A stretch of DNA of 32,000 bases, from the NCBI RefSeq assembly GCF_000010065.1, contig NC_006576.1, positions 390,001-422,000 of the forward strand, in the 5' to 3' direction. Positions 1 to 32,000 of this stretch are shown here, one piece after another. The DNA is from Synechococcus elongatus PCC 6301 (lineage in GTDB: Bacteria > Cyanobacteriota > Cyanobacteriia > Synechococcales > Synechococcaceae). Within the stretch, counting starts at the first letter, position 1. Each line of letters opens with the position of its first letter. The notes below the pieces were generated by a model that searched no databases, was not told where the DNA came from, and saw nothing but the letters and a program-made list of their open reading frames with translations. Both the position numbers and the translations under genes were made by a program.

Positions 1-293
1 AGTTGGACTGGCTTTATCCCCTCACCCTCAGCTATGTGCTGGAGCGGCAAGCCCCCCAAGCGGAGGCCGTGCTGCAGCGGATTGTGGCAGTCAATCCTGA
101 CAATGCTTGGAACTGGACTTACCTCGGGTTTGTACAGCTCTATCAATTTCAAGGCAACAAGGCACAGCAGTCTCTACTGGAAGCTGCTCTGCGCCAGCCC
201 GAAGTGCCGATCTTGCCGACTTTACAAGCGGTGGCAGCAGTGCAGTCTGGACAGTGGGGCGAAGCGATCGCCCGTTTACGGGGAGAGAAGTAA
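1..293 (+). CDS. C-terminal fragment of a TPR-like repeat protein (5' end lies outside the window)
   Basis: The ORF is open from the window edge in frame 3 and stops at 291-293. It has helical repeat-like sequence (..NPDNAWNWTYLGFVQLYQFQGNKAQ..). It ends 4 nt before the next gene's ATG. Confidence 0.4.
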   Translation, partial: LDWLYPLTLSYVLERQAPQAEAVLQRIVAVNPDNAWNWTYLGFVQLYQFQGNKAQQSLLEAALRQPEVPILPTLQAVAAVQSGQWGEAIARLRGEK

Positions 294-296
294 GGC

Positions 297-1727
297 ATGA
301 ATGACCATACCGCCGCGATCGCGGCCCATTTTGATCAGCTAGCACCCAACCTCGATCGCTGGCGGCGACGCAACCGCACCTACTATCGCGATCTCGAAAA
401 ACTGCATCGCTTCTGGATTCCTACCGGATCACGAGTGCTGCAGGTTGGTTCTGGTTTGGGCGATCTGCTAGCAACGGTTGAACCATCCTTCGGCATCGGG
501 ATTGATGTCTCACCGCAGGCGGTGGCAATCGCTCAGCAACGCCATCCACAGCTGCAGTTCCACTGCTTGGCTGCCGAAGAGTTGACACCCGAGGCGATCG
601 GCAATCCTGAGCCTTTTGACGCGATCATCCTGACGGGAGTGCTCAGCTACCTGACGGATATTCAAGTTGTGCTGGAGCAGCTCCAAGCCTTTTGTCATCC
701 CCGCACGCGCTTAATCCTTGGCTTCCATAACTTCCTCTGGCAGCCCTTGCTCACGGCCGCTGAAAAGGTGGGACAGCGATCGCCCCAACCGCCCGAAAGC
801 TGGCTGGGTATGCAGGATGTGCTCAATTTACTGACGCTGACGGGCTATGAACCAATCAAGCAGGGGCGGCGCTTCCTTCTGCCTCGGCAAATTCCGCTAC
901 TGACCGGCTGGATTAACCGCTGGATCAGCCCGCTACCGGTGATTGAGCATCTAGCGCTGACTAACTATGTGATTGCGCGGCCCCTGGCTCAACCGCGATC
1001 GCAACCCACAGTCTCGGTGATTGTTCCGGCTCGCAATGAGGCGGGCAATATTGCAGCAGCAGTCGAACGCTTGCCAGAACTGGGGGCTGAGACAGAGCTG
1101 ATCTTCGTGGAAGGCCATTCCCGCGATCAGACTTGGGAGACGATCGAGCAGACGGTGGCGGAGTATCAAGGGCCGCTGAAACTGCTGGCCTGCCGCCAAA
1201 CTGGCAAAGGTAAAGCCGATGCAGTCCGGCTCGGCTTCGATAAAGCCAGCGGCGACATTTTGATGATTCTCGATGCTGACTTAACTGTGCAGCCGGAGGA
1301 TCTCGGCCATTTCTACCGCGCGATCGCCAGTGGCAGGGGCGAATTTATCAACGGCTCTCGGCTGGTCTATCCGCGATCGCGGCTGGCGATGCCGGGGCTG
1401 AATACCCTTGCTAATCGAACCTTCGCCCTGATCTTTTCCTTCCTACTCGGTCAGCCGCTTAAGGACACCCTCTGCGGCACCAAGGTGCTCTGGAAAACCG
1501 ACTACGATCGCGTGGCGGCAGGGCGGAAATACTTTGGTGACTTCGATCCCTTTGGTGACTTTGACCTACTGTTTGGTGCCGCTAAACTCGGCCTCGAAAT
1601 TGTCGAAGTACCAGTGCGTTATCAAGAGCGCAGCTACGGCAGTTCCAACATTGCTCATGTCCGCGAAGGGCTGATTCTGGCACGGATGTGTCTCTACGCC
1701 GCTGGCAAACTGAAGTTCCCTCACTAG
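297..1727 (+). CDS. Bifunctional class I SAM-dependent methyltransferase / family 2 glycosyltransferase
   Basis: 476-aa ORF. The N-terminal half has methyltransferase motif I (VLQVGSGLGDLL). The C-terminal half has GT2 hallmarks (VSVIVPARNEAGNI, ILDADL). Confidence 0.75.
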   Translation: MNDHTAAIAAHFDQLAPNLDRWRRRNRTYYRDLEKLHRFWIPTGSRVLQVGSGLGDLLATVEPSFGIGIDVSPQAVAIAQQRHPQLQFHCLAAEELTPEAIGNPEPFDAIILTGVLSYLTDIQVVLEQLQAFCHPRTRLILGFHNFLWQPLLTAAEKVGQRSPQPPESWLGMQDVLNLLTLTGYEPIKQGRRFLLPRQIPLLTGWINRWISPLPVIEHLALTNYVIARPLAQPRSQPTVSVIVPARNEAGNIAAAVERLPELGAETELIFVEGHSRDQTWETIEQTVAEYQGPLKLLACRQTGKGKADAVRLGFDKASGDILMILDADLTVQPEDLGHFYRAIASGRGEFINGSRLVYPRSRLAMPGLNTLANRTFALIFSFLLGQPLKDTLCGTKVLWKTDYDRVAAGRKYFGDFDPFGDFDLLFGAAKLGLEIVEVPVRYQERSYGSSNIAHVREGLILARMCLYAAGKLKFPH

Positions 1728-1743
1728 TTCCAACTGGACTGTT

Positions 1744-2757
1744 TTGACTGCTGCTAAACCTCGCGCCTCAACCATCCCGGGCCAGCGCTGGATTTTACCG
1801 CTGCTGTTGGTCACCGCATTGCTCAATCTGGGGCTGATGATTTGGGGTGGCTGGCAGACGATTTGGCAACAGTTTCGCCAGATTCCAATCGCCTTCTATC
1901 CCCTCAGCCTCCTGCTGATGGGTTTGAGCTATAGTCTGGGCTTTTGGCGCTGGCACACCTATTTGCAAGTGCTTGATCATTGGCTGCCAGTCCGTTCCAG
2001 CCTGCGCATTTTCCTCGGCAGCTTAGCCCTGATAGCCTCACCGGGACGAGCCGGAGAATCAATCAAAGCCCTGTGGTTACGGCAACAATTTGGCGTTTCG
2101 GCGGCGCGATCGCTGGCGGGGCTGTTCTGTGAACGGCTCTGTGATCTACTGGCCGCTTTGCTGTTAGTCGCCCTGGGATTCTCTGCTCGCTTGGGTACGG
2201 GCTTCTGGTGGGCCTGTCTGGGCCTGGCGATCGCTCTATTTCTGATCCTGAGCCAGCCTCAACGCCTACAGGCTTGGGCCAAACGCTTTGGCGGGCGATC
2301 GCGACGCCGCAAAGGCTTAGAGCGCTTGGCGCATCTCCCCTTCAGCGCCCGTCGCCTGCTGCAACCGCGATTTTTGGCGGGTGGCTTGCTGATTTCGCTG
2401 CTCACTTGGGCGATCGGAGGGGTCGTGCTCTACGGCTGTTTTCAGGTGTTGCAAGCCGAGATCAATCTGCCGACAGCGATCGTAATTCGAGCCGCTGTGG
2501 GTTTGGGTGGAGTACTAACGCTGCTCCCCGGCGGCTTGGGGGGGGCAGAAGCTGCCTCGATTTCCTTGGCGTTGCTCTACGGGGCCGATCGCGATCAAGC
2601 GATTGCAGCGACGGTGCTGCTTCGTCTGCTCACTCTTTGGTTCCCGATCGCGATCGGTTGGGTAGCCTTGCATCGCCAAACACGTACCCTCAAATCTCTC
2701 GCGTTGTCTTCTCTCCCTGACACTGATGCTGACCAGTCGCCAAAATCCTCTCACTAA
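1744..2757 (+). CDS. Polytopic membrane protein, lysyl-PG-synthase-TM / flippase-like (UPF0104) family
   Basis: 337-aa ORF with a TTG start. It has multiple hydrophobic segments and a Gly-rich LLPGGLGGAEA motif typical of the LPG_synthase_TM family. It lies 16 nt downstream of the GT2 fusion gene. Confidence 0.6.
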   Translation: MTAAKPRASTIPGQRWILPLLLVTALLNLGLMIWGGWQTIWQQFRQIPIAFYPLSLLLMGLSYSLGFWRWHTYLQVLDHWLPVRSSLRIFLGSLALIASPGRAGESIKALWLRQQFGVSAARSLAGLFCERLCDLLAALLLVALGFSARLGTGFWWACLGLAIALFLILSQPQRLQAWAKRFGGRSRRRKGLERLAHLPFSARRLLQPRFLAGGLLISLLTWAIGGVVLYGCFQVLQAEINLPTAIVIRAAVGLGGVLTLLPGGLGGAEAASISLALLYGADRDQAIAATVLLRLLTLWFPIAIGWVALHRQTRTLKSLALSSLPDTDADQSPKSSH

Positions 2758-3502
2758 ACAAATTCGCCAACTGCATCAGGCCAAAGGTCGCCGGCAAATG
2801 GGGGCTTTTCTGCTGGAGGGAACGCACCTCTTGCAGGAGGCGATCGCAACGAACTGGCCGCTATTGCAGGTCTGCGCGACCCCAGCCTGGCAGAATCAAC
2901 ACCCGCAACTCTGGCAGCAGGCGATCCAAGCGGCACCGGAACAAACGGTGAGTGACGATTTACTGGCCTATCTCTGCACTACGGTCAATCCGGATGGAGT
3001 AGTGGCGATCGCAGCACGGCAGCCCCAGCGTCAACCGCCCACTTCAGCCTCCTTGCTGATTGCCGTCGAAACCCTGCAGGATCCTGGGAATCTCGGTACG
3101 ATCATTCGTACTGCGGCGGCGGCGGGGGCTGATGGTCTCTGGCTGACAGCAGACGGCGTTGACCCCGATCATCCCAAGGTGTTGCGTGCCTCGGCGGGGC
3201 AATGGTTCCGACTCCCGATCGCGATCGCCACAGACCTGGGGCAAACCCTACGGAGCTGGCAGCAACAGGGTTATCAGATTGTCTCGACGCTGCCGCGAGC
3301 GACGACAACCCTTTGGCAAGCAGACCTCACTCGCCCGACCGTTCTGTTGCTTGGCAATGAAGGGGCAGGGCTGAGTCCAGACCTCGCAGCGATTGCGGAT
3401 TCCGCCGTCACAATTCCCCAAGCGGCGGGGGTGGAATCTCTGAATGTGGCGATCGCGGCAGCCCTCTTGCTTTACGAAGCCCGCCGTCAGCGACAGAGCT
3501 AG
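2726..3502 (+). CDS. TrmH/SpoU-family RNA 2'-O-methyltransferase
   Basis: 258-aa ORF with SpoU motifs (LQDPGNLGTIIRTAAAAG, LLLGNEGAGLS, ESLNVAIAAALLLYE). Its start overlaps the upstream gene by 32 nt. Confidence 0.8.
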   Translation: MLTSRQNPLTKQIRQLHQAKGRRQMGAFLLEGTHLLQEAIATNWPLLQVCATPAWQNQHPQLWQQAIQAAPEQTVSDDLLAYLCTTVNPDGVVAIAARQPQRQPPTSASLLIAVETLQDPGNLGTIIRTAAAAGADGLWLTADGVDPDHPKVLRASAGQWFRLPIAIATDLGQTLRSWQQQGYQIVSTLPRATTTLWQADLTRPTVLLLGNEGAGLSPDLAAIADSAVTIPQAAGVESLNVAIAAALLLYEARRQRQS

Positions 3503-3560
3503 CCGCATTGCCGCCGTACAATGGCGAAATGCTTCTGCAATCGGCTGGGAGAACACAAGG

Positions 3561-5000
3561 GTGAGCAGCGAGTTTGACTACGACGTCATTGTCATTGGGG
3601 CCGGCTATGGCGGTTTTGATGCGGCCAAACACGCCTGCGAAAAAGGTCTGAAGACGGCGATCGTGGAAGCCCGTGACCTTGGCGGCACCTGCGTGAATCG
3701 CGGTTGCGTGCCTTCCAAAGCACTACTGGCAGCCTCAGGTCGCGTGCGGGAAATTACCGATACCGACCACCTGCAGAACTTCGGGATTCAAGTCCAAGGC
3801 GTCAGCTTCGATCGCCAAGCGATCGCCGATCACGCCGCCAACTTGGTCGATACCGTCCGCACCAACTTGGGCAATACCCTCGAGCGGCTCGGGGCTGAGA
3901 TTTTGATGGGGCGCGGTCGTTTGGCCGGTAGCCAGCGCGTCACCGTCACCGCTGCCGATGGGACTGAAAAGACCTACAGCGCTCGCGATGTGATTCTGGC
4001 GACGGGTTCCGACCCCTTTGTACCGCCCGGCATTGAAATCGATGGCAAAACCGTCTTTACCAGCGACGACGCCCTCAAGCTGGAAACGCTACCCCAGTGG
4101 ATCGCCATCATTGGCAGTGGCTACATCGGTCTTGAGTTCTCCGATGTCTACACAGCGTTGGGCTGCGAAGTGACGATGATCGAAGCCCTCGATCGCCTCT
4201 TGCCCACCTTTGACCCTGATGTGGCGAAAGTTGCCCAGCGATCGCTGCTGGATGGTCGCGACATCGAAACCCGCACGGGTGTTTTGGCGCGCAAAATTAC
4301 GCCGGGCTCGCCGGTTGTGATCGAACTGGCCGACTTCGAAACCAAAGAACTGGTGGAAGTGCTGGAAGTCGATGCTTGCCTAGTCGCCACCGGGCGGATT
4401 CCCAGCACCAAAAATCTGGGCTTGGAAACCGTTGCTGTCGAAGTCGATCGCCGTGGCTTCATTCCCGTGGACGATGGCATGCGCGTCCTCCGCGATAGCA
4501 AACCTGTGCCCCACCTCTTCGCTGTTGGCGATGCCACCGGCAAGCTGATGTTGGCTCACGCTGCAGCAGCTCAGGGTGTGGTCGCGATCGAAAACATCAC
4601 CGGCCACCCACGCAGCGTCGATTACCGCAGCATTCCGGCGGCCACCTTCACCCACCCCGAAATCAGCTCGGTCGGCCTCAGTGAAGCGGATGCAAAAGCC
4701 TTGGGTGGTCAAGAAGGGTTCGAAGTGGGCAGCGTCCGCAGCTACTTCAAAGCCAACTCCAAAGCCTTGGCTGAGGCGGATGCCGATGGGTTTGCCAAGG
4801 TGCTGTTCCGCAAAGATACGGGCGAAGTGCTCGGGGCTCATATCTTTGGGCTGCATGCGGCAGATTTGATCCAAGAAGTCGCTAACGCGATCGCCCGTCG
4901 CCAGTCGGTCAAAGAGCTCGCCTTTGAGGTTCACACCCACCCGACCCTGAGTGAGGTGATCGAGTCCGCTTACAAACAAGCTGCTACCGCGATCGCCTAA
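3561..5000 (+). CDS. lpdA: Dihydrolipoyl dehydrogenase (E3)
   Basis: GTG start preceded by GGAGA. The N-terminus has an FAD fold ([13 protein letters not shown]) and the redox disulfide motif [13 protein letters not shown]. The longer ORF from 3444 overlaps the end of the TrmH gene and looks like an artefact. Confidence 0.9.
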
Positions 5001-5016
5001 ATCCCTGTCCTGCTCA

Positions 5017-5050
5017 GCGATCGCTTGCCCAATCGAGGCTGAGCGATCGC
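5017..5050. repeat. Example pair of HIP1 octamers (GCGATCGC at 5017-5024 and 5043-5050); the motif is dispersed across the whole window
   Basis: Exact GCGATCGC palindromes are read directly and recur in nearly every gene and spacer. This is characteristic of many cyanobacterial genomes. Confidence 0.95.
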
Positions 5051-5076
5051 AACCCTGTCATTTGCGCCCTACCGCC

Positions 5077-5964
5077 ATGGAAGTCCGCCGCCGTCCCCCC
5101 AATCCAGCTGTGCATGTTGCCAGCCTCACCTATCAGGTCAAGGTGCCGGGGAGCAGCCCCAGCAACATCCTCGAAGAGATTGTTTGGTATAAGGAGCGCG
5201 AGGTGAATGCTTGGCGAGAGCAGCTGCCGCTGCAGCAGCTCCAGAACCAAGTCCGCGGCTTGACCCAAACGCCCCGTGACTTTTTGGCAGCACTGCGACA
5301 GGCACCGACTCGACCGGCCGTGATTGCCGAAGTCAAAAAAGCATCTCCTAGCAAAGGCGTACTGCGAGAAGATTTCGATCCCGTGGCGATCGCCCAAGCC
5401 TATGCGGCTAATGGGGCGGCTTGCATTTCGGTGCTGACCGACGAGAAGTTTTTCCAAGGCGGCTTCGAAAATCTACAGCGGGTGCGAGCAGCAGTCGATG
5501 TACCGCTGCTCTGCAAAGACTTTGTGATCTACCCCTATCAGATCTACAAAGCCCGCTTACTGGGGGCCGATGCCGTGCTGTTGATCGCGGCGATTCTTTC
5601 GGATGCTGACCTGCGCTACTTCCTGAAGATCGCCCACAGTCTGGGACTCAATGCGCTGGTGGAAGTGCATAGCCTGCCGGAACTTGAGCGTGTCCTTGCC
5701 TTGGATGATCTGCGGCTGGTTGGCATTAACAACCGCAACCTCAAGACTTTTGTGACCGATCTGGCGGTGACAGAGCATCTTGCTGCCCAATGCCGCGATC
5801 GCGATTTGCTCTTGGTCAGTGAATCGGGTTTGTTCACCGGCGCCGATCTCGATCGCGTTACCCAAGCTGGCGCACAGGCCGTCTTGATCGGTGAATCGCT
5901 GGTCAAGCAACCGGATCCAGGCTTGGCACTGCAGCAGTTAGTTGGCGATCGCCCCTCAGCCTAA
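5077..5964 (+). CDS. trpC: Indole-3-glycerol phosphate synthase
   Basis: The N-terminus [23 protein letters not shown] and the motifs [13 protein letters not shown] and [12 protein letters not shown] are typical TrpC. The ATG at 5077 is preferred over the TTG at 5062. Confidence 0.9.
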
Positions 5965-6101
5965 GCTGTCCTGCAACAGCCTTCACTAGAAGCCACTCAG
6001 GACGCTTGTACTCGAGCCAACTTACCTCTCACCAGAGGTCAACACCGGCTAGTTTTACCCGCAGCGATCGCCCCTCCACCGATGAGCCCTACCCGAAATC
6101 T

Positions 6102-6170
6102 TGTTGCGGGGGGCTGGGGGAGTCGAGTCTCCCAGTGCGTGGGTGGGGTGCGCAATCACCCCCACGGACA
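6102..6170 (+). repeat. Copy A of a GC-rich structured dispersed repeat (core; weaker similarity extends to about 6074-6215)
   Basis: The core is near-identical to 15545-15617 in the same orientation. Two hairpins are predicted: 6114-6135 (includes one G.U pair) and about 6143-6165 (includes a bulge). Confidence 0.8.
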
Positions 6171-6270
6171 GACGCTTCACAACTCCAGCCCAGACTGGAT
6201 TTTCCTAAGCCATTCCAAGGTTGTCCCATGCCTCACTCCAGTGGAGGCGAGGGGCTCCTTTGATTCAGAC

Positions 6271-6507
6271 CTAACCTTCGCTACTACTAGCGCCCGATTC
6301 CACCTTGGACAGGAACTGCGTATCCAGCAGAAAAGAGCCGCGATCAAACAGCACTACCCAGTAGCCACCGGGACGGAGGCCCGTGATCGTTCCCTGTTCA
6401 CCGACTGCTAGCAAGTCGGGCGGCCGCAGCATCGGCAACGGGTCAGCACTTTTTAGGTAGGGTGGCTGAGCGGCCAAGCGGACGCGATCGCCGATTGCAA
6501 AATCCAT
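6271..6507 (-). CDS. sipA: Small DUF3148 / SipA-like protein (NblS-interacting, SH3-like)
   Basis: 78-aa ORF MDFAIGDRVRLAAQPPYLKSADPLPMLRPPDL... matches my recollection of S. elongatus SipA. It sits next to trpC. The call is from recall, not a search. Confidence 0.6.
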   Translation of the reverse strand: MDFAIGDRVRLAAQPPYLKSADPLPMLRPPDLLAVGEQGTITGLRPGGYWVVLFDRGSFLLDTQFLSKVESGASSSEG

Positions 6508-6583
6508 AGAGTGGTGAGGGTAGACTCCTAAAAGGTCATTCTCGGAGATGATGCCGTGCTTTGGCGAGCGATCGCGGCTAGGA

Positions 6584-7084
6584 CTAGCGACCCGAGATCG
6601 TGGGCAAATCCTTTTGCAAAATTGCCGCCGCCTTGACCGAAACCGACTCTTGATCAGCGCCGATCGATTGGAATTTGCAGCTCATTCGCCGCGCTTCAAG
6701 ATTGCAGGTGCCCTCACCCTGCAGCACTGGCAAAGGATCTTCGGGCTTAAAGATACGGAAAGCCGGCACCCCATAGCGCCCTGACCAATTGCTGCTGCTA
6801 ACCGGATCAGCAACCTCGTAGGGTGCGATGAAGCTAAACAGAACTTCTTGGTTACCCTCTGGAACCACAAAGTGGAAGTTATAGCTGGTTTGGCCCTCGG
6901 TCACGAGCACTCGATCGCAGGGAATGGCACTCGCTGGGTCAGCGTCGACCTGCAGGACAATCTGACAATCTCGGGCTTCGAGATAGGTGGAGCGGTTCGG
7001 TTGAACTGAGCGAAATTCCGGCTGGGCTAGAGCAGGAGTCGCTGCGATCGCGCTGATCAGAAGAGAAAGGCCAAGGCTGCGCAT
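6584..7084 (-). CDS. Hypothetical secreted protein (4 Cys)
   Basis: The internal ATG at 7084 gives MRSLGLSLLISAIAATPALA/QPE, a clear signal peptide. The long upstream extension to 7282 has no support. Confidence 0.55.
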   Translation of the reverse strand: MRSLGLSLLISAIAATPALAQPEFRSVQPNRSTYLEARDCQIVLQVDADPASAIPCDRVLVTEGQTSYNFHFVVPEGNQEVLFSFIAPYEVADPVSSSNWSGRYGVPAFRIFKPEDPLPVLQGEGTCNLEARRMSCKFQSIGADQESVSVKAAAILQKDLPTISGR

Positions 7085-7309
7085 CACAGCATCCTTCGAT
7101 GGAGAGATTACTTTTGATTGTGGCGGTTCTACCCCATGAGTCAGTTGCCTTTGTAGCAAGATTTCAGTATCGGTCGGTTGCCTCTCAAGGCCATCGAGGC
7201 GATCGCCTCTCACTCCCGGACTATCTGTAGCGACAACAATCGGAATTGATCGGAAATTCCCTTGGCCGGAGCGGGTTACCACCTCCAGCCTGAAGGGATC
7301 CCAAGGGGT

Positions 7310-8032
7310 CTAGAGTTTACCCTGCATTGCGAGCTTCATTTCGCGCACCGCCCGCTCTAGCCCAACCAATACGGCTCGACTGATGATCGTGTGACCAATA
7401 TTGAGTTCTTCCATCCCCGGCAACTGTGCCACCGGATAGACGTTCCAGTAGGTCAATCCATGGCCCGCATTGACGCGTAGACCGGCTGCGATCGCTTGCT
7501 CACAGCCTTGGCGGAGTGCTGCGAGTTCCTGAGCTTGGGCGGCTTCCGTCTCGGCCTCGGCATAGCGACCCGTATGCAACTCGATCCACTGAGCTTGAAT
7601 CGCAGCCGACGCTGCAATCTGATCCGGTTCCGCATCGATGAACAAGCTGACGGGAATCCCAGCGCTTTGAAGCTGATCGACAACCAGAGCTAGGCGATCG
7701 CGCTGCCCCACCACGTTCAGACCGCCTTCCGTTGTCACTTCCTCCCGCCGTTCGGGCACCAGGGTGACGTAGTCCGGGCGAATGTCTAAGGCGATCGCCA
7801 CCATCTCATCCGTGGCCGCCATTTCTAAATTGAGGCGGGTGCGTACCGTCTGCCGAAGTAAGCGCACATCACGATCTTGAATATGTCGACGGTCTTCCCG
7901 CAGATGCGCCGTAATGCCTTCTGCACCTGCCAGCTCCGCCAGCACAGCAGCCGCGATCGGGTCTGGCTCAACCGTCCGGCGAGCTTGGCGCACGGTGGCA
8001 ACATGGTCAATATTGACGCCTAGGGTGGGCAA
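7310..8032 (-). CDS. pdxJ: Pyridoxine 5'-phosphate synthase
   Basis: [18 protein letters not shown] and the rest of the ORF are typical PdxJ. The ORF stays open up to a GTG at 8107, but a TTG at 8032 gives the canonical [11 protein letters not shown]-terminus. The start is uncertain. Confidence 0.8.
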
Positions 8033-8361
8033 GGTAGCAGCTCCTCCAGAACCAACAATCCAGAACTGTTGACCCAATTTCACAGCCAGGCACGAGCGTA
8101 TGTCCACTCCGTCACCTGTGGATTGCCCCCTCAGGATGAGGGCATGGAATCGACGTCCAGTCAGTCGAGCCTAGAGTCTTGGGCCTTTGAATAGTATTGC
8201 GCGCTAACCTCAATCCTCTGTATAGAAGAGGCGATTAGCAACGGCCAAGAACTCCCATAACCCTGGGGAGCCGTTGACATAGACTCTGGTCAAACTGTCC
8301 GATCGCCAGCGGGGTGATGTCATGCAAGTCACTAGCATGGTGAAGGTTTCCGCCCGTCGTT

Positions 8362-9129
8362 ATGCTGTTGTCCCCTGCCTCGGATCTGTTTGAGGATCAC
8401 CGACCCATGCTGCAGTGTCAGCAGTCTCGCGTTTCTGGCTGGCTTGCCCCCTTGGCCTATCAGATGGTCGGGCGGATTGTTTTACCTTGCCGCTTTGCCG
8501 AGATCGACATTGCCGGCATCGACCATATTCCCCGCAGTGGGCCAGTGATTCTGGCGCCCACTCATCGATCGCGCTGGGATGCGCTGATGGTTCCCCATGC
8601 GGTAGGGCGGCCCACCTCCGGCCGTGACGTGCGCTTCATGGTTTCCGCCAATGAAATGCGAGGCATCCAGGGTTGGTTTATCTGGCGGCTGGGGGGCTTC
8701 CCTGTCGATACCGATCGCCCGGGCATCGCCAGTGTGCGCTACGGCGTAGAACTGCTCCTGCAGCAGCAGATGGTGGTTGTGTTTCCAGAGGGTGGCATCT
8801 TTCAAGATCGGCAGGTGCATCCCCTCAAGCTTGGGCCAGCCCGGATGGCATTGCAGGCGCAGCACCTAGGTCATGAACCAGTCCAAATTGTGCCGATTGG
8901 CTTGGTCTACAGCGATCTGCAGCCTCGGCGCGGTAGCCGCTGCAGTATTCGCATCGGTCAACCCCTGTCCACCCAAAGCTATCGACAGCACTCGCCCAAA
9001 CAGGGGGCGATCGCTCTGACCCGCGATTTAGCCGATCAATTGGGCCGACTCCATCAGCAGGCGCTGCATCATGTTTTGCCTTGTCAGGAACCCTTGATGC
9101 CCTTGCCACCGTCCCAAGAGTTGCTCTAG
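8362..9129 (+). CDS. 1-acyl-sn-glycerol-3-phosphate acyltransferase family (PlsC-like)
   Basis: Contains the HX4D box (PTHRSRWD) and FPEGG motif of lysophospholipid acyltransferases. An alternative ATG lies at 8407. Confidence 0.7.
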   Translation: MLLSPASDLFEDHRPMLQCQQSRVSGWLAPLAYQMVGRIVLPCRFAEIDIAGIDHIPRSGPVILAPTHRSRWDALMVPHAVGRPTSGRDVRFMVSANEMRGIQGWFIWRLGGFPVDTDRPGIASVRYGVELLLQQQMVVVFPEGGIFQDRQVHPLKLGPARMALQAQHLGHEPVQIVPIGLVYSDLQPRRGSRCSIRIGQPLSTQSYRQHSPKQGAIALTRDLADQLGRLHQQALHHVLPCQEPLMPLPPSQELL

Positions 9130-9221
9130 ACCTGTGGAGCTTCTGTTGTAGACTGCGATGGCAAGTCCGGCGGGGGCATCCGACGGCTGTTAAATCCCCT
9201 TTGAGCGTGAGAACTCCCACT

Positions 9222-9815
9222 ATGCGTTTAGTCGTTCGTAGTCTCGTCTCACTGGCCGCGATCGCCAGTTTGGCCTCTGGGCTTCCAGCGCGGGCGCAGT
9301 CTGGCAGCTCTGTCCCTGCACCAGAAAGAGTCACGACTCAATCGAACCTGAATTACGATTCAGTGATGCGCATTATGGCGGAAGGGGATGCCGCTGTGGC
9401 AGCACAGAAGTTTCCTGTCGCTCTCGACAAGTACGATCTGGCGCGGAAGTCCTTTGGCGCTCTGGTGCAGTTCCACCAAGGTCTAGCCGGTTCCTTCAGC
9501 GGCATTGATGTCAAGATTGCCAACGACCAACGGCAGCGAGCAGCACAAGCGGCACAGGGCCGTGACCAAGCTGGCTACAAGTTGGCGCTGCTCTACCGTC
9601 GCCTCAACCAGCCGGAAGTTGCGATTCCCTTACTCGTGCAGGTTGTACAGTCCCAGAACCCCACAACTGATTTGGGTAAACAGGCCTACGCTCAGCTCTA
9701 CGAATTGGGCTTTACCTCGCTGCCCTATCCACGCAGTGTCGACGGGACTCAGCCAGCGCCGCAGCAATCACCGGCTCCTCAAACCCCACCGGCTCAACAA
9801 CCGCCAGCACGCTAG
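9222..9815 (+). CDS. Hypothetical secreted protein with a P/Q-rich C-terminus
   Basis: The ATG at 9222 gives the signal peptide MRLVVRSLVSLAAIASLASGLPARA/Q. The tail is PAPQQSPAPQTPPAQQPPAR. I recognise no family. Confidence 0.5.
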   Translation: MRLVVRSLVSLAAIASLASGLPARAQSGSSVPAPERVTTQSNLNYDSVMRIMAEGDAAVAAQKFPVALDKYDLARKSFGALVQFHQGLAGSFSGIDVKIANDQRQRAAQAAQGRDQAGYKLALLYRRLNQPEVAIPLLVQVVQSQNPTTDLGKQAYAQLYELGFTSLPYPRSVDGTQPAPQQSPAPQTPPAQQPPAR

Positions 9816-9826
9816 CGATCGCTTGG

Positions 9827-9848
9827 GGGTCGGGCAAGCAACCGACCC
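9827..9848. terminator. Hairpin between convergent genes (possible weak bidirectional terminator)
   Basis: GGGTCGG (9827-9833) pairs with CCGACCC (9842-9848) around an 8-nt loop. It lies between the stops at 9815 (+) and 9905 (-). Only a poor T-tract follows. Confidence 0.3.
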
Positions 9849-9904
9849 TCCTCCGTTTGGACTAGCTGGAAGCTAACCTGAGTCCACAAAAGCAGAGCCG
9901 TCGG

Positions 9905-10456
9905 CTAACTAAAAATGGCCGCTTCTAGGGCGGTGATCGCGGTGTCTAGTTGGTCATTGATTACGCAGCGATCAAACTCTTTGGCCGCACCGATTTCCGT
10001 TTGAGCCTGTAAGAGGCGGCGAGCGATCGCGGCTTCATCTTCCGTGGCACGCTCCCGAATCCGTTGCTCCAGCTCCTCAACACTGGGTGGCAGCAACACC
10101 ACCTGCCGAGCTGAGGGGAGCGTTTTCCTGACTTGGCGAGCCCCTTCTAGCTCAATTTCGAGGATGACGGTGCGCCCCAGGTTGACCTGCTCAATCACCG
10201 GCGATCGCGGTGTGCCGTAGAGGTTGCCAGCAAATTCAGCCCACTCTAAAAATTCTTGTTCAGCAATTTTGGTCTGAAATTCCTCGCGACTGAGGAAGTA
10301 GTAATGCTGACCGTCGACTTCGCCCGGACGGGGCGATCGCGTGGTGGCGGAGATGGAAAGAAAGGCCTCGGGATGCTGAGACAAGATCGCTTTCAAGAGC
10401 GTGCCTTTGCCCACACCACTAGGTCCCGTTAACACCACCACACGACCAATACTCAT
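9905..10456 (-). CDS. gmk: Guanylate kinase
   Basis: P-loop [12 protein letters not shown], plus [19 protein letters not shown], typical of Gmk. Confidence 0.9.
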
Positions 10457-10624
10457 CGTCTTTGTTTCCTGCGTTGGGGTTCATCGTCGCCTAGAAGCGA
10501 TCGCGCTGGCAATGAGTCCTGCGTGAGGGCAGCACTCAGCCTCGACCCCAGCGAAGGTGCGTACAATCAGTGCTCAGGGCCATTGACTCTGGCCTATTTC
10601 ACGCTTGACAGGACGCAAACCGCT

Positions 10625-12085
10625 ATGACATTTCAGGCGATCGCCACGCACCCCCAAGACTGGACCGGCGATACCCTAGCCCTCGGGCTGACCACCGCTG
10701 CGATCGGTGAGACCCTCTCTTCCGAGCTACAGAAGCTCGATCAGCAGTGGAATGGCGTTTTGCAGGAGTTGATCAGCGATAGCGAGTTCAAAGCCAAGCT
10801 GGCTGAAACGACCACAACTCGGATTGGCGGCAGCATCCGCAAACTGATTCTGGTGGGTCTGGGCGAATCACCAACGACGGAGGACTATCGTCGGGCGGCA
10901 GCGGCTGTCGCGAAACAGGCTCGCAGCTTCAAGAGCCAAACCTTGGCGATCGCTTTTCCGCCCAGCGACGATCCTGCAGCAATCGCCAGCGCGATCGTGG
11001 AAGGGATTTCCCTAGCGCTCTACAAAGATCAACGCTTCAAATCAGAGCCAGATACAGCAAGCGGCCCCAGCAGCATCGAACTCTTGGGACTGGCAGGGCA
11101 AGAAGCCGCGATCGCTCGGGCAGAGCAGGTGGTTGCAGGCGTTGAGCTAGCGCGGCAATTAGTAGCGGCTCCTGCCAACGTCGTCACGCCTGTGACCATG
11201 GCCGACACTGCTCAGGAATTGGCAGCTGAACTGGGTCTAGAGCTGGAAATTCTCGAGGCTGATGAGTGTGAAAAGCGGGGCATGGGTGCTGTCCTCGGAG
11301 TTGCCAAAGCCTCAGATTTACCGCCGAAGTTCATCCACCTCACCTATCGTCCAGAAAGCACCCCACGCCGGAAACTGGCGATCGTCGGCAAAGGCCTGAC
11401 TTTTGACTCCGGCGGCTACAACATCAAAGGAGCTGGCAGCGGCATCGAAATGATGAAAACCGATATGGGGGGTGCTGCCGCTACCCTCGGTGCTGCTAAG
11501 GCGATCGGTTTGATCAAGCCCGATGTTGAGGTGCACTTCATCTCCCCCGTCACTGAGAACATGATCAGCGGTCGGGGCATGCACCCGGGCGATATTCTGA
11601 CCGCCTCGAATGGCAAGACGATCGAGGTCAACAATACGGACGCGGAAGGTCGTTTGACCTTGGCAGATGCCTTGGTCTTTGCCGATGGTTTGGGAGTGGA
11701 TGCGATCGTCGACCTCGCTACCCTAACGGGTGCTTGCATCATCGCCTTGGGAGATGACATCGCGGGCCTTTGGAGCCCCAGTGATGACCTCGCTGAACAA
11801 CTGCTGCAGGCCGGCAAAGCGGCGGGTGAAAAACTCTGGCGCCTGCCCCTTGAAGAGCCCTACCTCGATGGACTCAAATCACCGGTTGCCGACTACAAAA
11901 ATACGGGGCCGCGGGCGGGGGGCTCGATCACAGCAGCGCTATTCCTCAAACAGTTTGTCAAGCATCCGGTCTGGGCTCACCTCGATGTGGCTGGCCCTGT
12001 CTGGAGCGACAAGGAGAAACACTACAACCCCGCTGGGGCGACGGGTTACGGGGTGCGGACGCTAGTGAACTGGGTGCTGTCCTAG
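10625..12085 (+). CDS. pepA: Leucyl aminopeptidase (M17)
   Basis: The M17 signature [14 protein letters not shown] and [14 protein letters not shown] are present. The ATG at 10625 (MTFQAIA..) is preferred to the upstream alternative start. Confidence 0.9.
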
Positions 12086-12175
12086 GTCACTTCCAGGGGG
12101 CGATCGCCCCTCACTGGCCCGTCGATCGCCCACTGATGATCAAGCTAGACTCTACTGCTGTCTGGAGCGATCGCG

Positions 12176-12760
12176 ATGAATTTTGCTGCCTTGATTTTGG
12201 CTGGAGGATCCAGCCGTCGGATGGGGCAGGATAAGGCGTTGTTACGGCTCAACGGTGAGCCACTCCTCATCCGTACGAGTCGGATCGCAGCAGCGGTCTG
12301 CGACTCGGTCTGGATTTGCAGCCCTGAGCCCGATCGCTATCAGTCACTACTCTCTCAGCCGGTGCAGTGGTTGACGGAACCCCAGCCGACTGGACCGCAG
12401 GGGCCACTCACGGCCTTGGCTTGGGCCCTGCCGCAGATCGATGCGGATTGGATCTTGCTCTTAGCGTGCGATCTACCGCGACTAGCGATCGCCCCACTAC
12501 AGGCTTGGCGACAGCAGGTTGAACTATTGCCTGAGGATTGTCGGGCTGCAATCGCCCGCACGGAACAGGGCTGGGAACCACTGATCGGCTTCTATCGACC
12601 TGCGATCGCGCCAACGATTGCACCTTGGTTGTCGCAGGGGCGTCGGGACTTTCAGGGCTGGCTAGCAACGGTTGCGGTGCAGGAGCTGCCGCTGAGCGAT
12701 CGCGATTGGTTGGTGAACTGCAACACCCCGACTGATTGGCAAGCGCTGCAGTTGTCCTAG
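12176..12760 (+). CDS. mobA: Molybdenum cofactor guanylyltransferase
   Basis: N-terminal ILAGGSSRRMGQDKALL is typical MobA, and the 194-aa size fits. Confidence 0.8.
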   Translation: MNFAALILAGGSSRRMGQDKALLRLNGEPLLIRTSRIAAAVCDSVWICSPEPDRYQSLLSQPVQWLTEPQPTGPQGPLTALAWALPQIDADWILLLACDLPRLAIAPLQAWRQQVELLPEDCRAAIARTEQGWEPLIGFYRPAIAPTIAPWLSQGRRDFQGWLATVAVQELPLSDRDWLVNCNTPTDWQALQLS

Positions 12761-12763
12761 GGC

Positions 12764-13156
12764 TCAGTCTTGAACGTAGTCTTGACCGCTGAGCAGACAG
12801 GCTTCTGCTCGCTGGAACTCACGCCCTAAATAGAGTGCGTGGTCGAGATAACTGAGCGGACAGGGCTGAGTGTCTTCGGTAATCAACTTGCCGAGTTCCT
12901 TAGCGGTGCGGCCGCGAAATGTTGCCGTGGGTACCCGCTTGAGATTGCCTTTACAAGCCAGCACTTCCCCGGTTTCTGGATCGGTGGCGAGGCCTTTGTC
13001 GTTGATCGCATTGCTGTAGTGATCAGCGCAGATCAATCCAGCTTCGCGATCGAGATAAATCACGAAATAACCTTCTGGATCCAGCTTGATGAAGCGATTG
13101 GAAAGTTGATGATCTAGTGCTTTTAGGGCCTGGCGATCGGGGTGGGAGAGGAGCAT
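12764..13156 (-). CDS. DUF4346-like protein (domain otherwise seen attached to pterin-binding / MtrA-like proteins)
   Basis: 130-aa ORF with KLDPEGYFVIYLDRE...ICADHY, recognised as DUF4346-like from memory. Its stop lies only 3 nt from the mobA stop on the other strand. Confidence 0.5.
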   Translation of the reverse strand: MLLSHPDRQALKALDHQLSNRFIKLDPEGYFVIYLDREAGLICADHYSNAINDKGLATDPETGEVLACKGNLKRVPTATFRGRTAKELGKLITEDTQPCPLSYLDHALYLGREFQRAEACLLSGQDYVQD

Positions 13157-13273
13157 GGAACGAAACCGTTTTTAGCAATTTTAGCGAGAACGGTCGTTTG
13201 TCTTAAAGTTCGCTGAAAGAGAGTCACGATCGCTTGATGATCCCAGCCCTCTGCAAGGCGATTGCTCCCAACG

Positions 13274-14449
13274 CTAATTCAGCGGAACTTCAGGACGGCT
13301 AAAGGGAAGTTCCGCATTAATGGCTTCAATTTCTTGGCTTTCCAGTTCATTGACCTGCCGTAGCCAAGTGCCCAGAATTTGGCCAAAGCGGGGTTGATAC
13401 CAGCGGTGTAAGCTCCAGTTCGGTGTTGCCGGAAAGCCACGCCGTTTTTTATGACTCCCGCCTGCCCCCGGATCAAAGCTTTGGATCCCGTTGGCGATCG
13501 CCCATTCAATCGGTTTGTAATAACAAACGTTGAAGTGAAGGTTGTCAATTTCGTGATCGCAGCCCCAGTAACGACCGTAGAGGCGATCACCTTTGTGCAC
13601 ACAGAAGGACATGGCGATCGGGCGATCGCTACCTTCAGGAGTTGCCGCCACAAACAGCGGGCGATGCCGTGAATGGTGCATGGCGCGATCGAAGAAATCT
13701 CGCGTCAGATACTTGCTACCCCACCAGCCGAACTTATCGCAGTGGTCGCTGTAGAAGCGATACATCAGCGGAAAGTAATCGCGGGGAATTTGGTCGCCAC
13801 TCAGACAGGTGAGGGTCAGTCCGGCCCGTTCCATCGACTTGACCTCGCGTTTAATGTTGCGCCGTTGATTGGCGTTGAACATGCCGAGATAATCATCAAA
13901 CGTCCGAAAGCCGCGGTTCTGCCAGACCGAATTGTGATGCTGCCAAGCGCTGTAGCCTGCGGCCTCCACCAGTGGCTGCCAGTCGGGATCGACGTAGAGA
14001 AAATTGCAGCTGAGGATCTGGTTGTTGTCGCAAAAGCGATCGATCTCCCGCAGCATCAGTCCCGTCAGGGTCGCTTCATCTTCCGCTGGTGCAATCAGAA
14101 AGCGATAACCGACTGCGGGTGTCAGCGGCGTCATGCCCAGCAGTTTGGGGTAATAGCGCAGTCCTAACCGACCGGCGAGATCCGCCCATTGCTGATCAAA
14201 GACAAATTCACCGTAGCTATGGCCTTTGAGGTAAAGCGGTGCAGCAGCCACTAAGCGATCGCCGCGCCAAACGACCAGATGACAGGGCTGCCAACCGGCT
14301 TTGGCGATGACACTGCCTGAGGCTTCTAAATCGTGCAACCAGTCCCATTCCAAAAACGGTGTGGCCAAGGGCTGGGCGATCGCATTCCAATCCTCACGGG
14401 GTAGATCCCCGAGACGATCGCACCATTGGAATTTGAGCGGCTCAGTCAC
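13274..14449 (-). CDS. FemAB-like / DUF482 GNAT-fold acyltransferase family protein
   Basis: 391-aa ORF. The N-terminus ...DWNAIAQPLATPFLEWDWLHDLEASGS and the length are typical of PF04339-type proteins. Confidence 0.6.
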   Translation of the reverse strand: MTEPLKFQWCDRLGDLPREDWNAIAQPLATPFLEWDWLHDLEASGSVIAKAGWQPCHLVVWRGDRLVAAAPLYLKGHSYGEFVFDQQWADLAGRLGLRYYPKLLGMTPLTPAVGYRFLIAPAEDEATLTGLMLREIDRFCDNNQILSCNFLYVDPDWQPLVEAAGYSAWQHHNSVWQNRGFRTFDDYLGMFNANQRRNIKREVKSMERAGLTLTCLSGDQIPRDYFPLMYRFYSDHCDKFGWWGSKYLTRDFFDRAMHHSRHRPLFVAATPEGSDRPIAMSFCVHKGDRLYGRYWGCDHEIDNLHFNVCYYKPIEWAIANGIQSFDPGAGGSHKKRRGFPATPNWSLHRWYQPRFGQILGTWLRQVNELESQEIEAINAELPFSRPEVPLN

Positions 14450-14455
14450 GATGGG

Positions 14456-15154
14456 CTAGGAGGCTGACGTTAACGCCTTTGAGCCTATCGCGTCTGACTC
14501 AGTACAGCGGTAATGCAAGAACAGCTCATCGGCCACTGGCTCAGCACTGAGGAGCTGCCAGCGTGGGGCATCAGCTGCAGAGAAATGAAGTCCGGCAACA
14601 AGTGGTGAGGCTGGGCAATCGCCCAAGAGTAACGGGCAGAGGGTCAGATACAGCTCGTCGATTCGGTCTGCCGCCAGCAGACTACCGAGCAATTGACCGC
14701 CACCGAGCACTGCAATTTGTTGCCAGCTCAGATCGAATTGTGCAAAAGCCTGCTCCCAGTCCAGTTGCGTCTGACCGGCGATCAGAACCGCTTCGAAGCC
14801 AGACTCTTGTCGCCAGCGATCGCGGCCCTGTTCTGTGGTCAATAACCAGCGCGGCACCGGCTGCTGAAAAAAGCGGCAGGCTGGCTCGATCTGCCCCGAA
14901 GCCGAGCAAATGATCTGCACAGGTTGCGGTGATTGACCGCGATCGCGACGTTGTTGTTGCAACTGCGGATTCGTGACCGAGCGGCAAGTGCCATAGGCTC
15001 TCAGCGTGGCCGCGCCCATCAGTACAGCATCCGATTGCGCCACGATCGTTTCTAAGCGCCGTTGATCTTGTGCTGAACCAAAGCGGGCTGGAACAGCCGC
15101 CGCTTCCGCAATCCGGCCATCCAAACTGGTGGCGAGTACCGCAACAACCCGCAT
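14456..15154 (-). CDS. Stand-alone RibD C-terminal-domain reductase (DHFR-like fold)
   Basis: MRVVAVLATSLDGRIA...AVLMGAATLRAY... is typical of the RibD_C / 5-amino-6-(5-phosphoribosylamino)uracil reductase domain. No deaminase domain is present. Confidence 0.65.
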   Translation of the reverse strand: MRVVAVLATSLDGRIAEAAAVPARFGSAQDQRRLETIVAQSDAVLMGAATLRAYGTCRSVTNPQLQQQRRDRGQSPQPVQIICSASGQIEPACRFFQQPVPRWLLTTEQGRDRWRQESGFEAVLIAGQTQLDWEQAFAQFDLSWQQIAVLGGGQLLGSLLAADRIDELYLTLCPLLLGDCPASPLVAGLHFSAADAPRWQLLSAEPVADELFLHYRCTESDAIGSKALTSAS

Positions 15155-15157
15155 AAC

Positions 15158-15436
15158 CTACTCACGATCGCGAGGCGCCAGTTGATTGCCCGCCGAAGGA
15201 TAGTGACGATTGGGCAGCAAGCCCCAAGCTGCTGCATCTGCCGCCCAATTGCGCAGGGGGCGTGACTGACAAAAGATCTGAGCAAAGCGGTGGTTGTAGT
15301 GCTGCTTCCAAGCCGTCGGCCAGTCGGCAGTCTGATCCTGTTGTTGCAGCGATCGCACTGCCGCTTCCAACTCCGCCGCTTTCGCCAAAAATACCGCTTC
15401 TAAGTCTTGGAAATGCTCCGCCGGCGATCGCATCAA
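15158..15436 (-). CDS. Hypothetical small protein (92 aa)
   Basis: The ORF ends 3 nt before the reductase start, a spacing that suggests translational coupling. No family recognised. Confidence 0.4.
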   Translation of the reverse strand: MMRSPAEHFQDLEAVFLAKAAELEAAVRSLQQQDQTADWPTAWKQHYNHRFAQIFCQSRPLRNWAADAAAWGLLPNRHYPSAGNQLAPRDRE

Positions 15437-15544
15437 ATCCTCACTTCAACCCATCTTTTGAATTTGCTCAACCCGCGCGATCGCTCCGACAAGTCAACTA
15501 ATTGTGATGTGTGACTCCTACCAATCAAATCCCACCGACCATCC

Positions 15545-15617
15545 TGTTGCGGGGGGGCTGGGGGAGTCGAGGCCCCCAGTGCGTGGGTGTGGGGGTGCGC
15601 AATCACCCCCACGGACA
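15545..15617 (+). repeat. Copy B of the GC-rich structured dispersed repeat (core; flanking similarity about 15525-15655)
   Basis: Near-identical to 6102-6170. It has two perfect hairpins: 15558-15579 (7 bp) and 15589-15612 (8 bp). Confidence 0.8.
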
Positions 15618-15664
15618 ATGGCTTTAGTCGTCAGCCCAGCCAAACCACCCGGATTCAGCCATGC

Positions 15665-16528
15665 TTAGAGCAAAACGGGTACTGCAGCAGCAGCGTTAGT
15701 CAAACCACTGGGTTGTAGACAGTAAACTTCTGCTGAATTGTTGGGACTCTCGATCAGCTTGACCTTATAGAGGCGAGCGCCCAGTTCGCGGATCGGCTCT
15801 GCCAGCAAGTCACGGATGTGAACAGCGATATTCTCAGCCGTCGGCACCACTTCTGCGAAGTAAGGAATGTCCTTGTTGAGGAAGCTGTGATCGAACGGTT
15901 CGACCACTTTGTCTTGCACCACCTGTTGCAGCGCCGCGAGGTCAGCCAGCATGCCGGTGCGGGGATCAATCTCACCTGCCACCGTTACTTCGAGGTGATA
16001 GTTATGGCCGTGACCATGGGGACGGGCACATTTGCCGTAGATTTCGCAGTTTTCTTCAAAGCTGAGGCTCTCTTTCGCCAAACGGTGAGCAGCACTGAAG
16101 TGAGTCTGAATCGTTAGGTAGGCTTCCATGGCTTGTCCTAGATAGTCGGCCCAAAGGCTGGGGCTTTCAAACAGTTGAATCCGCACGATCGGCAGATGTG
16201 GCGCAAGCCGCTGCCAGATAACCCGCGCCAGATTTTCGGTGGTGGGCAAACCCTGCTGAAACTCTGGCCAGACGTCATTGAGGTAGGCGTAGTCAAGCTG
16301 ACTCGTCACCTCGGATTTGATCACCCGCTTGACGTCCGAGAGGTTGAGCACCATGCCGTACTCATCCAGCTCGCCCAACATCGAAACGTAGAGCACATAG
16401 TTGTGGCCGTGGCCGGGAAAGCGGGCGCAGGCGCCAAACAGTTTTTGGTTCTCGGCGTCACTCAGTTCTGGCAACCAGTAACGGTGACTGGCGGAAAACA
16501 GTGCCCGACGGTTGATGATGCACTCCAT
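15665..16528 (-). CDS. Tandem-domain 6-pyruvoyl-tetrahydropterin / 6-carboxytetrahydropterin synthase (PTPS/QueD family)
   Basis: There are two PTPS-like halves. Each has SA(S/A)HR and C-x5-HGH-NY motifs (CARFPGHGHNY and CARPHGHGHNY). The ATG at 16528 (MECIINRRALFSASHRYW) is preferred over 16567. Confidence 0.8.
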   Translation of the reverse strand: MECIINRRALFSASHRYWLPELSDAENQKLFGACARFPGHGHNYVLYVSMLGELDEYGMVLNLSDVKRVIKSEVTSQLDYAYLNDVWPEFQQGLPTTENLARVIWQRLAPHLPIVRIQLFESPSLWADYLGQAMEAYLTIQTHFSAAHRLAKESLSFEENCEIYGKCARPHGHGHNYHLEVTVAGEIDPRTGMLADLAALQQVVQDKVVEPFDHSFLNKDIPYFAEVVPTAENIAVHIRDLLAEPIRELGARLYKVKLIESPNNSAEVYCLQPSGLTNAAAAVPVLL

Positions 16529-16591
16529 AGCGTGGCGATCGCGATCCCGTGATTGGCTGTCTCTCATAGGATAGTGGGTTTGCTCAAACGC

Positions 16592-17338
16592 CTAGGGTTG
16601 AGCCGGTAGGCTCTCCGTCGCAGGGCGGGGATTGAGCTGCAGAGGTTGGGGCGTTGCAGCAGCCATCAAAGCGCGATCGCTCCGGCGGTCTAGAAGGCCC
16701 AAGGCTAGCTCCCGCACACTGTCTTCCGTTTCTTGGCGCAGTAGCAGCAGCAGGGCATCCTGCAAGAGTCGTTGTTCTCCAGGTTCCAATAACTGCTGGT
16801 TTTGCAGGCGTTGCAGCGATCGCACGGCCAAAAGGCGTTGCAGAGGATCCGCTGCGGTCAAAGTCGCCAGCGCTTGATCAAAAATCCCTTCGCGATCGCG
16901 CTGCTGTTGCTGACTGACAAAGCTGACTAGGAGGGCTGCTAAAGCAAGCAACCCCATGGTTTCCGCAAAGTTGCTAAAGGCCAGCCAAGGTCGTCCTTCC
17001 TCGGTCCAGATACTGCTGCTGGTGTAGAGGGCCAAGCTGACGAGGCCGCCGCCACCGGCTGCTAAAAGCCAACGGCGATCGCGACCGCGCAACCAACGCT
17101 GCACTTGCTGCTGACGGCGCGACCAATCCAAGCGCTGCAGACGATAGAGCCATAGGGTCGCCCCAGCACCGAGGGTTAACGATAACGACAGTTGCCAGTC
17201 CCAGAGGAAGAGCAACAGTAGGCCACCACCGTAGAGTGCTGTTTTCGGAACCGGAAACCGGCGATCGCCCCACGATAAAGGCAGCCGACGAACAGAATGC
17301 GGAAGAGGTCGGGAGCGAACAGGCACAGCAGTCACCAA
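16592..17338 (-). CDS. Hypothetical membrane protein with a helical-repeat C-terminal region
   Basis: 248-aa ORF with a TTG start. It has about 4 hydrophobic segments followed by Leu/Gln-rich helices. No family recognised. Confidence 0.4.
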   Translation of the reverse strand: MVTAVPVRSRPLPHSVRRLPLSWGDRRFPVPKTALYGGGLLLLFLWDWQLSLSLTLGAGATLWLYRLQRLDWSRRQQQVQRWLRGRDRRWLLAAGGGGLVSLALYTSSSIWTEEGRPWLAFSNFAETMGLLALAALLVSFVSQQQQRDREGIFDQALATLTAADPLQRLLAVRSLQRLQNQQLLEPGEQRLLQDALLLLLRQETEDSVRELALGLLDRRSDRALMAAATPQPLQLNPRPATESLPAQP

Positions 17339-17492
17339 GCATCGCCAGCGCTTCAGGCCCTATTCTACCGATGCCCCTACCGCCCGCCGCAAGTTTCCAA
17401 AAGTTGTGCCCGCCCCCACCACCAAAGTGCGATCGCTTAGGTCGCAGTCAGAGGCTGTAGGAACGGGCAATCGACGAGTTCAGGAACGCGAT

Positions 17493-18011
17493 TTAGTAGG
17501 CGTCTTGCAGCTCGTAAAAATCGGGTGAGATATAGTCCTTGCGCAGCGGCCAACCCACCCAATCTTCCGGCATCAGAATCCGCTTGAGGTTGGGGTGTCC
17601 CTCAAATTGGATGCCGTACATATCGAAGGTTTCACGCTCTTGCCAATCGGCACCTTTCCAAATCCAGAAGACCGGCGGTACTTTCGGATCGTGACGCGGC
17701 AAGAAGACCTTGACCCGCACTTCCTGCGGTTGGCTGGCGTCATCGCTGACTTTGGTCAGGTGATAGAAGCTCACCAGATCCTGCCCTGGCCCTAAATCGT
17801 AGCCGCCTTGGCACTGCAGGTAGTTAAACCCGTAGGCAAACAGGGCAGCAGCGATCGGCAGCAACACTTCGCGGTCGACTTGAACGATCTCAACCCCGAG
17901 GTGGTCGCGCTCTAGGGCAGTATTTTCGAAGCCGTTCTCACTCAACCAGCGAGAGACCGGCCCGGCTTCAACCACGGCCGTTTCGGGCGTTGGCGTCAAC
18001 TCTTCAGGCAC
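17493..18011 (-). CDS. ndhJ: NAD(P)H-quinone oxidoreductase subunit J
   Basis: Typical NdhJ / 30-kDa subunit sequence (..[27 protein letters not shown]..). It overlaps the end of ndhK by 8 nt. Confidence 0.9.
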
Positions 18012-18732
18012 GATCGCGACCCTCCTTCTCAGTCACCGGCAGTTGCGGAGCGACGGCAGCACCGGCAGCAGCGGGCAAGGGACCGGCTTGACGAGCCGCA
18101 GAACGCAGATATTCACCCGTCAGCAGCGGAGCCGTGGGCTTCATCTGGTGGGTCGTGCTGTAGTAACGGTTGGTTTGCAGCAGTTTGCCCCGCTCTTGAA
18201 TCGAGTCGTTCGCAACCTTTTTACGCAGCTTTACGATCGCATCAATGATCGCTTCGGGACGGGGCGGGCAACCGGGAATGTAGACATCCACAGGCAGCAG
18301 TTTATCGACACCGCGCACCGTGGTGGTGGAGTCAGCGCTGAACATCCCACCGGTGATCGTGCAGGCGCCCATGGCGATCACATATTTGGGCTCAGGCATT
18401 TGCTCATAGAGCCGCACTAGAGCTGGGGCCATTTTCATGGTCACCGTACCGGCTGTGATCAACAAATCTGCCTGCCGAGGGCTACAACGAGGCACCAAGC
18501 CAAAGCGGTCAAAGTCGAAACGGGAGCCAATCAACGCTGCAAATTCAATAAAGCAGCAGGCCGTGCCGTACATTAGCGGCCAGAGGCTGGACAACCGTGC
18601 CCAGTTATAAAGGTCATCTAAGGTGGTCAGAATGACGTTCTCTGATAGACCTTGGGTGATTTCGGGAGGGGCTGCCGGATTGCGAATCTCGGCGGGGTTC
18701 GTCAGGACCATTCCAATGCTCCTTTGCGCCAT
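18004..18732 (-). CDS. ndhK: NAD(P)H-quinone oxidoreductase subunit K
   Basis: Has the NdhK/PSST motifs ([36 protein letters not shown]). The start could instead be the ATG at 18711. Confidence 0.9.
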
Positions 18733-19064
18733 GCATAGGCTAGACCAACAACGAGGATCGTGATGAAGATCAACGCCTCGACAAAAGCCAGTAACCCCAG
18801 CCGATTAAAGGCGACGGCCCAGGGATAGAGGAAGACGGTTTCTACATCAAAGATCACGAATACGAGCGCAAACATGTAGTAGCGCACGTTGAATTGGATC
18901 CAAGCTCCCCCGATCGGTTCCATCCCCGATTCGTAGGTCGTCCGCCGCTCCGGTCCTCGACGACCAGGTCGCAGCAAGCGCGAGGCGGTCAGCGAAAGGA
19001 TGGGGACCAGTGAGCTGATGAGCAGAAAGCCAAGTAGATATTCGTAGCCATTGAGGACAAACAC
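18702..19064 (-). CDS. ndhC: NAD(P)H-quinone oxidoreductase subunit 3
   Basis: The GTG at 19064 gives the canonical (M)[14 protein letters not shown]... 120-aa NdhC. The ORF track's longer version adds a 13-aa extension with no homology. Confidence 0.85.
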
Positions 19065-19276
19065 GCCAAACTCCAGGCTGCAGTCGCTATTCCATTTTGC
19101 CATCGCCGCATGAACGGCTCGGCAGAAATGCCTAATCTACTGTAGCGATCGCTGTCCCTTGACTCGCAGTCAGAAGGATTGCGATCGCTTATGTTCTACC
19201 TCGGTTTCAGCGAAGGGGCTTCCGGCGATTGGCTTATGATCGCCTTTAGTTCTGCGCGATCGCTTGCCAAGATCCT

Positions 19277-20775
<1,499 letters not shown>

Positions 20776-20839
20776 GGCATAAATTTGGGCGTGCTCCGAT
20801 AAGATAAGTGTTGTCCGAAATCCCCTGAGGAGCACGTCT

Positions 20840-21091
20840 ATGGCAGGCGGATCTACCGGCGAGCGTCCGTTTACCGACATCATTACCAGCATCCGCTACT
20901 GGGTGATTCACAGCATCACGATTCCAGCGCTATTCATCGCTGGTTGGCTGTTTGTCAGCACTGGCCTTGCCTATGATGCCTTCGGTACGCCGCGCCCGAA
21001 CGAGTATTTCACCCAAGATCGGACGGAAGTACCGATCGTGTCTGATCGCTATAGTGCGAAACAGCAAGTGGACCGTTTCTCGGCTAAGTAG
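20840..21091 (+). CDS. psbE: Cytochrome b559 alpha subunit
   Basis: [31 protein letters not shown] is canonical PsbE. A GAGGAG Shine-Dalgarno sequence lies 7 nt upstream. Confidence 0.95.
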
Positions 21092-21112
21092 TTTTTTAGG
21101 TTGGCCTGAATC

Positions 21113-21247
21113 ATGACCAGCAACAACTCCAACCAGCCAATCACCTATCCGATCTTCACGGTGCGTTGGCTGTCTGTGCACGCTCTGGGCGTCCCCAGCG
21201 TGTTCTTCCTGGGCGCAATTGCGGCCATGCAATTCATTCAACGCTAA
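21113..21247 (+). CDS. psbF: Cytochrome b559 beta subunit
   Basis: Hand translation gives [44 protein letters not shown] (44 aa). It falls below the ORF-track size cutoff. Confidence 0.95.
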
Positions 21248-21259
21248 GGATTTGCTCTC

Positions 21260-21385
21260 ATGCCTACGCGCTCGACTAACCCCAATAAGCAGCCGGTTGA
21301 ACTCAACCGGACTTCACTGTTCTTGGGCTTGCTGCTTGTTTTTGTCCTGGGGATTCTTTCTCCAGCTACTTCTTTAACTAGCTAG
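21260..21385 (+). CDS. psbL: Photosystem II protein L, as read carrying a frameshifted C-terminus
   Basis: Hand translation gives [33 protein letters not shown], which is canonical. It then continues SPATSLTS* instead of FSSYFFN*. The canonical ending is readable in the +1 frame and stops at 21379-21381. Confidence 0.85.
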
Positions 21386-21461
21386 CACTGGCATTGCTTG
21401 CGATCGCCCAAGCCTAGGCTCAATCGATCGCTCTTGTTACTGACTCGAGGAGATTAAAACT

Positions 21462-21581
21462 GTGGCTGGTGGTGGACGTATTCCCCTCTGGATCGTTGCA
21501 ACGGTAGCAGGCACCGGGGCGCTCGTCGTTGTAGGTCTCTTTTTCTACGGCGCTTACGCAGGTCTGGGCTCGTCTCTCTAG
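21462..21581 (+). CDS. psbJ: Photosystem II protein J
   Basis: GTG start 9 nt after GAGGAG. Hand translation gives (M)[38 protein letters not shown] (39 aa). Confidence 0.9.
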
Positions 21582-21597
21582 AATCCTGCAGGAGCAG

Positions 21598-21635
21598 TAA
21601 GAGGTCTGAGTTCGCTCGGGCCTCTTATTTTTTTG
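21598..21635 (+). terminator. Rho-independent terminator of the psbEFLJ operon
   Basis: A 13-bp stem (21598-21610 pairs with 21615-27, including two G.U pairs) is capped by a TTCG tetraloop. Seven T residues follow (21628-21634). Confidence 0.85.
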
Positions 21636-21670
21636 GGCACTCGAAGACTATGGTGGGGCGATCGCTCGAG

Positions 21671-22939
21671 TTAGCGATACCAGCGAGCCAGTTGTTGATC
21701 GCTGACCCCACAATGGTGCGCCAGTAGGATCAGCTGATTGAGCAACGTTGTTTGCAGCACTCCGCGTCGTTGCCAGCGTCGAGCAGAAGTCATCACAGCC
21801 GCTGAGGCGATCGCAATTGTGCCTTGGCGACGCAGTTGCCGCACGAAGCGATAGTCTTCCAACAGCGGCCCTGTACTGAAACCACCGATCGCTCGCCAGC
21901 GATCACGACTGAGAAATAGGGCTTGGTCGCCGTAGGGTTGCTGTAGCCAGTGGCTCCGCCAACGCACACCCCGTTCAATCCAGCGTAAGCGCCAGTCTGG
22001 GCTATCGATTTGGAGCTGAAATGCCCCAGCGACTACCTGCGGCGGTTGCAATGTTTGCAGCACATGCTCCCAAAAGCGGGGGGGTAGACGGGTATCGCCG
22101 TGCAGGAAAAGCAGGATGTTGCCGTGGGCTGCTGCGGCACCTTGGTTGAACTGTCGCCCCCGTCCAGCAGGGCTATGAATCACCTTGGCTCCCCAAGCTT
22201 GGGCGATCGCAACTGTTGCGTCTTGACTGCCACCATCGACGACTAAAGTCTCTACCGGGGCATCCCCGATCAAAGCCAAAGTTTGGGGCAGGTTTGCTGC
22301 TTCATTGAGGGTGGTGATAATCACCGACAGTTGCGGCTGGGGTTGCCAGAGATTGAGATCTTCAGGGCGATCAAGATCGGAGAGAGATTCGAGCTGTGCG
22401 ACTTGGAGATCTGCTACTTGAGCAGCTTCTAGGGTTTGTACCAAGACGCGATCGCTACCCCAGTCAATGTTTTGAAACAGTTGGGGTTGGGGTTGACTCA
22501 GACCGATCAGCCAATAGCCGCCGTCACTTGCGGGTCCAATCACGACATCCGCTTGCTGGAGAACCGCAAACGCCTCGTCCAGATGATGGGGCTCGATTTG
22601 AGGACAATCACTGCCGATGATCACGGTGCGATCGCAGCCTACTTGCCATGAATCCTGAAACGCTTGATGCAGGCGATCGCCCAAATCCCCCTCGGCTTGA
22701 GGCTGCACCTCAACCGCTCCTAGCCACTGCTGCCAAGCCTCGGATGTGCCGCCACTGGTGGCGATCAGCACTTCAGTTTGGGGCGATCGCGCTTGCCAGC
22801 AATGGGCCGTAAACACCGTCCACTCCGTCAACTGGCGCTGTAGATCAGCTGCTCCCTCGGGTCCCAGTGCCGGAATCAGCCGCGTCTTCGATCGCCCAGG
22901 TTCGGGATAGCGACTAAAGAGAATCAGGCGCTGACTCAT
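21671..22939 (-). CDS. Fusion of a DUF2064 (TIGR04282-like) transferase and a GT2 (TIGR04283-like) glycosyltransferase
   Basis: The N-terminal half (LILFSRYPEPGRSKTRL..) is DUF2064-like. The C-terminal half (LSVIITTLNEAANL..VVDGGSQD..) is GT2-like. Family names are from memory. Confidence 0.6.
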   Translation of the reverse strand: MSQRLILFSRYPEPGRSKTRLIPALGPEGAADLQRQLTEWTVFTAHCWQARSPQTEVLIATSGGTSEAWQQWLGAVEVQPQAEGDLGDRLHQAFQDSWQVGCDRTVIIGSDCPQIEPHHLDEAFAVLQQADVVIGPASDGGYWLIGLSQPQPQLFQNIDWGSDRVLVQTLEAAQVADLQVAQLESLSDLDRPEDLNLWQPQPQLSVIITTLNEAANLPQTLALIGDAPVETLVVDGGSQDATVAIAQAWGAKVIHSPAGRGRQFNQGAAAAHGNILLFLHGDTRLPPRFWEHVLQTLQPPQVVAGAFQLQIDSPDWRLRWIERGVRWRSHWLQQPYGDQALFLSRDRWRAIGGFSTGPLLEDYRFVRQLRRQGTIAIASAAVMTSARRWQRRGVLQTTLLNQLILLAHHCGVSDQQLARWYR

Positions 22940-23106
22940 GAGAGCGCTGGAGCAGGCTGCTAAGGTTCACGGCAGGGCTGAGGCGATCGCAAACCGTCCA
23001 AGCCGACCTGTGTCAGTCTACAGCGGGCCAGCCTAGGCACTGTGAGCTCTGCCGGCGATCGCGCCGCTATGTTGAAATCAGCTTCAGTGTTGTTTGAGTC
23101 ATTGGC

Positions 23107-24657
23107 TTGAAACTTCTGCACCGTTGGTCTGTTCCTCTGACTCGACCGATCACCCCCTCCCCGCGATCGTGGCGGCTGTGGGGACTGACGCTGCTTTCGG
23201 GGCTAGCGATGGCGGCGGCCATGCCCCCACTGGGATTGTGGCCCCTAGCTTGGATAGCCTTGATTCCCCTCTGGCGATCGCTGTTACAGCCGGGCCAAAG
23301 TCTTCAGGCCCGCCAACAAGCCTGGCTATGGGCGGCGGCGTTTCAAGGGCCAACCCTGATCTGGATTACTGGCCTGCATCCCCTGACTTGGATGGGGCTG
23401 AGCTGGGGCACCAGTCTGGCGATCGCTTGGGGCTGCTGGCTGGTCATCACCGCTTGGGGCTTGGTGCAAACTCGAGTCTGGGTCTGGGCGGTGCAACGTT
23501 TGCCCCAACACTGCGGCCTACGGCTGGTAGGCGGCGTTGGCCTCGGGGGCTTGGTGGACTGGCTTTGGCAGCAGTCGCCGCTCTACTGGTCGCCCTTAGC
23601 ACTCAGTCAAAGTCCGGCCAACACTTGGCTGCTGCCCTTAGCTGAGTTGAGCGGTGCGGAGGGGTTGACCCTATTGATTGTGGCCGTCAATGGCCTACTG
23701 GCTTGGGCCAGCCTCAGTCGGCAGCGATCGCTGCTCGTGGGGGCGATCGCCCTCTGGTGCTGTGCCGAATTGACCGGTTGGGGGTTAGGTCAACTGCGTG
23801 CTGCGGATGGATCAGCACTGACGATCGGCTTGATTCAAGGCAATGTGCCAACTCGGATCAAAACCGGCCCGGAGGGCATCCTGCTGTCACGGCAGCGCTA
23901 CCGTCAGGGCTATCAACAACTGACTGAGGCGGGTGTTGATGCTGTGATCACCCCTGAAGGCTCTGACCCGACCCTCTGGCAAGCTGAGCGATCGCCTTGG
24001 GCACGTTGGTTGTCGCCTGAGTCTCCGCCCTTGCTGTTGGGAACCTATCTCCCGCAGGGCGATCGCTACTGGCAAAGTCTGCTGGCGCTGAAGCCTGGGG
24101 GGGCGATCGCCGGTCGCTACGACAAAGTTCGCCTCGTGCCCCTAGGGGAATATATTCCGGGCGAACGCTGGTTTGGGCGGTGGTTGCATCGGTTATCACC
24201 AATTCAACTGGGGATGCAGGCTGGCCGTTCAGATCAACGCTTTCAGACCCCCGTCGGGCAAATCGCCGCTGCTATTTGTTACGAGCTGGTTTTTCCTGAA
24301 GTGCTGCAATCGCAGGTACAGGCAGGTGCCACCTGGATTTTGTCGGCGGCGAACCTTGACCCCTACAACGAGCAGTTGATGAATCAGCATTTGGCGCTGG
24401 CAGCCTTGCGGGCGGCGGAAACCGATCGCTGGGTCGTGCAGGTTACGAACACGGGCTACTCCGCCCTGATCAATCCCTTGGGGCAGGTGCAATGGCGATC
24501 GCAACCTCGAATCTTTACGACTCAAGCTGTTCGCATAGCTCAGCGATCGAGCCAAACACCCTATGTTCGCTGGGGTGACAGCATGACACCGATCCTTCTC
24601 GTCAGCACTGTTCTCTGGCTGGGGTGGCGGCAGCGCTGGCCTAAACAAACCCTGTAG
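23107..24657 (+). CDS. lnt: Apolipoprotein N-acyltransferase
   Basis: A polytopic N-terminal region is followed by a CN-hydrolase domain (..LIQGNVP.., ..AAAICYELVFPE.., ..LSAANLDPY..). TTG start, which is uncertain. Confidence 0.8.
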   Translation: MKLLHRWSVPLTRPITPSPRSWRLWGLTLLSGLAMAAAMPPLGLWPLAWIALIPLWRSLLQPGQSLQARQQAWLWAAAFQGPTLIWITGLHPLTWMGLSWGTSLAIAWGCWLVITAWGLVQTRVWVWAVQRLPQHCGLRLVGGVGLGGLVDWLWQQSPLYWSPLALSQSPANTWLLPLAELSGAEGLTLLIVAVNGLLAWASLSRQRSLLVGAIALWCCAELTGWGLGQLRAADGSALTIGLIQGNVPTRIKTGPEGILLSRQRYRQGYQQLTEAGVDAVITPEGSDPTLWQAERSPWARWLSPESPPLLLGTYLPQGDRYWQSLLALKPGGAIAGRYDKVRLVPLGEYIPGERWFGRWLHRLSPIQLGMQAGRSDQRFQTPVGQIAAAICYELVFPEVLQSQVQAGATWILSAANLDPYNEQLMNQHLALAALRAAETDRWVVQVTNTGYSALINPLGQVQWRSQPRIFTTQAVRIAQRSSQTPYVRWGDSMTPILLVSTVLWLGWRQRWPKQTL

Positions 24658-24695
24658 ATTGCAGAGAGAAACGCGCAGGGATAGGCGATCGCAGC

Positions 24696-26207
24696 ATGAC
24701 TGTCGGCATTTGGATTCTAGGCGATCAGCTGACTCTGCAGCATCCGGCACTGAGTTCCAGGGCAGTTGATCAGTCGCAGACACGAATTCTGTTGGTTGAA
24801 TCACTCGAACATGCTCAACGGCGACCCTACCACCGACAAAAGCTGGTGTTGCTTTGGTCGGCGATGCGTCACTTTGCAGACGAACTGCGATCGCAGGGCT
24901 GGACAGTGGACTATGTCGAGCAGGCAGATAGCTTTCAAACGGCCGTATCAGCTTGGTGCCAACAGTATCAAATTGCTGAGCTGCAGGTGATGGACCCCGC
25001 CGATCGCTCGTTTCGCGCAATTATCAGCAGTCTTGAATTGACCAGCAGTCTGCATTGGTTGCCAAATTGCCAATTTCTTTGGTCAACGGCTGAATTTACC
25101 GCTTGGGCCAAGCCCTATCGACAGCTCCGGCTCGAGAATTTTTATCGCGAAGGTCGCAAGCGCTGGCAAGTTTTACTGACTGAAGATCAGGAGCCTATCG
25201 GGGGGCAATGGAACTTTGATCCAGAGAATCGTAAGCCTCCTAAAACTGGGCTGCAGCCACCGCCAGCTGCTCATTTTTTGCCAGATGCGATCACGCAAAC
25301 AGTCATTGAAACTGTGCGATCGCTAGAGTTGCCTCTCTACGGAAAGCTGGAACCTTTTCATTGGCCGGTGACGCGATCGCAGGCATTGGAAGCCTTGGAT
25401 CAGTTTTTAACCGTTAAGCTCAAAACCTTTGGCCCTTATCAGGATGCGATGGTCAGCGGCCAAGCCACGATGTGGCATAGCTTGATTGCGCCAGCACTGA
25501 ACTTAGGACTGTTACATCCACTCGAAGTCATTCGCCAAACTGAACAGGCCTTCCACAATAATCAAGCTCCGATCGCCAGTGTTGAAGGCTTTATTCGCCA
25601 AATTCTGGGCTGGCGAGAATATATGTACGGTCTTCATCACTATTTCCCTGATACCTACGGGCAATCAAATTGGTTTGAGCACGATCGCCCTCTGCCTGAA
25701 TTCTTTTGGACGGGTCAAACCGATCTCCATTGCCTCCAACAGTGTTTTCAGCAGATTGAAGCGATCGGCTATAGCCATCACATTCAGCGGTTGATGATTC
25801 TCGCGAACCTTGCTTTGATTGCTGGACTTGATCCTTGGGCAGTCAAAGAGTGGTTTCAGGCAACCCATCTTGATGCCTACGACTGGGTGATGGAGACGAA
25901 TGTGCTCGGCATGGGACTTTTTGCAGATGGCGGAAAGCTTGCCTCAAAACCCTATGCAGCTTCAGCAAATTACATCAATCGGATGAGCAATTACTGTCAA
26001 AATTGTCGCTATGACCCTAAACAACGATTGGGCGATCGCGCTTGTCCTTTCAATGCACTGTACTGGGATTTTCTCGATCGCCACGAGCAAAAACTGCAAG
26101 CACAAGGACGCATGGGCTTAATTCTCAAACAGCTCCAAAAACTGCCAGACAGCGATCGGGCCGCAATTCGCGACCAAGCGGCTCACTGGCAAGCATCTTG
26201 GGATTAA
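24696..26207 (+). CDS. FeS-containing bacterial cryptochrome/photolyase family protein (prokaryotic (6-4) photolyase type)
   Basis: 503 aa starting MTVGIWILGDQL. The C-terminal Cys pattern is C-x2-C-x12-C (CQNCRYDPKQRLGDRAC), with upstream Cys residues in LHCLQQC. This matches PhrB/CryB-type proteins. Confidence 0.75.
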   Translation: MTVGIWILGDQLTLQHPALSSRAVDQSQTRILLVESLEHAQRRPYHRQKLVLLWSAMRHFADELRSQGWTVDYVEQADSFQTAVSAWCQQYQIAELQVMDPADRSFRAIISSLELTSSLHWLPNCQFLWSTAEFTAWAKPYRQLRLENFYREGRKRWQVLLTEDQEPIGGQWNFDPENRKPPKTGLQPPPAAHFLPDAITQTVIETVRSLELPLYGKLEPFHWPVTRSQALEALDQFLTVKLKTFGPYQDAMVSGQATMWHSLIAPALNLGLLHPLEVIRQTEQAFHNNQAPIASVEGFIRQILGWREYMYGLHHYFPDTYGQSNWFEHDRPLPEFFWTGQTDLHCLQQCFQQIEAIGYSHHIQRLMILANLALIAGLDPWAVKEWFQATHLDAYDWVMETNVLGMGLFADGGKLASKPYAASANYINRMSNYCQNCRYDPKQRLGDRACPFNALYWDFLDRHEQKLQAQGRMGLILKQLQKLPDSDRAAIRDQAAHWQASWD

Positions 26208-26485
26208 TCAGAACTAACTCACTGAGCGATCGGGTCTCCTGAAAAAGCCCGCCTCCTCCACGGACTGATGGCGACATGAGTGCCTCCTTATTTAGGGGGA
26301 AGTCTCTCGTCCCTGAAATGTGAAGCAGTTTTGCTTCAGTCAATGGCAATCCTGGCTCTCAGCTTCAAAGCAAGGGTGGTTGATCTAGGCCACATGACGT
26401 CAGCAGATCCCGTCGCGAAATCCAAGAGACTGGTGAGGGGACTCGGCAGGACTGATAGGATCGAGCCGCATCCTGCTGCAGTGCT

Positions 26486-26968
26486 ATGAGTCGCTTTCGC
26501 ATCGGTAATGGCTACGATATCCATCGCTTGGTGGAGGGCCGTCCCCTCATCCTTGGGGGCATTCAACTAGAACACTCCCTTGGGCTGGATGGGCACAGTG
26601 ATGCCGATGTGCTGACCCACGCAATCATGGATGCCCTGCTCGGTGCCCTGAGTTTGGGCGATATTGGCCACTACTTTCCGCCGACGGATCCGCAGTGGAA
26701 AGGGGCCGATAGTCTGAAGCTGCTGGCTCAGGTGAATCAACTGATCCGCGATCGCGGCTGGACGATTGGCAACCTCGATTCTGTCGTGGTGGCAGAGCAA
26801 CCAAAACTAAAGCCCCACATCGCAGCGATGCGCGATCGCCTCGCGAAGGTGCTTGAGCTAGAGCCTGATCAGATTGGCATCAAAGCAACCACCAACGAAA
26901 AACTGGGGCCTACGGGGCGAGAAGAGGGAATCTGTGCCTATGCCGTGGCGCTCTTGGTTCGTGATTAA
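26486..26968 (+). CDS. ispF: 2-C-methyl-D-erythritol 2,4-cyclodiphosphate synthase
   Basis: [11 protein letters not shown]....[17 protein letters not shown] is canonical IspF. Confidence 0.95.
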
Positions 26969-28703
26969 CCTCCGCCGCTGGCTGGCTTTTTGTCTGGCGG
27001 CTGTGCTGCTAGTGGCCTGTGGTCGTGCGAGTGCACCGCCCCGTCAGCAGCTGATCGCCAGCGTACGTTTCGATCCCAAAACCTTCAACTACGCCTTAAA
27101 CGAGGAATCGCCCAACGTTTTTGGGCTGCTCTACGAAGGCCTTGTCCACGTCAATGGCTTTGATGGCAGCCTAAAACCTGGTCTGGCTGAGTCGTGGCAG
27201 ATTAGCCCTGATCGCCTGCAGGTGGTCTTTCAGTTGCGGCCCGATCTGCGCTGGTCCGATGGCCAGCCCTTGACGGCGGCAGACGTCGACTTCACCTACA
27301 ACCGCATCTACTTCAATCCCAAGGTGCCAACTGGCGCGCGGGATATTCTGCGGATCGACCAAGATTTACCAACGGTTAGGGCCGCGGGCGATCGCCAGGT
27401 GATTGTCCAGACGCCCCGCCCCTTTGCCCCGCTGCTGCGAAACATGGCACTGCCGATTTTGCCCCAGCATGCCCTTGCCACTTCGCTTGAGCAGACTGAT
27501 AGTCAGGGAAATCCGGCTTTTTTGAGCACTTGGGGTACGGAGACTGATCCAAAGCAAATTATTGTCAACGGCCCGTTTCGGTTACAGCGCTATCAACCGG
27601 GCCAACGGATTATTTTTGAACGGAATCCCTACTTTTATCAGCGCGATCGCGATGGGAGTCCGCTACCCAAAATCGATCGTCTCGTTTGGCAAATTGTCGA
27701 GAATTCCGACACCCAATTGCTACAGTTCCGCTCGGGCGATTTAGATGTTTTAGAGCCGATTCAGCCCGGTGATTTCTCGCTCTTAAAACGAGAAGAACAG
27801 CGTGGTAATTTCACAATCTATAGTGGTGGCCCTGAACCGCTGACCGTTTATCTAACCTTTAATCTCAACCAAGGGCGGCGCAAGGGTAAACCTCTTGTCG
27901 ATCCGATCAAATCAGCTTGGTTTAATGATGTTCGTTTCCGCCAAGCGATCGCCTACGCCATCGATCGCCCCGCGATCGTCGATACGGCTTATCGCGGCTT
28001 AGGTGTAGTTGTCAACTCATTGATCATTCCCCAGAGTCCCTTTTATCTCAGCCCCGAGGAGGGATTACCGGTCTATAACTTCAATCAGCAAAAGGCGGAA
28101 GCACTGCTGAAAGAGGCAGGATTTCAAACAGATGCGGATGGTCAACTGCGCGATCGCCAGGGCAATCCTGTTCGCTTCACCGTCATCACCAATGCTGAGA
28201 ATCCTGTACGTGTCGCCATGGGTGCCCGGATTAAGGGCGATCTGGCCCGTCTGGGGATTCAGGTCGACTTTACGCCGATCGCTTTTAGTAGTGTGATCGA
28301 TCGCCTGAGTAATCAGTTGGATTGGGAAGGTTTGATTCTTGGACTGACCAGCAACATTGAACCTAACAGTGGTGCGAATGTATGGAATCCTCAAGGCAGT
28401 TTACACCTGTTTAATCAGCAGCCCAGTGAGAGCCAAGCACCCATTGAGGGTCAACAAGTTGCCCCTTGGGAAGCTGAAATCTATCGCTTATTTGTTGCTG
28501 CGGCCCAGGAACTGAATGACGATCGCCGCAAGGAAATCTATGGTCAAGCTCAGCGTCTTGCCCAGCAATATTTACCTTTTATCTATCTGGTCAATCGCCA
28601 ACAAATTGCCGCTGTCCGCAACACAGTCACCCCTATTCAGTTCTCAGAGTTGGGCGGTGCGCTTTGGAATACAGAATTCGTATCGGTAAGTGCTGATGAT
28701 TGA
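26940..28703 (+). CDS. ABC-transporter substrate-binding lipoprotein, family 5 (peptide/nickel type)
   Basis: The ATG at 26940 gives a signal peptide with lipobox LLVAC. Length and sequence are typical of family-5 substrate-binding proteins (SBP_bac_5). It overlaps the end of ispF by 29 nt. Confidence 0.7.
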
Positions 28704-29478
28704 TTCACAGGCACTACAAACCCTCCTAGAAGGGGTGGCAACCGGGGCGATCGCCCCTCAACAAGCCTTGGAACAACTGCGCTATCTCGACACTGAAACG
28801 ATCAGTGACTTTGCTCGGATTGACCACCATCGGCAGTTGCGCACCGGGTTCCCCGAAGTCATCTGGGGGCAAGACAAGACCACTGAGCAAATCCTGACGC
28901 TCTTTCGCGCCTATGCGGCCCGCAACCAAGCTGCGATCGCTACGCGCATTGAGCCCGATCGCATTCCCCGACTTCAGGCACAGTTGCCCGAACTGACCTA
29001 CGACTCGATCGCTCGCATCGCTGCCCTGCAACCTCAGCTCCCCCAACCGCAACCGGGACGTTTGGCGGTTGTCAGTGCAGGCACTTCCGATCTACCCGTG
29101 GCAGAAGAAGCCGCAGTCGTGGCTGAACTCTGGGGATTCCGCGTCGATCGCATTCGCGATGTGGGTGTGGCGGGACTGCACCGTCTCTTGGCCGAGCGAT
29201 CGCGACTCGATCAAGCCGATGTGCTGATTGTGGTGGCGGGTATGGAGGGGGCGCTGCCCAGTGTGATTGCTGGCTTAGTAGCCTGCCCAATTATTGCAGT
29301 GCCCACCAGCGTTGGCTATGGTGCTAGTTTCCAAGGTTTAGCAGCCCTGCTCTCAATGCTAAACAGTTGTGCACCCGGCATGGGTGTGGTCAATATTGAC
29401 AATGGATTTGGAGCTGCTCAACTAGCTGGGCGGATCCTCCGCCGTCTGCATCGACTGGGAAGAAGCGACGACCAATGA
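28696..29478 (+). CDS. larB: Nickel-pincer cofactor biosynthesis protein LarB (PurE-like carboxylase/hydrolase)
   Basis: RIDHHRQLRTGFPEVIWG and the PurE-like AVVSAGTSDLPVAEEA...VVAGMEGALPSV fit LarB. Its ATG overlaps the binding-protein gene's stop region. An in-frame GTG also exists at 28690. Confidence 0.75.
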   Translation: MIDSQALQTLLEGVATGAIAPQQALEQLRYLDTETISDFARIDHHRQLRTGFPEVIWGQDKTTEQILTLFRAYAARNQAAIATRIEPDRIPRLQAQLPELTYDSIARIAALQPQLPQPQPGRLAVVSAGTSDLPVAEEAAVVAELWGFRVDRIRDVGVAGLHRLLAERSRLDQADVLIVVAGMEGALPSVIAGLVACPIIAVPTSVGYGASFQGLAALLSMLNSCAPGMGVVNIDNGFGAAQLAGRILRRLHRLGRSDDQ

Positions 29479-30032
29479 GCCTAAACGCCTTTCATTACTT
29501 TTTTGACTGCTGTGTCGGCAGTTGGAGCACTGAGCGCACCTATCACTACCTCAGTCGCCAAGAAGTCGAGCGATCGTATACAGAATTCGCGGTGCGATCG
29601 CTCTCCGCCGAGACAAAAGCGCAAGTTCTGACGGCCAACGCTCTAACCGCAGATCAGGCTTTAGAAAAACTGCTCGGATTCTGCCTCGGCTTTCACACGG
29701 TTTCGGAACACGGCGAAGAAGTCAGCCAAGAACTGAACATGCTGTTTGTGCCTCGAAGCACAGAAGACGGCTGGTTGGTGGGCGACTACCTACGCGATCG
29801 TGCTTACGAAGAAGCGCGTCCCATTATCTCCGCTTTTCGCTTCAACCCTGACAGCCGCGAACTCCTGATGACTACGCGCTACACCCGCACAATTTCTGTC
29901 GATTCGATCACGCTGGTCAATCCTCGCCTGCGAGTGCGTCGCATTTTGAATTACGTCCGACCGGCCAGCGACGATCAACCCCTGGATACGCTTTCCCTAG
30001 TCGGCTTTGGGGTCGAGCAAAAAACAGATTGA
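29475..30032 (+). CDS. CpcS/CpeS-family (phycobiliprotein-lyase-like, lipocalin-fold) protein
   Basis: The N-terminal FF..C.GSWSTERTYHYL resembles the CpcS/CpcU signature (FF..S.G.W.S.RT.H). An ATGA overlap joins it to the larB stop. Confidence 0.55.
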   Translation: MSLNAFHYFFDCCVGSWSTERTYHYLSRQEVERSYTEFAVRSLSAETKAQVLTANALTADQALEKLLGFCLGFHTVSEHGEEVSQELNMLFVPRSTEDGWLVGDYLRDRAYEEARPIISAFRFNPDSRELLMTTRYTRTISVDSITLVNPRLRVRRILNYVRPASDDQPLDTLSLVGFGVEQKTD

Positions 30033-30042
30033 GAGCTGGCTA

Positions 30043-31368
30043 TTACAATTGCTGCGGTGGACTGAAGACCAGTTGCAATTGCAACGACCACTCGCGTCGC
30101 GATCGCCGTTGGAGTTGAATCTCGCGGATAAATTCCCGAAAGAAAAAGCGCCGCTCCACTTCCGAAAGATCCTGCCAGAACTGGGGAATAGCAACGGCTT
30201 GCACCAATTCCGGCAGATTGACGGGCGAGAGTTGGGCTTGGCGATCGCGAAGTTGCACCAGTTCCGTTTGAAGCTGAAGCCGTCGGATAGCAGCTGTCTC
30301 CGCGTCGAGGATGCCCCGCGCTTCTAAATCTGGCAGTTCAACGCTCAGAATCTGCTGCAGTTCCGCTTGGCGACTAGCGATCGCAGACTTAGCCGGATTT
30401 TGCTCTGGTTGACCCAGTGCTGAAACCGCGATCGGGAGTTCCTGGCAAATGGTTTGAATCACCGTTTGCAGGCACATATCGTAGGCGATCGCGCTGCAAC
30501 GCGGGCTTTGTTGACAGGCAGCAGGCGATCGCAGATAAAGGTATTCACGGTCGCTGCGGTGGGGTTTGGTGCTGCCAACAATTAGATGCGCCTGACAGGT
30601 TTGGCATTGCACCAGTCCGGCCAAGCAACGGGGTGCACTGGCAGTTTTGGGGGGGAGGCGTCGATTGCGCCGCAAAATGCGATCGATCTGCGCGGCTTCT
30701 TCTCGCGATACCAAGGCGGGATGGGTGTCGGCCACGATCGCTCCACTGCCGTAGACCAAATCGCCGCGATAGGCCGGATGACTCAGCCAGCGGCGCACGG
30801 TCATGACTGCGATCGCCCGCTGATGTTTTTGCGAGACATAGCGGGCAGCCCCTCGCAGGGAGCCATAAATCAGGAAATGCGCGACCCCATCTCGCACCAG
30901 TGCAGCTGCAGCCCGATCGATCGCATAGCGATCTTTGCCGCGACGGTAGCCAAAGGGCGCAGGGCCGGGAGGTGGCAAGGCTTGCAATCGATTTCGGGCA
31001 TGACCAGCTTTTAACCGATCGCGTTGCTGCGATCGCTGTACTTCGGCCCAAAGTGGCAGTAAATCCAGTCCAGCAGCGGAATCGAGGGGGAGAGGTTCGT
31101 CTAAACCTACGATTTGCACTTGCACGGACTGTTGCTGACAGTGCTTCAGAACGGGCAACAAGGCATCAAGGCGATCGCCCAGATCGTGGAGTTGCCGAAG
31201 CCAAAGGCGATCGCCCGGCTGCAATTCCGTCAATAGCTGCTGTAACTGAGGGCGATCGGGGGCGGGCAATCGGTCACAAAAAACCCGATCGGGGGACTCT
31301 GGCCAAGTCTCGAGGGCAACCAGCGTTTCCCAAGTCGGATTCAAAGCGTAGTAGGCGACGATCGCCAC
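30043..31368 (-). CDS. Large serine recombinase family homologue with substituted catalytic residues (predicted inactive)
   Basis: 441-aa ORF with a GTG start. An in-frame TGA 4 codons upstream (31378-31380) excludes a longer N-terminus. It has a resolvase-like N-domain, a recombinase domain (PAPFGYRRGKDRYAIDRAAA..), a Cys-rich zinc-ribbon-like segment (CLAGLVQCQTC...C..C) and a C-terminal coiled-coil-like region. Confidence 0.75.
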   Translation of the reverse strand: MAIVAYYALNPTWETLVALETWPESPDRVFCDRLPAPDRPQLQQLLTELQPGDRLWLRQLHDLGDRLDALLPVLKHCQQQSVQVQIVGLDEPLPLDSAAGLDLLPLWAEVQRSQQRDRLKAGHARNRLQALPPPGPAPFGYRRGKDRYAIDRAAAALVRDGVAHFLIYGSLRGAARYVSQKHQRAIAVMTVRRWLSHPAYRGDLVYGSGAIVADTHPALVSREEAAQIDRILRRNRRLPPKTASAPRCLAGLVQCQTCQAHLIVGSTKPHRSDREYLYLRSPAACQQSPRCSAIAYDMCLQTVIQTICQELPIAVSALGQPEQNPAKSAIASRQAELQQILSVELPDLEARGILDAETAAIRRLQLQTELVQLRDRQAQLSPVNLPELVQAVAIPQFWQDLSEVERRFFFREFIREIQLQRRSRREWSLQLQLVFSPPQQL

Positions 31369-31541
31369 GACCGTCCGTCAGTAGGCTACTTTTTCAGCCA
31401 GCTAAGCATAGCCCGCGGTTTTTTGCCCACCGACCCGATCGGATGCTCAGCTTCTAGGTAGCGAATGACGGTCATTTCAAGCCAAGGCGGATCCGAGCAG
31501 CCAACTAAACTCTGATTTAGTTAGAGACTCAACTGACATCG

Positions 31542-31797
31542 ATCGCCATCAACCGGATCGCACCCTTGAGGATCACTGCGATCGCAGCACTGCCACACTT
31601 CTTGTCACTATCAGCGGTAGAAGCAGGGGAAACACTCTAAGAAACCTATCGACAATTGTGGTCACAATTAGGCGTGCAATTGGATGGCGATCGCCCGCCC
31701 GCTCACAACTTGTTATTAACGCGGCAGTGGTTATTTATTGTTCCGCTTAGTCGTGAAAGCCACCTGCCGATTAACGTCAATGCCTTGGGTTTCGCGG
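31542..31797 (+). pseudogene. Fragment of an ATP adenylyltransferase / Ap4A phosphorylase-like gene (C-terminal domain only, in-frame stop, truncated at both ends)
   Basis: HNLLLTRQWLFIVPLSRESHLPINVNALGFA matches the conserved YNLL(L/M)T..W...VPRS....N..G(F/Y)(A/C)G block. There is an in-frame TAA at 31638-31640. No N-terminal HIT-like half lies upstream, and homology ends at about 31797. Confidence 0.55.
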
Positions 31798-31839
31798 ATC
31801 GCACCCGAAAGGCCAGGGGTTCGAATCCCCTTAGCTCCA
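31795..31839 (+). other. 3' portion (positions about 29-73) of a tRNA-Ala(CGC) gene; no 5' half is present
   Basis: Canonical register throughout: anticodon loop aT-CGC-ac, 3' anticodon-stem strand CCGAA, variable loop AGGCC, T arm AGGGG-TTCGAAT-CCCCT, acceptor 3' strand TAGCTCC (U70 Ala identity position) and discriminator A. No D arm or GGGGCTA 5' strand lies upstream. Confidence 0.7.
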
Positions 31840-32000
31840 TCTTTCAGGAATTGAATGACTGCGAATTGCAGGCTGATCGCAGTAGCGCTAAAGGGTGTTC
31901 AACAGCTCACAGATTAAGTTACCAAGAACTGTTATTGGTTGGGATGCTGTTAGGTTGCTGACGCTATTTCATTTTACTTGCAGAGGGAAAAACTCTTCCA

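Follow-up and report, generated by a model that had tools for sequence, protein, structure and literature searches.

Architecture of a degenerate recombinase in Synechococcus elongatus

The window (the whole 32,000-nt stretch of DNA that was analysed) carries Synpcc7942_1166 (ABB57196.1; UniProt Q31P23), a homologue of the large serine recombinases (LSRs), together with a candidate regulatory leader (Table 1). The encoded protein is identical to ABB57196.1, BAD78574.1, and AJD58290.1, and the locus tag corresponds to NC_007604 coordinates 1199437..1200762 (supplements of PMC9260433). An earlier note on this DNA had described an intact gene with a stop four codons upstream and 441 open codons; the list of open reading frames and the codons that precede the start on the gene strand (GTC, ACG, CGG, and TGA) agree. 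The start is also fixed by orthologues, whose N-terminal MKIIAY aligns with MAIVAY in the window, and each S. elongatus strain listed has an intact copy that is identical or near-identical. Genes of the family are currently annotated just as 'recombinase family protein' or 'hypothetical'.

Table 1. Features of the Synpcc7942_1166 locus, in positions of the window.
Feature	Position	Strand	Description
CDS Synpcc7942_1166	30043..31368	(-)	441 aa plus stop, GTG start; catalytically degenerate LSR homologue
In-frame TGA	31378..31380	(-)	Four codons 5' of the GTG start
Residues 1-100	31069..31368	(-)	Resolvase-fold N-terminal domain without R8, S10, R68, R71 (alignments, DSSP)
Codon A8	31345-31347
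Codon N10	31339-31341
Codon D62	31183-31185
Codon D65	31174-31176
Residues 101-130	30979..31068	(-)	Long helix E (DSSP helix 103-130), conserved GHARNR motif at its end
Residues 131-240	30649..30978	(-)	PPPG linker and recombinase domain (PF07508); most conserved part of the protein
Residues 241-320	30409..30648	(-)	Zinc-ribbon domain, C255/C258/C285/C291; PF13408 in 28/30, Foldseek to 4kis
Residues 321-380	30229..30408	(-)	Predicted antiparallel coiled coil; helices 325-350, 356-379
Residues 381-441 and stop	30043..30228	(-)	C-terminal segment: conserved PQFWxDLSExERRFxFREFI and beta hairpin
5' leader/promoter block, ~179 bp	31369..31547	(-)	Candidate regulatory region
Near-palindrome in leader	31464-31476		AATGAC-G-GTCATT
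Hairpin in leader	31501-31524		AACTAAA-N6-TTTAGTT
HIP1 octamers in gene (n=9)	30099, 30241, 30377, 30485, 30525, 30809, 31029, 31171, 31207		GCGATCGC

Synpcc7942_1166 matches the Pfam profiles Resolvase (PF00239; 32.7 bits versus a cut-off of 23.3, covering positions 48-140 of 145) and, after helix E, Recombinase (PF07508; 30.4 bits versus 21.1, residues 154-235), and both are matched by 30 of 30 family members. The zinc-ribbon profile PF13408 is sub-threshold in this protein (11.4 bits versus 25.3) and is matched by 28 of 30 orthologues; a zinc ribbon is predicted, and its four cysteines are invariant in the family and align with cysteines of active LSRs. In the N-terminal domain, a Pro-rich loop, in which Trp22 is mostly conserved, takes the place of helix A. 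DSSP analysis of the AF2 model places strands at residues 3-9 and 28-33; the segment between them is mostly non-helical, apart from a helix of three residues (19-21). Helix E contains H123 and R127, which are invariant in orthologues, the coiled-coil region aligns by hhalign with the same region of active LSRs, and a weaker form of the C-terminal motif is common to XisF-like LSRs. The AF2 model (pLDDT 81) matched cryo-EM and crystal structures of full-length LSRs in Foldseek searches, with a pTM of only 0.45 that leaves the relative placement of the domains undefined. The retention of a recombinase domain, a Cys-rich zinc-ribbon-like segment, and a coiled-coil-like region, which had been noticed before, is confirmed. 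Synpcc7942_1166 keeps the whole LSR body plan, including a coiled coil inserted in the four-Cys ribbon and a C-terminal hairpin.

The HIP1 octamer GCGATCGC occurs 109 times in the window, versus 1.2 occurrences expected by chance. Its density within the gene is 6.8 per kb versus 3.4 per kb for the window (Poisson P=0.04), and the GC content of the gene is 0.581 versus 0.570 for the window. Synpcc7942_1166 therefore has the composition of the resident chromosome, as suggested earlier from a count by eye of about nine octamers, which proved to be exactly nine.

Loss of the catalytic residues throughout the family

The nucleophilic serine and arginines of serine recombinases are essential in Bxb1 and phiC31 (PMC12884075). 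At the positions of Arg8, Ser10, Arg68, and Arg71 in gamma-delta numbering (R8, S10, R82, and R85 in Bxb1; the phiC31 nucleophile is S12), Synpcc7942_1166 has Ala8, Asn10, Asp62, and Asp65. Three alignments concur with the original observation that the nucleophile and all three catalytic arginines are missing. A phmmer alignment with gamma-delta resolvase pairs D32 with D36, R39 with R45, H61 with D67, D62 with R68, G64 with G70, and D65 with R71; hhalign comparison of the family with active LSRs places 'eeLGds' on 'DRLsRs'; and MAFFT L-INS-i alignment with 16 active LSRs sets Y6 on the conserved tyrosine, A8 on the arginine, and N10 on the nucleophilic serine of the GYARVS motif.

The same positions are degenerate across the family. 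Among 51 family sequences, position 8 is Tyr in 45 and Arg in none; position 10 is Asp in 27, Asn in nine, Glu, His, and Pro in three each, and Ser in one, with Gly and Ala also found; position 62 is Glu or Asp in 44 (overall E, D, R, V, T, or Q); and position 65 is Asp, Asn, or Glu in 50 (overall D, N, E, or S). The single sequence with Ser10 has none of the arginines, the Arg68 equivalent is retained in just three sequences, of the Gloeomargarita type, and no member of the 51-sequence sample has the full active-site set. At position 9, many members have Ser or Thr and Synpcc7942_1166 has Leu; the remainder vary. In the N-terminal domain, conservation of at least 95% is limited to Y6, D32, R39, L63, and G64. 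As to whether the Asn/Ala/Asp substitutions are conserved, the loss of the catalytic set is shared and the exact residues are not: the family consensus is Tyr8, Asp10, Glu62, and Asp65, and those residues are S. elongatus variants. The 'DRLGD' sequence of Gloeomargarita-type members suggests a stepwise loss of catalytic residues. The reversal of charge from Arg to Asp or Glu in the former phosphate pocket could, as a counterpoint, weaken contacts at the middle of a DNA site.

Because the catalytic set is missing and helix A, the carrier of the serine, is remodelled, the sequences predict that the family cannot perform canonical phosphoserine cleavage and strand exchange.

An ancient chromosomal family under purifying selection

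The family is sharply bounded, as members score 647-354 bits, after which the best full-length match is an active XisF-like LSR of 124 bits that carries YxRVS and DRLxR. Full-length orthologues occur across the cyanobacterial phylum, in at least 526 GTDB species genomes that extend from Thermostichus and Gloeomargarita to Nostoc; Thermostichus JA-3-3Ab and Gloeomargarita both carry a member. The gene has a conservation index of 91.8% of 73 genome clusters, and its Prochlorococcus and marine Synechococcus columns are zero (PMC5464585 supplements). A neighbour-joining tree of the family proteins mirrors the species phylogeny, and housekeeping genes flank the family member in the early-branching Thermostichus and Gloeomargarita genomes. 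No member was found among 2.9 million viral contigs in IMG/VR or 72,556 plasmids in PLSDB, and matches of Synpcc7942_1166 to phage proteins are remote, being to integrases with 22-26% identity. Functional LSRs reside or act on att-bearing mobile or excisable elements; the housekeeping flanks and vertical phylogeny of this family show no such association. The family is ancient, vertically inherited, and chromosomal, and nearly all cyanobacteria outside the marine Prochlorococcus/Synechococcus clade carry it.

Between S. elongatus strains, dN/dS for Synpcc7942_1166 is 0.067 overall and 0.073 for the N-terminal domain. These values are similar to those of neighbouring housekeeping genes (0.035-0.051) and are not neutral. 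With 441 unbroken codons, this dN/dS, and intact orthologues of 427-470 aa throughout the phylum, the gene lacks the marks of a pseudogene. RNA-seq counts of ~150, comparable to those of neighbours, establish that it is transcribed. Synpcc7942_1166 is expressed and resides off mobile elements, and purifying selection on it is strong in each domain. As the mean frequency of the commonest residue over 51 family sequences, conservation is 0.77 for the linker and recombinase domain (RD), where 26 positions are at least 95% conserved, 0.69 for the C-terminus, 0.62 for the zinc-ribbon domain (ZD), 0.59 for helix E, 0.56 for the coiled coil, and 0.50 for the N-terminal domain (NTD).

In RB-TnSeq data, Synpcc7942_1166 is non-essential and has no specific phenotype in screens for competence, UV, conjugation, or biofilm formation. 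Its competence value is -0.41 (adjusted p 0.067), UV and neutral-site conjugation values are not significant, and the value of -1.2 in the RSF1010 screen lies within a population-wide shift of 708 genes.

Neighbourhood and leader

In 64 of 80 loci, a small VOC (glyoxalase-fold) gene of ~120 aa lies directly upstream of the family gene on the same strand, and the two often overlap by 4 bp. S. elongatus, Thermostichus, and Gloeomargarita do not have this arrangement, which is therefore not obligatory. A hidden Markov model (HMM) built from the VOC sequences of the 64 loci had no match in the window and only a weak, generic glyoxalase match in PCC 11801. Conserved synteny, which had been raised as a possibility, does not hold for the S. 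elongatus neighbours, which are not conserved beyond the species; elsewhere, the upstream neighbour is mostly the VOC-fold gene.

The earlier note had also placed the gene beside an att-like fossil junction. The junction is not tied to the gene, as orthologues elsewhere lie in unrelated housekeeping contexts and the junction belongs to a strain-variable S. elongatus flank that begins ~180 bp upstream of Synpcc7942_1166. At 430-470 bp upstream of Synpcc7942_1166 come a tRNA-Ala-like 3' fragment and an ATP-adenylyltransferase gene that is truncated. An Rfam search of positions 31300-32000 returned nothing at the gathering threshold, and only a T-arm fragment of the tRNA/tmRNA type.

The leader is 95.5% identical between PCC 7942 and PCC 11801, versus ~86% for the coding sequence, and contains a near-palindrome and a hairpin (Table 1). 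A 29-codon open reading frame in the leader (MTVIRYLEAEH...) was rejected as a gene, as four of five strain differences are non-synonymous. When k-mers of family-gene flanks (the 250 bp preceding the VOC/LSR-like unit, the 150 bp preceding the gene, and 250 bp downstream; at most 80 loci) were compared with those of control flanks, no non-coding motif common across genera was found. Signals were limited to coding sequence (MKIIAY), AT-rich words, and HIP1.

A proposed role in DNA binding or synapsis

We propose, with a probability of roughly 0.6, that Synpcc7942_1166 is an ancient, exapted LSR that would bind DNA site-specifically or serve in synapsis, without catalysis. The C-terminus of helix E, the linker, the RD, and the zinc ribbon are the most constrained parts of the protein and are those that grip DNA in LSRs, which makes specific DNA binding the most likely activity, and the unusually high phylum-wide conservation of the recognition domains implies that the target is conserved as well. 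The predicted DNA binding, dimerisation, and synapsis derive from homology only. By analogy with its relatives, Synpcc7942_1166 would most likely bind, as a dimer, a specific DNA site of ~40-50 bp, may bridge two such sites through contacts of its N-terminal and coiled-coil regions without cutting them, and would serve as a regulatory or architectural factor. In most lineages, the family protein is probably co-translated with the VOC protein, and a ligand-linked or enzymatic partner function is possible. The proposal made before, that an open frame with a dead active site reflects exaptation and not a decaying integrase, is supported by full-length orthologues, a dN/dS of 0.067, and the absence of the catalytic set from every member examined.

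Could the gene instead be the relic of an element that once lay at the neighbouring tRNA-like junction, left open by chance? The tRNA-Ala-like fragment and truncated gene upstream, the variability of the upstream flank among strains, and the lost catalytic residues fit such a history. Yet the substitutions recur in full-length orthologues of at least 526 species, the protein tree tracks the species tree, each listed S. elongatus strain has an intact copy, the gene is native in HIP1 density and GC content, and the 179 bp that separate the gene from the variable flank are conserved. Orthologue conservation and dN/dS refute this explanation, to which we give next to no credence. Genome-wide binding of the HIP1 palindrome GCGATCGC is highly improbable. 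HIP1, like the family, is cyanobacterial; it reaches a very high density in S. elongatus, is contained in almost all of the 80 loci, and is not known from marine picocyanobacteria, for which the supplementary data show only that the gene is absent. However, gene-bearing genomes differ in their iterated palindromes or have none: the Thermostichus JA-3-3Ab locus lacks HIP1 and has 14 copies of GGGATCCC, Oscillatoria PCC 10802 and M. vaginatus carry TGCCGGCA, and Gloeomargarita has no iterated palindrome in 11 kb. The recognition domains are highly conserved despite these differences, and an 8-bp site is far shorter than an LSR footprint. We rejected this idea as unsupported.

Two further explanations assign the conserved protein a different activity. 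In one, Tyr6, Asp32, Arg39, and the acidic replacements would form a new nucleophile or metal site in a DNA enzyme with non-canonical chemistry. The resolvase fold resembles 5'-nuclease/Toprim-type folds, all 51 sequences have Y6, D32, and R39, purifying selection acts on the N-terminal domain, and the replaced positions are mainly acidic. We nevertheless judge this very improbable. The acidic residues at positions 10, 62, and 65 are not invariant, helix A is lost, and no other domain is as weakly conserved as the N-terminal one; moreover, ordinary serine recombinases also conserve Y6, D36, and R45, and thus no new chemistry is needed. In the other, the protein would act mainly through protein contacts. 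Active serine recombinases such as XisF-type enzymes or phage integrases would have in it a non-catalytic partner, a decoy, or an inhibitor that, for example, occupies att sites or caps their coiled coils and so blocks integration or excision. The regions through which LSR subunits touch, the coiled-coil motif and helix E, are retained, and the nearest active relatives are XisF-like LSRs; both points speak for this role, which we consider unlikely. The family is present regardless of heterocysts or known elements, as in S. elongatus and Thermostichus; the coiled coil is among its less conserved parts, whereas conservation peaks in the DNA-recognition domains; the conserved neighbours include no recombinase or phage gene; and PADLOC defence models gave no match to Synpcc7942_1166 at E <= 0.01.

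Returning to DNA binding or synapsis, we raise a fuller and more tentative picture. The family may be the first serine recombinase known to have been exapted into a non-catalytic protein, present phylum-wide and, by our estimate, probably more than 2 billion years old. It would employ the dimer, tetramer, and coiled-coil machinery of LSRs in binding and pairing specific conserved chromosomal sites without cutting them, and might in this way regulate genes or organise the multi-copy chromosome, mostly together with a co-translated VOC protein. We found no account of a conserved, selected, catalytically dead serine recombinase in the literature, and no published account of the Synpcc7942_1166 family in the full-text literature, in which subscription journals are mostly outside coverage. 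Serine recombinases have so far been studied as enzymes and genome-engineering tools, and this family would represent a natural 'binding-only' LSR scaffold. A near-core cyanobacterial gene gains a testable role, and a conserved DNA target, if there is one, could reveal a new layer of cyanobacterial chromosome regulation or organisation. Genes of this family should not be counted as integrases or mobile-element markers in cyanobacterial genomes.

Comparison with known systems

The best-scoring curated family is XisF (NF041201), the excision recombinase of the fdxN element in Anabaena/Nostoc, which matches residues 73-420 with 115.5 bits. This score is far under the 375-bit cut-off, and Synpcc7942_1166 is not an XisF equivalog. 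Alignment of XisF-like LSRs with the family by hhalign spans residues 19 to 424 (probability 100, E 7.6e-57), and the RD, four-Cys zinc ribbon, coiled coil, and C-terminal W..L..(K/E)R..(R)..I pattern are common to both. XisF-like proteins, however, carry YxRVSxxEQ and DRLxR, reside on excisable elements, and catalyse excision, whereas the family lacks the nucleophile, the arginines, and helix A and is chromosomal and vertically inherited.

Phage large serine integrases (Bxb1, phiC31, A118/LI, and SPbeta-type) have the same overall fold and domain order as Synpcc7942_1166. Full-length LSR-DNA complexes are the top Foldseek matches (9dxd, E 1e-16; Bxb1 9iu2; 4kis; and phiC31), with the zinc-ribbon region matching 4kis, the A118 integrase-DNA complex, and PHROG 95 'integrase' matches residues 102-426. 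Sequence identity to these integrases is only 13-26%, and unlike them Synpcc7942_1166 has no catalytic Ser or Arg residues, att sites, RDF, or phage context. Small serine recombinases (gamma-delta/Tn3 resolvase, Hin, and Sin) are homologous in the N-terminal domain and helix E (E 0.005-0.03), and Foldseek comparison with the catalytic domains of Sin and gamma-delta gives target-normalised TM-scores of 0.55-0.69. Synpcc7942_1166 retains equivalents of gamma-delta Y6, D36, R45, and G70, but R8, S10, D67, R68, and R71 are replaced, and its C-terminal DNA-binding region is of the LSR type and not the simple helix-turn-helix of the small enzymes.

Conceptual analogues exist among exapted, catalytically inactivated enzymes of mobile elements, such as nuclease-dead TnpB derivatives that serve as regulators and host genes derived from Cryptons, which encode tyrosine recombinases. 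There, too, purifying selection has maintained the DNA-recognition scaffold of an enzyme that lost its catalytic residues, as a vertically inherited host gene, but the folds and chemistries are unrelated to those of Synpcc7942_1166.

A degenerate large serine recombinase with an intact reading frame

Three independent alignments (phmmer, profile-profile and MAFFT L-INS-i) concurred on the catalytic positions of Synpcc7942_1166, a large-serine-recombinase (LSR) homologue, and of its full-length cyanobacterial relatives, here called the family. In the phmmer alignment with gamma-delta resolvase, whose numbering is used for catalytic residues, D32 matched D36, R39 matched R45, H61 matched D67, D62 matched R68, G64 matched G70, and D65 matched R71. 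When the family was compared, profile to profile, with 16 active LSRs resembling XisF, the fdxN-element excision recombinase, the probability was 100 and the E-value 7.6e-57 over residues 19-424, and 'eeLGds' of the family fell on 'DRLsRs' of the active enzymes. MAFFT alignment of N-termini set MAIVAYYALNP on xxxGYARVSxxEQ, so that Y6 corresponds to the conserved Tyr, A8 to Arg, and N10 to the nucleophilic Ser. The earlier note's claim that the nucleophile and the catalytic arginines are missing therefore stands, with A8, N10, D62, and D65 at the catalytic positions in profile alignments. In place of helix A, which follows the Ser in active enzymes and carries EQ...Q, the MAFFT alignment and the DSSP string show a Pro-rich loop whose Trp is mostly conserved; this explains why the Pfam Resolvase match begins only at profile position 48.

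In Pfam searches, the Resolvase N-terminal model scored 32.7 bits and the Recombinase model 30.4 bits; the zinc-ribbon model fell below threshold for this protein but matched 28 of 30 orthologues. PHROG 95 ('integrase') matched residues 102-426, and the top NCBIfam model was XisF, at 115 bits far under its 375-bit cut-off. AlphaFold2, given an alignment of 30 sequences, predicts the elements listed in the table (mean pLDDT 81). The best Foldseek matches of this model in the PDB were full-length LSR-DNA complexes, namely 9dxd (E 1e-16), Bxb1 9iu2, A118 integrase 4kis, and phiC31, followed by the catalytic domains of gamma-delta, Tn3, and Sin.

The reading frame proved exactly as the earlier note had described it (441 codons, GTG start), including the in-frame stop four codons 5' of the GTG (gene strand TGA-CGG-ACG-GTC). 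The start is fixed independently by orthologues, which begin MKIIAY at the place where this protein begins MAIVAY. The protein is identical to ABB57196.1, BAD78574.1, and AJD58290.1 of S. elongatus PCC 7942, PCC 6301, and UTEX 2973. Its gene (NC_007604 1199437..1200762) is annotated as 'hypothetical protein', COG class L, non-essential (PMC9260433 supplementary tables); later supplementary tables name it 'Site-specific DNA recombinase', COG1961. In composition, the gene matches the resident chromosome, as had been proposed: GC content is 0.581 (window, 0.570), all nine claimed copies of the iterated HIP1 octamer GCGATCGC are present, and HIP1 density is if anything above the average of the 32-kb window, which holds 109 copies against 1.2 expected from shuffles. 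Two of the nine copies encode Gly-Asp-Arg; one of these spans G64-D65-R66 of the degenerate 'DRLGR' box, and the octamer thus overlaps the codon that replaced Arg71.

Features of the Synpcc7942_1166 locus (window positions) and elements of the predicted protein (residues)
Feature	Position	Strand	Context
Gap to convergent CpeS-like gene	30033-30042		10 bp, PCC 7942
Synpcc7942_1166	30043-31368	-	LSR-like gene
HIP1 copies encoding Gly-Asp-Arg	31171-31178, 31207-31214		Synpcc7942_1166
Leader	31369-31547		directly 5' of GTG, ~179 bp
In-frame stop TGA	31378-31380	-	four codons 5' of GTG
Near-palindrome AATGAC-G-GTCATT	31464-31476		leader
ATGACC-N-TCAT	31465-31475		leader
Hairpin AACTAAA-N6-TTTAGTT	31501-31524		leader
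12-nt direct repeat CGGATCGCACCC	31554 and 31795
Synpcc7942_1165, truncated ATP adenylyltransferase (PF09830) fragment	31656-31961	+	junction ~31795
tRNA-Ala-like T-arm and acceptor 3' end, CAGGGGTTCGAATCCCCTTAGCTCCA	~31813-31839		adjoins Synpcc7942_1165 fragment
Resolvase fold strands and helices			AlphaFold2 model
Long helix E	residues 103-130		AlphaFold2 model
Helical recombinase domain			AlphaFold2 model
Beta-rich zinc-ribbon region			AlphaFold2 model
Two long antiparallel helices	residues 325-350, 356-379		AlphaFold2 model
C-terminal hairpin			AlphaFold2 model

Active-site loss throughout the family

A word-indexed search with the protein gave 1952 matches, the best 120 of which were full-length cyanobacterial proteins (with rare fragments) of 46-52% identity, except for the S. 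elongatus representative P0001 (93%). When 1.84 billion representatives were searched exhaustively with a profile, the family had a clean boundary: full-length members scored 647-354 bits and the next full-length protein 124 bits. YxRVS and DRLxR motifs occurred in no protein above this gap and in every inspected protein below it. In an alignment of 51 family sequences that included the most divergent representatives, Arg never occurred at position 8, where 45 sequences had Tyr; position 10 was Asp in 27, Asn in 9, Glu, His, or Pro in 3 each, and Ser in 1; at position 62, 44 sequences had Glu or Asp, and the only ones with Arg were three of Gloeomargarita type (DRLGD); and position 65 was Asp, Asn, or Glu in 50. 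Active-site loss thus characterises the entire family and not the S. elongatus gene alone.

The divergent Gloeomargarita-type members P0150, P0303, and P0144 still read W-D-R-L-G-D, keeping the Asp67 and Arg68 equivalents without Ser10, Arg8, or Arg71. These proteins may represent an intermediate stage of active-site decay, and the DRLGD relic suggests that the loss was stepwise.

Vertical inheritance and purifying selection

At least 526 genomes encoded a relative in a scan in which a single genome represented each GTDB species; the matches listed covered Nostocales, Oscillatoriales, Pleurocapsales, Spirulina, Trichodesmium, Leptolyngbya-type, and other lineages, to which cluster look-ups added Thermostichus ('Synechococcus' JA-3-3Ab type, ABD00507.1) and Gloeomargarita. 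The phyletic profile of the PCC 7002 orthologue, SYNPCC7002_A2262, has its zero columns at accessions that we take to be Prochlorococcus and marine Synechococcus. The conservation index of this orthologue is 91.8% of 73 genome clusters (PMC5464585 supplements). A neighbour-joining tree of 38 sequences recovered the Nostocales, Trichodesmium/Okeania/Dapis, and Microcoleus/Kamptonema/Tychonema groups and placed S. elongatus, Thermostichus, and Gloeomargarita basally, a pattern that reads as vertical descent. No family member was found among 2.9 million viral contigs or 72,556 plasmids, and the phage records searched contained only serine integrases of 22-26% identity. The JA-3-3Ab and Gloeomargarita copies sit among housekeeping genes (obg, an S1-domain protein gene, chlL/chlN-type genes, and pheT).

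The PCC 7942 and PCC 11801 proteins share 92% identity, and comparison of their genes gave dS 0.61, dN 0.041, and dN/dS 0.067, similar to three adjoining genes (0.035-0.051); by domain, dN/dS was <0.13 everywhere and 0.073 in the degenerate N-terminal domain. RNA-seq counts were ~150, like those of neighbours, and ~9 for the truncated Synpcc7942_1165. A plain pseudogene is excluded. The gene tolerates transposon insertions and is classed as non-essential, and no specific phenotype emerged from the competence screen (-0.41, adjusted p 0.067) or the RSF1010 screen (-1.2, part of a shift across 708 genes); UV and neutral-site conjugation screens were not significant.

Gene neighbourhood and 5' leader

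S. elongatus strains share synteny on the 3' side of the gene (CpeS-like, AIRC/LarB-like, a peptide-binding protein gene, and ispF) but not on the 5' side. In the other 80 loci, the sole widely conserved neighbour is a VOC/glyoxalase-fold gene (~120 aa, Pfam PF00903, consensus MQITQSLHAAILVSDLEKSE...), directly upstream on the same strand in 64 (e.g. L001:7611-7982). The two genes often overlap by 4 bp or 1 bp, suggesting translational coupling. Gene order in cyanobacteria otherwise shows little conservation, so the association of these two genes is probably functional. No VOC gene adjoins the LSR-like gene in S. elongatus (none in the window), Thermostichus, or Gloeomargarita. In PCC 11801, a 90-aa PQ-loop/MtN3-like (SemiSWEET-type) gene overlaps the 3' end of the LSR-like gene (L081:7325-7597); in PCC 7942, only a short gap separates the latter from the CpeS-like gene.

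The leader is 95.5% identical between PCC 7942 and PCC 11801, compared with ~86% for the coding sequence, and the strains diverge beyond it. One arm change in its hairpin/palindrome region in PCC 11801 would retain a G-U pair; the RNA fold z-score was -2.2, and the leader had no Rfam match. ATGACC-N-TCAT occurred only three times in the ~1.2 Mb of loci compared (including L087:466-476 and L081:5894-5904), in PCC 11801 (two records) and with an unrelated metagenomic orthologue (P0045, 49% identity), always 84-107 bp 5' of the start codon of the LSR-like gene; the window copy lies at the same place relative to the start. This element is a possible shared operator in lineages without an upstream VOC gene.

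The ATP adenylyltransferase similarity of Synpcc7942_1165 stops exactly where the tRNA-Ala-like piece starts, and in PCC 11801 both lie ~150 bp nearer the LSR-like gene. The PCC 11801 5' flank (L081:303-5284) carries a 1220-aa DEAD/HIRAN helicase and a phage-integrase SAM-like fragment, marking it as a strain-variable island site. The att-like junction that the earlier note had placed beside the recombinase-like gene does not belong with it: the tRNA-like piece, Synpcc7942_1165, and the repeat are parts of a variable flank.

Possible function

Family members have an LSR scaffold without the catalytic set, and are chromosomal, ancient, and under purifying selection; we put the probability that they are selected, catalytically dead, exapted LSRs at about 0.9. 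In LSRs, the C-terminus of helix E, the linker, the recombinase domain, and the zinc ribbon grip DNA and set att-site specificity (e.g. in the 4kis complex), and these DNA-holding parts normally diverge between enzymes. Within the family, the mean frequency of the commonest residue was 0.77 in the linker and recombinase domain, 0.69 in the C-terminal segment, 0.62 in the zinc ribbon, 0.59 in helix E, 0.56 in the coiled coil, and 0.50 in the N-terminal domain. Strong conservation of DNA-holding domains points to retained sequence-specific binding, whose target would itself be conserved across cyanobacteria, with the N-terminal domain, helix E, and coiled coil perhaps serving dimerisation and possibly site pairing. 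From this pattern of constraint we lean, with moderate confidence, towards a function without catalysis, as a DNA-binding, regulatory, or architectural protein.

Variable residues at the replaced positions, together with the low conservation of the N-terminal domain (the lowest of all domains), make new chemistry at the old catalytic pocket unlikely. Service as a decoy or partner of active LSRs does not fit either the distribution of the family or its conservation pattern. Binding to HIP1 is contradicted by gene-carrying genomes that have other palindromes or none: in place of HIP1, there are 14 copies of GGGATCCC in 11 kb of JA-3-3Ab and 6-15 copies of TGCCGGCA in 17 kb of Oscillatoria PCC 10802 and Microcoleus vaginatus, and Gloeomargarita loci have no obvious iterated 8-bp palindrome.

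In databases, family members are entered as 'recombinase family protein' or 'DNA invertase Pin-like', and a full-text literature search, with subscription literature largely outside its reach, found no paper on the family or its inactivation. The fold and superordinate family are known, but this is an undescribed, phylum-wide, non-catalytic derivative. The residues missing from the S. elongatus protein are those reported as essential in Bxb1 (R8, S10, D81, R82, and R85) and also in phiC31 (PMC12884075).

What the first reader, a model, noticed from the sequence alone, without database searches (positions are those of the whole stretch)
31542..32000. Fossil integration junction: 12-bp direct repeat equal to a tRNA-Ala anticodon stem-loop, a trapped gene fragment, and a composition break
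The 12-mer CGGATCGCACCC occurs at 31554-31565 and again at 31795-31806. The second copy is positions 29-40 of a partial tRNA-Ala(CGC) that runs to its discriminator base at 31839. Anticodon CGC and the U70-bearing acceptor strand TAGCTCC-A agree with each other. The D arm and 5' acceptor strand are missing.

The 229 bp between the two repeats encodes only the C-terminal block of an Ap4A-phosphorylase-like protein, with an in-frame TAA at 31638. That gene fragment is therefore cut at both repeat copies.

Downstream of the tRNA fragment the sequence has no HIP1. By my hand count over the last 160 nt it is about 43% G+C, visibly lower than the rest of the window. tRNA 3' fragments bounded by short direct repeats are the classic scar of site-specific integration. 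The neighbouring recombinase homologue looks catalytically dead. An AT-rich 7-bp inverted repeat (31503-31522) lies in the same spacer.

The window ends here, so I cannot tell whether an island starts at about 31840 or whether this is only a relic.
Basis: partly seen in the sequence, partly recalled or inferred. Interest (0 to 1): 0.65.

Follow-up and report, generated by a model that had tools for sequence, protein, structure and literature searches.

The report
Dead integron edge with tRNA fossil
The tRNA-Ala fragment, the trapped gene piece and the drop in G+C are all real, but they mark the outer edge of an old, disabled integron in Synechococcus elongatus whose gene cassette differs in every strain examined; the 12-bp repeat is a coincidence.

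Summary
All the sequence facts hold: the 12-mer occurs twice, there is a tRNA-Ala(CGC) 3' piece, an Ap4A-phosphorylase piece, 43% G+C and no HIP1 at the window end.

The 12-mer pair is background for this HIP1-rich genome and exists only in this lineage. Its first copy lies in an integron-integrase pseudogene fragment, not in the Ap4A piece.

Extending the window through PCC 7942 and four other S. elongatus genomes shows a degenerate chromosomal integron between ilvC and a conserved recombinase-like gene. It has:
- an integron-integrase (intI) pseudogene;
- an attI junction at G|TT;
- cassettes transcribed away from intI;
- attC sites whose first box pairs with each cassette's own first bases.

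Five strains carry five different cassette sets, including Hachiman and PARIS.

In the window, attC is 31903-31962 (minus strand). The low-GC DNA is a cassette with a 474-aa ORF. The tRNA piece lies 63 bp beyond the array end, in a flank shared by all strains. That flank also holds Ap4A, intI and ilvC fragments. One junction lies inside a HIP1 site, and the Ap4A/tRNA junction is at a HIP1-like site. The tRNA piece decays independently in each strain.

This is a new member of a known kind and of moderate interest.

The parts
30043..31368 (-). Conserved cyanobacterial gene resembling a large serine recombinase (441 aa). It is a core neighbour of the locus, not part of the island.
   Evidence: Pfam Resolvase and Recombinase domains. 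Orthologues at about 49% identity are listed from many, mostly filamentous, cyanobacteria. The family lacks the catalytic Arg residues, and S. elongatus also lacks the Ser.
31387..31454 (-). 68-bp copy of the 3' end of ilvC (last 22 codons plus TA of the stop), 18 nt upstream of the recombinase-like start codon. It is the distal member of a direct repeat that brackets the whole variable locus.
   Evidence: 87-94% identical to the real ilvC 3' end in three other strains, each of which also carries this distal copy; in the fifth strain and in PCC 7942 the repeat itself was not examined.
31499..31589 (+). R_A: a 91-bp fragment derived from codons ~56-86 of an integron-integrase gene, with two in-frame stops.
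   Evidence: 77/91 identical (E = 6e-23) to R_B at extended coordinates 34239-34329, which is the in-frame end of the intI' ORF.
31577..31797 (+). Ap4A-phosphorylase pseudogene fragment covering the middle of the C-terminal domain. It is joined to R_A inside the shared HIP1 site TGCGATCGCAG (31577-31587) and to the tRNA piece at the HIP1-like GCGGATCGC.
   Evidence: PF09830, E = 2.4e-9, profile 10-66/95. 75% aa and 73% nt identity to the intact 280-aa Ap4A phosphorylase of S. elongatus IITB7, which lies elsewhere in that genome.
31638..31640 (+). TAA stop, private to the strain of this window (TAC elsewhere).
31795..31839 (+). Dead 3' fragment of tRNA-Ala(CGC), positions 29-73.
   Evidence: It is present in all five strains with a different private mutation in each. 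Logan contig ends fit an intact parent gene elsewhere in the genome.
31840..31902 (.). 63-bp conserved flank beyond the last attC, inferred to be the original right half of attI (ancestral core GTTGAAC).
   Evidence: 86-100% identical among the four aligned strains and also present in the fifth. It begins with TTGAAC directly after the G of the last attC.
31903..31962 (-). attC site of the resident cassette. R'' is GTCAGCA-AC-CTAAC (31962-31949). R' is G at 31903 plus the cassette's own first bases, TTAGTGCTGAC, at extended coordinates 33924-33914.
   Evidence: The reconstituted site folds as an imperfect hairpin, -18.1 kcal/mol, z = -5.7. The same logic holds in three other cassettes.
31964..32000 (-). 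3' end of the cassette ORF (474 aa, DUF8370/DUF8371, 38% G+C). It continues to extended coordinate 33388 in PCC 7942.
   Evidence: There is a weak PADLOC hit to PDC-M36A, E = 4e-6.

Best explanation
The region is the outer edge of a degenerate chromosomal integron that lies between ilvC and a conserved recombinase-like gene in Synechococcus elongatus.

**Layout (extended coordinates)**
- About 2 kb beyond the window is an integron-integrase pseudogene (intI', 34075 onward).
- Next to it is attI, with the crossover at G|TT, 33925/33924.
- A single 2-kb cassette was inserted there. It runs leftwards on the minus strand: a 474-aa ORF, then its attC at 31962-31903.
- Everything left of 31903 is the flank that lay beside attI before cassettes arrived.

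**The flank**
The flank is a patchwork of dead gene pieces: tRNA-Ala(CGC) 3' half, Ap4A phosphorylase, an intI fragment and the ilvC 3' end. The intI/Ap4A junction lies inside a shared HIP1 site, and the Ap4A/tRNA junction is at a HIP1-like site. The patchwork predates the split of the five strains and is decaying neutrally.

**Shown and inferred**
- Shown: the anatomy, the conservation pattern, the cassette junction logic and the integron type of the integrase.
- Inferred: the tRNA piece was stitched in by microhomology or HIP1-type illegitimate recombination, or is left over from an older tRNA-targeting element.
- Inferred: with intI dead, cassettes are now exchanged mainly by homologous recombination in the conserved flanks after natural transformation.

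The 12-bp direct repeat has no role.
For: **Integrase type**
intI' hits TIGR02249 (integron integrase) at E = 4e-12. Longer cyanobacterial relatives reach 3e-42 and 6e-34, and the next ORF in L129 matches profile positions 121-198.

**Cassettes**
- Five strains carry five different cargo sets between the same flanks, all transcribed away from intI':
  - PCC 7942: 474-aa ORF;
  - CP168031: Hachiman, HamB E = 6.6e-123, HamA 3.8e-8;
  - IITB4: PARIS, AriA 5e-28, AriB 5e-23;
  - IITB7: methyltransferase fragment, glyoxalase and GFA, with canonical attCs;
  - CP143871: SLFN_AlbA_2/HATPase.
- The attI junction reads ...TAG|TT in the four strains that retain intI' (IITB7 lacks it), followed by cassette-specific sequence.
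- Each cassette's R'' box is complementary to G plus that cassette's own first bases: 5+7 nt with a 2-nt bulge, 9/9, 7/7 and 9/9.
- The sites fold as imperfect hairpins, with z from -0.75 to -5.7.

**Composition**
The cassette is 38-40% G+C, and the stretch 31840-34238 that holds it has one HIP1 where 8.2 are expected.

**Flank**
- It is conserved at 86-100% in all strains, while the tRNA piece has five different private changes.
- The R_A/Ap4A junction lies in the shared TGCGATCGCAG.
- The 148-bp deletion in CP168031 lies between two CGATCGCC copies and removes the first 12-mer.

**12-mer**
Background frequency is shown.
Against: - No attC covariance model (IntegronFinder) was available. The attC calls rest on hand-read boxes, complementarity and folding, and two of the five folds are not better than shuffles.
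- The intI catalytic domain, including the integron-specific insertion, is missing from every S. elongatus copy, so integron type rests on the N-terminal domain only.
- In PCC 7942 the inter-strain sequence break is at the R'' edge (31955/56), not at R'. This needs an extra fusion or deletion event between two similar attCs.
- Hachiman (about 4.7 kb) is large for a cassette.
- The intact parental tRNA-Ala(CGC) was not seen directly. Its existence is inferred from where k=31 assembly contigs stop.
- The history of the tRNA/Ap4A/intI patchwork is not resolved.
Confidence: 0.78

Rival explanations
1. The 45-nt tRNA piece is a true att identity block (attP or attR type, anticodon-loop class). It was left by a tyrosine-integrase element that once used tRNA-Ala(CGC), perhaps the element that brought the integron platform. 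The Ap4A piece is that element's arm.
For: - The piece starts 3 nt before the anticodon loop and runs exactly to the discriminator, which is the usual extent of anticodon-loop-class att blocks (general knowledge of tRNA-targeting islands).
- The five-strain consensus of the piece equals the parental sequence inferred from the contig ends.
- It lies about 220 bp upstream of, and in the same orientation as, the ancestral attI-intI platform.
Against: - There is no partner tRNA or repeat within 32 kb to the left or 9.4 kb to the right.
- The only integrase remnants are of the integron type.
- Another junction in the same patchwork (R_A/Ap4A) and the CP168031 deletion endpoints sit at HIP1 or HIP1-like sites, and this junction (GCGGATCGC) does too.
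- Strain-specific DNA does not begin at the fragment.
- The 12-bp repeat proposed as the core is lineage-specific.
Confidence: 0.17
2. The Ap4A-tRNA junction arose by an internal deletion in a locus where an Ap4A phosphorylase gene was followed directly by a tRNA-Ala(CGC) gene. That block was then copied here.
For: Both pieces have the same orientation and abut with a possible CGG microhomology.
Against: In S. elongatus IITB7 the intact Ap4A phosphorylase gene has no tRNA anywhere in the 12.8 kb fetched around it.
Confidence: 0.03
3. The tRNA-like piece is functional, for example as a processing signal, a terminator mimic or a small RNA for the neighbouring ORF.
For: It is retained in all five strains and is slightly better conserved than the Ap4A piece.
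Against: - Each strain has private changes that break T-stem pairs, add a base or alter the anticodon, with no compensation.
- The only RNA-family match below E = 0.01 is a sub-threshold tmRNA hit (17.3 bits, gathering score 47, E = 6.9e-05) covering the T arm.
- The annotated ORF across it is a chimera, and it is interrupted by a stop in this strain.
Confidence: 0.02

Closest known systems
Xanthomonas chromosomal integron downstream of ilvD, with mostly inactivated intI (Gillings et al. 2005, as summarised in bioRxiv 10.1101/2025.06.18.660453)
   Same: It is a sedentary integron fixed at one chromosomal site next to a branched-chain amino-acid biosynthesis gene. intI is inactivated by truncation, stops or frameshifts. 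The platform is ancestral to the group, while the cassette arrays differ between lineages.
   Different: The host is a cyanobacterium and the neighbour is ilvC, not ilvD. The arrays are very short, one to four cassettes. The locus is bracketed by a 68-bp duplication of the ilvC 3' end. The distal flank holds tRNA, Ap4A and intI debris.
Sedentary chromosomal integrons as stores of anti-phage cassettes (Vibrio; mobile integrons encoding defence systems)
   Same: Cassettes encode recognised defence systems, here Hachiman and PARIS in sister strains. Cassette turnover in a naturally transformable host fits the report that transformation drives cassette shuffling (titles and abstracts listed; PMC12614218).
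   Different: The integrase here is dead. The arrays are tiny. Whole multi-gene systems of 2.4-4.7 kb sit in single cassettes. No activity was tested.
tRNA-linked genomic islands (P4-type integrase, 3' tRNA fragment as attR)
   Same: There is a 45-nt 3' tRNA fragment from the anticodon arm to the discriminator, next to low-GC strain-specific DNA, with a tyrosine-recombinase pseudogene in the neighbourhood.
   Different: There is no intact tRNA partner and no flanking direct repeat of the tRNA block. The recombinase is of integron type. The boundary of the variable DNA is an attC/attI crossover, not the tRNA fragment.

Membership tests
Functional tRNA-Ala gene | Complete cloverleaf with 5' acceptor strand and D arm | tested here: not met
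   ARAGORN finds no tRNA in the window, in L001 or in the four sister loci. The sequence upstream of 31795 is Ap4A-coding.
Functional tRNA-Ala gene | Anticodon loop, T arm and a U70-bearing 3' acceptor strand typical of tRNA-Ala | tested here: met
   The 28-mer is identical to more than 120 tRNA-Ala genes. The loop AUCGCAC is identical to those of L077 and L032 tRNA-Ala(CGC).
tRNA-targeting integrative island (att scar) | The tRNA 3' block is repeated at the other end of the island as part of an intact tRNA | tested here: not met
   There is no tRNA in 32 kb to the left or 9.4 kb to the right, nor in the sister loci.
tRNA-targeting integrative island (att scar) | Strain-specific DNA begins at the edge of the tRNA block | tested here: not met
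   Positions 31840-31955 are conserved in all five strains. The break is at the attC.
tRNA-targeting integrative island (att scar) | The fragment is identical to part of an intact tRNA gene of the same genome | tested here: inconclusive
   This is only inferred. Logan contigs end at 31838 and at ...GGTTCGA, as expected for k=31 if a parent gene carries CGGATCGCACCCGTAAGG...TAGCTCC.
tRNA-targeting integrative island (att scar) | The short direct repeat (the 12-mer) is the conserved att core | tested here: not met
   The first copy is altered or deleted in the other strains aligned. Repeats of this kind are at background frequency.
Integron | Integron-type tyrosine recombinase (IntI) | tested here: inconclusive
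   The N-terminal domain matches TIGR02249 (4e-12; relatives 3e-42). The gene is truncated in every strain, so the IntI-specific insertion in the catalytic domain cannot be checked.
Integron | attI next to intI, with cassette insertion at G|TT | tested here: met
   The conserved ...TAG|TT junction is followed by four different cassette starts. The inferred ancestral core is GTTGAAC.
Integron | Cassettes end in attC: an imperfect palindrome with R'' (..YAAC) and R' (GTT...), where R'' pairs with the cassette's own first bases | tested here: met
   This holds for four cassettes (5+7 with a bulge, 9/9, 7/7, 9/9), plus two canonical attCs in IITB7. No attC covariance model was run.
Integron | Cassette ORFs oriented away from intI, with array content variable between strains | tested here: met
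Integron | Integrase-dependent excision or insertion activity | not testable with these tools
   intI' is a pseudogene. This needs experiments.
Ap4A phosphorylase (ATP adenylyltransferase) | N-terminal domain (PF19327) plus a complete C-terminal domain (PF09830) | tested here: not met
   Only profile positions 10-66 of 95 of PF09830 are present. The intact 280-aa paralogue is elsewhere in the genome.

The most novel reading that the evidence does not exclude
A model, naturally transformable cyanobacterium keeps a dead integron as a live exchange slot. With intI inactivated, whole defence systems are still swapped between strains by homologous recombination in two conserved flanks: the attI-intI' side and the side with the tRNA and Ap4A debris. 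HIP1 palindromes act as preferred breakpoints for the illegitimate joins that built and keep remodelling those flanks. A weaker corollary is that the tRNA-Ala piece records delivery of the integron platform by a tRNA-targeting element.
Probability: 0.25. Interest if true: 0.55.

Novelty: new member of a known kind. Interest (0 to 1): 0.4.

Why it matters
S. elongatus PCC 7942 is a main laboratory model for cyanobacteria. The paper searches run here turned up no description of an integron in it. With a single attC and a truncated intI, the locus may well escape automated integron finders.

Recognising it has three practical consequences:
- It explains a strain-variable, low-GC locus that carries recognised defence systems (Hachiman, PARIS) in sister strains.
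- It gives a defined and presumably dispensable slot with conserved flanks.
- It offers several natural examples of rearrangement junctions at HIP1 sites, which bears on the old question of what HIP1 does.

For the scan itself, it shows that a tRNA fragment beside a composition break need not be an att scar.

Tried and rejected
- **Genome-wide scan for the parental tRNA.** The 28-mer of the T arm and acceptor turned out to be pan-bacterial. The hits still served to type the fragment.
- **Exact scans with the 44/45-mer.** Viral and metagenome contigs gave nothing.
- **Rfam at a permissive threshold.** Only weak T-arm matches appeared.
- **Word-indexed homologue search with the Ap4A piece.** It found only S. 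elongatus fragments. The exhaustive search then found the intact paralogue.
- **Ap4A gene natively next to tRNA-Ala.** Rejected for IITB7.
- **ilvC ancestrally next to the recombinase-like gene in distant cyanobacteria.** Not supported in Phormidium, where a glyoxalase gene precedes it. The reading of the 68-bp ilvC repeat as a former integration target therefore remains an inference.
- **A crude gap-free AAC...GTT scan for attC.** Too noisy to use on its own.
- **Papers on PCC 7942 islands.** They do not mention this locus.

Full report
**Identity of the window and its extension**

The last 2 kb of the window differ at three bases from Synechococcus elongatus PCC 7942 (CP000100.1). One difference is 31640, where the window has TAA and PCC 7942 has TAC. 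The PCC 7942 locus L001 is the reverse complement of the window (L001 position = 41369 minus window position). It extends the view to coordinate 41368, and "extended coordinates" below means this scale.

**Check of the observation**

The sequence facts hold.
- The 12-mer CGGATCGCACCC occurs only at 31554 and 31795.
- Positions 31795-31839 read as tRNA positions 29-73.
- ARAGORN finds no intact tRNA, and Rfam gives only weak T-arm matches.
- The 28 nt of T arm and acceptor are identical to tRNA-Ala(GGC/CGC) genes of more than 120 species. The loop AUCGCAC equals that of true tRNA-Ala(CGC) genes.
- The Ap4A-like segment hits PF09830 at E = 2.4e-9, covering profile positions 10-66 of 95.
- The last 160 nt are 43.1% G+C, exactly as hand-counted, against 57% for the window. 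From 31840 to 34238 there is one HIP1 where 8.2 are expected.

**The 12-bp repeat is a coincidence**

- In 41 kb there are eight exact direct repeats of at least 12 bp within 300 bp. Five of them contain the HIP1 core.
- In sister strains the first copy reads CCGATTGCACCC or TCGAACGCACCC, or is removed by a 148-bp deletion between two CGATCGCC copies.
- The first copy is not in Ap4A sequence. It lies in a 91-bp segment, R_A (31499-31589). R_A is 85% identical (E = 6e-23) to R_B at 34239-34329, and R_B is the in-frame end of an integrase N-terminal ORF.
- Homology of the Ap4A piece to the genome's own intact gene starts at 31577, inside the HIP1 site TGCGATCGCAG that both partners share.

**What lies to the right**

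In PCC 7942 the window end is followed by several features:
- a 474-aa ORF on the minus strand (31964-33388, 38% G+C);
- about 690 bp of non-coding DNA;
- a 110-aa ORF with only the SAM-like N-domain of a tyrosine recombinase (34075-34407);
- then genes of host-like composition.

The short integrase is of the integron type. It hits TIGR02249 at 4e-12, longer cyanobacterial relatives reach 3e-42 and 6e-34, and in L129 the next ORF continues the same profile.

**Comparison of five strains**

The same frame occurs in CP168031, IITB7, IITB4 and CP143871. Reading in window orientation, it runs:
1. recombinase-like gene;
2. ilvC 3' copy;
3. R_A;
4. Ap4A piece;
5. tRNA piece;
6. a conserved stretch;
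7. cargo;
8. intI' (absent in IITB7);
9. ilvC.

The cargo differs every time:

| Strain | Cargo | Evidence |
|---|---|---|
| PCC 7942 | 474-aa ORF | |
| CP168031 | Hachiman | HamB 6.6e-123, HamA 3.8e-8 |
| IITB4 | PARIS | AriA 5e-28, AriB 5e-23 |
| IITB7 | methyltransferase fragment, glyoxalase, GFA | |
| CP143871 | SLFN_AlbA_2/HATPase protein | |

All cargo genes point away from intI'.

**Cassette logic**

Read on the cassette-sense strand, which is the window's minus strand:
- The intI' side ends ...TAG|TT in the four strains that retain intI', followed by strain-specific sequence.
- After the last cargo ORF comes a box ending in ..YAAC. It is complementary to G plus that cassette's own first bases:
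  - PCC 7942: GTCAGCA-AC-CTAAC against GTTAG-TGCTGAC;
  - Hachiman: ACAGCTAAC against GTTAGCTGT;
  - PARIS: GCTCAAC against GTTGGGC;
  - CP143871: AGGTCTAAC against GTTAGACCT.
- This is what integron cassettes require, because R' of an attC is split on insertion.
- About 55-90 nt further on comes G|TT and the next unit.
- IITB7 has two textbook attCs between its genes.
- The reconstituted sites fold as imperfect hairpins with bulged bases, with z = -5.7, -2.8, -1.6, -0.75 and -3.8.

In window coordinates, attC is 31962-31903 and the crossover is 31903|31902. The ORF stop is 31966-31964.

The bases after the last attC begin TTGAAC. The ancestral attI core would therefore have been GTTGAAC, a perfect GTTRRRY. 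The 63 bp at 31840-31902 are the old right half of attI (an inference).

One irregularity remains. In PCC 7942 the sequence break against the other strains is at the R'' edge (31955/56). The rest of the attC is shared with a small cassette that the other four strains carry. This implies a fusion between two similar attCs.

**The flank and the tRNA piece**

Left of 31903 every strain has the same patchwork:
- tRNA piece (31795-31839);
- Ap4A piece (31577-31797);
- R_A;
- a 44-bp spacer;
- a 68-bp copy of the ilvC 3' end (31387-31454), 18 nt from the recombinase-like start codon.

Details of the pieces:
- The other member of the ilvC repeat is the real end of ilvC on the far side of the locus. 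This was checked in three sister strains. It looks like the footprint of an insertion that targeted the ilvC 3' end (an inference).
- The Ap4A piece is 75% aa and 73% nt identical to the intact 280-aa gene of the same species. That gene sits elsewhere with no tRNA beside it.
- The tRNA piece carries a different private change in each strain: A42; an extra C; two G-to-A changes; C-to-T in the anticodon; G-to-T in the anticodon plus an extra C. None is compensated.
- The five-strain consensus equals the sequence that must exist elsewhere in the genome to explain why k=31 Logan contigs end at 31838 in one lineage and at ...GGTTCGA in another.

The piece is therefore a dead copy of the host's own tRNA-Ala(CGC) 3' half.

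The joins R_A/Ap4A and R_B/MFS, and the endpoints of the CP168031 deletion, all fall at HIP1 or HIP1-like sequences. The Ap4A/tRNA join (GCGGATCGC) does too. I therefore favour microhomology-type joining for the Ap4A/tRNA junction. I cannot exclude that the 45-nt block is a true att remnant of an older tRNA-targeting element.

**Comparison with known systems**

- The nearest analogue is the Xanthomonas integron fixed downstream of ilvD. Its intI is mostly inactivated and its arrays are lineage-specific.
- Defence systems in integron cassettes, and cassette shuffling by natural transformation, are already described.
- Integron integrases are known in cyanobacteria.
- The paper searches run here did not turn up a description of this locus in S. 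elongatus.

**Verdict**

The feature is a new member of a known kind, of moderate interest.

Noticed in passing
window 30043-31368 (minus strand): The 441-aa protein resembling a large serine recombinase belongs to a family conserved at about 49% identity in many, mostly filamentous, cyanobacteria. All members aligned lack the catalytic Arg residues (LEELGDS in place of LDRLGRS). S. elongatus also lacks the nucleophilic Ser (AYYALNP against AYxYSDP). It looks like a domesticated, inactive recombinase. Its best NCBIfam match is XisF, far below the cutoff.
   Followed up: partly
window 31387-31454; L125 9822-9889 and 13333-13400; L126 9822-9889 and 13890-13957; L123 9915-9982 and 3830-3897: A 68-bp direct repeat of the ilvC 3' end (EAEHPIESVGK..FSWLKK*) brackets the whole integron locus in the three sister strains where both copies were located, and the window carries the distal copy. 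This suggests the platform arrived by insertion into the ilvC 3' end.
   Followed up: partly
window 31540-31695 against L123 9822-9829: Strain CP168031 has a 148-bp deletion whose endpoints are two copies of CGATCGCC. Together with the R_A/Ap4A and R_B/MFS joins inside TGCGATCGCAG, this gives several rearrangement junctions at HIP1 sites in one small locus.
   Followed up: partly
window 30550, 31392, 31640: Three single-base differences from PCC 7942 occur in the last 2 kb. One creates the TAA inside the annotated 131-aa chimeric ORF (Ap4A piece plus read-through of the tRNA piece). The window is therefore from a close relative, not PCC 7942 itself.
   Followed up: no
L001 3563-7116 (extended coordinates 34253-37806): In PCC 7942 only, a 3.55-kb block of host-like G+C interrupts intI' at about codon 59. 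It comprises R_B, an MFS transporter, two DMT_YdcZ genes, an epimerase and MarR. The MFS stop codon lies inside R_B. The origin of the block was not worked out.
   Followed up: no
L127 7758-8173; L128 7762-8173: Other cyanobacteria carry the same ~330-bp module: the attI region with repeated GGATAAC-like motifs plus the first ~58 codons of intI. It is 75-88% identical at the DNA level. Here too intI is truncated and sits next to divergently oriented defence-like genes (SRA-HNH, DUF4365). Truncated intI thus recurs across lineages.
   Followed up: partly
L129 1-2600: A small contig from another cyanobacterium shows a frameshifted intI with at least three cassettes, including a TacA-type antitoxin pair. 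One of its attCs closely resembles that of the CP143871 cassette in S. elongatus.
   Followed up: no
L123 9420-9612; L126 10543-10338; L125 10576-10338; L133 10443-10247: A small cassette of about 190-240 bp, beginning TTAGCTGGCTCC... (TTAGATTGCTCC in CP143871), is the last unit of the array in four strains. It overlaps a 50-aa ORF called on the opposite strand in CP168031 and IITB7. Its body is missing in PCC 7942, which keeps only the 3' part of its attC.
   Followed up: no
L001 7517-7533 and 7670-7686 (extended coordinates 33836-33852 and 33683-33699): A perfect 17-bp inverted repeat with a 136-nt spacer lies in the 530-bp leader between the cassette start and the 474-aa ORF. Its function is unknown.
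   Followed up: no
L001 1-3012 (extended coordinates 38357-41368): A large PAS/GAF gene at 36-47% G+C lies further right. It is a second low-GC segment in this neighbourhood.
   Followed up: no
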